DNA of 64,000 bases, from assembly GCA_964567265.1 (NCBI GenBank), contig CAZMLK010000001.1, positions 395,723-459,722 on the forward strand, in the 5' to 3' direction. The position numbers and the translations under genes were made by a program. Under the pieces are notes generated by a model. It saw nothing but the letters and a program-made list of their open reading frames with translations. It was not told where the DNA came from and made no database searches. Source of the DNA: an uncultured Candidatus Saccharibacteria bacterium (GTDB lineage: Bacteria > Patescibacteriota > Minisyncoccia > Phycocordibacterales > UBA12088). Every line of letters starts with the position of its first letter. Position 1 is the stretch's first letter. Below are positions 1-64,000 of the stretch, piece by piece.

Positions 1-1
1 C

Positions 2-538
2 ATCTTCAATATCGACCGCCTCAATTGGTACAATCGCGAATACTTGAAACGGCTTCCGGAAGATGAGCGGCGGCGGTCGGTACTTGAGACGCTCGCGGAC
101 ATGCCGGCACTCGCAGAAGTGTTCGGGCGGAGTCCCTCGCTGGTTTCAGACGCCCTCGGCCGGGTGAATACCATTCTTGAGATCCGGTCACTTGCCGAAA
201 GCGGTGAATTCTCTTACTGCACCGAAAAGCCAAGCATAGAGAAGGAGAAGCTGCCTTGGAAGGGAGCGGATGCAGGGGACACCCGCCTTCACCTCACGGA
301 GGTGTGCACACGCATTGAATCGATTCCCGAAGATTCATTCAGTGCGGAGGCGGTAAAGACCGCAGTCATGCCGTATGCTGAAATGCAATTAGAAGGGAAG
401 GGGAAGGGGCTTGTCCTCTGGCCCATGCGCTATGCCCTTTCCGGACGAGACCGCTCCCCTGATCCATTTACGTTGTCAGAGGCGCTTGGAAGAAATGAGA
501 CACTTGCACGTCTTCAATCAGCAGTGGAACAACTATAG
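2..538 (+). CDS. gltX: Glutamyl-tRNA synthetase, C-terminal fragment (5' end lies outside the window)
   Basis: The reading frame is open from the window edge. The C-terminal motif KGKGLVLWPMRYALSGRDRSPDPFTLSEALGRNETLARL matches the conserved GluRS anticodon-binding tail (KGKGLFMPIRVAVTGQ...GKE..L.RL). Confidence 0.7.
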   Translation: MFNIDRLNWYNREYLKRLPEDERRRSVLETLADMPALAEVFGRSPSLVSDALGRVNTILEIRSLAESGEFSYCTEKPSIEKEKLPWKGADAGDTRLHLTEVCTRIESIPEDSFSAEAVKTAVMPYAEMQLEGKGKGLVLWPMRYALSGRDRSPDPFTLSEALGRNETLARLQSAVEQL

Positions 539-544
539 GCATCC

Positions 545-1882
545 ATGGGTGATCTCCGAATATACATATCAATCTGGGTTCTTTCGATGGGCCTTTTCCT
601 GATTCCAGCCACAGGCAAAATCTTTGCAGAGACGGTCGACGAGCTCAAGACTCGCATTGACGACCGTGCGTCGAAGATTGCGGAGCTGGAGGCGGACATT
701 AAGAAATACCAGGAACAGCTGCAGGAAGTCGGCAAGCAGAAACAGACACTCCAACAGGCTGTACAGACCATCGACATTTCCAGGAAAAAAATCTCTACGG
801 ACATCAAGATCACCGAGAACCGCATCCAGACCACGGCGGATCAGATTGCCGAGCTTTCATACCAGATCGGAGACAAGGAGACCACCATCTCGAAAGATAT
901 TTCAGCAGTCAAGGAGGCGCTTCGGAGCGTCGAGCTCCAAGAATCGAACTCCAATCTCGAGACATTCCTCGCGCACGACTCACTTTCTGATTATTGGGAT
1001 TCGCTCGAATCTCTCGAAGCCTTCCAGGGCGCGCTCCGGAGCGATATCGTCAGGCTCGTGACCAAGAAAGAGGAACTCGAAGGCGCGAAGAAAAGCACGG
1101 AAGAAAAGAAGCAGACGCTGACGAGCCTCCAGAACCAGCTCGGCGGACAAAAGTCCCTGCTCGATAACAACCGCCGCGAGAAGGATGCGCTCCTGGCGCA
1201 GACAAAGAACCAGGAATCGAATTATCAAAAAACGCTTGCAGAAAAAAAGAAGGCCAAGGAGCAATTTGAAAAGGAGCTTGCAGACTACGAGTCCAAGCTG
1301 AAGTTTGCACTCGACCCCTCCTCCATTCCAAAGGTCGGAGCGGGCGTGCTGTCCTGGCCGTTTGAAACGACCTACATGCAAGGGTGTACTGCTTTCCAAG
1401 GCGCGCTCGGCAACGCAAATTGCGTCACGCAGATGTTCGGCAATACCGCATTTGCCAAGGCCGGTGCCTACAGCGGCAAGGGTCATAATGGCATCGACTT
1501 CCGCGCCCCGACCGGCACCAAGATCCTTGCCGTCCTCTCAGGAACGGTCATCGGGACAGGGAATACGGATGAGGTCCGCGGATGCTATTCCTACGGGAAA
1601 TGGGTCCTAGTCCGCCATGGGAACGGCTTGACCTCCCTGTATGCCCATTTGTCCTATATCGGCGTCTCAGAGGGCCAGGCGGTCTCTACAGGCGATTCCT
1701 TGGGCTTCAGTGGGGCTACCGGCTATGCCACGGGCCCGCACCTTCATTTCGGCCTCTATGCGAGCCCTGGGGTAAAAATCATCCGCCTCACGGAATTCAC
1801 CGGCAAATCGACCCCATGCGGCAACGTGAAGCTTCCGGTTGCAGGGCTTGAAGCGTACCTGAACCCGCTCCTGTATCTCTAA
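545..1882 (+). CDS. M23-family metallopeptidase with an N-terminal signal/TM segment and a long coiled-coil region (EnvC-like murein hydrolase)
   Basis: C-terminal GKGHNGIDFRAPTGTKILAV...HLHFGLY motifs are typical of the Peptidase_M23 family. Residues 30-250 are a heptad-rich coiled coil, and the N-terminus is hydrophobic. Confidence 0.8.
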   Translation: MGDLRIYISIWVLSMGLFLIPATGKIFAETVDELKTRIDDRASKIAELEADIKKYQEQLQEVGKQKQTLQQAVQTIDISRKKISTDIKITENRIQTTADQIAELSYQIGDKETTISKDISAVKEALRSVELQESNSNLETFLAHDSLSDYWDSLESLEAFQGALRSDIVRLVTKKEELEGAKKSTEEKKQTLTSLQNQLGGQKSLLDNNRREKDALLAQTKNQESNYQKTLAEKKKAKEQFEKELADYESKLKFALDPSSIPKVGAGVLSWPFETTYMQGCTAFQGALGNANCVTQMFGNTAFAKAGAYSGKGHNGIDFRAPTGTKILAVLSGTVIGTGNTDEVRGCYSYGKWVLVRHGNGLTSLYAHLSYIGVSEGQAVSTGDSLGFSGATGYATGPHLHFGLYASPGVKIIRLTEFTGKSTPCGNVKLPVAGLEAYLNPLLYL

Positions 1883-1902
1883 AAATTTATACTGTTCGTT
1901 AA

Positions 1903-1936
1903 GAAATTCCCGAGGAATATCCCCGGGATTTTTTAT
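1903..1936 (+). terminator. Intrinsic terminator after the M23 peptidase gene
   Basis: Imperfect hairpin AAATTCCCGAGG..CCCCGGGATT followed by TTTTTTATTTT. Confidence 0.45.
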
Positions 1937-2076
1937 TTTGCAGCAGGGAACATGAGGCGGATTTTTACGCTGACTTATCCACATACTGATTGCCGCCCAC
2001 GTAACCGGCTGCCGCATCGTTCTATACTTAGCCTGAGCCTGTCGGGCTCGCTTATAAGAAATTTCATATCGGTAAC

Positions 2077-2316
2077 ATGCACTCGAAGCTTCACATGGTG
2101 ACTTTTATTCTTCTCATCATCGGCGGACTCAACTGGCTGTTGTACGCGCTCGGCTACAATCTCGTCGGCATGGTATTCGGAGGATTCCTGAGTGGGATGC
2201 TTGAGGACCTTATCTACATACTCGTCGGCCTCTCAGCGATCTATGAAGCGGCGACGCACAAGAAAAATTGTCGCATGTGCGACCCAGGCGGAGATAAGCA
2301 GGCACCGGCAGCGTAA
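2077..2316 (+). CDS. DUF378-family small membrane protein
   Basis: 79 aa with two TM helices. The IIGGLNWLLYALGYNLVGMVFGG motif is characteristic of DUF378. Confidence 0.7.
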   Translation: MHSKLHMVTFILLIIGGLNWLLYALGYNLVGMVFGGFLSGMLEDLIYILVGLSAIYEAATHKKNCRMCDPGGDKQAPAA

Positions 2317-2338
2317 GATTCTCTAAGCTAAAATGAAG

Positions 2339-2373
2339 CAATGACCGGCAACTTGCCGGTCATTGCTTTTTAG
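2339..2373 (+). terminator. Intrinsic terminator
   Basis: Perfect 13-bp inverted repeat CAATGACCGGCAA/TTGCCGGTCATTG followed by CTTTTTAG. Confidence 0.6.
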
Positions 2374-2383
2374 CTCAGAATAC

Positions 2384-2758
2384 GTGTGGAAAATCATTCG
2401 AAGCGGCTTTCAACGAAATGGAACAGATGCTGTGTCGAAGAATCGCAAGAATAGCAAGCCTACACCCGCACAACCCGATCTCGTCAACGCCCTCTGCGAA
2501 GTCTTATCCAACCGACACGACAAGAAGCGCGGACGCACCGTGACACCTCTTCTGGTCTATCTCGATGCATATGGATGGTATCGCATCGAAGATGCTGAGA
2601 ATAGAAAAGACTTGCGTTGCCGGATCAAGCTCGAGGTCAAAGAATATTCACTGACGGGGAATATTCCAGAAATAGTTTCAGAATTCTGTGCGCGCCAACT
2701 CAGATATTATTCGGGGAAGGGCGCGATCTACACTTCGAATAACGGACGGAAGGCCTAG
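2384..2758 (+). CDS. Hypothetical protein (no in-frame ATG; probable GTG start)
   Basis: ORF bounded by terminator hairpins on both sides. The TTG at 2363 lies inside the upstream terminator, so GTG 2384 is the more plausible start. No recognisable domain. Confidence 0.35.
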   Translation: MWKIIRSGFQRNGTDAVSKNRKNSKPTPAQPDLVNALCEVLSNRHDKKRGRTVTPLLVYLDAYGWYRIEDAENRKDLRCRIKLEVKEYSLTGNIPEIVSEFCARQLRYYSGKGAIYTSNNGRKA

Positions 2759-2980
2759 CTGCAGCGCATGCAGACTAGGCCTTTATTTCACGCCCAATGG
2801 GTCGCAAAAGATATATTGTGCGACGCTTATGATTCTTCTTCCCTCGGGAGAAATACAGCCAAGAATTTCGTATTTCGACTTTTTGCATGCCCTGCTCTAC
2901 TTGAATGATTTGTCTGATTTTTTTGCGCGCATTATCATTGCGAAGATTCTTTTGCAGTTTTTTATTTTTTTAGAAATAAA

Positions 2981-3010
2981 AACTTCCCCTTTTTTGGGAA
3001 GTCCTTTTGG
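2981..3010. terminator. Bidirectional terminator in an AT-rich convergent intergenic region
   Basis: ACTTCCC-cttttttt-GGGAAGT hairpin flanked by an A-run and a T-run. It sits between the convergent genes ending at 2758 and 3079. Confidence 0.5.
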
Positions 3011-3078
3011 AATTCAGCGGGGAATACCCCTGGCATATTTTCATCACTTCCCCTTCCCTGTTATTCAAAATCGGGAAG

Positions 3079-3534
3079 TTAGGACTCCATCGAGATTATT
3101 TTTTTGAAGTGCTTTTCTGATACGGGCTGTACCGACAGCCGTGATCCCTGCGCGGTAACCGGCATCGTATTGAAGAACGGATCTGCCTTCAGCCGTACGA
3201 GCGCGATCGGCTGCTTGAATTTCCGTACGAATGCGATATCGACATTTTCCCAGATTGGCTTTTGGACTGACGCCTTCGCGTCATAGTGGCTGTCACTCCG
3301 ATCAAACTGCGTTGCGTCTAAATATGCAGTCCGTGCGACCTTGGCAACACCGACGATCGAGGGCTCGCCAGTGCTGGAATGGTAGAACAATACGCCGTCG
3401 TCTTTCTGCATCGCACGCATGAAATTCCTGGCTTGATAATTTCGAACGCCGCTCCATGCGGTTTTTTTATCGCGCCTGAGATCATCGATCGAGTAGCTGC
3501 CGGGTTCAGTCTTTACGAGCCAGTAGGTTGCCAT
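3079..3534 (-). CDS. EVE-domain (PUA-like) protein
   Basis: MATYWLVKTEPGSYSIDDLRRDKKTAWSGVRNYQARNFMRAMQ...LFYHSS...IVGVAKV matches the EVE domain consensus throughout. The start was re-set to the internal ATG because the upstream part of the ORF overlaps a terminator. Confidence 0.8.
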   Translation of the reverse strand: MATYWLVKTEPGSYSIDDLRRDKKTAWSGVRNYQARNFMRAMQKDDGVLFYHSSTGEPSIVGVAKVARTAYLDATQFDRSDSHYDAKASVQKPIWENVDIAFVRKFKQPIALVRLKADPFFNTMPVTAQGSRLSVQPVSEKHFKKIISMES

Positions 3535-3575
3535 AGAGAGAGGTGTTTGGTCAGTATATCGAATCCGCAAATAAC

Positions 3576-3610
3576 AAACCACCCGCCGAATACTCGGCGG
3601 GTGGTTTGTT
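3576..3610 (-). terminator. Intrinsic terminator after the transglycosylase gene
   Basis: 14-bp perfect stem AAACCACCCGCCGA/TCGGCGGGTGGTTT, with a T-rich tract downstream on the minus strand. Confidence 0.6.
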
Positions 3611-3617
3611 ATGCGTC

Positions 3618-4016
3618 TTATTTCAGCGAAATCTGTACGGACGCTTCTACGGGCTGGCTTTTCTTCCAGCACTTCGCGGATGCATTCCAGGGCTTGGTAC
3701 CCTCGCGCTCATAGAGATAGCGAGCGTAGACCATGTTCCCTTCGAGGGTGTGGAGGTCGAGACCAAGCTTCTTTGCGGTCTCCAGATGGTAGCGCTCATT
3801 GATCTGCATGACGCCGACATCGGCCGGCACCACTTCGCCCCGGAAGACCTGCCCATCGAGGGTGGTCTGGCGGAAATGCGATTCACAGCGCGCGATTTCT
3901 TTCATGACCGGAATGTCTGCAAAGTACAGGGAGACTTTCTCCTCGACCGTATACGAATCAGAATTGAGGGTCGAACTCATGCCTTCAGTTGCGGTGAGCG
4001 CAACCGGGCGGGCCAT
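3618..4016 (-). CDS. Lytic transglycosylase-like protein (SLT-domain motifs); the N-terminus is probably longer than annotated
   Basis: The CESHFRQ (catalytic Glu-Ser) and GVMQINERYH motifs are typical of the SLT domain. A signal-peptide-like segment RKRLIILAFIAIAFASS is encoded in frame immediately upstream of the first ATG (see findings). Confidence 0.55.
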   Translation of the reverse strand: MARPVALTATEGMSSTLNSDSYTVEEKVSLYFADIPVMKEIARCESHFRQTTLDGQVFRGEVVPADVGVMQINERYHLETAKKLGLDLHTLEGNMVYARYLYEREGTKPWNASAKCWKKSQPVEASVQISLK

Positions 4017-4331
4017 AGAGGACGCGAATGCGATTGCAATGAATGCAAGAATGATAAGCCTTTTCCTATGTTGGTAGCAATAAAAAATCCCGGGCCGACA
4101 CCCGAGATATCCATAAGGCTACGCGCGCTGCCAAGAGGGGTCAATACAAGGCTATTGACAGCATTCGATTTTGGGTGAATATGGCTTATATTAAGGATAT
4201 TCTGACTTTTTTCTGTGCAATGATTTTTGAGAAAGTCTGAAAAGATTATGAGCATTGCGTCAGAAAATACTATTCGCCTGCCCTTTTCCCGATTATGGCG
4301 CTATAAATCGAAAATATGCTTATAGAGAGCC

Positions 4332-4360
4332 AAAAAATACCCTAGTGAGGGTATTTTTTG
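4332..4360. terminator. Bidirectional terminator after the LOG gene
   Basis: AAAAAATACCCT-agtg-AGGGTATTTTTT. Confidence 0.5.
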
Positions 4361-4392
4361 GCTGGCACGGCCCGGCAAGCTTTTTATCGATT

Positions 4393-5130
4393 TCAGTTAC
4401 AGAGACGCTGTACTGCCAGCTCGTAAGCTTCTTCGACCGTATCAACGACAGTGAAGAGCTCGAGGTCGGCCGCGTCAATCGTATGACGCTTTTCGGCCAG
4501 CTCGATCCGCATCCAATCAACGAGCGGTGTCCAAAAGTCCTTGCCGATCAGATACATCGGGACAGACTTGGTCTTCTTGGTCTGGACCAGCGTCAGGAGC
4601 TCGAAAAATTCATCGAGGGTGCCGATACCCCCTGGCATGTAGAAATACGCCTCTGACGCGAACATGAGCATCAGCTTCCGAACAAAGAAGTAGTGGAAAT
4701 GGGATGAATCCGTGACATAGGGATTCAGGATCTGCTCATGCGGGAGCTCGATATTGAGCCCGACCGAATTGCCGCCGGCTTCCTTGGCACCGCGCGCGGC
4801 GCCCTCCATGATTCCTCTCCCGCCGCCAGAAATGACGGTGAAGCCTGCGCCGACCAAGAGCGCTGCCAGCTTCCGCGCCGCTGCATAGTCTGGATGATCC
4901 TCCGGGATCCGTGCTGAGCCGAATATCGTCGCCGCGAGGCTGTATTTCTTCAAGACCTCGAAACCTTCCACGAATTCTGACATCATCTTGAGGATGCGCC
5001 AGGAGTTGATATCAGCTTTCTCGCCGCGAAGAAGATCCGTGTCGACGCGACAGAGATGCGCATCATCGATGCTGGGCTTTGGTTCCGATGGAATGGTCGG
5101 TGTGGATTCTGTGTCGGATGCTGGGTTCAT
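4393..5130 (-). CDS. LOG-family protein (TIGR00730 Rossmann fold; cytokinin riboside 5'-monophosphate phosphoribohydrolase-like)
   Basis: GGGxGxMEGAARGA and PGGIGTLDEFFE motifs are conserved in the LOG family. Confidence 0.8.
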   Translation of the reverse strand: MNPASDTESTPTIPSEPKPSIDDAHLCRVDTDLLRGEKADINSWRILKMMSEFVEGFEVLKKYSLAATIFGSARIPEDHPDYAAARKLAALLVGAGFTVISGGGRGIMEGAARGAKEAGGNSVGLNIELPHEQILNPYVTDSSHFHYFFVRKLMLMFASEAYFYMPGGIGTLDEFFELLTLVQTKKTKSVPMYLIGKDFWTPLVDWMRIELAEKRHTIDAADLELFTVVDTVEEAYELAVQRLCN

Positions 5131-5163
5131 ATGAATTTCAGTTATGGAGACAGTATAACATTC

Positions 5164-6462
5164 CTACAGCGACTTCTCCGGCACCCGGCCGCGGTCCCGC
5201 AGAGCCTCGGCAAGCCGCTCGACTCCGCGGAGAAATGCAGCATCACGGAGCGGGATGTTCCGGTTGGTATGGAGCTGCCATACGCCTTCAAAGGCGTCTT
5301 TCATGATCGGTTCCAATTTCGCCGCGATGTCTGCGCGCGACCAATAAAAGTGGGATCTATTCTGCACCCATTCGAAGTAGGATACGGTCACGCCGCCCGC
5401 ATTCGCAAGGATATCCGGTATGACGATGCATCCATTCTTCTCGAGGATCGCATCAGCTTCCGGCGTGGTAGGCCCATTTGCAAGCTCGAGAATGATTCCC
5501 GCCCGGACCTTCCCCGCATTCCCCGCATGGATCTGACCATCCAGGGCCGCAGGGATGAGGACGTCGCACGCAGCCTCGAGAAGCTCATCATTTGAAATAA
5601 AACGGACGTCCGTTCCCTTCAGGTCGCCGAAGCCATTTTTTGAAAGCTTCTCGAATGAGCCTGCTTTCTCTTTTTCCCCCGCGATCGCGATGGGATCGAA
5701 GCCCTTCTCGCACCAGAGTGCTCCGCTGCTGTCCGAAAGCCCGACGATGCGCGCGCCCTTCTCGTGCAGCAAGCGTGCCGCGTGGAATCCTGCGTTTCCA
5801 AAACCTTGGACTGCGACACAGAGCCCTTCGAAGGAGCGCTCCACTGACTCCAGGAGCGCTTCAAGTACATAGACACCTCCCTGTGCCGTGGCAGTATCCC
5901 TGCCACGGCTTCCGCCCACAGAAAGCGGCTTGCCGGTAATCATTCCTGGCTCGCTTTTTCCGACTACTTTTTCATATTCATCGAGCATGACCGCCATGAT
6001 GTGCGCGTTTGTGTAGACATCGGGCGCGGGAATATCGGTATCGACTCCGATATAGGGCGCAAATGCCCGAGCAAATGCCCGAGCGACGTTATTGATCTCG
6101 TCCGGAGTTGCTGATTTGGGATCGAACGCCACACCCCCTTTCGCGCCGCCAAGTGGAATTCCTACGACTGCGCATTTCATCGCCATCGCGGCAGCAAGCG
6201 CGGACACCTCATCCAGATCCGCTGCGGGATGGAACCGGATGCCACCCTTATAGGGACCGCGCGCGTTATTGAATTGTACGCGATATGCCTGGAGCTCCCG
6301 CGGCTCGCCGCCAATGATCACTGAAAGCGTTGCCGTCCGAACTGCATCGGGCTTCGAAAGAATATCTGCATATGCATTTCCCAAGCCAAGCGCTGCAAGC
6401 GCTTGCTCGAGACGGGTCAGATATTGCTCGAAAGCATTCTTGGAAACGGGAATTTCATCCAT
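5164..6462 (-). CDS. gdhA: Glutamate dehydrogenase (Glu/Leu/Phe/Val dehydrogenase family)
   Basis: GGIRFHP...K, GGAKGGV, and a C-terminal NAD(P)-binding GFGNAG Rossmann motif. Confidence 0.9.
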   Translation of the reverse strand: MDEIPVSKNAFEQYLTRLEQALAALGLGNAYADILSKPDAVRTATLSVIIGGEPRELQAYRVQFNNARGPYKGGIRFHPAADLDEVSALAAAMAMKCAVVGIPLGGAKGGVAFDPKSATPDEINNVARAFARAFAPYIGVDTDIPAPDVYTNAHIMAVMLDEYEKVVGKSEPGMITGKPLSVGGSRGRDTATAQGGVYVLEALLESVERSFEGLCVAVQGFGNAGFHAARLLHEKGARIVGLSDSSGALWCEKGFDPIAIAGEKEKAGSFEKLSKNGFGDLKGTDVRFISNDELLEAACDVLIPAALDGQIHAGNAGKVRAGIILELANGPTTPEADAILEKNGCIVIPDILANAGGVTVSYFEWVQNRSHFYWSRADIAAKLEPIMKDAFEGVWQLHTNRNIPLRDAAFLRGVERLAEALRDRGRVPEKSL

Positions 6463-6497
6463 GGGAATATATTGAAGAAAATGCGTATAAGCGAAGT

Positions 6498-8090
6498 TTA
6501 CGAAACGCGCGCCTCATCCTCCTTCTCTTTCAGGAAATTAAAAAATGCGTCGATGGTCCCGAGCACTTTCTTGAACGGCGTTTCCACCAGTGTATCAAGA
6601 ATCAGGACGAAAAGATTCAGGCGCGAGAACCTGAGAGAAAGCGCTCTGCCGATGCGGACCAGCGGAAGCACGAAAAGCGCCCGGAGCGCCCCTCCCCTCC
6701 CCTCTGTGCCGGAGAATACGTACCAGCGCGTGGCAATGACATTCAGTCGGAATCCGAAGTATGCGACCAGCGTGAGGAATGAGAGGAAGAGGAGGATGCC
6801 GACGATATCGAACTGAAGGAGCCTGAGCCCAGAGATAATGAGCCCGATACTGAAGAGGAAGAGCGCCAGGTACAACGCGCCGATGAAGAGAGGGGTGCTG
6901 CCTTCCGTCGATTTGAGTCGAAGCGGCACAGGCTCCTCATCAAAAAGCGCGGCCGCGACGCCGCGGACGATTTCCTTCGTATTCCGGGCGCCTGGCTGCT
7001 TGAACGTTTGCGTGATTCCAAGGAGCAGAAGGGGGTGGAAAAGCGCGTTCGTCGCGAGCGGCAGGTACTGCGGTTTCCCGTACACGAGCTGCTCGAACGG
7101 GAATTCGATGACGCCCGTCAGGATGATCTTCGTACAGAGGAGATAGACAACCGCGCGTGCGCCACCCTGTTTCGCGCGTGCGTATTCGAGGGCATAGTGC
7201 TGCTTCGCAAGCGTTTCGACCTCGGCCGCAAGCAGCGCCTGATCGCGGAACACGCGCTCGACATCGAGCCCATACCGCCTGAGGAGATCGATGATGATGG
7301 AATAAAAAATGCAGTCGTTGTGCAGCCGACCAGCGATACGCCCGTGGAGCGCGTCCGCAAGCATCGTATCAATGCTGTCGAGGAGGCGGATCAGCGCCTG
7401 CCCTTTCGGCACGTCGAGGTCTTCACTCCGTTCGAAGCCTGTCGCGAATTTCGTGAAGAGCGCATAGCGGAGCGCCATGGCGTCCTCACGCAGGAGCGAT
7501 TCCCGTACCCCGATATAGAGCTGGATATCGAATGGGATCTCCTTCCCGGCAGGCTCCTCGTCTATGAGCATGCTTCCCTGGCGTTCATGATAGAGCGATT
7601 CTGCGGCGGCCTCCCCTTCAGGAAACGGGGTGAAGAAGCGGTCGAGCTCGCAGGCTGCGAGATCAAGCATCGCGTCTTCTGCGCGTTTCCACACACGCGC
7701 GGCCTTTGGCGCGTAGAACAGGAGCGCGAGGTATTTCGAAAGGACGCTGGAGACGTAGCCTGCGGCGCTTTCGGGAACGGTGCGATTCGGGAGATAGCCG
7801 CCGCTGATGAGTTCGCGGACAAGATGCTTCCCCGCTTTTTGGAGATCCATATCCGCATCGAAATGGCGCTTGAGGATGCGGCGGAGCGCATGGCGGCGGA
7901 TCAGGTGATCATCCTTGTAATCGAGCGCGTAGCGCAGGCGCTCATACATGACGCCTGTGCGCTCCGTAACGGAATGGACCTCAATGGTCGCTTCCCTCCC
8001 CCATTCTTCGCTACCTCGAAGAGCCGCGACACTGGCAAGCTGTCGTTCGTATTCGAATAGGAGATAGGAAAAAGGTGCGGATCGCTCCAT
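6498..8090 (-). CDS. Hypothetical 530-aa protein with a soluble N-terminal region and a C-terminal multi-TM region
   Basis: Long ORF with coding-like composition and three or four hydrophobic helices in the last ~150 aa. No recognisable family. It sits 3 bp downstream of the exonuclease gene on the same strand. Confidence 0.5.
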   Translation of the reverse strand: MERSAPFSYLLFEYERQLASVAALRGSEEWGREATIEVHSVTERTGVMYERLRYALDYKDDHLIRRHALRRILKRHFDADMDLQKAGKHLVRELISGGYLPNRTVPESAAGYVSSVLSKYLALLFYAPKAARVWKRAEDAMLDLAACELDRFFTPFPEGEAAAESLYHERQGSMLIDEEPAGKEIPFDIQLYIGVRESLLREDAMALRYALFTKFATGFERSEDLDVPKGQALIRLLDSIDTMLADALHGRIAGRLHNDCIFYSIIIDLLRRYGLDVERVFRDQALLAAEVETLAKQHYALEYARAKQGGARAVVYLLCTKIILTGVIEFPFEQLVYGKPQYLPLATNALFHPLLLLGITQTFKQPGARNTKEIVRGVAAALFDEEPVPLRLKSTEGSTPLFIGALYLALFLFSIGLIISGLRLLQFDIVGILLFLSFLTLVAYFGFRLNVIATRWYVFSGTEGRGGALRALFVLPLVRIGRALSLRFSRLNLFVLILDTLVETPFKKVLGTIDAFFNFLKEKEDEARVS

Positions 8091-8093
8091 AGA

Positions 8094-8681
8094 TTACAGC
8101 CAGGGAATGTCGAATTGATCGAATTCCGGCAGGAGCTTCCGGTCATAGAGGAGGCGAGAGATCACTTCTGCATGTGAGAGCGCGCCTGTGAGCGCATTGT
8201 GCGGTTCCGGCTCGCTGGGGACACCGACGTAATTGAGAATCGCATCGAGATCGAGCGCTGAACGATTGTGCGCAAGGGGTGGCGTCTGTCCGCGTTTCAC
8301 CATGTGCATGTAGGCGAGGGTGTGGGTGTCGAGCGTGCGGTACGCGAGCGTCCAGTTCTCATGGACGCGAAGCGCTGCTGCTTTTAGGAAATCGCGATCG
8401 AAGGAGACGTTCTGGCCCGCGAGCGTGTGATCCTCGATCGGCTCCTTCCACGCGAGGAATTCACGGATCAAATCCCCTTCCGTCTCCTTGGTCGGGTCGG
8501 TGATCTCATCTTCCGAGAAGCCGTTGACGCGCATCGCATCCTCCATGACATGGGCACCCTCCCAGATGCGGCATTCGCGGTAAAAGCGATTCTCGGGATG
8601 GTGAAAATCAAGCGCACCCACGGAGACGATGGAATGCTTGTCGTAATTGGTGCCTGAGGCTTCGACGTCGACGACTATCAT
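8094..8681 (-). CDS. DEDD-family 3'-5' exonuclease (DnaQ-like)
   Basis: N-terminal VVDVEASG (Exo I) and C-terminal HNALTGALSHAEV (Exo III) motifs. Confidence 0.65.
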   Translation of the reverse strand: MIVVDVEASGTNYDKHSIVSVGALDFHHPENRFYRECRIWEGAHVMEDAMRVNGFSEDEITDPTKETEGDLIREFLAWKEPIEDHTLAGQNVSFDRDFLKAAALRVHENWTLAYRTLDTHTLAYMHMVKRGQTPPLAHNRSALDLDAILNYVGVPSEPEPHNALTGALSHAEVISRLLYDRKLLPEFDQFDIPWL

Positions 8682-8699
8682 TGCCCTAGTATACGTGGA

Positions 8700-8981
8700 T
8701 TATTTGGATTCGTCCTTCCCTTCTTTTTCATCCCCTGGAAAGAGGCCGTCGGCTCCGAGCCGTTCCTCGATCTTGTCGAGGAAGGTGTCCAGGTGGCGAT
8801 GCTTCCCGCGGTAGGTGCGCATCCAGGTACGGAACTTCGGTGAGAATTTGGCGAGAAGGTACACGCCGATGATGAGGAAGAAAATACCTTGGAGGAAGGG
8901 CAAGAACAGCCCCACGACCCCGAGCGCTACGAAGAACCAGCCTGCTGCGAGCGCCAAAAGTCGTATCAGAAGCGGTGCCAT
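8700..8981 (-). CDS. YbaN/DUF454-family inner-membrane protein
   Basis: 93 aa. The GLFLPFLQGIFFLIIGVYLLAKFSPKFRTW motif matches YbaN. Confidence 0.7.
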   Translation of the reverse strand: MAPLLIRLLALAAGWFFVALGVVGLFLPFLQGIFFLIIGVYLLAKFSPKFRTWMRTYRGKHRHLDTFLDKIEERLGADGLFPGDEKEGKDESK

Positions 8982-8989
8982 TGCCGCTA

Positions 8990-9373
8990 TTATAACCCGG
9001 GACAGTTTGCAGCCTTGTGATACCCTGCGCTTTCAGCGGCAGCACTTGAGCTGAACCAGATCTTATTCTCATCCTTGATTCGTTTCGCACCGCTGCAACT
9101 CTCAAGATAGTAGGCACTCCCGTTCTTAGAGGCGACGTACCTCCCTCCTCCGGTTCGGAGAGTAGTTGCGCCCTGCGGGAGGGAATCTTTCTTCTCAGCT
9201 ATTGCTGCTTCCGGAAGGCTCCGGACTACGGCCGCTTCCTGGCTTTTTTGGTAGATTTTGACTGGTTCTTTCGGAGGCTTCATGGAGAGTCGCCCGAGCC
9301 CAAAGGAGGCTAATCCCACCAATACGACTATCAGGGCTATGAAAAAATCCCCTGAGAGGGCCGATTTGGCCAT
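8990..9373 (-). CDS. Membrane-anchored hypothetical protein with a C-terminal Cys/His motif (possible small metal-binding domain)
   Basis: Start set at ATG 9373, which is preceded by AAAGG at a 7-nt spacer. It has an N-terminal TM anchor and a C-terminal YVASKNGSAYYLESCSGAKRI...AGYHKAANC motif. Confidence 0.4.
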   Translation of the reverse strand: MAKSALSGDFFIALIVVLVGLASFGLGRLSMKPPKEPVKIYQKSQEAAVVRSLPEAAIAEKKDSLPQGATTLRTGGGRYVASKNGSAYYLESCSGAKRIKDENKIWFSSSAAAESAGYHKAANCPGL

Positions 9374-9453
9374 ATTCTTGCCTTTCTGGACCATTTCTTG
9401 TATAGTCATGGGACAAAAGTATTTGACCAATAGTATAGCTTTAAACAAGACTT

Positions 9454-9726
9454 ATGGCACATCGTAAAGCAGGAGGCACCGCGAGAAACCTACGCGATTC
9501 AAACCCGAAATACCTCGGTGTGAAGCTGTATGCCGGCGAGACTGCCAAGGTCGGATCCGTCATCCTTCGTCAGCGAGGTACCCGCTATGAGCCGGGAGCA
9601 AACGTCGGTCTCGGCAAGGACCATACCCTGTTCGCCCTCAAGCCAGGCGTCGTCTCCTTCCGCACAAAGCGTAAGACACGCTTCAACGGCCAGGTGGTCC
9701 GAAAGCAGGTCGTGGACGTGAAATAA
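9454..9726 (+). CDS. rpmA: 50S ribosomal protein L27
   Basis: [24 protein letters not shown]... matches the L27 N-terminus. Confidence 0.92.
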
Positions 9727-9741
9727 TCCTCAAATTTGAAC

Positions 9742-9776
9742 AAAAAAACCGCAGGCTCTCGCCTGCGGTTTTTTGC
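9742..9776 (+). terminator. Intrinsic terminator after rpmA
   Basis: AACCGCAGGC-tctc-GCCTGCGGTT followed by TTTTTG. Confidence 0.7.
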
Positions 9777-9846
9777 ATATGCTTATCAAAAGGAAACCCC
9801 GTCGCGGCATGGCCGCGATGGGGTCTTGAGACCTCCTAGGAGGTCT

Positions 9847-10179
9847 TTAATGGCTCACGGATCGATCAGGAGAACGTGGAGTGGTGTCGAGAAGGATGCT
9901 GCAGTATTCCTCCGAAGTGACATACCTCTCGAGCGTTGTTCCCGGTCGTAGTTTCTGGAGCACAGACAGATGAGCAACGACATCATTTGCCAGTGCGATA
10001 CGGGACTCGCTGTTGTCCGGACGAAGAAGCCTATAGGTCCTCCACTTCTGGATTACTGTCTTAAGCCCGCGTTCTGCTTTGATTGCAGGCATCTCGACGG
10101 GCGGTGAGGCTAGCCTCCGCTCGCAGATTCTACCGACGAGTGCAGGGATGACGAACAGCATGACCGAAATCCTTTTCAT
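9847..10179 (-). CDS. Small hypothetical secreted protein
   Basis: ATG start with an N-terminal signal-like hydrophobic segment. A TTGACA-17-TTATAT promoter-like motif lies immediately upstream on the minus strand. No homology recognised. Confidence 0.4.
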   Translation of the reverse strand: MKRISVMLFVIPALVGRICERRLASPPVEMPAIKAERGLKTVIQKWRTYRLLRPDNSESRIALANDVVAHLSVLQKLRPGTTLERYVTSEEYCSILLDTTPRSPDRSVSH

Positions 10180-10240
10180 AGGAACGATTCATTGAAATAT
10201 AAACACGTATATACAGCAGTGTCAATGTATCAATTTTTGA

Positions 10241-10267
10241 CGAAATAAGAAACCGTGGCTTTGTCTG
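10241..10267 (-). terminator. Terminator hairpin after the 10283..10609 gene
   Basis: CCGTGGC/GCCACGG stem with a T-rich tract on the minus strand. Confidence 0.4.
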
Positions 10268-10282
10268 CCACGGCGCTTCTCG

Positions 10283-10609
10283 TCAGCTCTTCGATTGTTC
10301 GTGTATCCGGTGCAGCTCATCGAACGAGTCGGCCCATGTTTGGAGCGCAGCTCGTTTTATGGGATCCGGAACGACCTCTTCGAGCTTTTGCTCCTTCTCG
10401 ATACAGAGCGCGACGACAAGTGCTGCGGCTCGTGCTATTTCAAGCGGGCTCGGCTCTTCTTCCCTTCCCCGATACTTGGCGAGGCTCGCAAGAATGAGAT
10501 TGTAGGCCTTCAATGCCTCACGCGGAGTGGTCGGCTGTTTCTTTGCCAAGAAGCGGTACTCCGATGTTCGTGGCAGATTTGCCACAGGTGCCTGCACAGA
10601 TACAAACAT
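10283..10609 (-). CDS. Hypothetical protein
   Basis: 108-aa ORF with a terminator downstream and coding-like composition. No recognisable domain. Confidence 0.4.
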   Translation of the reverse strand: MFVSVQAPVANLPRTSEYRFLAKKQPTTPREALKAYNLILASLAKYRGREEEPSPLEIARAAALVVALCIEKEQKLEEVVPDPIKRAALQTWADSFDELHRIHEQSKS

Positions 10610-10658
10610 CTTGAAGCACGACCGTCAATCGAGCTGTTCGAGAACTGTAGATGCCTTG

Positions 10659-11102
10659 TTACGCCTTTTGAATAGAAATGGTGAAGACTGCCGAACGCTT
10701 CTCGTACCACGCTTCAAGAGTATGGTCGCCGGTCGTCTTGAGTGGCGCGGCCAACTTGAGCGCGTCGCTTGGAAGCTTGATCTTGTATTCTGACTCGATC
10801 GCTTTCAGGATCTGATCCTTCTTGATGCCCTCGAAGAGATGGCCTTTTTCATTCGCTTTCGCTGCAATGATGACCTTGGCGCCGCGGAGCGCATCGATGT
10901 TCTGCATGAAGTACGCGCGGGTCGCCGCCTCGGCCTGAAGCGCCTGGTCCTTCTCGGCTTTTGCCGCGGCAATCTTCCCCGGCGTGGCCACTTCCGCTAC
11001 GCGCTTGGGAAAAAGGAAGTTATGGGCGTAGCCCTCAGAGACTTCCTTCACCTCATGCTTCCTGCCGACACCGCGCACGTCCTGGAGCAGAATTACTTTC
11101 AT
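10659..11102 (-). CDS. rplI: 50S ribosomal protein L9
   Basis: MKVILLQDVRGVGRKHEVKEVSEGYAHNFLFPK matches the L9 N-terminus. The start was re-set from the listed ORF (14-codon extension). Confidence 0.88.
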   Translation of the reverse strand: MKVILLQDVRGVGRKHEVKEVSEGYAHNFLFPKRVAEVATPGKIAAAKAEKDQALQAEAATRAYFMQNIDALRGAKVIIAAKANEKGHLFEGIKKDQILKAIESEYKIKLPSDALKLAAPLKTTGDHTLEAWYEKRSAVFTISIQKA

Positions 11103-11121
11103 ATGTGGTGATTGTATAGAA

Positions 11122-11156
11122 CAGAGCCCCCGGATGCAACGCATCCGGGGGCTCTG
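11122..11156 (-). terminator. Intrinsic terminator after ctpA
   Basis: 16-bp perfect stem CAGAGCCCCCGGATGC/GCATCCGGGGGCTCTG. Confidence 0.6.
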
Positions 11157-11167
11157 TGTGGATCTGC

Positions 11168-12457
11168 CTAATTTCCAGTCTTCAGGTAGACTGCAGCGCG
11201 TTCGAGCTGGGTGTCGCGACCGAGCTTGAGATCGTCCTCAGTGAATGTGACCGGGATATCAGGCGTGAGGCCTCCGGCTGAGATGGAACGGCCATTCGGA
11301 GTGAGCCACTGCGCGACGGTCACCTTGAGCGAGGTTTCCGGAGTCACGTTGATGAGCTCCTGTACCGATCCCTTTCCAAAGCTGCGCTCGCCGATCAGCT
11401 TCGCTACTCCCTGCTCCTGGAGCGCGCCTGCGAGGATTTCTGATGCCGATGCGGAACCCTGGTTGATGAGGACCGCGACCTTGAAGTTGTTATTCCCGTA
11501 GATGTTGTAGCCCTTGCTGCGGTATGTGCGGTTCTCCTGTCCGCCTCCGAAGTGCTCCTCAACGACCACCTTTCCGGTCGGGAGGAACCATCCGGCCATA
11601 TCGACAGCAGCCTCGAGGAATCCTCCCGGATTACCGCGGAGGTCTATGACGAGCTTGTCGGACTTACTCTCGAGGAACTTGCGGATCGCGTCGCGGAAAT
11701 CATTCGCTGACGTGGCACCGAAGCTATAGAGGTGGATCACGTAGACATTGTCAGGACGGAGTTCCTGCGCGATCGTCGGGACCTTGATGGTATCGCGGAC
11801 GATGGTGACTTCGATCGGCTTGTCGGAGCCCTTGCGGATGAGCGTGAGCGTGACCTTGGTCCCGATCTTGCCGCGGATCTTCTTGACTGCTTCTTCGACA
11901 GAAAGGCCTTCCGTCGTGACGCCGTCAACCTTCGCGACGAGGTCTCCTGCCTTCACGCCGACCTTCTCCGCCGGTGAATCCTTGAGCGGAGTCACGACCG
12001 TGACAATGTCATTGCGGAGGCCGATCTCCATACCTACGCCACCGAAGCTGCCATTAATGTCATCGTTGAACTGCTGGTTCTTGACCGGTGGGAAGAAGAC
12101 CGTATACGGATCGCCCAGCGATTTCGCGAGCCCTTCGATGGCGCCCCAGACTTTGTCCTGGTCGTCGATGCGCGCTTCGAGCGCGGAGCTCGTAGATGTC
12201 GTCGCGGATGTCGCAGGAACGTAGCGCTGGTTGATTATCGCCCACGCCTTGTAGAGCGGCGCGAAATCGACTCCTTCTGGCGGCGCAGTATAATCGCTAC
12301 CGACGATGGTCATGGTACTCGCACGCGTCTCTTGGTAGTCGCCGATTGCGAGGCCTGCGAAGAATGCGACGGATACTAACACGAGGATAAACGAGTAACC
12401 GACGCCGCTCTTTCGGATATGCGCGAGTATTGTATTCATTACTAGACAGTATCGCAA
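11168..12457 (-). CDS. ctpA: Carboxy-terminal processing protease (S41 family, with a PDZ domain)
   Basis: DLRGNPGGFLEAAVDMAGWFL and GSASASEILAGALQ motifs. The N-terminus has a TM anchor. Confidence 0.85.
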   Translation of the reverse strand: MRYCLVMNTILAHIRKSGVGYSFILVLVSVAFFAGLAIGDYQETRASTMTIVGSDYTAPPEGVDFAPLYKAWAIINQRYVPATSATTSTSSALEARIDDQDKVWGAIEGLAKSLGDPYTVFFPPVKNQQFNDDINGSFGGVGMEIGLRNDIVTVVTPLKDSPAEKVGVKAGDLVAKVDGVTTEGLSVEEAVKKIRGKIGTKVTLTLIRKGSDKPIEVTIVRDTIKVPTIAQELRPDNVYVIHLYSFGATSANDFRDAIRKFLESKSDKLVIDLRGNPGGFLEAAVDMAGWFLPTGKVVVEEHFGGGQENRTYRSKGYNIYGNNNFKVAVLINQGSASASEILAGALQEQGVAKLIGERSFGKGSVQELINVTPETSLKVTVAQWLTPNGRSISAGGLTPDIPVTFTEDDLKLGRDTQLERAAVYLKTGN

Positions 12458-12550
12458 AGGCGAACACTCTCGTCAATTTGCGTGGAGTCGGGAAAACGCG
12501 TTGTCCTTCGATTTTGAATCACGCTATACTGAAGTTCTAATGAATTCGAA

Positions 12551-13465
12551 ATGATCACGAGGAACACGTACAAGAAGCTGTTGTGGATCGATCTCGAATC
12601 GCCGACTGCGGAGGAAGTGAAGGAAGTGATGGGGGAATTCTCGCTCGATCCCATGATCGCGGACGAGCTTCTCTTCCCCAGCCTGAAACCGAAAGTCGAG
12701 ATCGGAGGTGACTACCTGTATCTCGTGCTCCATTTCCCTGCTCTCAAGCACAGCCATAAGAGCGGGACTGCGCAGGAGATCGATTTCATCGTCGGCGAAT
12801 CATTCGTGATCACGACCCATTACGACACCATCGACCCCCTCCACAAGTTCGCGAAGATCTTCGAGGTGAATTCGATACTCGACCGGAGCGACATCGGCAC
12901 GAATGCCGGATATCTCTTCTACTACATGCTCAAGAAGCTGTACCAGTCCTTGGACCACGAGCTTGAATACATTTATGATGCGCTTCTTACTGCCGAGGCA
13001 GGCATATTCGAAGGACAGGAGAAACAGATGGTCCGGAAGCTCTCGCTCGTGAGCCGTGACCTCCTCAATATGCGCCAGGCGCTCGTGGGACACGCAGACA
13101 TCCTCCGCTCGCTCGAGCAGAGCGCGCCCGAGATATTCGGGAAGTCCATCACGAAGCGTATCCGCGACATCTCGACCGAGTATTACCGGATCGAGAATAC
13201 GATGAAATCCCACTCCGCGCTCCTCCTCGAACTCAGGGAAACGAACAACTCGCTGGTCTCGACGAAGCAGAACGAAGTCATGAAGACCTTCACCATCATG
13301 GCGTTCACGACGCTGCCGCTTTCCCTGATTGCAGCGGTGTTCGGCATGAACACGCAGTATACGCCGGTCTCCGGGCATCCATTTGACTTTTGGATCATCG
13401 TCGCCATGATGGTGGTAACGGCGCTTGCCTTCTTCGGATACTTCCGGCACAAGGGCTGGCTCTAA
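12551..13465 (+). CDS. corA: CorA-family magnesium/cobalt transporter
   Basis: GMN signature (VFGMNTQ) followed by two C-terminal TM helices. Confidence 0.85.
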   Translation: MITRNTYKKLLWIDLESPTAEEVKEVMGEFSLDPMIADELLFPSLKPKVEIGGDYLYLVLHFPALKHSHKSGTAQEIDFIVGESFVITTHYDTIDPLHKFAKIFEVNSILDRSDIGTNAGYLFYYMLKKLYQSLDHELEYIYDALLTAEAGIFEGQEKQMVRKLSLVSRDLLNMRQALVGHADILRSLEQSAPEIFGKSITKRIRDISTEYYRIENTMKSHSALLLELRETNNSLVSTKQNEVMKTFTIMAFTTLPLSLIAAVFGMNTQYTPVSGHPFDFWIIVAMMVVTALAFFGYFRHKGWL

Positions 13466-13497
13466 GCCGGACCTGTAGGCGCTGACCCACCCTCCCG

Positions 13498-14970
13498 ATG
13501 TTTTTCCTATCACTCGACAAGCAAACGCCCCCGCCACCCCCTCCGAAACCGCCCCTGCGGCTCTGGAACACCCTTTCGGCTGCCAAGGAGATCTTCGTCC
13601 CGATCCGCGGCCCCAAGGTCACGATGTACAACTGCGGCCCCACGGTGTACGACCATCAGCACATAGGCAACCTGAAACCGTATGTCTTCGCGGATGTGCT
13701 CCGGCGCACGCTCGAATACAACGACTTCGAGGTGAAGCAGGTCATCAACATCACGGATGTAGGGCATCTCGTTTCCGACGCTGACGACGGCGAGGACAAG
13801 CTCGAGAAAGGCGCGAAGAAATTCGGGCTCACCGCGCAGGCGCTCGCGAAGCAGATCACTGTTGAATATAAGGACGACCTCGAGAAGGTCGATATCAAGA
13901 CGAAAAAAATTCAATTCACGAAGGCCACCGATTATATCGGTGAGCAGATCGCGCTCGTGCAGACGCTTGAAGAAAAAGGCTACACGTACCGCACCGACGA
14001 CGGCATCTATTTCGACACCTCCCGCTTCCCTTCGTACGGCAAGCTTGGCAATATCCACATCGAGGGTTTGAAGCCGGGTGCGCGCGTCGCTGGAGGCGAG
14101 AAGCGGCATCCGACCGATTTCGCGCTCTGGAAATTCTCAGCGAAAGGCGAGAAGCGTCAACAGGAATGGAAATCGCCATGGGGCATCGGCTTCCCGGGTT
14201 GGCACCTCGAATGCACCGCGATGATCTTCGCCGAGCTCGGCCGCCAGATCGATATTCATACCGGCGGCATCGACCACATACCGGTCCACCACAACAACGA
14301 GATCGCGCAAGCGGAGGCGGCGACCGGCAAGCAGTACGTGAAGTACTGGCTCCACAACGCATTCATCACGATCGAGGGCAAGAAGATCTCGAAGTCTCTC
14401 GGGAACACCATCCTTCTCCGCAATATCACTGACCGCGGCCTGAATCCGCTCGCCTATCGCATGTGGCTCCTCGGCGGGCACTACCGTTCGCCGATGAATT
14501 TCACTTGGGAAGCCGTGGAGGGTGCGAATACCGCGCTGTTGAAGCTGCATCGGTATTTCGTTGACGAGCTTCCCTCCCGCGCTGGCGGCAGCGTTGACGC
14601 TTCATACCAACTGCGGTTTCAGGAGGCTGTCAATGACGATCTTGATACGCCGAAAGCGCTCGCACTCTTGTTTGAGCTCGTGAAGGACGATTCCGTCACG
14701 GAAGCCGACAAGCGGGCGACTATCCTCGACTTCGACCGCGTGCTCGGCATCGGATTCATCGAGGGAAGGAAGAAAATGAAGGATGCCCTTTCGATCAACG
14801 TCCTCAGAGAAGGCGACATCCCGAAAGATATTCAGGGACTCATCACTGAGCGTGAAGCGGCACGTGCCGCAAAGAACTGGATGGAAGCCGATCGCCTCCG
14901 CGACCAGCTCGAACGGAAAGGATACACCGTCACGGACACGCCGAAAGGTTCCATGGTCGAGAGGGCTTGA
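13498..14970 (+). CDS. cysS: Cysteinyl-tRNA synthetase
   Basis: MYNCGPTVYDHQHIGN (HIGH motif) and KISKSLGN (KMSKS motif). The N-terminus has an unusual poly-Pro tract. Confidence 0.9.
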   Translation: MFFLSLDKQTPPPPPPKPPLRLWNTLSAAKEIFVPIRGPKVTMYNCGPTVYDHQHIGNLKPYVFADVLRRTLEYNDFEVKQVINITDVGHLVSDADDGEDKLEKGAKKFGLTAQALAKQITVEYKDDLEKVDIKTKKIQFTKATDYIGEQIALVQTLEEKGYTYRTDDGIYFDTSRFPSYGKLGNIHIEGLKPGARVAGGEKRHPTDFALWKFSAKGEKRQQEWKSPWGIGFPGWHLECTAMIFAELGRQIDIHTGGIDHIPVHHNNEIAQAEAATGKQYVKYWLHNAFITIEGKKISKSLGNTILLRNITDRGLNPLAYRMWLLGGHYRSPMNFTWEAVEGANTALLKLHRYFVDELPSRAGGSVDASYQLRFQEAVNDDLDTPKALALLFELVKDDSVTEADKRATILDFDRVLGIGFIEGRKKMKDALSINVLREGDIPKDIQGLITEREAARAAKNWMEADRLRDQLERKGYTVTDTPKGSMVERA

Positions 14971-15278
14971 GCCGGCATCTTTCCTGCCGTATGGTGCGAG
15001 GGCAGGAATCCGAACGAACAAGCGTACTTTGTCGCTTGGACTTCCCAATGTTCTGCCGAGGTCGTTTCCTGCGCAACGGTCACGTACGCTTCAGAGGACT
15101 CCTGCACTCCTCCCGTCTGCATGCATGCAGCGAGTTTTTTGTTTGAAATTCTTGACAGGTTCCACGGATTCCGGCATGGTTGGTAGCGGAGGGTGCGGTT
15201 ACATTCTTGACGCAGGTTTTTGAATGTTGCACTACCGCACCTTCCATATCGATCTTGTTGGCGTTTCCTCCCGACTTC

Positions 15279-15308
15279 GCCCGGCGCTTCGCGCCGGGCT
15301 TTTATATT
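15279..15308 (+). terminator. Intrinsic terminator inside the cysS-dnaB intergenic region
   Basis: GCCCGGCGC-ttc-GCGCCGGGC followed by TTTTATATT. Confidence 0.5.
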
Positions 15309-15405
15309 CCTCGGACCTCCATTTTCTATACACACCTTAGGAACACGAAATCCCTATTTGGGGACTTCCCTGCCCCCAAACCCGACGTGCTAGAATTGCC
15401 CTACC

Positions 15406-16788
15406 ATGGCAACCGCACCCGTACGCTCCCTTCGTATTCCTCCCCACAATCTCGATTCCGAGAAGGCGCTTCTTGGGGCGCTTATGTTGAAGCCGGATTC
15501 GCTCCACGACATCAGCGATCTCGTATCGCCGGAATCGTTCTACGCAGAGAAGCATCGCATGATCATGGTCGCGATCATGGAACTGTTCTCGAAGAGCGAA
15601 GGCATTGACCTCCTGACCGTTTCCTCCAAGCTCCGTGACCAGAAGCGGCTCGAGCAGATCGGCGGCGGAAGCTACCTTTCCGAGCTCATGAATACGGTTC
15701 CTGCGGCAGCAAACGCGAAGTTCTATGCCGAGATGGTCCAGAAGACGGCACTGCTTCGCGGCGTCATCGCAGCCGCCGAAGATATCGGCGAGATGGGCTA
15801 TGACCAGAATACTGCCGTAGACGAGATCCTCGATCGCGCTGAGAAGCGCATGTACCAGGTCGCGCACGCGACGTCTACCCGCAAATTCATTGCGCTCCGC
15901 GACGGGCTTGATGATGCATGGAACCGTCTCGACGCGCTCCATAACGCTAATGGCGCGACCCGCGGCGTCCCGACCGGATACAAGGATCTCGACAACCTCC
16001 TTTCCGGATTCCAGCCATCCGACCTCATCATCCTCGCAGCCCGTCCCTCGATCGGTAAGACCTCATTTGCCCTTGATATCGCGCGTCAGGCCGCGACCAT
16101 GCACAACGTGCCGGTCGGCATCTTCTCGCTTGAAATGAGCTCGCAGCAGCTCGTAGACCGCCTGCTCTCGGCCGAAGCACGCGTCGACGCCTGGAAGCTT
16201 CGAACGGGGAAGCTCTCGACCGACCAGGAGTTCGAGCAGATTCGCGGCGCGCTCGACCGCCTCGCCTCGGCGCCGATCTACATCGATGACCAGCCGTCCG
16301 CGAGCATCCTCACCATGCGCTCGGTCGCGCGCCGCCTCATGCGCGAGCATGGGCTCGGGCTCATCATCATCGACTACCTCCAGCTCATGGTCCCGACCAA
16401 CTCGCGCGCGACGGACAACCTCGTGCAGCAGGTCACCGAGATCTCACGCTCGCTGAAAGGCATGGCGCGCGAGCTCAACGTGCCTGTGCTCGCGCTCTCG
16501 CAGCTCTCGCGCGCCGTCGAGGCGCGCGGCGGCAAGCCGCGCCTCTCCGACCTCCGCGACTCCGGCTCGATCGAGCAGGACGCCGATGTCGTTATGTTCA
16601 TTCACCGCGATGACAAGATCAATCCGAACTCCGATCAGCCGAATATCGCCGAGATCATGATCGAGAAGCACCGCAACGGCCCGACCGGCAGCGTCAAGCT
16701 GTTCTTCGACAGCGCGAAGACCTCGTTCCTCCCGATCGAGAAGAGCGATTTCGGATCCTTCGAGACCGCGGTTGCCGACGACTTCTAA
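15406..16788 (+). CDS. dnaB: Replicative DNA helicase
   Basis: DnaB N-terminal domain, Walker A ARPSIGKTSF, and C-terminal RecA-like motifs. Confidence 0.92.
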   Translation: MATAPVRSLRIPPHNLDSEKALLGALMLKPDSLHDISDLVSPESFYAEKHRMIMVAIMELFSKSEGIDLLTVSSKLRDQKRLEQIGGGSYLSELMNTVPAAANAKFYAEMVQKTALLRGVIAAAEDIGEMGYDQNTAVDEILDRAEKRMYQVAHATSTRKFIALRDGLDDAWNRLDALHNANGATRGVPTGYKDLDNLLSGFQPSDLIILAARPSIGKTSFALDIARQAATMHNVPVGIFSLEMSSQQLVDRLLSAEARVDAWKLRTGKLSTDQEFEQIRGALDRLASAPIYIDDQPSASILTMRSVARRLMREHGLGLIIIDYLQLMVPTNSRATDNLVQQVTEISRSLKGMARELNVPVLALSQLSRAVEARGGKPRLSDLRDSGSIEQDADVVMFIHRDDKINPNSDQPNIAEIMIEKHRNGPTGSVKLFFDSAKTSFLPIEKSDFGSFETAVADDF

Positions 16789-16798
16789 CCTCTTTCCC

Positions 16799-17419
16799 AT
16801 GAATACCATCGCCAAGCTCGCGGAGCTTTTTAACGAATTCCCTGGAATAGGGCCGCGCCAAGCGAAGCGGTTCGTGTATTTCCTCTTGACCAAGCATCCC
16901 CGATTCCTCGAGGAGCTCGCAGAGGCGCTGAAGACGCTCCAGCGGAGCGTCGCGATCTGCCCGTCCTGCTATCGCTACTTCACCCGGAATGGATCGCCCG
17001 AACCGCGTTGCGGAACCTGCGCTGACTCCTCGCGCTCGGAAGCCACCCTCATGATCGTTGAGAAGGATGTTGATTTCGAGAATATCGAGAAAAGCCGCGT
17101 CTATGACGGCAAGTATTTCATCCTCGGCGGGACCATCTCCTTGCTTGATAAGGAGCCGGAGACGAAGGTCCATTCACGGGAGCTCGCGCGGATCGTAGAC
17201 GAGCGCGGCAAGTCTGGAATATTGAAAGAGATTATCCTCGCGCTCTCAGCGAACGCAGATGGCGAAGAAACTGGAGATTATGTACGCGAAATACTGACTC
17301 CTGCAATCGAAGGGTATGGAATCAAGGTCTCACTTTTTGGCCGCGGACTCTCGACCGGCAGCGAGCTTGAGTATGCAGATTCGGAGACCATCAAGAATGC
17401 GTTCGCAAACCGAAAGTGA
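16799..17419 (+). CDS. recR: Recombination protein RecR
   Basis: LAELFNEFPGIGPRQAKRFVYFLL helix-hairpin-helix and a C4 zinc finger (CPSC...CGTC). The start was re-set to the ATG after the dnaB stop. Confidence 0.85.
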   Translation: MNTIAKLAELFNEFPGIGPRQAKRFVYFLLTKHPRFLEELAEALKTLQRSVAICPSCYRYFTRNGSPEPRCGTCADSSRSEATLMIVEKDVDFENIEKSRVYDGKYFILGGTISLLDKEPETKVHSRELARIVDERGKSGILKEIILALSANADGEETGDYVREILTPAIEGYGIKVSLFGRGLSTGSELEYADSETIKNAFANRK

Positions 17420-17486
17420 TTTTGGCCCAACCATGCATATGAAATGGAGACAGTTGTGGACGCAACTGTCTCCATTTTCAATCCGC

Positions 17487-17849
17487 TCATTGCTTATACA
17501 CGAGCGGGAGGTTATTAGAAAGAGCGTATAGACAGGTGATGAGGAGATCCTTTCGATTGCCAACGGCCTCATCCTCCGGAGTACCGGCGGCGATCCTGAT
17601 GTAGTGCTCCCCTTCGTACTCTATAATCTGTACCCCCCAAACTGGAAGACGGAGGTGCTTCCCGTCCTCGAGGGCCGCCAATAGCATTCTCTGATGCTTT
17701 TTGGGGAGCGGCGAAAGGATGCGCAGCAATTGGAGCGACGATATCGGAGAGTATAAATAACGCCGGCCATCATCGTCTGCGATTCCGACGACTTGCTGAA
17801 GCCTCTCGAGCTCGAGGTGATAGTCCACATTCCTATCCATCACGGGCAT
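17487..17849 (-). CDS. Hypothetical protein
   Basis: 120-aa ORF. No recognisable domain. Confidence 0.35.
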   Translation of the reverse strand: MPVMDRNVDYHLELERLQQVVGIADDDGRRYLYSPISSLQLLRILSPLPKKHQRMLLAALEDGKHLRLPVWGVQIIEYEGEHYIRIAAGTPEDEAVGNRKDLLITCLYALSNNLPLVYKQ

Positions 17850-17905
17850 CACTCACTCGTTGGGTTACCTACCGTAGTTATAACAAGCGAGGGGCGAAAT
17901 GCAAT

Positions 17906-17935
17906 CCGGCCCCGCGAGAGCGGGGCCGGTTGTTT
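17906..17935 (-). terminator. Terminator hairpin after rplU
   Basis: CCGGCCCCGC-gaga-GCGGGGCCGG. Confidence 0.45.
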
Positions 17936-17941
17936 AGGGAC

Positions 17942-18250
17942 TTAGTCGATGGTGACCTTGAGGAAAGGCTGGCGATGGCCGCGGTTCTTGAAGTAGCGGG
18001 CCTTCGGCTTGTACTTGATGACCGCGATCTTCTTGTGGCGTCCGACTTCTTTGATCGTGCCGACGACCTTGCCGCCGGAGACTGATGGGAGGCCGAGCTT
18101 GGTAGCCTTGCCGTCGTCCGTGAGGAGGACCTCCTCGAAGGTGACCTTGTCGCCCACCTTCAAATCACCCTTCATCTGCTCGATAGAAATGGTATCGCCC
18201 GAGGCGACCACGTACTGCTTTCCGCCTGTTTTGATTACTGAAAAATCCAT
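17942..18250 (-). CDS. rplU: 50S ribosomal protein L21
   Basis: MDFSVIKTGGKQYVV... matches the L21 N-terminus. It is not adjacent to rpmA. Confidence 0.9.
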   Translation of the reverse strand: MDFSVIKTGGKQYVVASGDTISIEQMKGDLKVGDKVTFEEVLLTDDGKATKLGLPSVSGGKVVGTIKEVGRHKKIAVIKYKPKARYFKNRGHRQPFLKVTID

Positions 18251-18367
18251 ATGTCGTATATAAGTCCGATAAATATAGCCTATTTCCTAGAAAATACAAG
18301 GGGGTATGGAAATGGCCGCCCGCGAAGGTGCGGGCGGCCAAGATTCAGAAGGAGCACAGTCTCAGGT

Positions 18368-18556
18368 CTAGAAAAGCTGCAAATTCCTCCGGTCTTTCTC
18401 CGCCCAGTACAGGGAGCGTTGTTCAGGAGTCATTTCTTGAACGATACGCCGCTCTTGCTCCGCGGAGCGGTCGAGCGCATCACCCAGATCTGACCAGAAG
18501 GCGCGACAGGACTCCTGGAAGCTCCGGAGGAGCTGTCGAATCCATTTGAAAGGCAT
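18368..18556 (-). CDS. Small hypothetical protein (62 aa)
   Basis: ATG preceded by GGAGG with a 9-nt spacer, a TTGACA-17-TATTAC promoter-like motif, and a terminator hairpin 18303..18330 downstream. Confidence 0.4.
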   Translation of the reverse strand: MPFKWIRQLLRSFQESCRAFWSDLGDALDRSAEQERRIVQEMTPEQRSLYWAEKDRRNLQLF

Positions 18557-18641
18557 GGTACCCTACCTCCTCTACAGACTTACTTTTTACAGTAATACAT
18601 ATTTAATTGCCATTTGTCAAGTATCGAATGTGGAAAAGAGA

Positions 18642-18678
18642 ACCGCCCCGAGGGGCGGTAAATGCTTTGTTTTTTGGC
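18642..18678. terminator. Terminator hairpin
   Basis: ACCGCCCC-gag-GGGGCGGT with T-runs on both strands. It sits downstream of the 18682..18879 small ORF and rmuC (minus strand). Confidence 0.45.
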
Positions 18679-18948
18679 GCTTCAGAGTGCCCGGCGATAC
18701 TTTCTCAGCTTCTTCTCTTCTGGACTCTCCTGTTGTGGTGGGGATGGAGGTGCGCTCCACTTGTGAGATGGAGGCAACGCTCTCGGTACGAGTTGCAGCA
18801 TGTAGCGCCAATACGCAACGACGGTTCTGTAGTTGGCGTGCCACTGCAAAAGACAACGGGGTTGAAATTGGCCGAATGTCATTTGAACCACCCTTCTACG
18901 TAAAGCTGACCTTGTTGTAGGCCGATTTTTGAATGGTGTCAATGCCAG

Positions 18949-20013
18949 CTATTCGTCGAGGTCAGGCTTTTCGAGCACGAGCACGCTCGCGGCGAGTCCT
19001 GCCGACTCACCAGTGATCCGGAGCACATCTTTGTCTATCTTCTTGAATTCCTTGCCGCTCGCCATGTAGTGATTCACCACCGTCGAGAGCGACACGCCCA
19101 GTTTCGCATGATAGTCGCCATACGCGCCGAGATGCTTCGAGAGCTCGGCGACGCGCTTGATGATGTCCTTTGCCGTTTCCTCGATCTGCATGGCCTTGAG
19201 CCCTTGGAGCACCGTCTGGAGGTACGCCAAGAATGAGGTCGGCGAGACGATGATGACTTTGTACTTCCCTGCCGCGCGCTGGATCAGGTTCTCGGTGTCG
19301 TCGGTGACCGCGCCGATCTTGTTGATGAGGAGATCATAATAGATCGCCTCATGCGGGATGAACATGAATGCGAATTCCATCGTCCCTTCTTCGGGACGGA
19401 TGTATTTCGACGTCTCCTGGATGCGGAGCTTGAGGTCGTTCGTGAACAGCTTCTCGAGCCGGTCCTTCTCTGAAGGATCCTTCGCTTCGATGAGACGGTT
19501 GTAGTTCTCGAGCGAGAATTTCGAGTCGATCGGGATGATCTTGTCCTTCACGAAAACGGCAGCGTCCACGATCTCGCCACTCTTGAACATGTACTGCATC
19601 TGGAAATTGCCGGGCGGCAGGACGTTCTGGAGGAGCGTCTCCAGGTAATACTCGCCGAGGATGCCGCGCTGCTTCGGGTTCTTGAGAATATCTTGGAGGG
19701 ATTGGAGCTGCTCCGCGAACCCTTGCGTCTGCCGGCCGATTTCCTTCACCGACGTGATCTCCTCGGTGATCTCACGGATCAAGCGCGACGATTCGCCGAG
19801 TTGGACGCGCATAGTCTCGTGGATCTGCGTATTCGACTCCCCCATGCGGCGGTCGAGCGTGGTGGAGAGCGACTGGAGTTCCTTCTGGAGGAGCAGCAAG
19901 CCTTCCATCTTGTCATCCTTCCCGTCGTCTTTCCGACGGAGGAGAAACCACACCAACCCTCCATTGAAGGCCGCGAACACGACGAAAAATATGATGAGTA
20001 TCCAGATCTCCAT
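18949..20013 (-). CDS. rmuC: DNA recombination protein RmuC
   Basis: N-terminal TM plus coiled coil. The conserved RmuC C-terminal region includes YIRPEEGTMEFAFMFIPHEAIYYDLL. Confidence 0.85.
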   Translation of the reverse strand: MEIWILIIFFVVFAAFNGGLVWFLLRRKDDGKDDKMEGLLLLQKELQSLSTTLDRRMGESNTQIHETMRVQLGESSRLIREITEEITSVKEIGRQTQGFAEQLQSLQDILKNPKQRGILGEYYLETLLQNVLPPGNFQMQYMFKSGEIVDAAVFVKDKIIPIDSKFSLENYNRLIEAKDPSEKDRLEKLFTNDLKLRIQETSKYIRPEEGTMEFAFMFIPHEAIYYDLLINKIGAVTDDTENLIQRAAGKYKVIIVSPTSFLAYLQTVLQGLKAMQIEETAKDIIKRVAELSKHLGAYGDYHAKLGVSLSTVVNHYMASGKEFKKIDKDVLRITGESAGLAASVLVLEKPDLDE

Positions 20014-20022
20014 AGGGCTATC

Positions 20023-22734
20023 TTACGCTTCCGTAGCCTTTCTGCCAAAAAAAAGCAATTTTGTCGTCTCGATCGTCGCAAGGTTGAAAAACCCGATGCC
20101 AGCAAGGATGAGCACATCCGAATGCGAGAGCGGCACGAGATGGAGGAGGTGCGAAAGCGCGGGGATATTGAGGGCGCCGAGGAGCGCAGCGAAGCTCGCG
20201 GCGAGCGCCAGGAGAAGGAATCTATTCGAGAATATATTGATACGCCAGAGTGGCTGGCTGAGGCTCTTCATCGAGAACGCGAAGAAGATGGAATCGAGCG
20301 AGAGCGATATGAACATGATGGTCCGGATCTCCTCCTCCGGCATGCCTGTGAGCACGAGATAGATGTAGAGCGCGACCAGGAAGCTGCCGGAAATGAGGCT
20401 CGCGAGGATGATGAGCTTTTTCAAAGCAGGCGTCACGAGCGCGTTCTTAGAACGGGATCGCGGCTTGCGGCGCATGATTCCCTTCTCAGCCGGCTCGAAT
20501 GCGAATGCGAAATTCATAAGCCCTCCTTCGATGATATTGGTCCAGAGGAGCTGGGTCGGCAGGATCGGCAGCGGCGCCGCGAGCACCAAGGATCCCGTAA
20601 TGAGGAAGATGCTGCTGAAATTCGTCGCCAGCATGTAGGCAAAGATCTTGCGGAGGTTGTCGACGATACGGCGCCCTTCTTCGATCGCCGCGACCATGAT
20701 CGAGAAGCTGTTATCGAGGAGGATGAGATCGGATGCCTCTTTCGCGACTTCCGTACCGCTCCCGACCGCGACGCCGATGTCGGCGCTCCGGAGCGCAGGC
20801 GCGTCGTTGATGCCGTCTCCCGTCATCGCGACCACCTCGCCGGCATTCTTGAGGATGCGCACGATGCGGAGTTTCTGTTCTGGCGTCACGCGCGCGAACA
20901 CCTGCGCTTCACGGAGCGCGCGGAGGAGCGCCTCATCATCCATCTCCTCGAGCTTGGTGCCGGTGTACGATGAGAATTCCCCCTCCGCGACGCCCGCGTC
21001 GCGCGCGATCGCGCGAGCGGTCTCCTCGTTGTCGCCCGTGAGCATGATCACCGTCGCCCCCGCGCCCTTCACGGTCTTGATCGCTTCCGGCACGTCCTTG
21101 CGGATCGGATCGTGGAACGCCAGGAGGCCGACGAACGTGCTCCCATTGGTCAGCTTGTGATGCTCCTCGTCATCCTTTTCCGGAATCTTGTGCCAGGACA
21201 CTTCCTTGTACGCGACCGCGATGAAGCGCATGCCTTCGCGGCTGAGCGAGAGCTGTACCTGCTCGAATTGCCCGCGATCGTCACCCGTCATCGGGACCGC
21301 CTTTCCCTCGCGGTACACGTATTCAGCCCGCTCGAGGAATGCCTCCGGCGCACCGGTCATGATGAGCCGGCGCTCCTTTCCTTTCTGCTCATTGAGCGAC
21401 GCGCCGAACCGCCTCGAAGATTCGAAATGGAGGAAGTCTACTCGCTTCTGCTCGGCATGGAGGCCAGGCTGGGTGATTCCCTCCTTGAGGCCCGCATGCA
21501 ATATCGCTTTCTCGATGGGCCGGCCGTGGATGATGAATTTCGCTTCCCCTTCCTTCGCCTCGATGCCTGGATTCTCGAACTCCTCGATGAACGCGTCAGA
21601 TCCGAGGACTGCCATTCGGAGAAGATCCTTTGCATCTTCTTCCCACGCTTCGCCCGGGGCATGCGCGCGTGATTCGAGCGTGTAGACGGATGCCAGATCC
21701 ATGCGGGCTTCAGTCAGCGTGCCGGTCTTGTCAGTAAGGATCACCGTCGTCGCGCCGAGCGTCTCTGCCGCGAGCATGTTCCTCACTAATCCGCCGCGGC
21801 GGAGGATCGCTTCCATGCCGATCGCGAGCACTGCCGTGACTGCAGCAGGAAGGCCCTCGGGCACGACGGCAACAGCAATCGCGATCGCGATGAAGAGCAT
21901 CTCGATGAGCGGCTCGCCGCGCAGCAGCCCGAGGATGAAGATGACGGCGATGAGCACGACGACCAGGGATACGAGCATCGAAGCGATATGGTGGAGATTT
22001 TCCTGGAGCGGCGTCCGGCGCGTATCCGCGGACCCGAGCTCGCGCGCAATCGCGCCGACTTCCGTCTGCATGCCGACCGCGACCGCGACACCGAGGCCGG
22101 AACCGCCGACCACGAGCGTATTCGCGTATGCCATGTTGAGGCGTTCGGCGAGCGGCAGAGTATTCTCAAGCACTGCCGGATCCTTGGAGACCGGCAGCCA
22201 TTCGCCCGAGAGCGAAGCTTCGTTGACGGAGAGCGTGTGCACTTCAATCAACCGTACATCAGCGGGCACCGTATATCCGGCTTCCAAAACAACGATATCC
22301 CCGACGACCACTTCTTCAGAAGGAATGGTGACCTTCTCGCCATCGCGAATGACGATGGCGCGTTTGATCTCGGATGAACTGAGGAGCTGGAAGGCGCGGC
22401 TCGCCCGTCCCTCCTGGAAGAGCCCGATGCCGACATTGAGGATGAGCGCCGCGAAGATGACCGCACTGTCGGAAGTCTCATGGAGAAGGAGCGTCGCGAA
22501 GCCGGCAACCAGGAGCACTGCCGCGAGCGGATTCTCGAGCTGGCGGAGCACGCGATGGCCAGCGGTATCGGTATTCGTCGAGGTAAGGACGTTCCTCCCG
22601 AACGCTTCACGGAGCGTGGCGACCTGTGCATCGCTCTGGCCGGTCTCCGGGCTCACCTTGAAACGCGACAGCAGCGCGTCAACCGGCTCCGCGTGAGCAG
22701 GCGCTCCTTCCAGTGCATCTGTGCCTTTCGACAT
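20023..22734 (-). CDS. Cation-transporting P-type ATPase (Ca2+/Mg2+ type II)
   Basis: DKTGTLT phosphorylation motif, MLTGDNEETA, VAMTGDGINDAPAL, and about 10 TM helices. Confidence 0.9.
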   Translation of the reverse strand: MSKGTDALEGAPAHAEPVDALLSRFKVSPETGQSDAQVATLREAFGRNVLTSTNTDTAGHRVLRQLENPLAAVLLVAGFATLLLHETSDSAVIFAALILNVGIGLFQEGRASRAFQLLSSSEIKRAIVIRDGEKVTIPSEEVVVGDIVVLEAGYTVPADVRLIEVHTLSVNEASLSGEWLPVSKDPAVLENTLPLAERLNMAYANTLVVGGSGLGVAVAVGMQTEVGAIARELGSADTRRTPLQENLHHIASMLVSLVVVLIAVIFILGLLRGEPLIEMLFIAIAIAVAVVPEGLPAAVTAVLAIGMEAILRRGGLVRNMLAAETLGATTVILTDKTGTLTEARMDLASVYTLESRAHAPGEAWEEDAKDLLRMAVLGSDAFIEEFENPGIEAKEGEAKFIIHGRPIEKAILHAGLKEGITQPGLHAEQKRVDFLHFESSRRFGASLNEQKGKERRLIMTGAPEAFLERAEYVYREGKAVPMTGDDRGQFEQVQLSLSREGMRFIAVAYKEVSWHKIPEKDDEEHHKLTNGSTFVGLLAFHDPIRKDVPEAIKTVKGAGATVIMLTGDNEETARAIARDAGVAEGEFSSYTGTKLEEMDDEALLRALREAQVFARVTPEQKLRIVRILKNAGEVVAMTGDGINDAPALRSADIGVAVGSGTEVAKEASDLILLDNSFSIMVAAIEEGRRIVDNLRKIFAYMLATNFSSIFLITGSLVLAAPLPILPTQLLWTNIIEGGLMNFAFAFEPAEKGIMRRKPRSRSKNALVTPALKKLIILASLISGSFLVALYIYLVLTGMPEEEIRTIMFISLSLDSIFFAFSMKSLSQPLWRINIFSNRFLLLALAASFAALLGALNIPALSHLLHLVPLSHSDVLILAGIGFFNLATIETTKLLFFGRKATEA

Positions 22735-22800
22735 ATAGCTCTGAGTATAGCAAAGGGTCCCGTACTTTCAGAGGCATTTTTCATTTGGTATACTGCTCCC

Positions 22801-23250
22801 ATGATACAAACCCACATCCGCGAAGAGCTCTTGAAAGCCATGAAATCCAAGGAGGAACCGAAGCGGACGGTGCTTCGCGGCATCATCAGCGCCTTCACGA
22901 ACGAGCTCATCACCCTGAAGCGCTCTCCACAAGGAGAACTTACCGACCAGGAGGCCCTCGCCGTCATCCGCCGCGCCGTGAAGCAGCGCCGCGATTCGAT
23001 CGATCAGTTCCGGAAGGGTCATCGCGACGACCTCGCGCTTGCTGAGTCTGAGGAGCTCATGGTGCTCGAAGCATACGTGCCGCAGATGATGTCGAAAGAG
23101 GAGATCGTGCAGCATGCGCTCGCGAAGAAGGCGGAGCTCGGACTGACGGAGAAAGCGCAGGTCGGCCTCCTCATGGCGTCCTTGATGAAGGAACTCCACG
23201 GCAAGGCGGACGGCGCGGATGTAAAGGAAGTGGTTACTTCCCTATTCTAA
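22801..23250 (+). CDS. GatB/YqeY-domain protein
   Basis: MIQTHIREELLKAMKSKEEPKRTVLRGIISAFTNEL... is typical of the YqeY family. The start was re-set because the listed ORF overlaps the ATPase gene. Confidence 0.8.
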   Translation: MIQTHIREELLKAMKSKEEPKRTVLRGIISAFTNELITLKRSPQGELTDQEALAVIRRAVKQRRDSIDQFRKGHRDDLALAESEELMVLEAYVPQMMSKEEIVQHALAKKAELGLTEKAQVGLLMASLMKELHGKADGADVKEVVTSLF

Positions 23251-23271
23251 GGAAGCGGGAGGTTCTAAAAG

Positions 23272-23307
23272 AAAAAGCCCCCGCGCCTTCGGCGCGGGGG
23301 CTTTTTC
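23272..23307. terminator. Bidirectional intrinsic terminator
   Basis: AAAAAGCCCCCGCGCC-ttc-GGCGCGGGGGCTTTTTC. Confidence 0.65.
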
Positions 23308-23324
23308 TAATTCTCTTTCAAACG

Positions 23325-25730
23325 CTATGGAGTCGAAACTGCCCTGAGCATCGGCTCGATGCGGTCAGCAACCCGTGCATACCCGCTGGCATTCGGATGC
23401 ACCAAGTCGCTGCTCGTGAGGAACGGATTTCCCAGGACTCCTTTCAGGATATTCTCGACATACGCCGACTGCGTATCTCGTGCCACGTCCTTATACCGAT
23501 CATTGAGCGACGGGTTGAGGATGCCTCCGCCGAGACCGACCACGAGTACAACTGCTCCCTTCGCCTGGATGCGCTCCACAATGGTCTGCAGGTTCGAGAA
23601 TGTCTCAGCCCGTGAGACCGCGGGCACGCTGAGATTCGCGCCGATGCGGACAAGGATCAAGCGTATGCGTTCAGCAAAAGCCTTGTCGCCAATCGCGAGC
23701 GCTTCCTCATACATCCGGTGAAGCTCATCGTTCGCTCCGAGGAAGACAATGACGACTTTCGGATTCTTGGAAAGGACATCAGCGTCGAGGCGCGCGAGCG
23801 CCATCGAGGTATCGTTGCCGGACACGCCTGCATTCTGGATCGGCTTGCCGAGACGCTGCGAGAGCACGCTTACGTAGTCCTTTCCGGCAGGAGCACCGAC
23901 ACCGGAGGTCAGGCTGTCTCCGAGCGCGATAATATTCTGACCTTTTGATGGGTAGTTCTTGACCGGCCAGGGATTGCCTCCCGGATTCCCGCCGGTACCA
24001 CCCGTGGTTCCCCCGGTAGTACCGGTCGTTCCAGTAGTCCCTGTGGTGCCGGTCGTGCCTGTAGTTCCTGTAGTGCCCGTTGTCCCCGTGCTTCCGCCGC
24101 CGCCAACACGAATGCTGCCAGGACTCGCTCCAACTCGAGTGAACCCATCGTTGATGAATACGCGTGCCTCATAGATGCCATCAGCAAGTGAAGGAAAGGT
24201 CATCGATCCGGATGTTCCACCAGCTGGGATGTACTGCCATGCCGTGTACGAACGATCACCCTGCCCTGCTGCATAGATTCCCACCCAGTCTTTCGCATTG
24301 CGGCTCTGAGGTGCCTGCCAGTTCACGGTCACCGCGCCTCCAGACGGAACGGTTGCTGCTGCAAAGGCGACGGCATATCCGCCGGTACCGCCCGTCGTTC
24401 CTCCTGTGGTCCCTCCGGTCGTACCTGTGGTTCCCGTAGTACCGGTAGTTCCTGTCGTGCCTGTGGTTCCGGTAGTGCCCGTCGTTCCTGTGGTGCCAGT
24501 TGTCCCGCCCGTGGTGCCTCCCGTTCCTCCCATCGTAAATGCATTCGAGACCGCGACATGCGCACCCCCGCTGGTCACAAAATATCGTGCCTCATACACG
24601 CCCGGCTGGAAGCTTGTGAAATCAACGGCACCATCAGCAGATCCGATCGGAACATACTGCCACTTCCAATAGCCGCCATCGCTTCCAGAATTCGGCGTAT
24701 AGATGCCGATCCAGTCATGCGCTCCGACTGCAGGCGTGTGATAGGTCACATGCGCAACGCTGCCATTCACAGTAACTGAGAGCGAATATGAACCTCCGCC
24801 GCCGGTCGTTCCTCCTGTAGAGCCGCCCGTCGTACCTGTGGTTCCCGTAGTGCCCGTTGTCCCTGTCGTGCCAGTGGTCCCCGTCGTTCCAGTAGTACCA
24901 GTTGTGCCGGTTGTGCCCGTTCCGCCACCACCGCCAACACTGACAGAGCCAGGACTGGTCGCTGCACGCGTATATCCATTATTCAAATACAACCGCGCTT
25001 CATACTGGCCGTTCGCAAGTCCCGGAAAGCTGAGCGTTCCAGATGTCGCACCGCCGATGTACTGCCATGCCGTATACGAGCGATCTCCCTGGCCAGTCGC
25101 GTAAATGCCGACCCAATCTTGCGTACCGCGACTTGCGGGCGCCTGCCAGTTGACCACGACAGCACCTCCAGTCGGGACCGAAGCAGATGCGAACGAGACC
25201 GCATATCCTCCGGTACCGCCGGTGGTCCCGCCGGTAGTACCTCCCGTGGTCCCAGTTGTGCCGGTCGTTCCAGTCGTCCCCGTGGTACCGGTCGTGCCTG
25301 TTGTCCCAGATGTACCCGTCGTCCCAGTGGTTCCCGTAGTGCCTCCGGTTGTTCCCGTCCCTCCTCCGCCACCGTACGTGACCGAATTCGAGACTGCGAC
25401 ATGGCTATAGCCATTGGCGACAAGATACCGTGCTTCGTATGTGCCCGGATTGACGTTTAAGAAATCAATCGCTCCGTCTACCGCACCAGCCGGAACGTAC
25501 TGGTACAGGATGAATCCATGGTTGTCTGCTCCCACCGGAAAGAGTCCAATCCAATCCTGGTTGCCGGCCGTCGGCGCATGGTAGGTAACATGAATAATCC
25601 CGCCGGTGACAGTTGCATTCAACGTATAGCTTCCAACCTGCGCGTCAGCCCTTTCCACGGCTCCAAACCCAATGAGGGCGATCGCGGCTGAAAGAAGGAT
25701 TGTTGCCCTGATGGTGGTATGCATGGTCAT
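23325..25730 (-). CDS. Secreted multi-repeat protein with four ~90-aa repeat domains, Thr/Gly linkers, and a C-terminal SGNH/GDSL hydrolase domain
   Basis: Signal peptide, then four repeats in an ABAB pattern, each carrying DWIGLY/DWVGIY...W(Q/K)Y...YEAR(Y/L) motifs and separated by (TTG)n linkers. The C-terminus has GDSLTSG, VVIVFLGANDE, and DLVHPNASGY SGNH blocks. Confidence 0.8.
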   Translation of the reverse strand: MTMHTTIRATILLSAAIALIGFGAVERADAQVGSYTLNATVTGGIIHVTYHAPTAGNQDWIGLFPVGADNHGFILYQYVPAGAVDGAIDFLNVNPGTYEARYLVANGYSHVAVSNSVTYGGGGGTGTTGGTTGTTGTTGTSGTTGTTGTTGTTGTTGTTGTTGGTTGGTTGGTGGYAVSFASASVPTGGAVVVNWQAPASRGTQDWVGIYATGQGDRSYTAWQYIGGATSGTLSFPGLANGQYEARLYLNNGYTRAATSPGSVSVGGGGGTGTTGTTGTTGTTGTTGTTGTTGTTGTTGTTGGSTGGTTGGGGSYSLSVTVNGSVAHVTYHTPAVGAHDWIGIYTPNSGSDGGYWKWQYVPIGSADGAVDFTSFQPGVYEARYFVTSGGAHVAVSNAFTMGGTGGTTGGTTGTTGTTGTTGTTGTTGTTGTTGTTGTTGGTTGGTTGGTGGYAVAFAAATVPSGGAVTVNWQAPQSRNAKDWVGIYAAGQGDRSYTAWQYIPAGGTSGSMTFPSLADGIYEARVFINDGFTRVGASPGSIRVGGGGSTGTTGTTGTTGTTGTTGTTGTTGTTGGTTGGTGGNPGGNPWPVKNYPSKGQNIIALGDSLTSGVGAPAGKDYVSVLSQRLGKPIQNAGVSGNDTSMALARLDADVLSKNPKVVIVFLGANDELHRMYEEALAIGDKAFAERIRLILVRIGANLSVPAVSRAETFSNLQTIVERIQAKGAVVLVVGLGGGILNPSLNDRYKDVARDTQSAYVENILKGVLGNPFLTSSDLVHPNASGYARVADRIEPMLRAVSTP
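23961..24098 (-). repeat. Thr/Gly linker-coding tandem repeat 4
   Basis: Same low-complexity coding repeat. Confidence 0.7.
24369..24524 (-). repeat. Thr/Gly linker-coding tandem repeat 3
   Basis: Same low-complexity coding repeat. Confidence 0.7.
24780..24935 (-). repeat. Thr/Gly linker-coding tandem repeat 2
   Basis: Same low-complexity coding repeat. Confidence 0.7.
25206..25373 (-). repeat. Thr/Gly linker-coding tandem repeat 1
   Basis: In-frame 9-bp-period GGT/ACC-rich repeats encoding TGTTGTTG... Analogous tracts lie at 24780..24935, 24369..24524, and 23961..24098. Confidence 0.7.
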
Positions 25731-25860
25731 GATAGTGATGACTCGTATGATAACGGATTCTTTCTAAAGGGATTATGAAGACAGAAGTGGGTTACCCCGG
25801 CCGAGCTGCCTGATTTTTGCTCGGGCACACAATACAACGTTTTTGAGGGATTGCATAGGA

Positions 25861-25892
25861 AAAGAGGCCGCGCGAAGCGCGGCCTCTTTTTG
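25861..25892. terminator. Bidirectional terminator
   Basis: AGAGGCCGCGC-gaag-GCGCGGCCTCTTTTTG. Confidence 0.6.
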
Positions 25893-25911
25893 CTACATCG
25901 CACCAATCCAA

Positions 25912-28848
25912 TTATCGCATCACTCCCCGCGTCAGCGTCCCAAAATAGCCAGTACCCGCAGAGAGTCCTGCTGGTTCGAGGATATCTGCGACATGCGCGT
26001 TCTGAAAGAGGATGAGGGCTGCCTTAGTAGCAGGTCCGAAGAAATCAGTCTCGAATCCTGGCGACCCTGCTCCTACAGCGGACACTGTAAATCCATGTAC
26101 ATTCAAGTACATCTGAAGCTGACGGACATCTTCCCCGCGAGATCTGACTCTGAGATTGCGCGGGAAAGTCACTGACGTCATGGCAGGCGTCGTTGTTGAT
26201 ACCGAAAGATTTCCAAACACTTCATTGAGTTTCGCCAGCGTCAGCGGGCCGACGACACCATAGCCGGTCGTGCTCGGTGTGCCCGTGGTGACGATACCGT
26301 ACTTCGCTTGGAATCGTCGTACTGCGGCTTCCGTCAGCGCACCATAGAATCCGTTGACAATGGCTTCCGGGTACAGGGCAGCGTCTGAGGCAAAGAGTTG
26401 TTGCAAGGTGCGGACGTCTGGGCCCTGCATGCCGGGGAAGAGCGCGTTCGTGAAGATTGGACTCCTGCCTGTCGACGGCATCAACGGGGCAGGTTGTTGA
26501 TTGGAAGTACCAGGAATGGTCACCGCAGCTGAACAGACTGAGAAGGCGTTGCAGTATTTCACATAGAGCGTGCTTGTAGTATCAGGCCATGGGAGCGAAC
26601 TGGTTGCATTCACGTAGGTTGCAGTAGCGAACGAAGGGTCCGTGGAAATGGCAATCTTCGTGATATCCGTTCCGAATGAGAATGTGAGGATCCGTCCTGA
26701 CGGGATTGGCGTCGTTGACGTGGCAGCAAATCCTCCAGATGGACCCGTAGGGACTGGTGCACTTCCACCTCCTCCGCCCGAGGGTGGCAGGACGATATTC
26801 ACCGTTCGCGTTGACACCGCACTGTTCCCTGCCGTATCGGTTGCCGTGTAGGTAATGCGGTATGTTCCGACCGTGCCCACCGTCACTGTGTCCCCACCTG
26901 TGGTGACCGACACTGTTCCATCGACATCATCGGTCGCCGATGCGCCCGGGTCCGCAAAGCCCTGGCCGATGGTTTGAGTGATGGAGGCAGCTCCCGAAAG
27001 CGTAATGGTCGGCGCGACCGAGTCGGTATATTCGTACGCACCGATATCGCAGACACCCTGACGACTGACACCATTTTTGTCTGTCGTTGGGCACAGAGAA
27101 TCCGTGCCCGCATTGATGGCTGGGGAAGATGCGAGGAGGCGGTAATCACCCCCTGACACATCAGCCAATACGGGATCACTAGTCAAAGAATGCGACCCTA
27201 GAGAAAATCCCGACCCAGAGACTGACGCCGTTGCCGTATGTGCAATGAGGCTATAGTCTTCACTCACACTCGTCGCACCGGTTGTTTTCGAGATACCCGT
27301 CGCAAATCCATATATCAAATTGTTACGCAACGTAACGTTCCCTGTTGATTGGAGCGACATCGCTACGCCTGACTGCGACGGATTGATGAGGGTGTTGTTA
27401 TAGAACGAGAGCGCGGCCGCATCAAGCAACGTTACCAGTGCATTTGTTCCTGCGACTGTGGTGTATCCGAATACGTTTCCATACGCGATAATTGACGAGT
27501 TTTCAATATTTGTGACTGCACTTTTTTTATTGCCCCAAGCATACGAATTGGTAAGCCTGCCCCCTGACGTCTCGTGCCATGAGAATCCGTCACCATCGGA
27601 ACCAGATCCATCGACTCCATTGTTTGTAGATGTAGCATGATCGATGTTGATTGTGGGTCCATTATGAAATCCAAATCCATCATTCGTGTTGCTATCTGCG
27701 GTTGAATTTAAAATCGTTACGGTACCGCCAGTACCCGCGACAGCAACCCCGTTGGAACCAGTGACCGTGCCATTACTGTTGAATGTCGAACCGGACAATG
27801 TAAGGGTGTCACTTGATCCTCCCATGGTGACATTGATGCCAGCAAGACCGTTTGAACCCACGGTGAGATTTGAAAATCTTGACCCAGTTGACCCTGCCAG
27901 CATCAATATGCCGTCAGACGTATTGTTGGAGACCGTCGTCGTAGCAATGATTGCATTTGTTGGCTTCGAATCGAATCGGATTCCACGAGCAGTATTCCCA
28001 GTAACGGTCGAGTTTTTAATCGAAATTCCACTTGCGGTATTCAATATATATATTCCGTTCGAGCCGCAGCCCTGAATGGTAACTCCATCAATGACTGCTG
28101 TGGTGACATTATTCAAGATGAGGCAATCTCCTGAACCGCCTGTGATCGTAGAGGAGGTAATGGTGATATTTGAGCCAGCAGCCACAGAACTTCCAAACTT
28201 CATGCCGCTTGTTGAGGCGGTGATCGTGAGGTTTGAAAAAGTATCTCCTTGCGACTTGGTACCATTCAAGTTTATGCCGGTTGTAAAACCACTGACCGTA
28301 ATGTTGTCATATGTGCTCGCGGTACTGGTAGCATTGGTACTGATGACGATGGCCTGCGTTGTTGTGCCGCTAATTGAGAGATGGTTGAAATTAAGTCCGG
28401 TAAACGTACCTGAAAATACAAAGATGCCTGATTCGGACGGACTTCGTAAGACAAGATTTTGAATCGTCAGATACGATGCGCTGTTGCGAATATCGAATAT
28501 CCTATTCTGGCTTCCGGCATTCAGAATGGGATTGGCACCAGTGCCGTATGCATCAAAAACAATTGGATTTCCAGATGTACCCGAATCGTCAAACAGCGTT
28601 ATCTTTATATTTGAGAACGTTTCACCTTTCTTGAATAAAATCTGGTCTCCTGCCACGAAAGTGCGCGCGTTGATTGGTGTAGCCGACTGCCACGGCGTTC
28701 CACTGCTCGTACCATTATTCGAATCGCTGCCAAGAGTGGCGTCCACATAGTATGTCGCCGCGCTTGCCAGCGACGGCACTGCAGTCACAGCAAACAACGC
28801 TATTGCTGCAAATACAAACGCGATGTTTTTTGGGTAATTTTGAGGCAT
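25912..28848 (-). CDS. Secreted 978-aa right-handed parallel beta-helix (pectate-lyase-like) protein with an Ig-like domain and two C-terminal peptidoglycan-binding (PG_binding_1) domains
   Basis: Signal peptide, then many NxxGxxIxxSxN-type beta-helix rungs, then an Ig-like segment (VAPTITLSGAASITQ...TDTAGNS). Two PGBD repeats follow (GMQGPDVRTLQQLF...YG...T...L and SRGEDVRQLQMYLN...FGPAT..A...FQ). GC content is lower (about 50%) than in flanking DNA. Confidence 0.75.
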   Translation of the reverse strand: MPQNYPKNIAFVFAAIALFAVTAVPSLASAATYYVDATLGSDSNNGTSSGTPWQSATPINARTFVAGDQILFKKGETFSNIKITLFDDSGTSGNPIVFDAYGTGANPILNAGSQNRIFDIRNSASYLTIQNLVLRSPSESGIFVFSGTFTGLNFNHLSISGTTTQAIVISTNATSTASTYDNITVSGFTTGINLNGTKSQGDTFSNLTITASTSGMKFGSSVAAGSNITITSSTITGGSGDCLILNNVTTAVIDGVTIQGCGSNGIYILNTASGISIKNSTVTGNTARGIRFDSKPTNAIIATTTVSNNTSDGILMLAGSTGSRFSNLTVGSNGLAGINVTMGGSSDTLTLSGSTFNSNGTVTGSNGVAVAGTGGTVTILNSTADSNTNDGFGFHNGPTINIDHATSTNNGVDGSGSDGDGFSWHETSGGRLTNSYAWGNKKSAVTNIENSSIIAYGNVFGYTTVAGTNALVTLLDAAALSFYNNTLINPSQSGVAMSLQSTGNVTLRNNLIYGFATGISKTTGATSVSEDYSLIAHTATASVSGSGFSLGSHSLTSDPVLADVSGGDYRLLASSPAINAGTDSLCPTTDKNGVSRQGVCDIGAYEYTDSVAPTITLSGAASITQTIGQGFADPGASATDDVDGTVSVTTGGDTVTVGTVGTYRITYTATDTAGNSAVSTRTVNIVLPPSGGGGGSAPVPTGPSGGFAATSTTPIPSGRILTFSFGTDITKIAISTDPSFATATYVNATSSLPWPDTTSTLYVKYCNAFSVCSAAVTIPGTSNQQPAPLMPSTGRSPIFTNALFPGMQGPDVRTLQQLFASDAALYPEAIVNGFYGALTEAAVRRFQAKYGIVTTGTPSTTGYGVVGPLTLAKLNEVFGNLSVSTTTPAMTSVTFPRNLRVRSRGEDVRQLQMYLNVHGFTVSAVGAGSPGFETDFFGPATKAALILFQNAHVADILEPAGLSAGTGYFGTLTRGVMR

Positions 28849-28974
28849 GTAACAAATTCAATGAGTAAGCGTTTTGTATTCTCGAAGACGGATTTGAAAC
28901 GTAGTCATTGCCACTGATTCACTATACCAGCTGCATTACGACAGAGGTATTCCGAATGGGGATTACGGCGGAAA

Positions 28975-29012
28975 AAACGGAAAAAGGCGGCCGCGCTTCG
29001 CGCGGCCGCCTT
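28975..29012 (-). terminator. Intrinsic terminator after the DPBB-repeat protein gene
   Basis: GGCGGCCGCGC-ttcg-GCGCGGCCGCC, with a T-run on the minus strand. Confidence 0.55.
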
Positions 29013-29022
29013 TCGCCTCCAC

Positions 29023-30603
29023 CTACATCGTTATCTGCACCGCATTCCCCGCCTGATCGTATCCATTCGCCTTGAAGTAACGGATCTCGTAGCTGCCGGG
29101 AGTGACATTCTGGAATGTGTAGGTGCCCGATGGGCCGGTCGCATACGACCATGCAAGATACGAGCGGTTGCCTGCCCCGGTCGCATAGAGCCCGATCCAG
29201 TCGGTCGTCGTGAACGCAGTACTTGGGCCCACCCAGCTCGCGATGATTGTATTTCCAGATCTCGATGCGGAGAGTGAATATCCGGCTGCGGCAGAAAGAT
29301 CAGCTCGTGCGACTGCCGCCTTCGCCTGTACGGTGATTTCCGGAGTAACTGCAACTGATGTGTATTTATTATTCTTCAGATACCGGATCTCGAAGGTGCC
29401 GGTGCGGTCGAGCGTGAATGTCATGTCGCCGCTCGCAGCATCCCCGGTGTATTTCCAGGTCCCGTAGCTCCGGTTCGACGCGCCCTTCTCATAGATCGCG
29501 ATCCAGTCCTGCGTATTCGACGAGCCTCCTGGCGTCTGCCAGTGCACGGTCACGGTATCACTAACTCGCGGGGTCTGAGAGGAAATCGTGAGCGAGTATC
29601 CGGCTGCCGCTGCAGCGGAGCCCAGTGTATAGGTCGCTGAGGTCGCACGCCGGGTGTAGCCGTTGTTCTCGAAGGTACGCGCCTCATATGCGCCGGGCTC
29701 GAGCGAGTCTGTATTGAAACTGAGCGTTCCCGAATTGCCGGATGGAAGATACTGCCACAGAAGATAGGAGGAATCAGCAGCGCCGACCGGATAGAGCCCG
29801 ACCCAATCCCGCGAACTGCGGCCGGTCGGCGCCTCGAACCGCACCGAGAGCGTATTCCCGGAAATGCCATTGATGGCGAGTGCGTAGTTCCCTACGGGTG
29901 CAGCCGCAGCGCTTCCGGTCGTACCGGTGGTTCCGTCTTCTGTTCCCGTCCCGCCACCACCAGTCACGATCTCGCGCCACGGACCGCTGGGCACATTGCC
30001 CGCGTCCACGAACCGCCAAGACACCAGCATCTGGTCGCCGCCGTTCAAGCAGTCGCGCATGGCGGGAGAGAGATCGATGCCGATTGATTGGCGCGGTCCC
30101 GCGCTTCCGAATACGTACGCAATATCATCCTCACCGTATGGTCCGACATCTTCCCACTGGCCGTAGCAGGTCGCACCGTTCGAGGTGACCGCCACCCAAT
30201 GATTCTTGAGCTGCGAAACGCTCTTGCTCGCGCCGGATTGATACCACGGGATCTGGCTCGCGTTCGATTTCTGGGATCCGTTATTGCCGATGTCGTTATA
30301 CGGAAGCGCGATATAGAACGGATTCTCCTTCGGAGTGAACGCGCACGGGCGGTAGCCGCATCGATTGTCGGGATCGTCTTCCCCGCCGTAATGAGTTGCC
30401 CAGAGCTCGTCCCATGCGCTCGGGACGTTCGAGATGAAGCCGTTGTCTGAGGTCGCGCCTTCGCCTACCCAGAAGACAGTCGCGTTGACCGTTTTCGGGT
30501 TCGTTTCGGTCGCGGTGATGGCTGCTGCCGGGTATGGATAGGCTGCTCCGAGTAGAAGGAGGAATACGGCTAGCGATGCGGCTCTAATGCCCTTCCGATT
30601 CAT
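29023..30603 (-). CDS. Secreted protein with an RlpA-like double-psi beta-barrel (DPBB) domain followed by three copies of the same ~90-aa repeat domain found in the 23325..25730 protein
   Basis: Signal peptide. VAVTSNGATCYGQWEDVGPYGEDD...IGIDLSPAMRDCL resembles the RlpA/expansin DPBB core (V.VTN..G..VVRINDRGPY...IDLS.AA). After a G/T linker come three repeats with DWVGLY, DWIAIY, and DWIGLY plus YEAR/YEIRY motifs. Confidence 0.7.
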   Translation of the reverse strand: MNRKGIRAASLAVFLLLLGAAYPYPAAAITATETNPKTVNATVFWVGEGATSDNGFISNVPSAWDELWATHYGGEDDPDNRCGYRPCAFTPKENPFYIALPYNDIGNNGSQKSNASQIPWYQSGASKSVSQLKNHWVAVTSNGATCYGQWEDVGPYGEDDIAYVFGSAGPRQSIGIDLSPAMRDCLNGGDQMLVSWRFVDAGNVPSGPWREIVTGGGGTGTEDGTTGTTGSAAAAPVGNYALAINGISGNTLSVRFEAPTGRSSRDWVGLYPVGAADSSYLLWQYLPSGNSGTLSFNTDSLEPGAYEARTFENNGYTRRATSATYTLGSAAAAAGYSLTISSQTPRVSDTVTVHWQTPGGSSNTQDWIAIYEKGASNRSYGTWKYTGDAASGDMTFTLDRTGTFEIRYLKNNKYTSVAVTPEITVQAKAAVARADLSAAAGYSLSASRSGNTIIASWVGPSTAFTTTDWIGLYATGAGNRSYLAWSYATGPSGTYTFQNVTPGSYEIRYFKANGYDQAGNAVQITM

Positions 30604-30674
30604 GAAGGGGTTACTTTACAATTTTTCGGGGGTGGGGGCAAGGGAGAAATACAAAATCACAGTACCTTGAAGCA

Positions 30675-31538
30675 TCACTGATTTCCAGCTTCAAGCTGTG
30701 GATCGAGATCGTCCATGATGTACCGCATGAATTGTTTTCCCAGTTCAGTGAGAACCTGTTGATCATCGTTGAATGGAGACTTGAGCGTCTTAGCTTGGGG
30801 ACCGGCTTTCTTTTTTGCGACTCTTCGTCGCCACTGCCCATCCGCATCCGATTCTCGAGGTTGGCGCATAACGTCAGCCATTTGGAGTTCGTGGAAAAGG
30901 AACTTGAACAAATCGGCCTTCGCCGAGTCATCCCTTGGTATCTCACCGAATATCTCCGTTGCGATATCGTAAGAAGATATACCCGGATTCTGGTACACCA
31001 GCCTGAGTATCTGGAAATGAAGCTCGTGGAATCGCTCCATAAATTCCACAAAGAGGCGGACCACATCGTCATCCACAACGCGCATGCCAGCGGCGTTAGT
31101 GATGAGTTTTCGCAAACTCTCCCTTTTCTCGGTGGTATCGGCGCCGTCCCAGACGCGGAAAGTCTTACGCACAAGATTCAGATATTCTGTCGACTCTATT
31201 CGCTCTTCCGTCTGAATTCCAAATATCTCCAAACGCTCAAAGACACGACGCATATCCGCTAGTAACTCGCGAAGCTTCAACTCGTGCTCTTGTACCCACA
31301 AGAAAAGGAGCTTGTTCGTTATGCCTTGCTCCTTCTCGGCTGATAGAGTGGCAGCAGCACTTAAGACGCTTCCAACCCACGGAATACCACTCAACGCCGC
31401 CATTGCAACGCGTCCGTATTTCTTCCAATTTCCACCCGTTAGTTGCTCAAGAATAGCCCGCTCTTTTTCATTCAATACAACTGCTTCGATGCGTTCCGGG
31501 AGTTTGTGGTCTGCCATGGGAATCAGTCTACTCCTCAT
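30675..31538 (-). CDS. Hypothetical protein, low-GC orphan next to tRNA-Glu
   Basis: 287-aa ORF (probable start MADHKL at 31517). GC is about 48-50%, against about 60% in the surrounding DNA. No recognisable domain. Confidence 0.45.
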   Translation of the reverse strand: MRSRLIPMADHKLPERIEAVVLNEKERAILEQLTGGNWKKYGRVAMAALSGIPWVGSVLSAAATLSAEKEQGITNKLLFLWVQEHELKLRELLADMRRVFERLEIFGIQTEERIESTEYLNLVRKTFRVWDGADTTEKRESLRKLITNAAGMRVVDDDVVRLFVEFMERFHELHFQILRLVYQNPGISSYDIATEIFGEIPRDDSAKADLFKFLFHELQMADVMRQPRESDADGQWRRRVAKKKAGPQAKTLKSPFNDDQQVLTELGKQFMRYIMDDLDPQLEAGNQ

Positions 31539-31758
31539 ATATTTATCAGCAAATTTCTCGTAACATGTAACGAAATATGATTTTGTGCCCCCGTCTAGCT
31601 TCAGTGTGGTCGTCGGTCCTTACAGGACCAGTATCCCGATTGGATTTTTTAGTGCGGCCATAAATGGCCGACAAAAAATGCTCAATCGGGCTTCGACTCC
31701 CGGACGAAGTCTCCCCCGGAGACTTCTTAGGGTCCCAACTTTCGCTACGCTCAATTTG

Positions 31759-31830
31759 TGACCCTACCGGGAGTCGAACCCGGCTTTAGAGCTTGAGAAG
31801 CTCTCGTCCTAACCGATAGACGATAGGGCC
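31759..31830 (-). tRNA. tRNA-Glu (anticodon CUC)
   Basis: Minus strand reads GGCCCTATCGTCTATCGGTTAGGACGAGAGCTTCTCAAGCTCTAAAGCCGGGTTCGACTCCCGGTAGGGTCA. It folds as a cloverleaf: 7-bp acceptor stem (one G-U pair), D-arm, anticodon stem AGAGC/GCTCT with loop TTCTCAA, and T-arm GCCGG-GTTCGACT-CCCGG. CCA is not encoded. Confidence 0.75.
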
Positions 31831-31902
31831 AATGTACACCGAAAGTACCACAGTTTCCCGATTTTAAAAAGGTGAGGCCGCCCAAGACATGGGCGGCCCA
31901 CT

Positions 31903-32205
31903 TCATTGCTTTGCTGGTTCGACAAGCTCAAGCGCGTCTGGGTGATACGTCTTATCTCGGCCTGACAAATGTACCTGTCCGCGCGCGTCTACCGACTTTA
32001 CCTGGTACTCCTCCCATCCGCGCGCATCTACCAGGCGGACGATATCTCCCTTCTTGAACGTAACCACGACCTTGTTGGCTTTTTGGCCGTCAGCACGCGT
32101 CCGCTGGCGTTTTCTTGTGTCGCGCAAAATGTCAGAGATCGTCTCATTAATGATTCTCTGATGTACCGCTCCTGGCCGCCGCCTGTCTCCGCTGGCGATG
32201 TCCAT
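31903..32205 (-). CDS. Small hypothetical protein (100 aa)
   Basis: ATG preceded by GGAGG. A TTGACA promoter-like motif in an AT-rich stretch lies upstream. No recognisable domain. Confidence 0.45.
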   Translation of the reverse strand: MDIASGDRRRPGAVHQRIINETISDILRDTRKRQRTRADGQKANKVVVTFKKGDIVRLVDARGWEEYQVKSVDARGQVHLSGRDKTYHPDALELVEPAKQ

Positions 32206-32265
32206 CGAACCTCCATTCGTTGATGCTTTCGATATTAAGATGCATATATTGAGATGTGTCAAATA

Positions 32266-32301
32266 TAAGACCCCCGCGCGCACCTCGGTGCGGCGGGGGT
32301 C
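32266..32301 (-). terminator. Terminator hairpin after the 32309..32635 gene
   Basis: GACCCCCGC...GCGGGGGTC compound hairpin followed by TCTTATATTT on the minus strand. Confidence 0.55.
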
Positions 32302-32308
32302 GGACGGC

Positions 32309-32635
32309 CTAGGCCATCTGCGGCCAGACGAGACCTCTCATGAGCGAGCTGAGATCAGGCGTCGGGACTAGTTGGGAGATGCTGTGGAGCAGGCGGCGTA
32401 CTTTCCGCCCGCCCCGGACAGCGTCAGTCTGGATCGGCGTGACGTGGGCCATTAGGAGGCCAGTCCCCGTAAGAAACACTCGGCAAATGCGCACTATGAT
32501 GCGTCGTTTGCCGTCGATCAGATATGCCGTAAGCGCGGCGCCGCTTTTCAGTTGCTCCTTGAAAAATCGAAGGAGCGGATTTGTTGCCCGAGCCCGGGTA
32601 CGGCGGCCGCTATTCGTGCAAATCTTCAACGTCAT
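32309..32635 (-). CDS. Small hypothetical protein (108 aa)
   Basis: ATG preceded by GGAGG with a 7-nt spacer. GC3 is about 70%, consistent with host codon usage. No recognisable domain. Confidence 0.5.
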   Translation of the reverse strand: MTLKICTNSGRRTRARATNPLLRFFKEQLKSGAALTAYLIDGKRRIIVRICRVFLTGTGLLMAHVTPIQTDAVRGGRKVRRLLHSISQLVPTPDLSSLMRGLVWPQMA

Positions 32636-32774
32636 CTACAAACCTCCGCTGGTTTCAGAGAACAAATGCCCTCCCTGGGCACCTGAAGATAGTACCGAAA
32701 AATTGACTTTTTGAAAAGGTGGGTTGAAAAATACCCGGGCGTGAGCCCGGGCATTGGTCGGATGAAAATTCTCT

Positions 32775-33185
32775 TCAGGCAGGCACGACGCCCGCGATTT
32801 CGAGGAAGCGCTCACGAAGCCACGCAGGCGGTCGTGGTGTTTCCTCGCTTCCATCTGCTGCAATGATCACGTGCTGGCAGTTTGTGTCCGACATACCGAG
32901 CACATGTTCCCCAAGCGAACGCGCATACGCATCCATATATTGTCTCACGTGTCTTGCAGCGTCGCGTCGCCTCCGCGTACTGAGCGAGAGCGCCTTCCGC
33001 CAGAGATGCGAGGGCTTGAACCAGTCGCGTGTTTCAACATACAGGCAGACAACCGAGATCGGGCAAATGCCGTCTCGGTAAGACGGAGGCACGAATCGTA
33101 GGTGCGTACCATGTATGAGAACGGGGGTATAGCTTCCGTTGCAGATTGCTGTTTTAAGCGTTGAAAGGAATGTTTCGATATCCAC
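32775..33185 (-). CDS. Small hypothetical protein (136 aa, GTG start)
   Basis: GTG start preceded by GGGGAG with a 9-nt spacer. It is the first gene downstream of the promoter at 33221..33249. Confidence 0.45.
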   Translation of the reverse strand: MDIETFLSTLKTAICNGSYTPVLIHGTHLRFVPPSYRDGICPISVVCLYVETRDWFKPSHLWRKALSLSTRRRRDAARHVRQYMDAYARSLGEHVLGMSDTNCQHVIIAADGSEETPRPPAWLRERFLEIAGVVPA

Positions 33186-33220
33186 GAGTCTTCACTCCCC
33201 TAGTACTATTGACTGGAAAT

Positions 33221-33249
33221 TTTATACATTACGGAAACATTAAAGTCAA
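33221..33249 (-). promoter_or_regulatory. Sigma70-like promoter (TTGACT-17 nt-TATAAA) immediately downstream of the murF stop
   Basis: Minus-strand reading TTGACTttaatgtttccgtaatgTATAAA. It would drive the 32775..33185 and 32309..32635 genes. Confidence 0.4.
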
Positions 33250-33253
33250 GTTC

Positions 33254-34546
33254 CTACCTCCGGAGCCACTCTGCGTCCTGGCGGGCGAGAAGCTCTTCCT
33301 TGATCTGCGGATTCGCCATGAACTGCTCGATACAGCGCTCCATGCGGATGGACTGCGAGCCTTTGACGAAAATGACATCCCCTTCCTCCATCATGGACTC
33401 GATCATCTGTCCTGCCTCTTCCGCATCCCTGCATTCGAAAATAGTCTTCTTCTTCATGCCGGCTGCGTGCGCGCTCTTGGCTGAGAAATGCGCCCGCACA
33501 CCGACGGTGAGGAGTATATCCGCGACTTCCGCGAGCTGCTTCCCCGCGATCTTATGCGCTTCGATCGAGTACGAGCCGAGCTCGAGCATGTCGCCGAAGG
33601 CGACGATAGTGCGCCGGTGCGTGGTGAGGCTCTTCAGCGTGGCGACCGCTTCTTCGACCGCAACCGGTGAGGCATTGTAGGAATCATCAACGATCATCGT
33701 CCCCTTCTCTCCCTTCAAAATGCGCATACGGCCCGGCGACGGGATATGGTTCTGGAACGCGTCGCGGAGTTCAGAAAGCGTGACGCCTTCGAGCGTTCCC
33801 ATCGCGGTCGCGGCAAGAAGCGGGTATGCATGCTGGGCGCCAAGAACGCCCGGCAGCGTGAAGTTCGCCGTTTCTCCCCCCGCGTTCACGATGAGCGTGA
33901 TGCCGGAGGTGAGGACATCATTGGTGAGCACGTTCTGGAGCCCGCGACCTTGTATTTCGGAGCCTTCGTGGAATCCATAGGTCACCATCCTTCCTTTCCA
34001 TCCTGCTGCACGCTTCAGGATGTTGTGATCGTCCTTGTTGATGATGAGCGTGCCGTTCTCGGTGAGCGCATGCACGATCTTGAAATCCTCGTCGTTGACG
34101 GCGTCTGGCGAATCGAAATATTCCACATGAACCGGCAGGTCAGGAAAGCGCGTGAGGATGACGGCATCCACAGAGAGCCACTTTGCGAGTGCTTCGATAT
34201 CGCCCGGATGATCCGAACCGACTTCGAGCACCAGCCATTCCGGATACTGCTCCTTCACGAAAATAAGCACGAGCCCCGCGACAATGTTCTTCGTCCACAG
34301 GAACGGATTGTTCCATGCATTCGGCCGCCCGAGGATGGTGAGCGGCACGCCGATCTCGCTGTTGAAGCTCTTCTGGCTTTTCCGCACGAAGTATTTCTCG
34401 GAAAGCGCGACATACACGGCGTCCTTGGTGGACGTCTTTCCGACACTGCCAGAAACCGCGACGATGCGCGGTTTGTATTTCTTAAGGATCAGCCTGGCTT
34501 CGAAGGTCAGTATTGCAACCAGGATGCTGCGAAGAATGTGTTTCAT
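33254..34546 (-). CDS. murF: UDP-N-acetylmuramoyl-tripeptide--D-alanyl-D-alanine ligase
   Basis: GSVGKTSTK P-loop, Mur ligase middle and C-terminal domains. Last gene of the dcw cluster. Confidence 0.85.
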   Translation of the reverse strand: MKHILRSILVAILTFEARLILKKYKPRIVAVSGSVGKTSTKDAVYVALSEKYFVRKSQKSFNSEIGVPLTILGRPNAWNNPFLWTKNIVAGLVLIFVKEQYPEWLVLEVGSDHPGDIEALAKWLSVDAVILTRFPDLPVHVEYFDSPDAVNDEDFKIVHALTENGTLIINKDDHNILKRAAGWKGRMVTYGFHEGSEIQGRGLQNVLTNDVLTSGITLIVNAGGETANFTLPGVLGAQHAYPLLAATAMGTLEGVTLSELRDAFQNHIPSPGRMRILKGEKGTMIVDDSYNASPVAVEEAVATLKSLTTHRRTIVAFGDMLELGSYSIEAHKIAGKQLAEVADILLTVGVRAHFSAKSAHAAGMKKKTIFECRDAEEAGQMIESMMEEGDVIFVKGSQSIRMERCIEQFMANPQIKEELLARQDAEWLRR

Positions 34547-34620
34547 TGTCGAGGAAGCTTAGCATCGGCCGGCAGATCGAAAGCCAGGGCGACGAAGCTT
34601 GGATGGAAGAGTTCAGCTGC

Positions 34621-36333
34621 TTAGCGGTCCGGCGGGAGGTCGTAGTAGTTGATGAGGAAGTCGGTCAGCTCCATGAACGGCTCGGTGAGCGTATGGGATG
34701 CGTATTCCACGCCCTTTGGTTCGACAGTGTAGAGGAAGATGATGAACTTGGGATCGTAGGCCGGAAAGTACCCGAAGAATGAGTGGAGGTACCTGTCATC
34801 ATAATAGCCTCGCGCGCCCTCCTTCGCAATCTGCGCGGTACCGGTTTTCGCGGCGATCGTGTAATGCTCATGCTTGTATTGGCCTCCGAGCAATGACTTA
34901 TCCACAACCTCGACGAGCATGCGCGTGATTTCCTCGGAGGTCTCCTTCTTGAGGACCGGTCCCTCCGGCGGATACACCAGCGCCTTCGAGACGCCTGACG
35001 AGAGCTCGATCTCTTTCCCAAGATGCGGGGTCGGGAGCATGCCGCCGTTCCCGAGGGACGCGAGCGCGCGGATGGTCTCGACCGGCGAGAGCGCGATTCC
35101 CTGTCCGAACGATGCAGTCGCGTATTCGACAGCACGCGGGCTTTCGAGGTTCGTTATGAGGCCTGCGGCTTCGTTCGGAAGGTCGATGCCGGTTTCCTTG
35201 CCGAGATCATAGGCACGCATGTATTTTGCAAAATCATTCCGGCCCATCTTGTCGACGACGAACGCAACGCCGGTATTCAGCGACTGGTTGAGGACTTCCT
35301 GCATCGAGACGACGCCGCGCGCCTTGTGGTCGTAATTCGAGATGGTGTATCCGTCGAGCGTGATATGCCCCATGTCGTTGTATGTCGTCGTTCGCTTCAC
35401 GGCGCCGGAATCGAGGCCAGCCGCCATGGTAAGCGGCTTGATGATCGAGCCCATTTCATACACGTGCTCGACGAGCGGCTGCGCGAAGACCGTGGCATCT
35501 TCTACCTGCTTGAAATTATTGAGATCGAAGGTCGGATTGACCGCGAGCGCGTAAATCGACCCGTCCTTCGGATTCATGATGATGCCACCCGTAAGACGCG
35601 AAGAGTATTTCTGCTCAACACCCTTCAGGATTCCTTCGAGATATTGCTGGACCGACGGCTCGAGCGTGGTTACCACGTCACCAGCCTGACGCTTGCCCGT
35701 CTCGAAGACCGCGCTCCCGATCGTCGAGAACACTTCCGCGAAGAAGTTCACGTCGACGTTCTCAGTGTCGCGCGCAAGAACATCGTTGTAGTACCGCTCG
35801 AGGCCGACGATACCGGTCTCCGTGTCGCCCTGGAATCCGACGAAGCCGAGCGTCTGCGCCCCCAGCATTCCTCCCGGATAGAACCGCCAGCGCTCGCGAT
35901 AGGCGTGCACGCCCGGGAGGTCGAGCCCGTCGATCTTGATTGCCGCATCTTCAGGGACATGATCGGCAATCTCCTCATAGGGATCCTCCTTCTTCGCGGC
36001 GTGCGCCATGAATTCAGCTCGATCGAGCGGCGTGAGCGCATTCAAGGCGGCGTACACCTTTTCAGGGTCGCTGATAAGCCGCGGGTCGATCGCGATTGTG
36101 AAGCCAGAGGCGAGCGTCGCGCCCGAGACCTTCTTCCCATCCTTCGTCTCGAAGAAGATGGTGCCGCGATCGTAAAGATCCTGGTTCGGCCGGACATATT
36201 GCCGGTTGCCCCGCTCCGAATAGACATCGCCATGGACGATTTGTATGAAATACAGCCGGCCGATGAGGACCAGGCCGAACAGCAGTATGAATCCGGCGAT
36301 GAGGCGGATCCGGAGTGTGAAGGCGTGTCGCAT
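34621..36333 (-). CDS. ftsI: Peptidoglycan D,D-transpeptidase (class B PBP, FtsI-like)
   Basis: N-terminal TM, dimerisation domain, SIIKP (SxxK), and a transpeptidase fold. It sits in the dcw cluster. Confidence 0.85.
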   Translation of the reverse strand: MRHAFTLRIRLIAGFILLFGLVLIGRLYFIQIVHGDVYSERGNRQYVRPNQDLYDRGTIFFETKDGKKVSGATLASGFTIAIDPRLISDPEKVYAALNALTPLDRAEFMAHAAKKEDPYEEIADHVPEDAAIKIDGLDLPGVHAYRERWRFYPGGMLGAQTLGFVGFQGDTETGIVGLERYYNDVLARDTENVDVNFFAEVFSTIGSAVFETGKRQAGDVVTTLEPSVQQYLEGILKGVEQKYSSRLTGGIIMNPKDGSIYALAVNPTFDLNNFKQVEDATVFAQPLVEHVYEMGSIIKPLTMAAGLDSGAVKRTTTYNDMGHITLDGYTISNYDHKARGVVSMQEVLNQSLNTGVAFVVDKMGRNDFAKYMRAYDLGKETGIDLPNEAAGLITNLESPRAVEYATASFGQGIALSPVETIRALASLGNGGMLPTPHLGKEIELSSGVSKALVYPPEGPVLKKETSEEITRMLVEVVDKSLLGGQYKHEHYTIAAKTGTAQIAKEGARGYYDDRYLHSFFGYFPAYDPKFIIFLYTVEPKGVEYASHTLTEPFMELTDFLINYYDLPPDR

Positions 36334-36352
36334 GCGTCGGTTGGCCTTATGC

Positions 36353-36667
36353 CTAGCGGCTCACTGACAACGAGAGTCCCTGACGGGTCACGAATTCCTT
36401 ATCCTTTACCGGCGCGAATCCCGACGCTTCCGCGCGTGCGAAATCGATCGCATCTTTTTTCTGCAAATATATGGCTTCGAGCGTCGCCACCTGGCTGTGC
36501 GTCTGTGCAACCTTTCGGTCCAACTCCTCGCGGAGGACGACGTTCACGATCGACATGCTGATGCCGTACATGTAGACGGCAATCGAAAATCCCCCAACGG
36601 CTATCAAAAGCCAGAAGAGGCGGTAGGGCGCGTTATGAAGGACTAGGGCTCGGACGTGCGATTTCAT
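36353..36667 (-). CDS. FtsL-like cell division protein
   Basis: 104 aa with a single TM helix plus a coiled coil, in the ftsL position between rsmH and ftsI. Confidence 0.55.
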   Translation of the reverse strand: MKSHVRALVLHNAPYRLFWLLIAVGGFSIAVYMYGISMSIVNVVLREELDRKVAQTHSQVATLEAIYLQKKDAIDFARAEASGFAPVKDKEFVTRQGLSLSVSR

Positions 36668-36678
36668 AAGATGTGGAG

Positions 36679-37584
36679 CTAGTGTTTTTGGAAAATGCGG
36701 AGCTTCGCGCTGCGGGATGGCGGATTCGCCTTGAGCTCCTCGGGCGATGCGGTTATCGGCCGCTTCGGTATCAAGGAACCTACTCCCTCGCGTTCTGCAT
36801 CCTTGAACATCGTCTTCACGATACGGTCTTCGATGCTATGGAAGCTGATGATTGCGATGCGACCGTTTGGCGGAAGGATCTTGACCGCTTTCTCGATCGT
36901 CTCGCGCAGGGCTCCCAACTCATCGTTGGTGGCGATACGAAGCGCCTGGAAGGTCTTTGTGGCTGGATGGATGCGTCGTCTGCGGTACCATGCCGGCACG
37001 GCAGCTTCGATGATGGCGACGAGCTTTCCGGTCGTGTCGATCGGTGATTCCTCGCGCGCTTCGACGATGGCCTTCGCGATGCGCCTGGCGAACTGCTCCT
37101 CTCCGTAGCCGAAGATGATGTCCGCGATCGTCGCCTCGCTCCACTCGTTCACGATCATCGCTGCGGTGAAATCGGAATCGCCTGGTGTCTCTTGGTAGGT
37201 CATCAGGAGTGGCTCATCCTTTTGGAACGAGAACCCCCTTCCGACCTCTCCTTCGACTCCATCTATCTGATTCCGGCTCCACCCGAGGTCGAGGAGGAGC
37301 TTGTTCGGAGCACTGATGCCAAATCTCTGGGCTATCGCATCAAAGTTCCGAAAGTTGTCCTCAACCAGGTGTATGGCGGGCTTCGCGCCCTCCAGCCGCT
37401 TCTTGGTCTTCTCAAGCGCGCTTCTATCGAGATCGATCCCGATCAAGACGCCGCCGGTGCCAAGCTTCGAGGCGATCAGCTCGCTGTGCCCCCCTCCGTT
37501 CGCGGTGCCGTCGATGACGACGTCGTTCTCAGTGAGGGCCAGTCCGTCGATCGATTCGTTCAGAAGTACGGTGTAGTGGGACAT
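36679..37584 (-). CDS. rsmH: 16S rRNA (cytosine1402-N4)-methyltransferase
   Basis: MSHYTVLLNESIDGL...DGTANGGGHS SAM-binding motif. The start was re-set so the gene abuts the mraZ stop. Confidence 0.85.
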   Translation of the reverse strand: MSHYTVLLNESIDGLALTENDVVIDGTANGGGHSELIASKLGTGGVLIGIDLDRSALEKTKKRLEGAKPAIHLVEDNFRNFDAIAQRFGISAPNKLLLDLGWSRNQIDGVEGEVGRGFSFQKDEPLLMTYQETPGDSDFTAAMIVNEWSEATIADIIFGYGEEQFARRIAKAIVEAREESPIDTTGKLVAIIEAAVPAWYRRRRIHPATKTFQALRIATNDELGALRETIEKAVKILPPNGRIAIISFHSIEDRIVKTMFKDAEREGVGSLIPKRPITASPEELKANPPSRSAKLRIFQKH

Positions 37585-37585
37585 G

Positions 37586-38020
37586 TTAGATGATTCCCAC
37601 TTCCCCGAGCTTCTCTGCCATCGAATCTGCCTGCTTCTCGATCCGCTTCTTGTAGTCCTGCCAGGTATCCACGTCCCAGACTTCGACTCGGGTCTCCACT
37701 CCAGCGAGTACGACTTTGTCTTTGAGCGCAGCAAACTCCTTGAGGAAGTCCGGGACGAGCATCCTGCCCACCTGGTCTACCTCGACCTCGACTGCTCCCG
37801 AAAAGAGGAAGCGGCTGAAGCCTCGAGTGTCGGCCTGACCCATGGGAAGGTTGCGGACCTTCTCGGTAATCGTCTTCCATTCCTTCAGCGAGTACACGAA
37901 GAGGCAGGCATCGAGGCCTTTGGTCATGATGACCGTCCGGCCCAGTTCTTTGCGGAATTTCGCCGGCAAAGACAAGCGCTTCTTCGGGTCCAATGTGTGG
38001 GTGTACTCGCCTATCAGCAT
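37586..38020 (-). CDS. mraZ: Division/cell wall cluster transcriptional regulator MraZ
   Basis: Two DxxxR-type MraZ repeats (LDPKKRLSLP and VDQVGRMLVP). Confidence 0.85.
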   Translation of the reverse strand: MLIGEYTHTLDPKKRLSLPAKFRKELGRTVIMTKGLDACLFVYSLKEWKTITEKVRNLPMGQADTRGFSRFLFSGAVEVEVDQVGRMLVPDFLKEFAALKDKVVLAGVETRVEVWDVDTWQDYKKRIEKQADSMAEKLGEVGII

Positions 38021-38286
38021 GTAGCCAATTTACCACTTCTTCCCACTTAGTCACAAGTGTATAACACTTCATCCCACCCGCCTACACCTGGGTTATCCAC
38101 AGAAATGCGAAAAACTTGACAGATTAATACCAATGATTTATGGTTTCGAAGTTGTGTTTTACAATACTGTTCCTTCGTCGAGGATGTACCTCACCCAGAA
38201 TTCCGAATGACGTGCTCACGACCGCAGTGCGTAGACTTCTTTTCGGGAAACTAGACTTCTACCGCTGTAGCATTCGTCAAACAAAT

Positions 38287-38340
38287 CCGCGCAAGCGGTA
38301 GCCTGCCAAACGCGATAGCGTACGGCAGGCTTCTTTTTTA
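38287..38340 (+). terminator. Plus-strand terminator-like hairpin with a T-run in the mraZ upstream region
   Basis: AGCCTGCC...GGCAGGCT followed by TCTTTTTTA, preceded by TTGACA-17-TATGGT and TACAAT promoter-like motifs (possible short transcript). Confidence 0.35.
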
Positions 38341-38361
38341 TTCGAGTATGAAAAATGGAAA

Positions 38362-38393
38362 GGCCCGGAATTTCCTGTCGGAAATTCCGGGCC
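38362..38393 (-). terminator. Terminator after the 38401..38805 gene
   Basis: 14-bp perfect stem GGCCCGGAATTTCC/GGAAATTCCGGGCC. Confidence 0.55.
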
Positions 38394-38400
38394 GTGTGCG

Positions 38401-38805
38401 CTACGAGGACCTTCGCGGCCCCGTGGATCGAAAATCAACTGCCATAGTGCCTGCGACTTTTCGTGATGCATGTACCCCGGCCACGCGTGCCGCCTTGCCC
38501 GATCGTGCAATGATTTCAATCGGACGCGTAAGCCGAGTCGGCTTCCCGTCCAAACCATCGAGCTTCACTGTCAGTCGAATACGGGGATTCGGAGAATCCG
38601 AGCCGCCTCCAGTTTGATATTCGACGTCCCCGACCGTGATCCCCGCAAGAAGGACTGCCTCTGATTCTGATCGGCAGAGATCAACAAGCGCCTGGCGCGT
38701 TGCCCGTTTCTTTTCTTCAAGGCTTCCGCGCGTTGTGCGAAAAATCGTAATCGCAACACCATCGATGCGGGCCAGTTGCGCCTTACGCTTCGGCACTTCG
38801 ACCAT
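38401..38805 (-). CDS. Hypothetical protein
   Basis: 134-aa ORF between lysK and the mraZ promoter region, with its own terminator. No recognisable domain. Confidence 0.4.
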   Translation of the reverse strand: MVEVPKRKAQLARIDGVAITIFRTTRGSLEEKKRATRQALVDLCRSESEAVLLAGITVGDVEYQTGGGSDSPNPRIRLTVKLDGLDGKPTRLTRPIEIIARSGKAARVAGVHASRKVAGTMAVDFRSTGPRRSS

Positions 38806-38865
38806 CGATCACCTCCATCTGTGATTTGGAATTCTCAGTGGAGAATACAACAACAAGATCATTCG

Positions 38866-40455
38866 TCAAGCAGAGACTTCACGGAGACGCGCCACAAGGA
38901 AGTCTCGGTCCAGGACAGAGAGGAACCAGCCTGCCTTCGGACCGGAATCCTTGCCGAGGAATGACTGATAGAGCGCGCCGAAGAATGCCTTTGCATCAAG
39001 TCCGCTTTCCTTCCGAATCTCGTGGAGCGCGGTGTGAAGTCCTTCCCCAGTGAGAACTTCATTTGATTCGACATATGCAAGCACCTTCCCGAGCGCCGCC
39101 TTCTGCTCGCCTGAAATATTCTTCGCGTCCTCAGGAACGTCGCCTGTCTGGAGCTCGAACTTGAAGTCATCGTCTGCGTACTTGTCGAGCCAGAAGCGCG
39201 CATATTTTGCACGGAGGGCGGCTTCTGCGCGATCGTCTTCGGTGAGCGGACTTCCTTTCATGCGTTCGACTTCCTGGTACAGATCCATGTGCGGCATCTG
39301 CACGATGAACGCGACCTGCGAGAATCGCGGCAAGAAATGCTCGGGGATCATTTCACGCTCCTCAGGGAAATGGATGAAGCGGAAGAGACGCGTATCATCG
39401 TCTTCAACGCCGCTCCACGCCTTCTCCGCGAGCTTGTCGAATTGGTCGAAGAGTATCGGGATCGTATCACCTGCTGGATCGACATTCACTTGCTGGTTGA
39501 TGTCCTTGCCGAGAAGCGCGAGGCGGAAGATATGGGGCGGCAGAAGATCAGCGACATCGCGTGCAGCAGACGCATTCCCTTTCGAAGAAGACATCTTCTT
39601 GCCGCCGATCAGGAAGAACTCGTACGGCACGTTGAATGGCGGCTCGTGGCCAAAGACTTGCTTCGAGATAGCGTTCGCGACCTCGCGTGAGCCACCTTTC
39701 GTGGAGTGGTCCTTCCCCGCACCTTCGATCGCGACATTCATGACTTTGAATTTCGCCGCCCACTCTACTTTCCACGGAAGCTTCGCGCGGCCGTCGAACG
39801 GCGAGACGCTTCCTTCATGCGCGCACCCTTCCGCCCACTTCACCATGTTCGGCATGCAGACATACGAAACCCTTTCACCATCAAATCCGGTGACCTTGGT
39901 GGTGCCGATCTTGCCGCAGTTCTCGCAGATGACCTGGAGCGGATACCAGTCGTCAGGCTTCACTGAGTTTGAAATTTCCTTGTAGAGACGGCGAATGACG
40001 TCTGCGTGTTCAAGCGCGAGGCGGATGACGTCGTTGAATTCGCCCGCGCGATACTTGTCGCTGAGGCGATAGTAGCTTGGGTGGAACCCGGCTTCCTCGA
40101 TGACACCGGTGAACTCGAGTCCGTAGTACTCGGCGAAATTCTTCGCGTTGCCGACGGGAGATGGGATCGTAAAGAGCGGCTGGCCCATGTACTTGCGATA
40201 GACGGCCTCATCGAGGTACGCCGGCATGCCGTCCATCGGGTCCATGTCGTTGATCTCATAGAAAAACTCGTTGTCGACGCCCGCTTCCGTAAGCGCCTCA
40301 GAAATGACTCCGTGGATGGCTGCGCCGCGCATCGAGCCCACGTGTACCCGACCAGAGGCAGTCTTCTCATCGCGTATGACGAGTTTCTCTCCCGCTTTGA
40401 TGCGGGTTGCCAGCTTTTCTTGTATGTCGCCCGTAAGGCGGTCTAGCCAGAACAT
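38866..40455 (-). CDS. lysK: Lysyl-tRNA synthetase, class I (archaeal type)
   Basis: 529 aa. HVGSMRG (HIGH-like) and KMSSSKG (the class I LysRS form of KMSKS) motifs. It has the Rossmann-fold class I architecture, not class II LysS. Confidence 0.85.
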   Translation of the reverse strand: MFWLDRLTGDIQEKLATRIKAGEKLVIRDEKTASGRVHVGSMRGAAIHGVISEALTEAGVDNEFFYEINDMDPMDGMPAYLDEAVYRKYMGQPLFTIPSPVGNAKNFAEYYGLEFTGVIEEAGFHPSYYRLSDKYRAGEFNDVIRLALEHADVIRRLYKEISNSVKPDDWYPLQVICENCGKIGTTKVTGFDGERVSYVCMPNMVKWAEGCAHEGSVSPFDGRAKLPWKVEWAAKFKVMNVAIEGAGKDHSTKGGSREVANAISKQVFGHEPPFNVPYEFFLIGGKKMSSSKGNASAARDVADLLPPHIFRLALLGKDINQQVNVDPAGDTIPILFDQFDKLAEKAWSGVEDDDTRLFRFIHFPEEREMIPEHFLPRFSQVAFIVQMPHMDLYQEVERMKGSPLTEDDRAEAALRAKYARFWLDKYADDDFKFELQTGDVPEDAKNISGEQKAALGKVLAYVESNEVLTGEGLHTALHEIRKESGLDAKAFFGALYQSFLGKDSGPKAGWFLSVLDRDFLVARLREVSA

Positions 40456-40531
40456 TTCCCTATCCTAGCGATAATTGACTGAATAGTAAAATGATGGTTT
40501 TCTGTGTCGGGCAATCATACGGAGGTTCAGA

Positions 40532-40879
40532 ATGGCGACCAAGATGACGGTAAGCGCAGTCCTCGCTGAGGCGGCGGATGAACTCCAAGCTGAATTTTCC
40601 ACTGGGAATGCGATTCTGATCCGAATGCTTTGCACGGATCTGAGAGACATCCCAATAGAGCGAGGGCAAGATACACTCCTTAAGAAGATGGCGAAGGGCA
40701 TGCCCCGGTCGAGTTCGGATTCGGAAGTCAACTTGTATATGTATCTGATGATCCTGCGCCTATTCGCACAGTCCTTCAGGGTAGCAGCAGCGAGCCAGAG
40801 AATGGCAGAGCTCGAACAACGTGTCGGCGAGCTCGACAATCGGACTATGGGTGATTTTCGCGTCGGCAATGTCGGCTAG
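40532..40879 (+). CDS. Hypothetical protein
   Basis: ATG preceded by GGAGG. 115 aa. No recognisable domain. Confidence 0.45.
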   Translation: MATKMTVSAVLAEAADELQAEFSTGNAILIRMLCTDLRDIPIERGQDTLLKKMAKGMPRSSSDSEVNLYMYLMILRLFAQSFRVAAASQRMAELEQRVGELDNRTMGDFRVGNVG

Positions 40880-40988
40880 TGGCGTGTGGCGGAGTCCTTT
40901 CGGGACTCCGCTGCTTTCTTTTTTACTTTGACAGTTTTTTCTGGAAGTGGTTTAAGAAAGCAAGACCCCGAGAAAGGAGTACGAGTGG

Positions 40989-41372
40989 ATGCATGGAGGA
41001 ACTATTTCTGTCAGGGACCTGCTTCGAGATATTGGAGACCCGGAGAAGCATTGGCATCGGGACGACAAGACGCGTGCTGAGCGTTTAGCACGGCTCGGCG
41101 AGGCACTCGACGAATCGGGCAGTCGTATGCTCTCCCCATACCAAGAAGGCGTCATCCGCGAGCAGTGTCGCTCGCTTTGGTTCGGCCCATCTCCTCGGGA
41201 AGCCGAAATTATCTTTCCAGCGATCGCAAGCATGATTGCCGCGTTCATATCGATGAACGGACACAGAATCCCCACGCGCATGTTGCGCGCCGCCAAAGGA
41301 CCGTCAGCCAATGGCTCGACACCCCATGTGAACCAGGACACTCGAGACGCTGCACGTCCTCCATTTATCTGA
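40989..41372 (+). CDS. Hypothetical protein
   Basis: ATG with AAAGGAG upstream. 127 aa. A terminator-like hairpin 41396..41423 lies downstream. Confidence 0.4.
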   Translation: MHGGTISVRDLLRDIGDPEKHWHRDDKTRAERLARLGEALDESGSRMLSPYQEGVIREQCRSLWFGPSPREAEIIFPAIASMIAAFISMNGHRIPTRMLRAAKGPSANGSTPHVNQDTRDAARPPFI

Positions 41373-41680
41373 CGAGTTGCTGCGTTTGTCGCGTCGCCGC
41401 GAAGCCCCCGAGGGCTTCGCGGCGATTTGCATAAAAAAGCCCGCGCATCTCACGAGGAGAATGGCGGGCTAGGTCGAGCGAACTCTGGCTACTGGATTAG
41501 GTGCGCGAACACGGGTGCTCCGGCAAGGAGGAGAAGAATGATCAATCCGAGAAACTTATAGGATCTCGGCTTCCGGCACGGCAGGCCGATGACTTCATCC
41601 ATGATGGCCATCCTTCACGAAAAGAACATGATACTACTGAACATGCTCTTTTGGAGAGGATATGTCAATTGTGGAAAACG

Positions 41681-41715
41681 AAACCGCGCGGTCAAAGCCC
41701 GCGCGGTTTCGTTTT
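41681..41715. terminator. Bidirectional terminator after greA
   Basis: AAACCGCGCGG-tcaaagc-CCGCGCGGTTT followed by CGTTTT. Confidence 0.6.
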
Positions 41716-41731
41716 AGTACATTCAGTGAAC

Positions 41732-42202
41732 CTACTCGACCTCCGAGATCTTGTAGTACTGCTTGCCGTTCGGAGTCTCGAATGAAAACTTCTCCCCCTT
41801 CTTCTTCCCCATCATCGCCTCGCCAAGCGGTGAGAGATGCGAGATTTTCCGTTCAATCATGTTGGCCTCCTCGCTGCCCACGATCTCGTACTTGTGGAGA
41901 TCCTTGTCGCCTTCTTTTTGGATAGAGACGTGCGAGCCGATGGTCACCGCATCACCCTTCTTCGGAGAGACGATCTTCGCGGTCTGGAGGATGGTCTCGA
42001 GCTTCTTGATGCGCTCTTCAGTCGCGGCCTGGAGATCACGCGCTTCTTGATATTCCGCGTTCTCAGAGAGGTCGCCGAGCGAACGGGCATACTCAAGGCT
42101 CTCCGCGATCTCCTTGCGGCGCGTGGTTTTTAAATAATCGAGCTCTTTCTTGAGCTCTTCAAACTTCTCCTGCGATAGGTACTCGGTGTTGTTCTCAGTC
42201 AT
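41732..42202 (-). CDS. greA: Transcription elongation factor GreA
   Basis: N-terminal coiled coil with acidic tip (LSENAEYQEARD) and a C-terminal FKBP-like domain. Confidence 0.9.
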   Translation of the reverse strand: MTENNTEYLSQEKFEELKKELDYLKTTRRKEIAESLEYARSLGDLSENAEYQEARDLQAATEERIKKLETILQTAKIVSPKKGDAVTIGSHVSIQKEGDKDLHKYEIVGSEEANMIERKISHLSPLGEAMMGKKKGEKFSFETPNGKQYYKISEVE

Positions 42203-42258
42203 GAATATTTGTTGTTTTGAATGGGCATATTCTACACGAAATCGCCCGATTGTCGAGG

Positions 42259-43944
42259 CTAGCCTTCAAGGTATTCGGGGGTGTGGACAGCCATCCAATC
42301 GAGCAGTTGGCGCATCACGTAGACGCCGCCGAGCGTGTTCGTGACTGGCCCTCGCTCCATGAGGACGATGAAGGCGTAGCGTGGATGCTCATATGGGAAA
42401 AAACCGGTTGCCCATGAGTTCACGTGCTGCTTGTCGCGTCCGAGCTGCGCGGTTCCGGTCTTCGAGGCGACATGGATGCTGTCCTTGTTGAGCCCGACGC
42501 CGGTGCCCATGAGCACTCCTTGCCGCATACCCTCCTGCACCACCTTGAAATCCTCTGCCGGTATGTCCACCTTCGTGCCGGTTTGCGTGGTCGAGGCGAT
42601 CAACGAGGGCGTGAGGAGCGTGCCTCCGTTCGCGATCGATGCGATTGCGCGGAGCATCTGGATCGGTGTCACCTGGAACCCATACTGCCCGATGACCGTG
42701 TTGTACGTGTCACCGACGCGCCAGTCTTCCCCGTCGAACATCTTCTTCTTCCATTCCGGATTCGGGATCGTTCCCGATTCCTCGCCCGGAAGCTGGATGC
42801 CGGTCGGCGACGCGATACCGAAGAGACGCGCGTACTTCTCAACGTTCGCGATGCCCATGCCCTGCTGGCCCGGGAAGCCGCCGCCGATCTCATAGAAATA
42901 CACATCCGAGGAGACGGCGATCGCATCTCGCATATCCACCCAGCCATGCGCCTTCCAGTCATTGAACCGGGAGGGCCTCGAAGGATCGTATGGATTCGGG
43001 ACCGTGATGTAGCCCGCCGAGTAGATCTGCTTCTCAGGCGAGATGACGCCCTCCTGGAGCGCCCCGAGCGCCATGAAGGGCTTCACGATAGATCCCGGCG
43101 TGTAGAGGCCGGAGACCATCCGGTCGAGGAAGGGCTTCCGGGTATCGCTCATGTATTCCTGGACCGCAGCACGGTCGTCAGCGCTCGACATGACGCTCGG
43201 CCGGTACTCAGGATAGCTCGTGAGCGCGATCAGCTCGCCTGTGCGGACATCCATGATGGCACCTGCGCCTCCTGTGAATGGCACCTGGTCGGCAAGCCCC
43301 TTGATGAATCCATAGAAGGCTTCTTCCACGCGCGCATCGATCGAGAGCGTTACATTGCCGCCGTCCCTGGGCGGCGTCAGCACGCTCTCGGAGTGGACCG
43401 CACCATGCGCGTCCACCTCGATCATGCGCTTGCCATTCTCTCCGGAAAGCTGGTCATTGAAGGAGCGTTCAGTGCCGGCTACACCCTTGTACTCGACTTC
43501 ATAGAATTTGCCGGATGAATCCTTCTTAGGAAGCGTGATGTATCCGAGGATATGGCCGAATCCGGCTGCATCGATATATGAGCGGCTCGCGAACGGCTCC
43601 GGCGTATCGCGCGTATTCCATGCGAGCTCCGTCCCACGCCGATCGTAGAGGACGCCACGGCGCGCGAACACTGTCGATTCCTCGAGCCGGTTCTGCTCGC
43701 TCCGTTCCTTGTACGTGCTTCCCTCGGCTATCTGGAGGATAGAGAGCCGGCCCACGAGCGCGAGGAGGATGAGGACGGCGCCGCTTCCGACGATGAGGAA
43801 CGCCTGCTTGCGGATCGGCGTCTCGAGCCGTCCTTCCATCTGGGCAGTATTGAATTCGGGAAGATTGCGGGAATCAAGAAAAATCTCGTCGGGATCGATC
43901 TCGACGACGCGCGTTCGTTTCTTGCTGAAGAATGGGATGCGCAT
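42259..43944 (-). CDS. mrdA: Peptidoglycan D,D-transpeptidase (PBP2, MrdA-like)
   Basis: N-terminal TM, GSIVKP (SxxK), a transpeptidase domain, and a position after mreD. Confidence 0.85.
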   Translation of the reverse strand: MRIPFFSKKRTRVVEIDPDEIFLDSRNLPEFNTAQMEGRLETPIRKQAFLIVGSGAVLILLALVGRLSILQIAEGSTYKERSEQNRLEESTVFARRGVLYDRRGTELAWNTRDTPEPFASRSYIDAAGFGHILGYITLPKKDSSGKFYEVEYKGVAGTERSFNDQLSGENGKRMIEVDAHGAVHSESVLTPPRDGGNVTLSIDARVEEAFYGFIKGLADQVPFTGGAGAIMDVRTGELIALTSYPEYRPSVMSSADDRAAVQEYMSDTRKPFLDRMVSGLYTPGSIVKPFMALGALQEGVISPEKQIYSAGYITVPNPYDPSRPSRFNDWKAHGWVDMRDAIAVSSDVYFYEIGGGFPGQQGMGIANVEKYARLFGIASPTGIQLPGEESGTIPNPEWKKKMFDGEDWRVGDTYNTVIGQYGFQVTPIQMLRAIASIANGGTLLTPSLIASTTQTGTKVDIPAEDFKVVQEGMRQGVLMGTGVGLNKDSIHVASKTGTAQLGRDKQHVNSWATGFFPYEHPRYAFIVLMERGPVTNTLGGVYVMRQLLDWMAVHTPEYLEG

Positions 43945-43950
43945 ATGGAT

Positions 43951-44253
43951 TTAGTTCCTGCCGATCTGGAGATACCGTCTCGAAAGCGGCACGAGGGAAG
44001 CGGCGAGGAGCGCGAGCGTCGTCATCAAAAAATGCGTCTCGATGCCCACGACCATGGTCCCGCCGTAGAGCACGTCCGCAACGACGGCAACGGCGATGAG
44101 CTCGTACCAGCCGAAGTATACCAGCGTTCCCAACGTCGCGGGGATCGCGAGCCACCACGGCGCCAGGAACGCGGCAGCGAAGAGCAGCGCATCAATGCCG
44201 ACTCTTCTTGGCAAACCGGAATCCTTTTTTTGCGGACGACGTCGTTCAAGCAT
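43951..44253 (-). CDS. mreD: Putative rod shape-determining protein MreD (short)
   Basis: 100-aa polytopic membrane protein between mreC and mrdA. Assignment is by position and hydrophobicity only. Confidence 0.45.
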   Translation of the reverse strand: MLERRRPQKKDSGLPRRVGIDALLFAAAFLAPWWLAIPATLGTLVYFGWYELIAVAVVADVLYGGTMVVGIETHFLMTTLALLAASLVPLSRRYLQIGRN

Positions 44254-44271
44254 GAGAAAACGGATGCTGCA

Positions 44272-45090
44272 TTACTGCGCGCTTGTCGAGGTCGCACCCG
44301 CGGGCGCGATTTCGACCGTACGGAGCTCGCGGATGTTGACGGGACTTTTCGCGAGCGCGGTCTCGAACGAATCAGCAGCCTTCGAGCGCAGCGCGCCGAC
44401 GAGCGCGACCAAGGAGCTCGTGATTCCAGGAAGCGCGATCGGAGAATTGGTAGCAGCGATCGTACCCCGCGGAAGCTGCACGATGAAATTCCCGCCGCCC
44501 TGCCCGATCAAGGAGACGGACACCGAGGTCGTCGCCTGGAGGATATCCGCGCTGGTGCTGACTCCGGGAGACGAATACAGCGTGACCCGCGCACGGCTCG
44601 GCCCCACCTCTTCGACCGTGCCGAGCGCGAGCGCGCCGTAGGCGTACACCTTGTCCCCTTTCCGGATGCCACTCTCCTGCCCCGCGTCGATGACGAGCGA
44701 ATCATACGGAATCTCGGGCGGCCGGAGCAGGATGCCCGCGCGGATGCGCGCCCTCTCGGGATTGCGTCCCGCGAATGCGCGCAGGGACTCGTTTTCAGCC
44801 TCAAGAAGTGTCATCGCGACGCTTTTCGCGTTTGCATCGCGGAGTTCCTGCTTCAGCGCGGCATTCTCGTCAACGAGCGCGCGCTTGGAGCGGAGGAGCT
44901 CGATGACGGTACCCGATGACGCGACCGTGCCCGATTCTATCGATGCGACCGGGCGGAGCACGCCGAACACGAGGTTCTCGAGGAACGCCGGCGGCTTCGC
45001 GAAGAAGAAAAGCGCAACGACCAAAAGCGCTCCCATCACTGCGAGCTTGTAGCGGCTGAATGCTGTTTTACGTTCCTGGAGAGAGCGCAT
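44272..45090 (-). CDS. mreC: Rod shape-determining protein MreC
   Basis: N-terminal TM, coiled coil, then a beta-rich domain. Positioned after mreB. Confidence 0.8.
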   Translation of the reverse strand: MRSLQERKTAFSRYKLAVMGALLVVALFFFAKPPAFLENLVFGVLRPVASIESGTVASSGTVIELLRSKRALVDENAALKQELRDANAKSVAMTLLEAENESLRAFAGRNPERARIRAGILLRPPEIPYDSLVIDAGQESGIRKGDKVYAYGALALGTVEEVGPSRARVTLYSSPGVSTSADILQATTSVSVSLIGQGGGNFIVQLPRGTIAATNSPIALPGITSSLVALVGALRSKAADSFETALAKSPVNIRELRTVEIAPAGATSTSAQ

Positions 45091-46141
45091 CTTCGCTTTC
45101 TATGAGCACGTCCGTATGCTGGTCGAGGGTTTCAATGATAACACCGGTTCCGCGCACGACGGAGGTCAACGGATCGTTCGAGCGGTACACCGGGATCTTG
45201 AGGATCGCCGTCAAAAATTCGGGCATGCCGCGGATGAGCGCGCCGCCGCCGACCAAGTGGATGCCGCGCTGCATCACGTCCGCCAGGACTTCAGGCGGCG
45301 TGGTCTCGAGGACCTCGCGGACGGATTCGACCAAGGTATCGATGGAATGGGAAATCGCTTCGCGGATATCGGCGTCTGTAATGACGACCTCACGCGGGAG
45401 GCCGGTCACGAGATCGCGGCCGCGTACGGTCGCTTCGATCGGCGCATCGCCCGGAGATACGGAACAAGCAGCAATCTTGAGCTCCTCCGAGGTCTTCTCG
45501 CCGATCAATATCTTGAATTCGCTCCGGATGTAGGAGGCGATGTCGGCATTCAGCTTGTCGCCCGCGACGCGGAGATTCTTCGCGCGCACGATGCCGGAAA
45601 GCGAGATGACGGCGATATCGGTCGTGCCGCCGCCGATGTCTATGATCATGCTGCCGATCGGCGCATGGATCGGCAGCTTGATGCCGATCGCGGCAGCCAT
45701 CGGCTCCTCGACGATGTAGACCTCGCGGGCGCCGGCATTCTTCGCTGCATCGCGGACCGCCCGCGTCTCGACGTTCGTGATGCCAGACGGCACGCCGATG
45801 ACGACGCGCGGGCCGAAGATCGTGCGGCGTCCTTCCTGCGCTTTGTTGAGGAGGTATGAAAGCATCTCTTCGGTGACCTCGAAGTCCGAGATCACGCCAT
45901 CAACGAGAGGGCGGACGGCCGTGATGTGGGTCGGCGTGCGGCCGAGCATGTCCTTCGCCTGCGCTCCGACGGCGACCACCTGGCCCGTCTTCTGGTTGAT
46001 GGCGACGACGGAGGGCTCATTGAGGACGATGCCCTTGCCGCGAACATACACGAGCGTGTTCGCCGTGCCGAGATCGATGCCGATGTCATTCGAGAAGAGG
46101 TGCGAGAACCTCCCGAACATTTTTTTGAGTCTTTCTACCAT
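45068..46141 (-). CDS. mreB: Rod shape-determining protein MreB
   Basis: MFGRFSHLFSNDIGIDLGTANTLVYV and actin-fold ATPase motifs. Confidence 0.9.
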   Translation of the reverse strand: MVERLKKMFGRFSHLFSNDIGIDLGTANTLVYVRGKGIVLNEPSVVAINQKTGQVVAVGAQAKDMLGRTPTHITAVRPLVDGVISDFEVTEEMLSYLLNKAQEGRRTIFGPRVVIGVPSGITNVETRAVRDAAKNAGAREVYIVEEPMAAAIGIKLPIHAPIGSMIIDIGGGTTDIAVISLSGIVRAKNLRVAGDKLNADIASYIRSEFKILIGEKTSEELKIAACSVSPGDAPIEATVRGRDLVTGLPREVVITDADIREAISHSIDTLVESVREVLETTPPEVLADVMQRGIHLVGGGALIRGMPEFLTAILKIPVYRSNDPLTSVVRGTGVIIETLDQHTDVLIESEDALSPGT

Positions 46142-46231
46142 GGTGGTGTGTATGGGGGGATCGGTGAGGTGATGGGCGCAAAGGGTCGATCCGTCGTTCC
46201 GAGGATAGGAAAAGGCGGCAGCGGTACGAAT

Positions 46232-47482
46232 TTATCTCTGAACGAACGACGCGAGCTCCTCGAGGGTCACTTTTGAGATTTCTCCTGTCGCGCGCTCGAC
46301 GACTTCGATCTTCCCGTCGGCGATGGTCTTCGCGGATACGACGGCACGGAACGGCATGCCGAGGAGATCGCTGTCGGCGAACTTCTCGCCTGCACGGAGA
46401 TCGCGATCGTCGTAGAGCACCTCGATGCCGCTCGCGGAAAGCGCTGCGTACAACTCCTCAGCCGCCTTCACCACCGCCTCGTCATTGCCGAGCTGCACCA
46501 CATGGATCTTGAACGGCGCGACTTCGAGGGGCCAGACGATGCCGTTCTCATCTGAAAGCGTTTCAACAATCGTACCCATGACGCGGGAGGGCCCGAGGCC
46601 ATAGCATCCCATCACGACCGGCACGTCCTCCCCTTCCTCATTCTTGTAGAGGAGGCCGAGTGCCTCCGAGAAACGAGTTCCGAGCGTGAAAATATTTCCC
46701 GTTTCAATCGCCTTCCGCTCGACCAGCTTCGCTTTGTCGAGCCCGAGATCTGCGATGACTTCGTCCGTATAGACTTCCTTGTTGAGCGCGATTCCGCGCT
46801 CCTCGTCGACATAAATCAAATCTTCGCCTGCATCAGACACCGTCTGGAATTCCTCGCTGTATTTCGAGAAGATGCCGCCCGCCGCGAACGTGACGAAGGT
46901 CCGATCGCCGAGACCTATGCGCTCAAAGATTTTCTTGTATGCGCGCTTAATCTTTTCGTAGAGTTCTTTGTGTTCCTCATCAGAGCGCGCGAACGAATAC
47001 ATATCCTTCATAAAAAATTCGCGTCCGCGCATGATGCCCGATTTCGCACGCGTTTCATTGCGGAACTTCTCCTGGACCTGGTAGGCCATGACTGGAAGAT
47101 CGCGATAGGAATGGATGAAGTCGGTCATGATGCGCGTCACCGGCTCCTCGTGCGTGATGCCGAGCCCGACGGTCCCGCCCACCTTGAGTTCAGTCTTGAA
47201 CCAATTGTCGACTTTTGCATCGTCCCACCGATCCGTCTTCTCCCAGAGCGTCTTATCCTGGAACACGGTCATGAGCAACTCCTGGCCGCCGATAGCGTCC
47301 ATTTCTTCTCGCACGATGCGGCAGATATTATTGAAAGTGCGGAGGCCGAGCGGCAGAAGCGTGTAGACGCCGGCCATCTCCTTATGGATGTAACCGCCGC
47401 GGATCAGGAGTTCTGCATTCTTGGCGACCTCGTCTTTCGGCGCTTCCTTGCGGGTTTTGGTGAAAAGTGCGGATTGGCGCAT
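46232..47482 (-). CDS. proS: Prolyl-tRNA synthetase
   Basis: Class II motifs and a C-terminal anticodon-binding domain. Start set at MRQSALFTKT. The listed ORF has a 117-codon in-frame TM extension (see findings). Confidence 0.85.
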   Translation of the reverse strand: MRQSALFTKTRKEAPKDEVAKNAELLIRGGYIHKEMAGVYTLLPLGLRTFNNICRIVREEMDAIGGQELLMTVFQDKTLWEKTDRWDDAKVDNWFKTELKVGGTVGLGITHEEPVTRIMTDFIHSYRDLPVMAYQVQEKFRNETRAKSGIMRGREFFMKDMYSFARSDEEHKELYEKIKRAYKKIFERIGLGDRTFVTFAAGGIFSKYSEEFQTVSDAGEDLIYVDEERGIALNKEVYTDEVIADLGLDKAKLVERKAIETGNIFTLGTRFSEALGLLYKNEEGEDVPVVMGCYGLGPSRVMGTIVETLSDENGIVWPLEVAPFKIHVVQLGNDEAVVKAAEELYAALSASGIEVLYDDRDLRAGEKFADSDLLGMPFRAVVSAKTIADGKIEVVERATGEISKVTLEELASFVQR

Positions 47483-47493
47483 ATGTAGAGGCA

Positions 47494-47521
47494 ATTGTAC
47501 AGGAAAAGGGTGCCTGGTCAA
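47494..47521 (-). promoter_or_regulatory. Promoter-like TTGACC-16-TACAAT immediately upstream of the proS ATG
   Basis: Minus strand reads TTGACCaggcacccttttcctgTACAATtgcctctacatATG. A terminator hairpin 47535..47561 lies just upstream. Confidence 0.35.
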
Positions 47522-47534
47522 AAAGGAAAATGGC

Positions 47535-47561
47535 CGCTCTCCTTCGGGGAGCGGCCAGCTT
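47535..47561 (-). terminator. Terminator hairpin
   Basis: GGCCGCTCTCC-ttcg-GGGAGCGGCC with ATTTTCCTTTTT downstream on the minus strand. Confidence 0.45.
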
Positions 47562-47893
47562 GAAACGGGTGTCGGCAGGGTATGCCCGCCATCAGGAGGC
47601 ATCGGGGCGAGGTCGATGGTCGCCTCAAGAAGTATTTCTGCGATCGTGAAGAGTACGACAAGCGACCAGAGAAGCATGAACAGCGTCGCGAAGACGATGA
47701 GACGGAATTGAGTATCAACCGCGATGATGTAAATCGTTGGCGCGCAGAGAATAGTTGCGGCAACGAAACAGACACAGACGATGAGCTGGGTGTCACGCGA
47801 AAGCCCGGACATGGCTAATCTCCATGAAATCACTCTGTTCTTGTCTCAAAATAGGCGCTCCCTGGATGCGTGTCAAACGGACGCACCGAATGT

Positions 47894-48196
47894 CTAGTGG
47901 AGCGACCGGTCACGAATCACCTCGAGGTCTTCCATGATCTCGGCGAGATCTTCTGGGGTATAGACTTGCTTCTCTGAATGATCCTCTGTCCACAACCTGA
48001 ACGCTTCCGCCATGCCGCTTTCAATCCACTCCGCCATCGCGTCACGAGCGGTTGCGGTGCCATCCTTTGAGAGCTCAGGATGCTCTTCGGCAAAATACAT
48101 GATGAGCTGCTTCTGAAGACCCATCTGCTCGCGAAAATTCTCAGGATGGAATTCCTGCCCGCCGTCGCTCTCTTTCGGCCATTCACTTGGACTCAT
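47894..48196 (-). CDS. Small acidic hypothetical protein, cotranscribed after rseP
   Basis: 101 aa from MSPSEW. It sits 10 nt after the rseP stop. The longer listed ORF overlaps rseP. Confidence 0.4.
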   Translation of the reverse strand: MSPSEWPKESDGGQEFHPENFREQMGLQKQLIMYFAEEHPELSKDGTATARDAMAEWIESGMAEAFRLWTEDHSEKQVYTPEDLAEIMEDLEVIRDRSLH

Positions 48197-48206
48197 GCCG
48201 TGATTC

Positions 48207-49316
48207 TTAGAATAACCGGACGATATCCTGGTACGTAATAGCGGCCATGAGGACAAGAAGAAGGATAAGGCCGCCTGCATTGAGAAAGTTCGCAATCTTA
48301 GGGGAAATCGGAGTTCCTTTCACCGCCTCGATGAGGACGAAGAGGAGCCGGCCGCCGTCCAAAGCCGGGAATGGGAGCACGTTGATCACGGCCAGGTTCA
48401 GCGAGATGAATGCGGTGAAAGTGATCAGATAGACGAGGCCGAGGCGGGACGCATCGCCGACGAGCCCGACGATGCCGACGGGGCCGGTCACCTGCGAGAG
48501 ATCGGCCTTGAGGACGAATGCACTCTTGAAGAAGGTCACGAGGCCTGCCGCGACTTCATACGTCTTCTGTCCCGTCATGATCGCGCCTTCATAGAGCGCG
48601 CGCACCGGATTGTATTTCAAGGTTGCCGTGAGCGCCATCACGATACCGGCAGCGGCACGATCAGGCTCATCCTTGATGATGCCTTTTACCGGAGTCACGG
48701 TCAGGATTCCCGATTCATTGGCGCGTTCGTACGAAACGACCAACGGCAGGTTACCGTGGCTCGCGATGAAACGGAGGACGGAATCGGGACTAAGCGCGTT
48801 CCCTTCAAGCGACTCGGCGGAACCTGCCTCTATTTTTGAAATCACGTCACCCGGCTTGAGGCCTGCCTCGGATCCCGGCGCATCCGGAACGACTGCGACG
48901 ATCTCTACCTTCGCATCCGGAACGGTGTCACGGTCTTCAGGTGCGAGCGAGGTCGGCATGCCGATCATGAACCCGAGCGAAAATAGGAGCCACGCGAAGA
49001 GGATGTTGCCGATGATGCCTGCGAGGAGGATCAGCGCCTGGACCCATTTCGGCTTGTTCGGAAAACTCCGCGCGCTGTCGGGCCCGGCAAGTGACGCATC
49101 GTCAGGATCCTCGCCGAAGATCTTCACGTAGCCGCCGATCGGGAGGAGGTTGAGGACGTAGCGCGTCTCGCCCCGCTTGATACTCGCGACCTTCGGCGGG
49201 AAACCGAGCGCGAATTCATCGACGCGGACGCCGAGCTTCTTGGCGGTGATGAAATGCCCGAACTCGTGGACAAAGACCAGGGTGCCGAGCACGAGGAGGA
49301 AGAGGACTATGGACAT
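48207..49316 (-). CDS. rseP: RIP metalloprotease RseP (site-2 protease, M50)
   Basis: HEFGH zinc motif in TM1, a PDZ domain, and a C-terminal LDGG motif. Confidence 0.85.
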   Translation of the reverse strand: MSIVLFLLVLGTLVFVHEFGHFITAKKLGVRVDEFALGFPPKVASIKRGETRYVLNLLPIGGYVKIFGEDPDDASLAGPDSARSFPNKPKWVQALILLAGIIGNILFAWLLFSLGFMIGMPTSLAPEDRDTVPDAKVEIVAVVPDAPGSEAGLKPGDVISKIEAGSAESLEGNALSPDSVLRFIASHGNLPLVVSYERANESGILTVTPVKGIIKDEPDRAAAGIVMALTATLKYNPVRALYEGAIMTGQKTYEVAAGLVTFFKSAFVLKADLSQVTGPVGIVGLVGDASRLGLVYLITFTAFISLNLAVINVLPFPALDGGRLLFVLIEAVKGTPISPKIANFLNAGGLILLLVLMAAITYQDIVRLF

Positions 49317-49319
49317 GTG

Positions 49320-49871
49320 TTATTCGCTTATTTCTGCGTCCTTCTTTTCGGCCAGGAGTTCGAGCGCCTGATTGCCCTTATCGATGAGTTTTTGCATATC
49401 TTCTTTCGCGCGGAACTTCTCGTCCTCGCTCATCTCGCCCGCCTTCTCTTTTTTCTGGATGTCGTTCCATGCCTCGTCACGGCCCGAGCGGAGCGCGATC
49501 CGCGCTTCCTCAAGCTTCCCTTTCGAGAGCTTCACGAGCATGCCGCGGCGCTCTGAGGTCAGCTCTGGGAATGAGACGCGGACACCGCGATCGTCGGCGC
49601 CGACGGAGACGCCCATGTCTGCGGCAGTAATCGCCTTCTCGATCTCCTTCGCTTGCGACATATCCCACGGAGAGATGCGGATGGTGCGCGCATCCTCGAC
49701 GGAAATATTCCCGACCTGATTCAGCGGGACCTTCGAGCCGTACGAATCGACGCGGATATTGTCGAGCAGCTGCGGGGTCGCGCGGCCAGTCCTGATGCCC
49801 GAATATTCCCGCTTCAGCCAGTCTTCTGTTTCTGCGATTTTCTTCTTGAGTGGTGTGAAATCGTATGCCAT
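49320..49871 (-). CDS. frr: Ribosome recycling factor
   Basis: MAYDFTPLKKKIAETEDWLKREYSGIRTGRATPQLLD... matches RRF. Start re-set (the listed ORF has a 66-codon extension). Confidence 0.9.
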   Translation of the reverse strand: MAYDFTPLKKKIAETEDWLKREYSGIRTGRATPQLLDNIRVDSYGSKVPLNQVGNISVEDARTIRISPWDMSQAKEIEKAITAADMGVSVGADDRGVRVSFPELTSERRGMLVKLSKGKLEEARIALRSGRDEAWNDIQKKEKAGEMSEDEKFRAKEDMQKLIDKGNQALELLAEKKDAEISE

Positions 49872-50312
49872 ATGGGGCCATTCTAACGTAGATTCCGCTT
49901 CCTGTGTATGGAAAACAAAAACGCTCCGACATGGGAGTCGAAGACGTTGGTTGGGATGGAGGGGTTGCGCATGGGCAACCGCCTCCTCCCTGATCTGTAT
50001 GGATATGCTCGGGCCTGAACACGGTATGAGCGTCTCAGGAAGTCCGATGATTCCAAGGGTGACACACACCCTTTCATAAGGCCTGACCGGATGTATAACC
50101 CGGCAACGGGGTCCAGAGATTCTACTTCATGGCACATCTCCTCGGCTGCGTCCGGCCTGAGACCGGTTGTAGCGCTTGGTGTTGCAGTCGTGGCTGGTTT
50201 GGCCTTCCTCCTATATTTGCTGGAAAAAAGATATCACGTGATTGACTTATTGTCAAGCTCATTTTCTATTGTGGGATTTGGGGCAGATGAGTCATACATA
50301 GAGCCGTTTTTT

Positions 50313-51023
50313 CTACTGTTCAAAAAACGGACAGATGAGCGCGACATATTCGAGGAGGATCTTCGGCGAGGCGCCCGGGTCGGAGATGTGGCGCTTCGCG
50401 AGCATGACGGCTTCCAGCGTTTCCTGGAGCGCTTGGCTCGGGACCCCCCCGCTCGCCGCGAGGCGGATCCTCGCGGCGAGCGCCTGCTCAAGTCCGCCGA
50501 GGAAATCGACTGCGTGCGATCGGTCCTTCGTATCCGAAATCGTACCGAGGAGCTTCTTCAACTTGTCGAGGCGATTTGCAGGAGTGAGTGCAAGAAATTG
50601 CATTGCCGCTTCCGTGTCGCTGACATGCGGCATCGAAATGATCTGCATGCGCGAGCGGATGGTCGGGAGGACAAGGTCGGCGTTCGGGACGAGGAGAAAA
50701 AAATGAAGGCCCTGTGGCGGCTCTTCGAGGATCTTGAGGAGCGCGTTCTGCGCCTGCGCCGTCAGGATCTTCGCGCCGATCACGAACACGCGCCGCGCTC
50801 CGAGGGGGCGAATATATGCATCTTCCTTGAGTTCCCTGCTTTCTTCAACGCTCAGGGTCTCGAACATGCGGCCATAGTAATCGGGATTTCCAATGACAGA
50901 GCCCTTCAGGACCTCCTCGACGAAGGAAATGACGAGGGGCTCGTTGACCATAAGATCGCCCGGCACCAAGTACGCATGATGCAAGCTGCCTGTTTCCCGA
51001 TACTGCTTTCGAAGCTGCTCCAT
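50313..51023 (-). CDS. holB: DNA polymerase III delta' subunit
   Basis: AAA+ clamp-loader fold lacking a P-loop lysine. The SRC motif (TIRSRMQ) and EEPPQGLHFFLL sensor region are present. Confidence 0.7.
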   Translation of the reverse strand: MEQLRKQYRETGSLHHAYLVPGDLMVNEPLVISFVEEVLKGSVIGNPDYYGRMFETLSVEESRELKEDAYIRPLGARRVFVIGAKILTAQAQNALLKILEEPPQGLHFFLLVPNADLVLPTIRSRMQIISMPHVSDTEAAMQFLALTPANRLDKLKKLLGTISDTKDRSHAVDFLGGLEQALAARIRLAASGGVPSQALQETLEAVMLAKRHISDPGASPKILLEYVALICPFFEQ

Positions 51024-51118
51024 TACCGCTCCAGCATACTGGAGATATGCACTTTGCTGAAATTGACACACTTCATGAAAGTTGTATGTTGAAGAGAGCA
51101 CATGAAAGGAGTTGCGAC

Positions 51119-51256
51119 ATGTCCGCAGCTACGAGTCATCAGATCGGGGTCCCCGTTGGACAGCCGATCGCGAGTTCCGTGAACGACCTGGCAGTATTTC
51201 TCGTCGTCGCGGGTATAGTCGGCAGCATTGCACTCCTGTTCTTCGGCGTCAAATAA
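51119..51256 (+). CDS. Possible small membrane protein (45 aa)
   Basis: Short ORF with a C-terminal hydrophobic helix, followed by a strong terminator. Weak support. Confidence 0.25.
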   Translation: MSAATSHQIGVPVGQPIASSVNDLAVFLVVAGIVGSIALLFFGVK

Positions 51257-51266
51257 CGACGCAGTA

Positions 51267-51301
51267 TTCGGCACGGATTCCCTTCGGGAATCCGTGCCGA
51301 A
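51267..51301 (+). terminator. Intrinsic terminator
   Basis: 16-bp stem TTCGGCACGGATTCCC/GGGAATCCGTGCCGAA. Confidence 0.55.
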
Positions 51302-51395
51302 ATTATTATCGCGGAACTCTCGCCATGCGCGCGCATTTACAAAAATGAATTTTAAGCATCTAATGTCAGCAGAACATCGCTCTTGAGAGGGGCCG

Positions 51396-51938
51396 TTGAT
51401 GCCGCATACCCCGGTGAATGCAAGCGTTCCTGCAATCTATTACGGCGAGCAGTATGCAATTGAAAGGATCGTGGATGCACGCAAAGTCGAGCGTGACATT
51501 TTCAGGAGGCGTGTGGGCGGGATGATCGTCGAACCTACGGACGGGACCCTGTTCCAGTTGCTCACTCCGAATGCCGCATGGCAACATCCGGAGCGTCCTT
51601 TTTCGCTTCGGGAGTGCCTGACATTCCGGAGCGTGCCCGCATGGGACCCCTCTGATCCAGGGGGCAACCCGATCCGAGGCTTCGTTCGAGCCAATAGAAC
51701 GGAGTGGGAAGATCATATCTCTTCAGGGGCCATCCCGCTCGGGCATTTCTTGGGCGCGATCGTAGTGCCGATCCTCCCCGCCAAAGCTGGCGGAACGCCT
51801 GACCTGCTCACGACGCCTTCGATTCCCCAAAAAACAAGGAATGCCGGCGTCGACCCGGCATGGAGGGCTAGAGTCGGGTGCGCGATCATCGTCGCACTCC
51901 TTCTCTTTTACCTACTGAACCTCTTGCCCAAAAGTTAA
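51396..51938 (+). CDS. Hypothetical protein with a C-terminal TM anchor
   Basis: 180-aa ORF with a terminator hairpin immediately downstream. No recognisable domain. Confidence 0.45.
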   Translation: MMPHTPVNASVPAIYYGEQYAIERIVDARKVERDIFRRRVGGMIVEPTDGTLFQLLTPNAAWQHPERPFSLRECLTFRSVPAWDPSDPGGNPIRGFVRANRTEWEDHISSGAIPLGHFLGAIVVPILPAKAGGTPDLLTTPSIPQKTRNAGVDPAWRARVGCAIIVALLLFYLLNLLPKS

Positions 51939-51968
51939 ACCCCGCACATCCATGCGGGGTTCTTTCTT
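51938..51968. terminator. Bidirectional terminator
   Basis: ACCCCGCA-catcca-TGCGGGGT with TCTTTCTTAT downstream. Confidence 0.5.
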
Positions 51969-54777
51969 ATATGATTTTCGGAGGCGATACTGGAAGCGTC
52001 GACTCCTTGCGGTAGCGCGCGAGGATATCTTCCTCCACGAGCGAGCGCGCCTTTCCATATTTGAGATATGAGAGCTGCTTCAGCGCTTCCGCATTCTCAG
52101 GATTCCCCGCCTTCGGTGCCATTGTCCTGATATTGAACGGCTTTGCCGGCCTCCCTTCAGCGAGAATCTTGAGGTACGCGTTCCGGTTGTCGATATTCAT
52201 GATGTCGCTCGCAGCGAAGGTCGGCGCGAACTGCGGCTCGAAGAATTTCGCATCCTCGGCGCCGACGCGGAACACCGCCATCGATCCGACGTTGCCGAAG
52301 ATCGAATCCCGGATGCCCTCCTGGAGCTGCGCGATGAACTGGTGCGCCACCGTGAGCCCGAGCTTGTACTTGCGCGCTTCGGAAAGGATGGTCGAGATGG
52401 AATCGGTGGTGACATTCTGGAATTCGTCGATATAGAGATAGAACGGCGGCATCTCCTTCCCACTGCCGAACGCGTCCACGCGCGAGAGCGCTGCCATGAG
52501 GATCTTGCCGACCAGGATGAGGCCGAGGAGATTCGCGTTGATGTCGCCGAGCCGGCCCTTCGAGAGGTTCACGAGGAGGATCTTCTTCGAATCCATCACC
52601 TCGCGGAAATTGAACGCGGATTTTTCCTGCGCGATGATCGGGCGCATGTACTCGTTCGCGGTGAAGACATCGAACTTGTTCGTGATATACGGCACGATGT
52701 TCGCGAGCGATGCTTCCCCCTGTGCCTTCGTGGCGATCTCCTGCCAGAACTGGAGGACGACCGGGTTCTTGCAGTGTGAGAGCTTGAGCGCGCGATACTT
52801 CGCGTCCGCGAGGACGCGGGACACATCGAGCAAGGTCATGCCGCTCTCGGGGTGCTCGAGGACGAGCAGCGTCGCGTTGCGGAAATACTGCTCGAATGCA
52901 GGGCCCATCGACTCGGGAGAGCCGGCGTACAACTTCTTGAAGATGCTGAAAAGCTCATTGACCACGAAGGTCTTCTGTTCCGGGAACCGGGGATCGTATT
53001 CGAGCATGTTGAGGCCCATCACGCGCTCCATGTATGCGGGATCGAAGTAGATGACGTCTTCCGCGCGCTCGGGCGGGATCGCGGCGAGGATATCCTGCAC
53101 ATCGCTACCATGCGGATCGATGAAACAGACGCCTGCGCCCTCCTCTATGTCCTGGATGATCATGTTCTTGAGGAGCGTCGTCTTACCGGTACCCGTCTGC
53201 CCGATCACGTAGAAATGTCGGAGGCGATCCTCTGGCGCGAGATACGCTTTCGTTTCCGCATTACGGAATGAATTGATGCCGAGAAGCGTCCCCGTTGCTG
53301 AGAGCCCGAGCGGCGGCGGCGCGTCAGCGGATTTCGACTGCCGGAATTCGGGCGAGGATTTCACGACGCCTGTCGGGAAGTGGAGCACAGTCGCAAGCTC
53401 GCGGAGCGAAAACGGGAACGATTCGGCGGCGCCGAAATCACGGAAGGTGAAGCGTGTCAGGAGCGCACGAAGCGCGCCGCCCGTCGCCCGTACGAATTCG
53501 AAGCGATTGCCATCCGCATGATGGAATTGATGGAAGCTCGATTCGATGTCGCGAAGGATGCCTTCAGCGCGCGCCTGGTCAGTCGCGGATACCACGATGC
53601 GGACATTGACCGGCACAATGAAGGATTCCCTCTTTTTCCTGATCGCTTCAAGGGCGACCTTGTCGACAATCTTTTCCTCAGGCGCCTCTTTTGCTTCAGC
53701 CGGCTTCGAGGAGAGGAGTGCGCCTTTGAGCGCGCCGCCGATCGCGAATGCGGCACTTCCGAGAAGGCTCGATTCGACTTCGCGATACACGATCTTTGGC
53801 TTCTCACCCTTCTCGATACGCTTCTCGATGCGGAGGTAGCGCCCGAGATAATCGTCACGGCCAGGTCGGATCACGAACTGGATCGACGCACCTGCTCCCT
53901 CCTTCTCGATTTTCGAGAACGCATTCAAAAGCACTGAGAGCGGATCGACATCAAATGCATCGTAGGTTTTTATCGGATAGATCGGGAGTTCTGCAAGGCG
54001 CGCGGTCGAAGCCAGTGTCACGCCGTTCTCTACGAAGATGTTGTAGTCGCCTTTTTCCTCGCGGAGATGCGCATGCGGGAAGAGCGACAAGAGCTGCTTC
54101 TCGAACAGCTCTGCCTTGGTGGTCGGCACCGATACATAGAAGACGATTTCCTGGCTTGCTGATGAAACGGCGACTTCGAAGACGAAGACCTCGCCGGTGT
54201 CATTCTCGCGAGATCCCGTGCCGAAGAGTCCCGAATAGAATTGTTCCATCACAGAGACCAGCTCCTTGATGGTCTTCCGCTTCGCGCTTCCGGCATCCTC
54301 ATCCTGATTGATGGAAGGCAGTGTCACTTCGTACAAGGTCATGTTGAGCTCGCGCCAGACCGGCTCATTTTCCTTCACCCCCGGCACTGGATATCCGGCA
54401 TGGATGTATTGCACGAGGACGCGGTGGAAATCGTCGGCGATATGCGGGCTATCCATGCGGTCAGCGACCGTGAGCGCATTCTTGAGTCCCTTGTCGCGCA
54501 TGACGCCAAGAAGCTCGCCCATGATGGCGTCGTCCTTCTCAGGCGGCAGGTCGAGGATGATGTCATCCACTTGCTCGGCAGTGAGGATGCGTTCCTGTGG
54601 GAGCACTGATTCCGAAAGCGCGCGTCGGTATTCCTCGATATGCGCGCTTGTTGCCGCTTCCTTGGAGACCGGATAGCCGATTTCTGCCATGGCACGCTCC
54701 TTCTCCGCGATCTGGCCGCGCAGATACTGAATCTCCTCCTCAGGAGAGGAGAATTTCTCGTTCACTGGGAATTCCAT
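51967..54777 (-). CDS. TraD/VirD4/TrwB-like P-loop ATPase (type IV secretion DNA-binding-domain family) with a 480-aa N-terminal region of unknown function
   Basis: Walker A GQTGTGKTTL, Walker B YLYIDEFQN, and the arrangement of the C-terminal half resemble coupling-protein/HerA-FtsK-like ATPases. There is no N-terminal TM segment. Confidence 0.6.
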   Translation of the reverse strand: MEFPVNEKFSSPEEEIQYLRGQIAEKERAMAEIGYPVSKEAATSAHIEEYRRALSESVLPQERILTAEQVDDIILDLPPEKDDAIMGELLGVMRDKGLKNALTVADRMDSPHIADDFHRVLVQYIHAGYPVPGVKENEPVWRELNMTLYEVTLPSINQDEDAGSAKRKTIKELVSVMEQFYSGLFGTGSRENDTGEVFVFEVAVSSASQEIVFYVSVPTTKAELFEKQLLSLFPHAHLREEKGDYNIFVENGVTLASTARLAELPIYPIKTYDAFDVDPLSVLLNAFSKIEKEGAGASIQFVIRPGRDDYLGRYLRIEKRIEKGEKPKIVYREVESSLLGSAAFAIGGALKGALLSSKPAEAKEAPEEKIVDKVALEAIRKKRESFIVPVNVRIVVSATDQARAEGILRDIESSFHQFHHADGNRFEFVRATGGALRALLTRFTFRDFGAAESFPFSLRELATVLHFPTGVVKSSPEFRQSKSADAPPPLGLSATGTLLGINSFRNAETKAYLAPEDRLRHFYVIGQTGTGKTTLLKNMIIQDIEEGAGVCFIDPHGSDVQDILAAIPPERAEDVIYFDPAYMERVMGLNMLEYDPRFPEQKTFVVNELFSIFKKLYAGSPESMGPAFEQYFRNATLLVLEHPESGMTLLDVSRVLADAKYRALKLSHCKNPVVLQFWQEIATKAQGEASLANIVPYITNKFDVFTANEYMRPIIAQEKSAFNFREVMDSKKILLVNLSKGRLGDINANLLGLILVGKILMAALSRVDAFGSGKEMPPFYLYIDEFQNVTTDSISTILSEARKYKLGLTVAHQFIAQLQEGIRDSIFGNVGSMAVFRVGAEDAKFFEPQFAPTFAASDIMNIDNRNAYLKILAEGRPAKPFNIRTMAPKAGNPENAEALKQLSYLKYGKARSLVEEDILARYRKESTLPVSPPKII

Positions 54778-54883
54778 GTGCGTCTATTATAGTACGCCGC
54801 GCGCCGTCGGCGCGCGGCGGTTTGTGAATAGCAAGAAAGAAGCGGCCGGCATTCGCCAAAAAGGCGAATGCCGGCCAGAGCTG

Positions 54884-55603
54884 CTAGCGATGTCTGTCGA
54901 AGCGCGCGTCGCCAGTATCATGCGCGATAAAGAATGCGGTGTGGTTGCCGAAGAGGCATTCGCCCAACTCTCCCAGCTCCGGAATGCGCGGACGCTGGAT
55001 TGTGTAGAAGGGATCGATACCATACCGATGACGAGTCACCTTCCCTCCCGTTACCTCAAGCGCTCGCGCTACCGCATCCCATACGTGCTGCGGCACGCCC
55101 GGGTCAAGATAGTTGAGTGCCGGTACCGCTTCAGCTCTCCACCAATCGGGCCCATGTTTCGTATCGGGATGGAAAATCATCAGCTGTCGGTTGTAGATCT
55201 GGAACCCGACGAAACTGACGCACACAACCCCCACCCATCCTACGGCCGTCATGGCCGGACCCCAGGATGCGAAGATAAGGAACAGCGATGCAAGCATCAG
55301 CCACGCGAGTACTGGCCGATTGAGGTGCGCGCGGAGCAGAAATGCACCATATCGACTTTGCATCTTCGAGTACATGAAGCCCCGGCAGCAGTCACCGCGC
55401 ATGACATTGAGGCCCTGTGCCGATATGCAGGCATCGAATGCACTTCGCGTAAATAGCGAAAAGGATGGAAACCGAGGAATTGAGTCTCCGAGCAGTCTAG
55501 TGGCGATGGCGGCGGTCATGAATAGACCCTCCCAACGTGTCGAAGGCGTCTGCCTTCGATTCCATATATAAAAATGAGGCACGAGGTGCCCTGAGTCAAG
55601 CAA
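54884..55603 (-). CDS. Hypothetical polytopic membrane protein
   Basis: ORF with three or four hydrophobic helices between the mreB paralogue and the TraD-like ATPase. Start is uncertain. Confidence 0.4.
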   Translation of the reverse strand: MLDSGHLVPHFYIWNRRQTPSTRWEGLFMTAAIATRLLGDSIPRFPSFSLFTRSAFDACISAQGLNVMRGDCCRGFMYSKMQSRYGAFLLRAHLNRPVLAWLMLASLFLIFASWGPAMTAVGWVGVVCVSFVGFQIYNRQLMIFHPDTKHGPDWWRAEAVPALNYLDPGVPQHVWDAVARALEVTGGKVTRHRYGIDPFYTIQRPRIPELGELGECLFGNHTAFFIAHDTGDARFDRHR

Positions 55604-55618
55604 CGCGCAGCCTATGAG

Positions 55619-56632
55619 CTACCGCTTCGCGATGATGCTCTTCTTGTAGACGTCGAGATGGTTGAGCGCGATGCCGGTCCCCTTCACCACGCAATACGGG
55701 GCCTCTTTCGCAAGAACCGCCTTCACGCCCGTGCGACGGAGCACGAGTTCCGGGAAATTGCGAAGCTGCGAGGTGCCGCCGGTCATGATGATGCCCTTGT
55801 CGATGATGTCGGAGGCAAGCTCGGGCGGCGTCTCCTGGAGCACATCCTTGATCGCCTTGATCATTTCCCGCAAGTCGCGCGCGGTCGCTTTCACGATCTC
55901 ATTCGTCTTCACTTCTGCAGTGCGCGGAAGGCCGGTCAAGAGATCCCGGCCGCGGATCGACATGATGAGTTCCTCTTCAAGAGGGACGGCCGAGCCGACC
56001 TCGATCTTTATGCGCTCAGCGGTCTTGTCGCCGATCGCGAGATTGAAGGTCTTCTTCACATAATCGGTGATCGCATGATCGAGGCGGTTCCCGGCGCATT
56101 TCACGGACGTCGAGGCGACGATGCCGCCGAGCGAGATCACGGCGACGTCGATCGTGCCGCCGCCGATGTCGACGATCATATGCCCACGCGGCTCATGGAT
56201 CGGAATGCCGGCGCCGATTGCCGCAAGAATCGGTTCCTTGACCACGTACGCATTCTTCGCACCCGCGTTCACTGCGGCTTCGACGACGGCGCGGCGCTCG
56301 GTCGAAGTGACGCCCGCTGGAACCGAGATCATCACGTCCGGGCGGAACAGCGTCCACTTCCCCATCGATTTGCGGATATAGTAGCGGAGCATCGCTTCGG
56401 TGACGCGATAATCGGCGATGACGCCATCTTTCATCGGGCGGTACGCGATGATCGATTCCGGAGTGCGTCCGATCATCTCCTTCGCGTCGTTGCCGACCGC
56501 GAGGATCTTGTTGTCGCTGACGGAGACGGCGACCACCGACGGCTCATTGAGCACGATGCCCGCGCCCGGCACGAAGACGAGTGTCGTCGTGGTCCCGAGG
56601 TCGATCCCGATTTTCTTGGTGAAAAATGACAT
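55619..56632 (-). CDS. MreB-family actin-like protein (second paralogue)
   Basis: MSFFTKKIGIDLGTTTTLVFV... Full actin-fold motifs with a 337-aa alignment to MreB1 (about 45-50% identity by eye). Start re-set to remove a 29-codon extension. Confidence 0.8.
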   Translation of the reverse strand: MSFFTKKIGIDLGTTTTLVFVPGAGIVLNEPSVVAVSVSDNKILAVGNDAKEMIGRTPESIIAYRPMKDGVIADYRVTEAMLRYYIRKSMGKWTLFRPDVMISVPAGVTSTERRAVVEAAVNAGAKNAYVVKEPILAAIGAGIPIHEPRGHMIVDIGGGTIDVAVISLGGIVASTSVKCAGNRLDHAITDYVKKTFNLAIGDKTAERIKIEVGSAVPLEEELIMSIRGRDLLTGLPRTAEVKTNEIVKATARDLREMIKAIKDVLQETPPELASDIIDKGIIMTGGTSQLRNFPELVLRRTGVKAVLAKEAPYCVVKGTGIALNHLDVYKKSIIAKR

Positions 56633-56677
56633 GGTGTCGCCTAGGCAGTATACCTGCTTGCGCTTTGCTGGTCGTTG

Positions 56678-56709
56678 TTGACATATTGGACTTAATATGT
56701 TTTTATATC
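56678..56709 (+). promoter_or_regulatory. Promoter-like TTGACA-17-TTTTAT(ATC), followed by an AGGAGG RBS
   Basis: It is upstream of the TTG-start gene at 56737. Confidence 0.35.
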
Positions 56710-56736
56710 TCTCAGACAAACACAGGAGGACCTCCC

Positions 56737-57033
56737 TTGCCTAGAAATCTTGTTGCGTACATAGCAATAATCGGGGATCCGGCTCGCAAAACCGTTCGGA
56801 AGCATCAATTACCAGATACAGATACCTACTATGCTGAGGATCTCGTCGGAGAGATATTCCGTATCCCTCTTACGACCGCTGAATATGTAGTCAGTGTTGG
56901 TAATGCGCAGATGAACTATTGGCAATCCAGTCTTCACAAGACTGGAGAATTATGTTCAGGCATCCCGTGGGATATTATTGCGAGGGAAATTCTTTTGTTT
57001 CGCGACCCGAAAAATAGACCCGAGCGCCTATAA
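56737..57033 (+). CDS. Small hypothetical protein (98 aa, TTG start)
   Basis: Perfect AGGAGG 7 nt upstream of TTG, with a terminator immediately after the stop. GC is lower than in flanking DNA. Confidence 0.45.
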   Translation: MPRNLVAYIAIIGDPARKTVRKHQLPDTDTYYAEDLVGEIFRIPLTTAEYVVSVGNAQMNYWQSSLHKTGELCSGIPWDIIAREILLFRDPKNRPERL

Positions 57034-57035
57034 CT

Positions 57036-57076
57036 CCGACGGAAGCTCCGGCTTTCGGTCGGGGTTTCTGTTTTTG
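57036..57076 (+). terminator. Intrinsic terminator (copy 1 of a duplicated element)
   Basis: CCGACGGAAGC-tccg-GCTTTCGGTCGG followed by GGTTTCTGTTTTTG. It is about 85% identical to the element at 57682..57720. Confidence 0.55.
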
Positions 57077-57146
57077 GCGGCACATCCTTGACTTTATATT
57101 TGCGGATTGTACTGTTCTTTTAGAAATCCTTGGAGAGGAGAATGTC

Positions 57147-57680
57147 TTGAGACCACGTCTGCAAATAGTAGATATAGGGAATCGGACGCACGCGACGATC
57201 ATAGCGGAAGCACGACGATTGTCGGTAGGCGTGGAGATGCGCGGCAAGGAGCGGACAGCATTTGTTGGCATCGAATTCGATCTCGGAACGCTTACGATGC
57301 TTTCTCCCTTGTTCCGGCACATGGACACTCTCGGGGACGAGCCGAGAGTTTATGTCTTCAATGAGCACCTTGAAGCACCAGATCTCTGCGTCATTTTTTT
57401 GACGCACACGACTGGCACCAAACTCTTAGAGGAGATCATGGGTCGAAACGACCTTGCAGGGTTTCAATCACCCCCAGATACGACAATCTTTGCGACCGCG
57501 GAGGCAAACATCCCGATGGCGGGGTCACTTGATGACTTCCTCGCAATCTATGCTGGCAGAGGATTTGCGAAAGTACTGATCCTCGAATCACTTGATCGGG
57601 TGTCCGAGCGCGTACCCTTCTACACGTTCCCTACAGCGCCCGTATCCAGACGCAACCCCCTGGATGAAATGAAAACCTAA
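57147..57680 (+). CDS. Hypothetical protein (177 aa, TTG start)
   Basis: GGAGAGGAG RBS 6 nt upstream of TTG. GC3 is about 50%. A terminator follows the stop. No recognisable domain. Confidence 0.45.
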   Translation: MRPRLQIVDIGNRTHATIIAEARRLSVGVEMRGKERTAFVGIEFDLGTLTMLSPLFRHMDTLGDEPRVYVFNEHLEAPDLCVIFLTHTTGTKLLEEIMGRNDLAGFQSPPDTTIFATAEANIPMAGSLDDFLAIYAGRGFAKVLILESLDRVSERVPFYTFPTAPVSRRNPLDEMKT

Positions 57681-57681
57681 C

Positions 57682-57720
57682 CCCGACGAAGCCCCGGCTT
57701 CGTCGGGGTTTCTCTTTTCA
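57682..57720. terminator. Intrinsic terminator (copy 2 of the duplicated element)
   Basis: CCCCGACGAAGCC/GGCTTCGTCGGGG followed by TTTCTCTTTTC. Confidence 0.6.
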
Positions 57721-57724
57721 AGAG

Positions 57725-58000
57725 CTATTCAATCGGGTCGACCGTGTCCACAAGCGCGGCTTCAAGGCTTACGATGCGCTCCCACGCATCCTTGTTACTC
57801 GCGGAGAGCGCGAGCATCTTCGCGGCGAAGGTCGCCTGGATGAACGGGATCACCCATGGATCCTTCTCGAACAGGTCCTTGAGGTGATCGAGCGTCTCGG
57901 CATCCTGTCCTGATTTGATCAACTCGAAGAGCATCTCCTTCTCATCCTCAAGGAGCGGGGATGTATCAATTGATTTCTTGATAGAGTCCAGCGTTTTCAT
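57725..58000 (-). CDS. Small helical hypothetical protein, cassette gene B1
   Basis: 91 aa. It is a paralogue of 58746..59045, sharing IKKSID.S.LL..EKE.L...I..G...ET...L..L.E..PW......T.AAK.LA motifs. Confidence 0.5.
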   Translation of the reverse strand: MKTLDSIKKSIDTSPLLEDEKEMLFELIKSGQDAETLDHLKDLFEKDPWVIPFIQATFAAKMLALSASNKDAWERIVSLEAALVDTVDPIE

Positions 58001-58006
58001 ACAGTG

Positions 58007-58336
58007 CTATTGGAAATCAGCCGCGTTGATTTCGAGAGATTGCTCGCCTCCGAGCTTGGCAGCGACGAGCGATACCGGGTTCCCGTCCGCGTCGACGACG
58101 TAAGTAATCGTGACTTCGCGCCCCCCGTACGTGACGACACGCTCCGCGGTCTCTCTGCCGAACTCGAATCCACTGCTCCGCTCTGCTGCAGGAGCCGTGA
58201 GCGCCCGAAGGAGCGAGGTGAGTGCTGCGCGTTCAGGCTCGCCTTCATGCAACCCGAGCACTTCTGCTTCCGCGACCTCAAGCATGGCGGGGTCGAATTC
58301 GTTTGAATATGGGATTCCCTCTTTCATAGCGGACAT
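58007..58336 (-). CDS. Hypothetical protein, cassette gene A1
   Basis: 109 aa. Its N-terminal MKEGIPYSNEF resembles MHEGIPNEIP of 59029..59508. It ends 7 nt before B1. Confidence 0.45.
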   Translation of the reverse strand: MSAMKEGIPYSNEFDPAMLEVAEAEVLGLHEGEPERAALTSLLRALTAPAAERSSGFEFGRETAERVVTYGGREVTITYVVDADGNPVSLVAAKLGGEQSLEINAADFQ

Positions 58337-58469
58337 AGTACCAGTATCTCGGAATACTAGCGAACCGGATTTTCACCTGCAAGGTTCATGAAAAAAGCGC
58401 GGCCGGATTGACAGCACTCTTGAAAAACGTTTTTATCGCATATGGAACTTGTACGGAGGAGGTGTGTAA

Positions 58470-58687
58470 TGCGAATCCACGAACTGCCGGTGCCGACAAC
58501 TCCACATGTAGACACTATTCCCTCATCGGATTGTGGTCCTGGCGACGACGAAGGCTTGCTACGCCGGGATCCGAGCCAGTGCGATCATCTCTGGATACCA
58601 ACCACCGACGACGGCACGGAAGGCTGCCCGTTCTGCAGTTCTCAGAGGCGTGGAGAGCCGGTGATGGAAGTGCCCGACGAGAGATAG
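58470..58687 (+). CDS. Small Cys-containing hypothetical protein (72 aa)
   Basis: GGAGGAGG 6 nt upstream of the ATG. Four Cys residues, including a C-terminal CxxC (GCPFC). It lies between the two cassettes on the opposite strand. Confidence 0.4.
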
Positions 58688-58745
58688 AGAGTATTCGAGG
58701 ACCATTCACCGCTCCCAGGGGGCGGTGTTTTCTTTTTGGAAAATG

Positions 58746-59045
58746 TTATTCGATGCTCGCGACCAGGTTCCGCTCGAATTCGAGGATGCGCATGAGCGCG
58801 TCGGAGTTCTCGTTCTCGATCGCAAGCGACTTCGCGGCGAGCGTCATGAACAGGGTCGAGACCATCCACGGATGCGCTTCGAGAAGTGCGGCGAGATCGG
58901 CGAGATACGTCTCTTCCAAATCGCCTTCAGTGAGCGCGACCAGCAAGGCCTCCTTCTCGTGCGGCAGGAGCTGCGACTCGTCTATGCTTTTCTTGATGCG
59001 TGCCTTTGGTTCCATGCAAATGTTGCCCTTAGACGAATGCAGCAA
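58746..59045 (-). CDS. Small helical hypothetical protein, cassette gene B2
   Basis: 99 aa. Paralogue of B1. Confidence 0.5.
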   Translation of the reverse strand: MLHSSKGNICMEPKARIKKSIDESQLLPHEKEALLVALTEGDLEETYLADLAALLEAHPWMVSTLFMTLAAKSLAIENENSDALMRILEFERNLVASIE

Positions 59046-59508
59046 GATCGAGGACCATGTCCGGCATACCCACGCGCTTCACGACAATCTTCTCCGTCGC
59101 TTCGCCGCCGTCATCGGAAGCGAGCACGGTATGCTCGACCTGCGTTCCATCTTGATATTCCTGCTCGAGCGCGCTGTGGCGCTGATTGCCACCACCAAAC
59201 GCTTTCCTCAGTACGGGCGCGAGATTGATGCGGGTTGTCCTTCCGGGAATGTAATTCGGATTCTCCTTGTAATGCGTCACTGCTGGGCGGGATTCGAACG
59301 AGGATTTATATTCCACATGCATGCCGGTGCAGGCGCTGGTCATGAGCGCGAGCGCGCCAGCTGCCGCCAGCTTCAGCTTTGAATTGCCATGTTCCGCGAG
59401 ATTGGCCTCGCCTTCTGAAAAGTGCGCGAACGATTCCGTGAACGGACCTCTCTCGACATCAGACACTTCCGCTTCAATCGGTATTTCGTTTGGGATCCCT
59501 TCGTGCAT
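59029..59508 (-). CDS. Hypothetical protein, cassette gene A2
   Basis: 159 aa with an internal hydrophobic LKLAAAGALALMTSACTGM segment. It overlaps B2 by 17 nt. Confidence 0.45.
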   Translation of the reverse strand: MHEGIPNEIPIEAEVSDVERGPFTESFAHFSEGEANLAEHGNSKLKLAAAGALALMTSACTGMHVEYKSSFESRPAVTHYKENPNYIPGRTTRINLAPVLRKAFGGGNQRHSALEQEYQDGTQVEHTVLASDDGGEATEKIVVKRVGMPDMVLDLAAFV

Positions 59509-59521
59509 GATGTGTTCTCAA

Positions 59522-60826
59522 TTATGCGCACATCCTCGTGCGTTCTATATGAACGCCGATCGATCGGAGGCGTGCCTCGATGTTCGCGTATCCTCGGTCG
59601 ATGAAGTACGCGTTATTAATAGTCGAATTCCCTTTCGCTATGATACCGGCGATCAGGAACGCGAGTCCAGCGCGGATGTCCGGGCCGTCGACTTCCCTTC
59701 CCTTAAGGAGCGTTGGGCCCTTCACGGTCGCGCGGTGCGCATCCCATACCTTTATGTCGGCGCCCATGTGGACCAGATCCTGCGCGTAGTTGAGGCGATT
59801 CTCGTAGATCGTCTCGAACACCAGCCCCTCGCCGCTCGACTGCGTGAGGAACACCGTCATCGGCGCCTGGAGGTCGGTCGGGAATCCCGGATACTCATGC
59901 GTTTTCAAATCGAAGGAAGTAAAGTCCGAATTCGCAATCTTCCCGTTCCCGCTAATCTGAATGAAGTCGGCACCAATCTCCATCGGGACGCTGGCACTCT
60001 GGAGTGTCCGAATCACGCTCCACGCGTGATTCGGATTGCAGTTCGAAATCCGAAGATTGTCGGCCGCAAGCGCACCGAGGACGAGGAAGCTCCCCAGCTC
60101 AATGCGATCAGGAATAATGCGGTACTGCTTTCCCTCCGATTTCAGAAGCGCGCCGCCTTCGATCTCGATGGTCGGCGAACCAGCGCCGGTGATCTTGGCG
60201 CCACAGGAGTTCAGAAATTCAGCGAGGTCGGCAATCTCCGGCTCCATCGCCGCATTCCGAAGCGTGGTCTTCCCTTCTGCGAGCACTGCGGCAAGCATGA
60301 GCGCTTCGGTTGCGGTTACGCTCATTACCGTAAAAAATATATCAGCTCCGCGGAGCTTGCCGTCTTTCGCGGCAATCTCGTAGTGAGAATCATGTGTGGT
60401 AATCGTCGCACCCATCGCTTTGTACGCGGACAGGAAGAGATCGATCGGCCGCGGACCGATGACACACCCGCCTGGATGTGGAAAAGAGACTTTGCCGAAG
60501 CGGCCAAGAAGGGGTCCGGTCAAGATCACAGAAGCGCGCATGCGCTTGGCGGCGTCCGCATCGATGACGGTCTCGAACAAATCCTCCGTTGCAACCTCGA
60601 TGGTATCTCCCGATTGCGTGGTTCCTGCGCCGAGCTTTTCAAGAATCTCTCCCATCCGCTTCACATCCTCGATTACGGGAACATTCGTGAGTGTGAGCGT
60701 GTCCGAAAAAACGATTGCTGAAGCGAGCGCCGGAAGTACCGAATTCTTTGCGCCGCCGATCACCACTTCACCGGATAGGGTCTTCTCACCACCGAGGCCA
60801 GTGATATGGAATGATTCTTTGTTCAT
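59522..60826 (-). CDS. murA: UDP-N-acetylglucosamine 1-carboxyvinyltransferase
   Basis: MNKESFHITGLGGEKTLSGEVVIGGAKNSVLP... EPSP synthase fold. Start re-set (the listed ORF has a 32-codon extension). Confidence 0.9.
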   Translation of the reverse strand: MNKESFHITGLGGEKTLSGEVVIGGAKNSVLPALASAIVFSDTLTLTNVPVIEDVKRMGEILEKLGAGTTQSGDTIEVATEDLFETVIDADAAKRMRASVILTGPLLGRFGKVSFPHPGGCVIGPRPIDLFLSAYKAMGATITTHDSHYEIAAKDGKLRGADIFFTVMSVTATEALMLAAVLAEGKTTLRNAAMEPEIADLAEFLNSCGAKITGAGSPTIEIEGGALLKSEGKQYRIIPDRIELGSFLVLGALAADNLRISNCNPNHAWSVIRTLQSASVPMEIGADFIQISGNGKIANSDFTSFDLKTHEYPGFPTDLQAPMTVFLTQSSGEGLVFETIYENRLNYAQDLVHMGADIKVWDAHRATVKGPTLLKGREVDGPDIRAGLAFLIAGIIAKGNSTINNAYFIDRGYANIEARLRSIGVHIERTRMCA

Positions 60827-60866
60827 GTCGGAACAATTGTACGGGCAGGCGAGACTTGGCACAAAT

Positions 60867-60903
60867 CGCCCGCCGGTTGGGCCCTTGGCCCAACCGGCGG
60901 GCG
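60867..60903. repeat. 17-bp perfect palindrome (hairpin) in the murA/priA divergent intergenic region
   Basis: CGCCCGCCGGTTGGGCC-ctt-GGCCCAACCGGCGGGCG, about 40 nt upstream of the murA start codon. Confidence 0.5.
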
Positions 60904-61255
60904 TCCCTTGCACTATCCCCACACTTGTTGCCTAAACCGCTCTATGCTACATTGACGACGTAGCAGACAACGGAGGTATGCTCATTATGTTGAGCTTGCG
61001 GTCGACTTATCGTGCCGATACCCACCTCCCCTCGAAGGAGACCGATTTCGTCCAGGAAGCCCTGGATATTCCACCGAGAGACCCGCTCTTCGATCATCCA
61101 ATCGGCGATTAACGCTAATCGCCCCACGCCGACCCGCACTCGTGCGGGTCTCACCTAGAGGGTGAACGGGCTCTGTTTCTCCCCGTTCAAAGCCTTCGGC
61201 CCTGCTGACCCATTTTTGGTCAGCAGGGCTTTCTACTTTCAGGTATGCTAGGAAG

Positions 61256-63154
61256 ATGCGCCTTTTGCACGTCTATCCCATCTCAAGGGGTATCGCCAAG
61301 GATGAACTGACCTATTTCACGTCAATCGAGGCGGCGCCCGGTTCGATTGTCTCTGTCCCGCTCCGCTCGAAGACCATCCCCGCGCTCATCATCTCCTCCG
61401 AGGACGTGAGCGACGCGCGCGCCGAGCTCCGGCAATCCGATTTCGCGCTCCGGAAGATCGCGGCCCGTTCAGCGCGCGCGCTCTTCTTCCCCGCCTACGT
61501 CGATGCGATCCTGAGGTCGGCTGAATACTATGCGGCCGCGCCCGGCGCGCTCTTCGCTGCGACCATCCCCTCGACCCTTTTCAAGGAACCCTTGAAGCTC
61601 TCGCTTCCCGAAAAAATCCTTGAGAGCAGGACGGGCGGCGTCATCGGCGAGAAGCTGATCTTCCAGGGCGGCCCGACCGAGCGCCTCGAGCATCATAAGA
61701 ATCTCGTACGGGAAGAATTCGCGCGGAACCGCTCCGTATTCATCCTCGTGCCGACCGTGCGCGACCTCGAGCGGCTGGATGTATTCCTTTCCCGCGGCAT
61801 TCCTGACTTCGTCTTCGCACTCCATGGCTCGCTTCCGGAAAAGGAAATGCGCGCGCGCTGGAACAAGGCGGTGACCCTCGACCATCCCGTCGTCATCATC
61901 GGGACGGGATCATTCCTCTCGATTCCCCGCTCTGACATCGGCACCATCATCGTCGAGCGCGAGAGCGCAGGCTCGTACAAAGCGATGTCGCGCCCGTTCA
62001 CCGACATGCGCGTCGTCGCTGAGCGTCTGGCAGAAGCCCTCCACGCACGGTTCATCCTTGCGGATCTGCCGCTCCGGGTCGAGAGCGTCCACCGCTTCCG
62101 CGTCGGCGATTTCGACGAGCGCACGCCGATCCGCACGCGCGCCGTGGCCACCGCCGAGGCGACGCTCGTCGACATGCGGGAGGAGAAATCACCAGACAAG
62201 AAGGAGAAGTTCGTCGTGCTCAGCCAGACACTGATCAATGGAATCAAGGAGACCCTCGCGGCAAAAGAGAATGTCTTCCTCTTCACGGTGCGCCGCGGCA
62301 TGTCCCCCCTCACCGTCTGCGAGGACTGCGGGAACACGGTGCTCTGCGACGTCACGAAGACGCCGGTCACGCTCCACAAGGGGCCGAAAGGAAATGTCTT
62401 CGTCTGCCATTCCTGCGGCGCGATCCGTCCGGGCGACGAGCGCTGCCGGTTCTGCAATTCGTGGCGCCTGCAGTCGCTGGGCATCGGGAGCCAATTCGTT
62501 GAAGAGTTGGTGCGGAAGACCTTTCCAGAAGCAGAACTTTTTGCAATCGACCGCGATCGCACGAAAACCCATCGCGAAGCGACGAAGGTGGGCGAGAAAT
62601 TTGCCGCCGCGGAAGGAGCGATTCTCCTTGGTACAGAGATGGCGCTTCCGTATCTCCCTGACACCGTGGCACTCGCCGGCGTCGTCTCCATCGATTCCCT
62701 GCTCTCGCTTCCCGAATGGAACGCGTTCGAGCGCGTGTTTGGCATCATCACGCGCCTCCGGAGCGCAGCATCGAAGAAGCTGATCCTCCAGAGCCGGAAG
62801 ACCGAAGCCGATGTGCTCGAGTTCGCGCTTCGCGGCAATACCAGCGATTTTTATAAGGGCGAGCTCGATGCGCGGAAACAGTTCGGCTATCCGCCGTTCA
62901 CGATGTTCATAAAGATCACTTGCGAGGGAACTGCGGCCAAGGCATCATCCGACATGAAAGACGTCGAGAACGCATTCGAGCCCTATGGTTTCAGCGGCCG
63001 TTCGCACCTCATGCATACCGGCAAAGGCCGCTACGTGGTCCACGGATTCCTCCGCATCCCCAAGAAGGACTGGCCGAATCCAGAAATTGTTTCACTGCTC
63101 CGCTCCCTTCCCCCGCATATCACGGTCACTGTTGACCCTGACAGTATTTTGTAG
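61256..63154 (+). CDS. priA: Primosomal protein N' (PriA) homologue with degenerate helicase motifs
   Basis: Colinear with PriA, including the Cys-rich zinc-binding insert (CEDCGNTVLC...CHSCG...CRFC). Motif I reads GGPTERLE instead of G.GSGKT, and motif II reads VERES instead of DEEH. Confidence 0.7.
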   Translation: MRLLHVYPISRGIAKDELTYFTSIEAAPGSIVSVPLRSKTIPALIISSEDVSDARAELRQSDFALRKIAARSARALFFPAYVDAILRSAEYYAAAPGALFAATIPSTLFKEPLKLSLPEKILESRTGGVIGEKLIFQGGPTERLEHHKNLVREEFARNRSVFILVPTVRDLERLDVFLSRGIPDFVFALHGSLPEKEMRARWNKAVTLDHPVVIIGTGSFLSIPRSDIGTIIVERESAGSYKAMSRPFTDMRVVAERLAEALHARFILADLPLRVESVHRFRVGDFDERTPIRTRAVATAEATLVDMREEKSPDKKEKFVVLSQTLINGIKETLAAKENVFLFTVRRGMSPLTVCEDCGNTVLCDVTKTPVTLHKGPKGNVFVCHSCGAIRPGDERCRFCNSWRLQSLGIGSQFVEELVRKTFPEAELFAIDRDRTKTHREATKVGEKFAAAEGAILLGTEMALPYLPDTVALAGVVSIDSLLSLPEWNAFERVFGIITRLRSAASKKLILQSRKTEADVLEFALRGNTSDFYKGELDARKQFGYPPFTMFIKITCEGTAAKASSDMKDVENAFEPYGFSGRSHLMHTGKGRYVVHGFLRIPKKDWPNPEIVSLLRSLPPHITVTVDPDSIL

Positions 63155-63195
63155 GGCCATTCCCCGAATACGAAAAATTGGCTAGAATCCTCCAT

Positions 63196-63744
63196 ATGAC
63201 CCCAAAGATAGTCCAGAAGGGCGACCCCGTGCTCGGAAAGAAAGCAGCCGAGGTCCCCATTTCCGAGATCACCTCGAAAAAGATCAAGAAGATCGTCGCC
63301 GACATGAAGGCGGCGCTTTCGAAGGAAGCGGATGGCGCGGCGATCGCCGCGCCGCAGATCGGGCACTCGCTCCGCATTTTCGTTGTGTCCGGCCGCATCC
63401 TCGCGAAGGACGATGGCAGCGAGGGCGTCGCTCCCGACATCACCTTCATCAACCCCGTCATTACCAAGCTCTCGAAGACCAAGAAGCCGCTCGACGAGGG
63501 CTGCCTCTCGGTCCGCGGCTACTATGGCATCATCGAGCGCTCGACCAAGGCGACCGTGAAAGCCTATGACGAGTGGGGCAAATCGTTCATGCGCGGCGGC
63601 AGCGGCCTCTTGGCGCAGGTGTTCCAGCACGAATGCGACCACCTCGATGGAATCCTTTTTGTCGAGAAGGCGAAGGATTTCTGGCTCGTTCCTGCCGAAA
63701 CCAAGGGCGGTAAGACGAAGAAATCCGCCGAAAAAAAGAAATGA
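63196..63744 (+). CDS. def: Peptide deformylase
   Basis: G(C)LS (EGCLSV) and HExxH (QHECDHLDG) motifs. The start may be 18 nt earlier, at 63178. Confidence 0.85.
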   Translation: MTPKIVQKGDPVLGKKAAEVPISEITSKKIKKIVADMKAALSKEADGAAIAAPQIGHSLRIFVVSGRILAKDDGSEGVAPDITFINPVITKLSKTKKPLDEGCLSVRGYYGIIERSTKATVKAYDEWGKSFMRGGSGLLAQVFQHECDHLDGILFVEKAKDFWLVPAETKGGKTKKSAEKKK

Positions 63745-64000
63745 TGAAGAATCTCAAAATCGTCTTCTTCGGATCGCCGCCCCTTGCGCAGATTACGCTT
63801 AAAGAATTGAAAGAAGCCGGGATCCTTCCGGTACTCATCGTCACGATGCCGGACGCGAGCGAGGGGCGGCGCGGCGAAGCGCTTCCCGCTCCGATCCGCC
63901 TCTGGGCGGAAGCGGAAGGTATCGACCTCCTCCAGCCCACTGATATCAATGACGAAGCGCTCCAGGACGCGCTCCGGAATACAGAATGGGACCTCTTCGT
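63741..64000 (+). CDS. fmt: Methionyl-tRNA formyltransferase, N-terminal fragment (continues beyond the window)
   Basis: MMKNLKIVFFGSPPLAQITLKEL... is a typical Fmt N-terminus. The start overlaps the def stop (ATGA), giving the conserved def-fmt order. Confidence 0.75.
   Translation, partial: MMKNLKIVFFGSPPLAQITLKELKEAGILPVLIVTMPDASEGRRGEALPAPIRLWAEAEGIDLLQPTDINDEALQDALRNTEWDLF

Follow-up and report, generated by a model that had tools for sequence, protein, structure and literature searches.

Strain-variable gene content and a conserved folded element at the murF-tRNA-Glu(CUC) junction of an uncultured CPR bacterium

The window (the whole stretch of DNA analysed, 64,000 nucleotides) carries murF, three small ORFs (orf136, orf108 and orf100), tRNA-Glu(CUC), a spacer and a larger ORF (orf287), all on the minus strand and at the positions given in an earlier reading of the sequence (called 'the original prediction' here; Table 1). 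The tRNA gene was recovered by both ARAGORN and Rfam, as claimed. The near-consensus promoter TTGACT-17-TATAAA described after murF was likewise present, the pattern TTGACW-N16-18-TAWAAW giving this single match in 64 kb (33249-33221) against 0.03 expected. The 136- and 108-aa genes had been regarded as one unit ending in one hairpin; instead, each small ORF was found to have its own strong terminator-like hairpin (for the one after orf136, the sole Rfam match was a weak one, to the terminator within a leader model). Of the signals ascribed to the 100-aa gene, GGAGG and TTGACA were found, while the best -10 hexamer, TAATAT, lies at 19 nt and not 17 nt. No curated family in Pfam, NCBIfam, PHROGs or PADLOC matched any of the four ORFs, in agreement with the statement that their products belong to no recognised family. 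With regard to a type II toxin-antitoxin pair, strong terminators were found between all the small genes, and Pfam, NCBIfam and PADLOC gave no matches.

Table 1. Coordinates of genes and other features at the murF-tRNA-Glu(CUC) locus
Feature	Position	Strand	Description
murF	33254-34546	-	Mur_ligase_M + Mur_ligase_C; closes the dcw cluster; in the ancestral order, the left neighbour of tRNA-Glu
Strain-variable segment A (promoter + orf136 + terminator)	32731-33265	-	blastn breakpoints, junction sequences
Sigma-70-like near-consensus promoter	33221-33249	-	TTGACT-17-TATAAA, read from sequence, after murF
orf136 (136 aa)	32775-33185	-	GTG start, GGGGAG 8 nt upstream, pI 8.8
Terminator-like hairpin after orf136	32724-32759	-	CCCGGGC-UCAC-GCCCGGG, then U run; -21.6 kcal/mol, z -5.4
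orf108 (108 aa)	32309-32635	-	GGAGG RBS, pI 11.9; putative lineage-specific small basic protein
Terminator-like hairpin after orf108	32262-32301	-	-31.1 kcal/mol, z -4.5; abuts TTGACA hexamer 32257-32262
orf100 (100 aa)	31903-32205	-	GGAGG RBS, pI 10; basic N-terminal tail, SH3-like C-terminal half
Intrinsic terminator after orf100	31865-31899	-	Terminator scan; -24.8 kcal/mol, z -4.9
tRNA-Glu(CUC)	31758-31830	-	ARAGORN; Rfam 56.9 bits; ancestral anchor of the locus
Strain-variable segment B (element + orf287)	30645-31754	-	blastn breakpoints, junction sequences
Conserved structured element, type A, tRNA-Glu-linked	31581-31740	-	Homologous to L001; covariance model R1
orf287	30675-31517 (alternative start 31538)	-	Probably 280 aa; 287 aa from 31538
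Short inverted repeat I13 bracketing orf287	30651-30668, mate 31569-31586		18 nt, 78% complementary

The synteny check suggested in the original prediction was carried out against related genomes. In the closest genome found (L001, with a MurF 68% identical to that of the window), tRNA-Glu(CUC) lies 83 bp after murF, and the gap between the two genes is below 200 bp in about 20 further Paceibacteria loci; in 13 additional loci a longer gap is filled by other, unrelated genes. Since the junction is direct in L001 and these ~20 Paceibacteria, the content of the interval is accessory, and this status, as opposed to core, is supported for the window content around tRNA-Glu. Codon usage is atypical in all four ORFs (scores of about 0 versus 0.2-0.45 in core genes). 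Conservation of the four genes in this context with normal composition was thus not seen; variable presence in close relatives and atypical composition, both of which characterise a tRNA-targeted island, were.

Strain differences were resolved by comparison with four sister loci (L087, L088, L089 and L090) from strains 92-97% identical, using blastn breakpoints (33265/32731 and 31754/30645) and junction sequences. Segment A is shared by the window and L090 (97% identical), while L087, L088 and L089 have 34 bp instead; no copy of the segment was found elsewhere. The block between the two variable segments (32730-31755) is retained at 93% identity, and the tRNA-Glu(CUC) sequence is identical in the sister strain. 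Segment B, the left breakpoint of which is formed by the last bases of the tRNA, extends from the last base of this gene to 40 bp short of the wall-protein gene, and is replaced in L087 by 920 bp holding a different element type and an ORF for a 160-aa membrane protein. The pieces therefore vary independently: some strains have the orf136 cassette and others lack it, orf108 and orf100 persist while evolving fast, and sister strains carry other DNA in place of segment B. Outside the sister-strain loci, none of the fetched loci contained any of the small ORFs. Homologous recombination between conserved flanks could account for the strain differences without a site-specific step.

The three small ORFs differ in how strongly they resemble genes. 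L087, L088 and L089 carry an intact orf108 with 89.8% identity, and orf100 is 88% identical in L087 and L089. Differences per codon position amount to 5/4/11 and 7/5/15, respectively, with no indels in either frame, and the 103-nt intergenic stretch with the orf108 hairpin shows only 2 differences relative to the sister strain. The dN/dS ratios of 0.42 (orf108) and 0.28 (orf100) compare with 0.02-0.08 in neighbouring genes (0.03 for murF versus the sister strain), and synonymous divergence (0.11 and 0.22) is below the 0.48 of the flanks. orf108 constitutes a singleton protein cluster, and its AF2 model was uninformative (pLDDT 43.6). A search with the orf100 representative returned only itself and weak, remote matches to bacterial SH3_3 repeats; a relationship of orf100 with the small genes that L058 and L027 carry at this position was rejected (z of 0.9 and about 0), those two scoring z 7.6 against each other. 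Scans of viral contigs for the three small ORFs found nothing. For orf136, a deep search produced no homologue, and the ORF is not called as a gene in the protein set of the source genome, in which orf108, orf100, orf287 and MurF are called. Its codon score (-0.08) is the lowest, and its dN/dS versus L090 is 0.66, a value resting on 9 changes only.

These properties of orf136, together with the near-zero codon scores of all three ORFs, the poor orf108 model and a fairly uniform divergence with low dS, are what would be expected if the small ORFs were chance frames in expanded non-coding DNA equipped with promoters and terminators, or small RNAs. Such an explanation is clearly unlikely for the set as a whole, given that the orf108 and orf100 frames remain intact across 6-9% divergence with indels confined to the spacers, that third codon positions hold 26 of their 47 differences, that dN/dS stays below 1, that both have correctly spaced RBSs, and that orf100 displays an SH3-like sequence pattern. 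Judged by these patterns, orf108 and orf100 behave as genuine, weakly constrained, very basic small proteins apparently restricted to a species-level lineage, and orf136 appears to be a doubtful gene or a very young ORF.

orf287 had been described as a 287-aa orphan with depressed GC. The composition was borne out (GC 0.497 versus approximately 0.56-0.57 for neighbours; GC3 0.53 versus 0.72 in core genes), but the gene is no ORFan: its family comprises at least 212 homologous protein clusters and at least 449 metagenome loci, spread over several phyla. Position 31517 is the start used by the database copy (P0001) and by all homologues, and the protein is most likely 280 aa long. The AF2 model (pLDDT 78) predicts an N-terminal domain that is entirely alpha-helical and includes a conserved pair of hydrophobic helices, followed by a C-terminal winged helix, and Foldseek and profile matches were to winged-helix folds only. 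The predicted winged helix (residues ~165-250) resembles those of MarR/PadR-type proteins, the best Foldseek matches being MexR, PadR and LmrR, with weak profile matches to HTH_24 and histone H1/H5. It differs from these proteins in that E-values are only 0.01-0.3, in having about 160 additional N-terminal residues without a match, and in that many invariant polar residues (H78, R106, D124, D150, R154, E165 and H167) lie outside the winged helix.

Homologues of orf287 are usually solitary and situated amid defence and mobile-element genes. Their neighbours vary, recurrent or notable ones being TIR, KwaB, Abi_alpha, AbiGi, methylases, a resolvase and an integrase; this association is qualitative and uncontrolled. 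A tRNA lies within 3 kb of the homologue in approximately 12 of 87 loci, and in L092 and L096 the cassette is preceded by a partial tRNA-Gln repeat. The homologue is adjoined in 9 of 78 loci, on the same strand, by a PDC-S54 homologue, a ~200-aa protein matching positions 1-200 of the 410 in this PADLOC model. orf287 itself, by contrast, matches neither PDC-S54 nor other PADLOC models, and the window has no PDC-S54-like gene; to our knowledge, PDC systems are candidates only, none having been validated. No homology linking the orf287 family to defence was found, PADLOC-DB v2 giving no significant match for the four proteins. Membership of Abi_alpha (PF14337) was rejected (hhalign probability 2% against one member; 0 of 31 family members matched the Pfam model at E<=10). 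tblastn of the family against plasmid and phage collections gave no match, and a literature search by locus tags of its members found nothing.

The original prediction had pointed to a possible defence, toxin-antitoxin or anti-defence system, and a single novel four-gene system of this kind, integrated at tRNA-Glu, could be argued from the small tRNA-adjacent genes with strong expression signals, the atypical composition, the want of known families and the occurrence of orf287 relatives in defence islands. It is largely refuted by L087, where orf108 and orf100 persist although orf136 and orf287 are missing. Moreover, the pieces have separate promoters and terminators and separate histories of presence and absence, none of the hundreds of orf287 homologues is accompanied by the small ORFs, no known defence or toxin-antitoxin family was matched, and three of the genes are on the 5' side of the tRNA. 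We consider a single system highly improbable.

The spacer of about 200 nt, predicted to be hairpin-rich, indeed folds far better than shuffled sequences (z -4.8). It contains an element in which the 3' end of tRNA-Glu is duplicated in inverted orientation to form the outer arms, and which encloses two hairpins, one with a UGUAA loop and the other long and variable. Alignment of six copies by MAFFT and RNAalifold recovered a single helix, and a covariance model (R1) was therefore used, which scored the window element at 44.7 bits (E ~1e-8 to 1e-10); the element was found beside tRNA-Glu in at least 11 other genomes. In the alignment fitted to the model, 32 of 51 pairs showed compensatory changes versus 18.1 in shuffles (none of 500 shuffles being as high), 89.6% of cells were paired versus 71.7%, and the covariation score was 0.446, compared with 0.163 in shuffles and at most 0.10 in slid controls. 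Conserved pairing with compensatory changes, as in a generic structured RNA or ssDNA element, was thus observed. Searches of Rfam (including tRNA, tmRNA, SRP, 6S and RNase P) with the window and nine related loci, at gathering or permissive thresholds, returned the tRNA only, and a pattern scan of viral contigs for the element found nothing. An intron-bearing opposite-strand tRNA or tmRNA was rejected, ARAGORN finding none with introns allowed. The spacer is a conserved tRNA-linked element and not cargo.

In its end helices, which reproduce the acceptor 3' strand and the T-loop sequence, the element recalls tRNA-like RNAs (the tRNA-like domain of tmRNA, YrlA and viral tRNA-like structures), as it does in its topology of an outer helix enclosing further helices; it departs from them in giving no ARAGORN or Rfam match, and in that its T-loop copy pairs with a complement and forms no T-arm. 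The element could be a functional small RNA derived from the trailer, which would mimic or sequester the 3' half of tRNA-Glu and be unconnected with gene exchange, the strain differences then being due to ordinary homologous recombination. Strong covariation of helices that bear no relation to the tRNA sequence, more stable folding on the tRNA strand in six of six genomes, a constant location on that strand 20-40 nt downstream, and an element in L001 with no cargo gene behind it all agree with a small RNA. Less easily accommodated are a terminator hairpin separating tRNA and element in several genomes, tandem element copies with intervening small ORFs, the swap of two alternative interiors between 92%-identical strains with the junction exactly at the tRNA end, and arms that copy the tRNA end in the manner of an att site. 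We regard the small RNA as a possible explanation, albeit not a probable one.

Signals of integration were mixed. The island reading in the original prediction stands insofar as the content is accessory, strain-variable and atypical in codon usage, but fits poorly in that three of the four genes are 5' of the tRNA (orf136, orf108 and orf100 lie between murF and its 5' end, and only orf287 is 3'), and in that neither an integrase nor clean att repeats were found. The classic integration side of a tRNA gene is the 3' side, not the 5'. No recombinase was found among called genes or Pfam matches within ~8 kb on either side in the sister-strain locus, and jackhmmer seeded with one integrase, a weak test, found none in the window. 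The check for an att site likewise gave no clean att pair in 29000-34600, the tRNA 3' end not being repeated directly at the far border; the direct copy of the tRNA end in the window is degenerate (8/11) and located at ~31590, before orf287 rather than after it. Perfect tRNA-end repeats of 12-25 nt occur in other genomes (L005, L009 and L076). The sole distal repeat is the short inverted repeat I13, which sits at the right breakpoint; its core, ACAAAATCA, resembles the tRNA trailer, and it is possibly due to chance.

Two known gene-capture systems offer comparisons. Integrons are not known from the lineage of this bacterium. Their cassettes with folded attC sites similarly combine small self-contained or promoter-poor genes of unknown function with an adjacent imperfect palindrome, conserved in structure while varying in sequence, and arrays with the element between cassettes are seen in L024 and L009. 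Unlike an integron, the locus has no IntI or attI, and the arms (TTGTGACCC/GGGTCACAA) are copies of the tRNA-Glu end and not RYYYAAC/GTTRRRY. The tycheposon islands of Prochlorococcus are tRNA-adjacent islands built by tRNA-targeting integrative elements (bioRxiv 10.1101/2020.12.28.424599). Like them, the locus is a variable tRNA-adjacent island in a streamlined genome; it carries incomplete copies of the tRNA 3' end and small cargo genes of defence or unknown function, shows insertions in tandem or in succession, and differs between very close strains. It differs in the absence of integrase, replication and excision genes from the locus, in a tRNA-end copy that is degenerate and not distal to the cargo, in the location of three of the four genes 5' of the tRNA, and in the conserved, covarying secondary structure of the repeat-bearing element. 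The element might accordingly represent a new class of folded recombination site or recombination-guiding RNA, with arms copying the tRNA 3' end, which marks cassette exchange in Paceibacteria in an integron- or tycheposon-like fashion using a recombinase encoded elsewhere, orf287 and the 160-aa gene being swappable cassettes. We offer this as speculation and think it rather unlikely as it stands.

On balance, we consider it probable that the interval from murF to the surface-protein gene is a strain-variable mosaic built on an ancestral murF -> tRNA-Glu(CUC) junction, and not a single system. In this mosaic, three self-contained mini-cassettes, each consisting of an ORF with its RBS and a terminator of its own, would have accumulated between murF and the tRNA, the orf136 cassette having its own strong promoter, a presence/absence polymorphism and doubtful coding. 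Directly 3' of the tRNA would lie an ancestral folded element of ~160 nt, whose two ends duplicate the tRNA 3' end in inverted form, and behind it one cargo gene, orf287, whose family may be a solitary traveller through defence and mobile islands of several phyla. We infer that the copies of the tRNA 3' end would serve as recombination sites through which cassettes on the 3' side of the tRNA are exchanged, with a recombinase encoded elsewhere, and that the orf287 protein may bind DNA in an accessory role, defence or mobile-element control being the most plausible.

CPR bacteria have tiny genomes and almost no cultured members, and little is known about how they exchange genes or defend themselves against phages. 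The three small ORFs alone are of minor interest. The tRNA-Glu junction beside the cell-division cluster, on the other hand, is a hot spot at single-strain resolution, where small genes are gained, lost and swapped. The orf287 family is large and unannotated, repeatedly located in defence islands, and its members at times have a predicted defence candidate as partner. The strongly covarying element, previously uncatalogued and new to Rfam, mirrors the tRNA-Glu end; should it be an RNA, it would be a new class of tRNA-linked non-coding RNA, and if it is indeed an exchange site, it would represent a new mechanism of gene capture in a major uncultured lineage.

The window was placed in the Patescibacteria/Paceibacteria by its MurF relatives, and in the closest other genome found (L001; MurF 68% identical) tRNA-Glu(CUC) lay 83 bp beyond murF, with a SKICH-repeat wall-protein gene about 250 bp beyond the tRNA. 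Whether murF directly precedes tRNA-Glu elsewhere was a check suggested with the original prediction, and the answer was positive: about 20 further loci had co-directional murF and tRNA-Glu genes with a gap of less than 200 bp, and in 13 more the gap measured 360-2550 bp and was occupied by unrelated genes (including those for a ~400-aa protein and a PaaX-like protein, and small ORFs). The short gaps in these loci, together with the unrelated genes in others, indicate that the junction is ancestral and that the slot has been recurrently invaded. The four window ORFs (orf136, orf108, orf100 and orf287, named by length) were absent from all 80 loci compared and parts of the interval varied between strains, in agreement with the proposed accessory, tRNA-linked DNA. 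The ~400-aa gap protein was conserved in three loci, had an N-terminal HxHPHxDE motif and was without Pfam match (coordinates of all features are collected in the table).

Positions of features in the window and in fetched loci (L numbers)
Feature	Sequence	Position	Strand	Context
murF	window	33254-34546	minus	end of mraZ-mraW-ftsL-ftsI-murF cluster
Promoter TTGACT-17-TATAAA, near-consensus	window	33249-33221	minus	directly after murF
orf136	window	32775-33185	minus	GTG start
orf108	window	32309-32635	minus	between orf136 and orf100
orf100	window	31903-32205	minus	between orf108 and tRNA
tRNA-Glu(CUC)	window	31758-31830	minus	after orf100; then spacer of about 200 nt
orf287	window	30675-31538	minus	beyond spacer
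526-aa surface protein, SKICH-like repeats	window	29023-30603	minus	after orf287
Tandem type-A elements	L024	17378-17519, 18109-18252
Tandem type-A elements	L009	9263-9447, 10332-10425
Tandem type-A elements	L059	5702-5826, 5858-5984
Type-B element	L087 (also L055, L067, L048, L002, L030)	10292-10470 (L087)		downstream of tRNA-Glu, in type A's position
PDC-S54-like genes	L108; L104; L107; L170; L122; others	7289-7894; 4828-5445; 3905-4513; 1111-1716; 7342-7929		adjacent to orf287 homologues
tRNA-Gln and 3'-end copy	L092; L096	6921-7103; 4476-4658
362-aa protein	L172	423-1511		upstream of closest orf287 relatives
~400-aa protein	L066; L068; L074	11456-12643; 7425-8633; 5005-6246		murF-tRNA-Glu gap
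Small genes (107, 88 aa)	L058; L027	11415-11738; 11319-11585		murF-tRNA-Glu gap

The promoter described after murF was the only match to its motif in the 64 kb (0.03 expected). Two small genes had been thought to end in one hairpin; instead, a hairpin with a U-rich tail followed each small ORF (-21.6, -31.1 and -24.8 kcal/mol for orf136, orf108 and orf100, respectively; z about -4.5 to -5.4 for these terminator-like structures). Because each has its own strong hairpin behind it, the three form separate expression units and not an operon. The low GC reported for orf287 was confirmed (0.497, with a GC3 of 0.53 vs 0.72 in core genes), and codon-usage scores were near 0 for all four ORFs, compared to 0.2-0.45 for core genes. 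The surface-protein gene beyond orf287 contained three internal repeats of ~300 bp (63-74% identical as DNA) with a weak SKICH match, and its L001 counterpart, of 729 aa, had the same repeats.

Sister-strain contigs were reached through the MurF 90% cluster, and their nucleotide identity to the window was about 92% in the flanks (L087, L088 and L089) or 97% (L090). Positions 33265-32731, comprising orf136 with the promoter before it and the greater part of its terminator, were replaced by 34 bp in L087, L088 and L089, and positions 32730-31755 (orf108, orf100 and the tRNA) were kept there at 93%. The spacer and orf287 (31754-30645) were swapped in the compared sister strains for 920 unrelated bp encoding a 160-aa membrane-protein ORF, with identity ending at the last bases of the tRNA and restarting ~40 bp before the wall-protein gene. 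Since orf136 was retained in L090, these differences amount to three independent polymorphisms inside 2.6 kb. The interval, suspected to hold a single undescribed system, is thus a mosaic of independently varying pieces and separate expression units.

The ~200-nt spacer was homologous over its length to the L001 sequence after tRNA-Glu, and contained a folded element of ~160 nt (type A). Its left end was the reverse complement of the tRNA 3' end, interrupted by a hairpin, and its right end repeated the tRNA in direct orientation from T-loop to trailer (12-25 nt and perfect in loci L005, L009 and L076). In the window, this repeat of the tRNA 3' end, for which a search had been suggested, was degenerate. 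Two hairpins made up the interior, one with a conserved UGUAA loop and one long and free in sequence. With three copies as input, a covariance model placed the element on the strand of tRNA-Glu(CUC) and 20-40 nt downstream of it, both in the window (44.7 bits) and in 11 other loci, independently of murF proximity; it also found copies at four contig ends and none in 636 kb of orf287-family loci. Tandem second copies were present in three loci, enclosing small unannotated ORFs in L024 (121 aa) and L009 (107 aa); in L059 the adjacent copies were separated by a terminator hairpin, as after the tRNA itself. Among ten copies, 89.6% of cells were paired (71.7% in shuffles) and 32 of 51 pairs showed compensatory change (18.1 in shuffles), a covariation reached by no shuffle (slid controls at most 0.10), these statistics being somewhat flattered by an alignment fitted to the model. 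The fold was stabler on the tRNA strand in all six of six copies. Rfam gave no match to type A or to the different-looking variant of the sister strain.

That sister strain (L087) was without type A (best score 6 bits) and carried an alternative conserved element, type B, also present in five other loci and showing, on the strand opposite the tRNA, blocks such as GUCACUAAG, CGCGACCCCGCCUCG and CUCCGGC. An outer helix, GGGGAAUCG/UUCGAUUCCCC, was common to type A and the type B of L067 and L048. Strains 92% identical thus differed in element type, and the strain without type A implies that element and cargo constitute a unit differing between strains, with its junction at the tRNA end. This arrangement is reminiscent of tRNA-targeting integrative elements, with their partial-tRNA scars and stacked insertions (bioRxiv 10.1101/2020.12.28.424599), and the element is similar in structure to integron attC sites. 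No recombinase was found among genes and Pfam matches ~8 kb either side, at the sister-strain locus, or by a weak one-integrase search of the window. Alongside exchange, a function as transcribed RNA is an equally open reading of the element.

In the sister strains, orf108 and orf100 kept uninterrupted frames (89.8% and 88% amino acid identity, respectively), and every indel of the conserved block fell outside them. Differences at codon positions 1/2/3 numbered 5/4/11 and 7/5/15, with dN/dS of 0.42 and 0.28, respectively, compared to 0.02-0.08 for ftsI, murF, ftsL and wall proteins. Both were gene calls in the source genome, each clustered alone in a set of about 15 billion proteins, and both were very basic (pI 11.9 and 10.0); residues 30-80 of orf100 weakly resembled bacterial SH3_3 repeats, and the AF2 model of orf108 was uninformative. 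We conclude that they are real small proteins, weakly constrained and lineage-restricted, a restriction that is only probable for orf108. For orf136, a homologue search found none; it had no gene call in the source genome, the worst codon score of the four and a dN/dS of 0.66 from nine changes, and is only a putative gene. Between window positions 31903-32635 and L087 positions 9411-10142, dS was 0.11 for orf108 and 0.22 for orf100, against 0.48 for the flanks and 0.34-0.50 for the murF, ftsI and wall-protein genes there, a two- to four-fold reduction, and the 103-nt spacer between the two ORFs differed at 2 positions; recent inter-strain exchange or a constraint on the nucleotide sequence are possible causes of the low divergence. 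Homologous small genes occupied the murF-tRNA-Glu gap of two distant Paceibacteria, L058 and L027 (alignment z 7.6); their C-terminal pattern was SH3-like, as in orf100, but they were rejected as its kin, similarity to orf100 being not significant.

None of the four proteins matched a family in Pfam, NCBIfam, PHROG or PADLOC, as expected, but orf287 was no orphan: at least 212 homologous clusters (40-80% identity, about 280-300 aa each, without Pfam domain) were found in Paceibacterota, Wolfebacteria, Acidobacteriia and Baltobacteraceae. A metagenome scan located the family at 449 loci or more; one IMG/VR contig encoded a member, and plasmid and phage collections held none. The source-genome copy begins at Met8, giving 280 aa. 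Invariant in the alignment were a hydrophobic stretch (AAL..PWVG) and many polar residues, and the AF2 model (pLDDT 78) showed an all-alpha N-terminal domain and a C-terminal winged helix, for which alone structural or profile neighbours were found (MarR/PadR, histone H1/H5; E 0.01-0.3).

Neighbours of the family varied by locus, and the closest relatives (80% identical) lay in other genomic contexts. The 144 proteins within 2.5 kb included TIR_2 (3), KwaB (2), Abi_alpha (2), DNA methylases (2), resolvase (2) and AAA_21 (2); DUF6119, Beta_protein, Prim-Pol and AbiGi were further neighbours, and the Acidobacteriia copy had an integrase beside tRNA-Ala. These neighbourhoods indicate that the family behaves like single-gene cargo carried in defence and mobile islands. 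The sole recurrent partner, adjacent in 9 of 78 loci, was a co-oriented gene of ~200 aa matching the first half of the PADLOC phage-defence candidate PDC-S54 (positions 1-200 of 410; E 1e-31 to 1e-40), and the pair may be a variant made of two genes, with the orf287-like protein standing in for the absent C-terminal half. About 12 of 87 loci had a tRNA within 3 kb of the homologue; in L092 and L096, tRNA-Gln was followed ~90 nt on by a direct copy of its 3' end (18/20), with PDC-S54-like and orf287-like genes beyond. This layout equals that of the window, with another tRNA. The co-oriented gene upstream of the closest relatives encoded a 362-aa protein without Pfam match, possibly a membrane effector, whose N-terminus was coiled-coil-like and which had two hydrophobic helices.

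Judged from gene context alone, as raw neighbour counts, orf287 may have a role in defence or mobile-element regulation. The idea of defence cargo is supported to the extent that orf287 relatives reside in defence islands, but only this one gene has such a pedigree. The original prediction is largely correct in its observation and half right in its interpretation. Of most interest are the element that mirrors the tRNA and the orf287 family, which are uncatalogued and accessible to direct tests.
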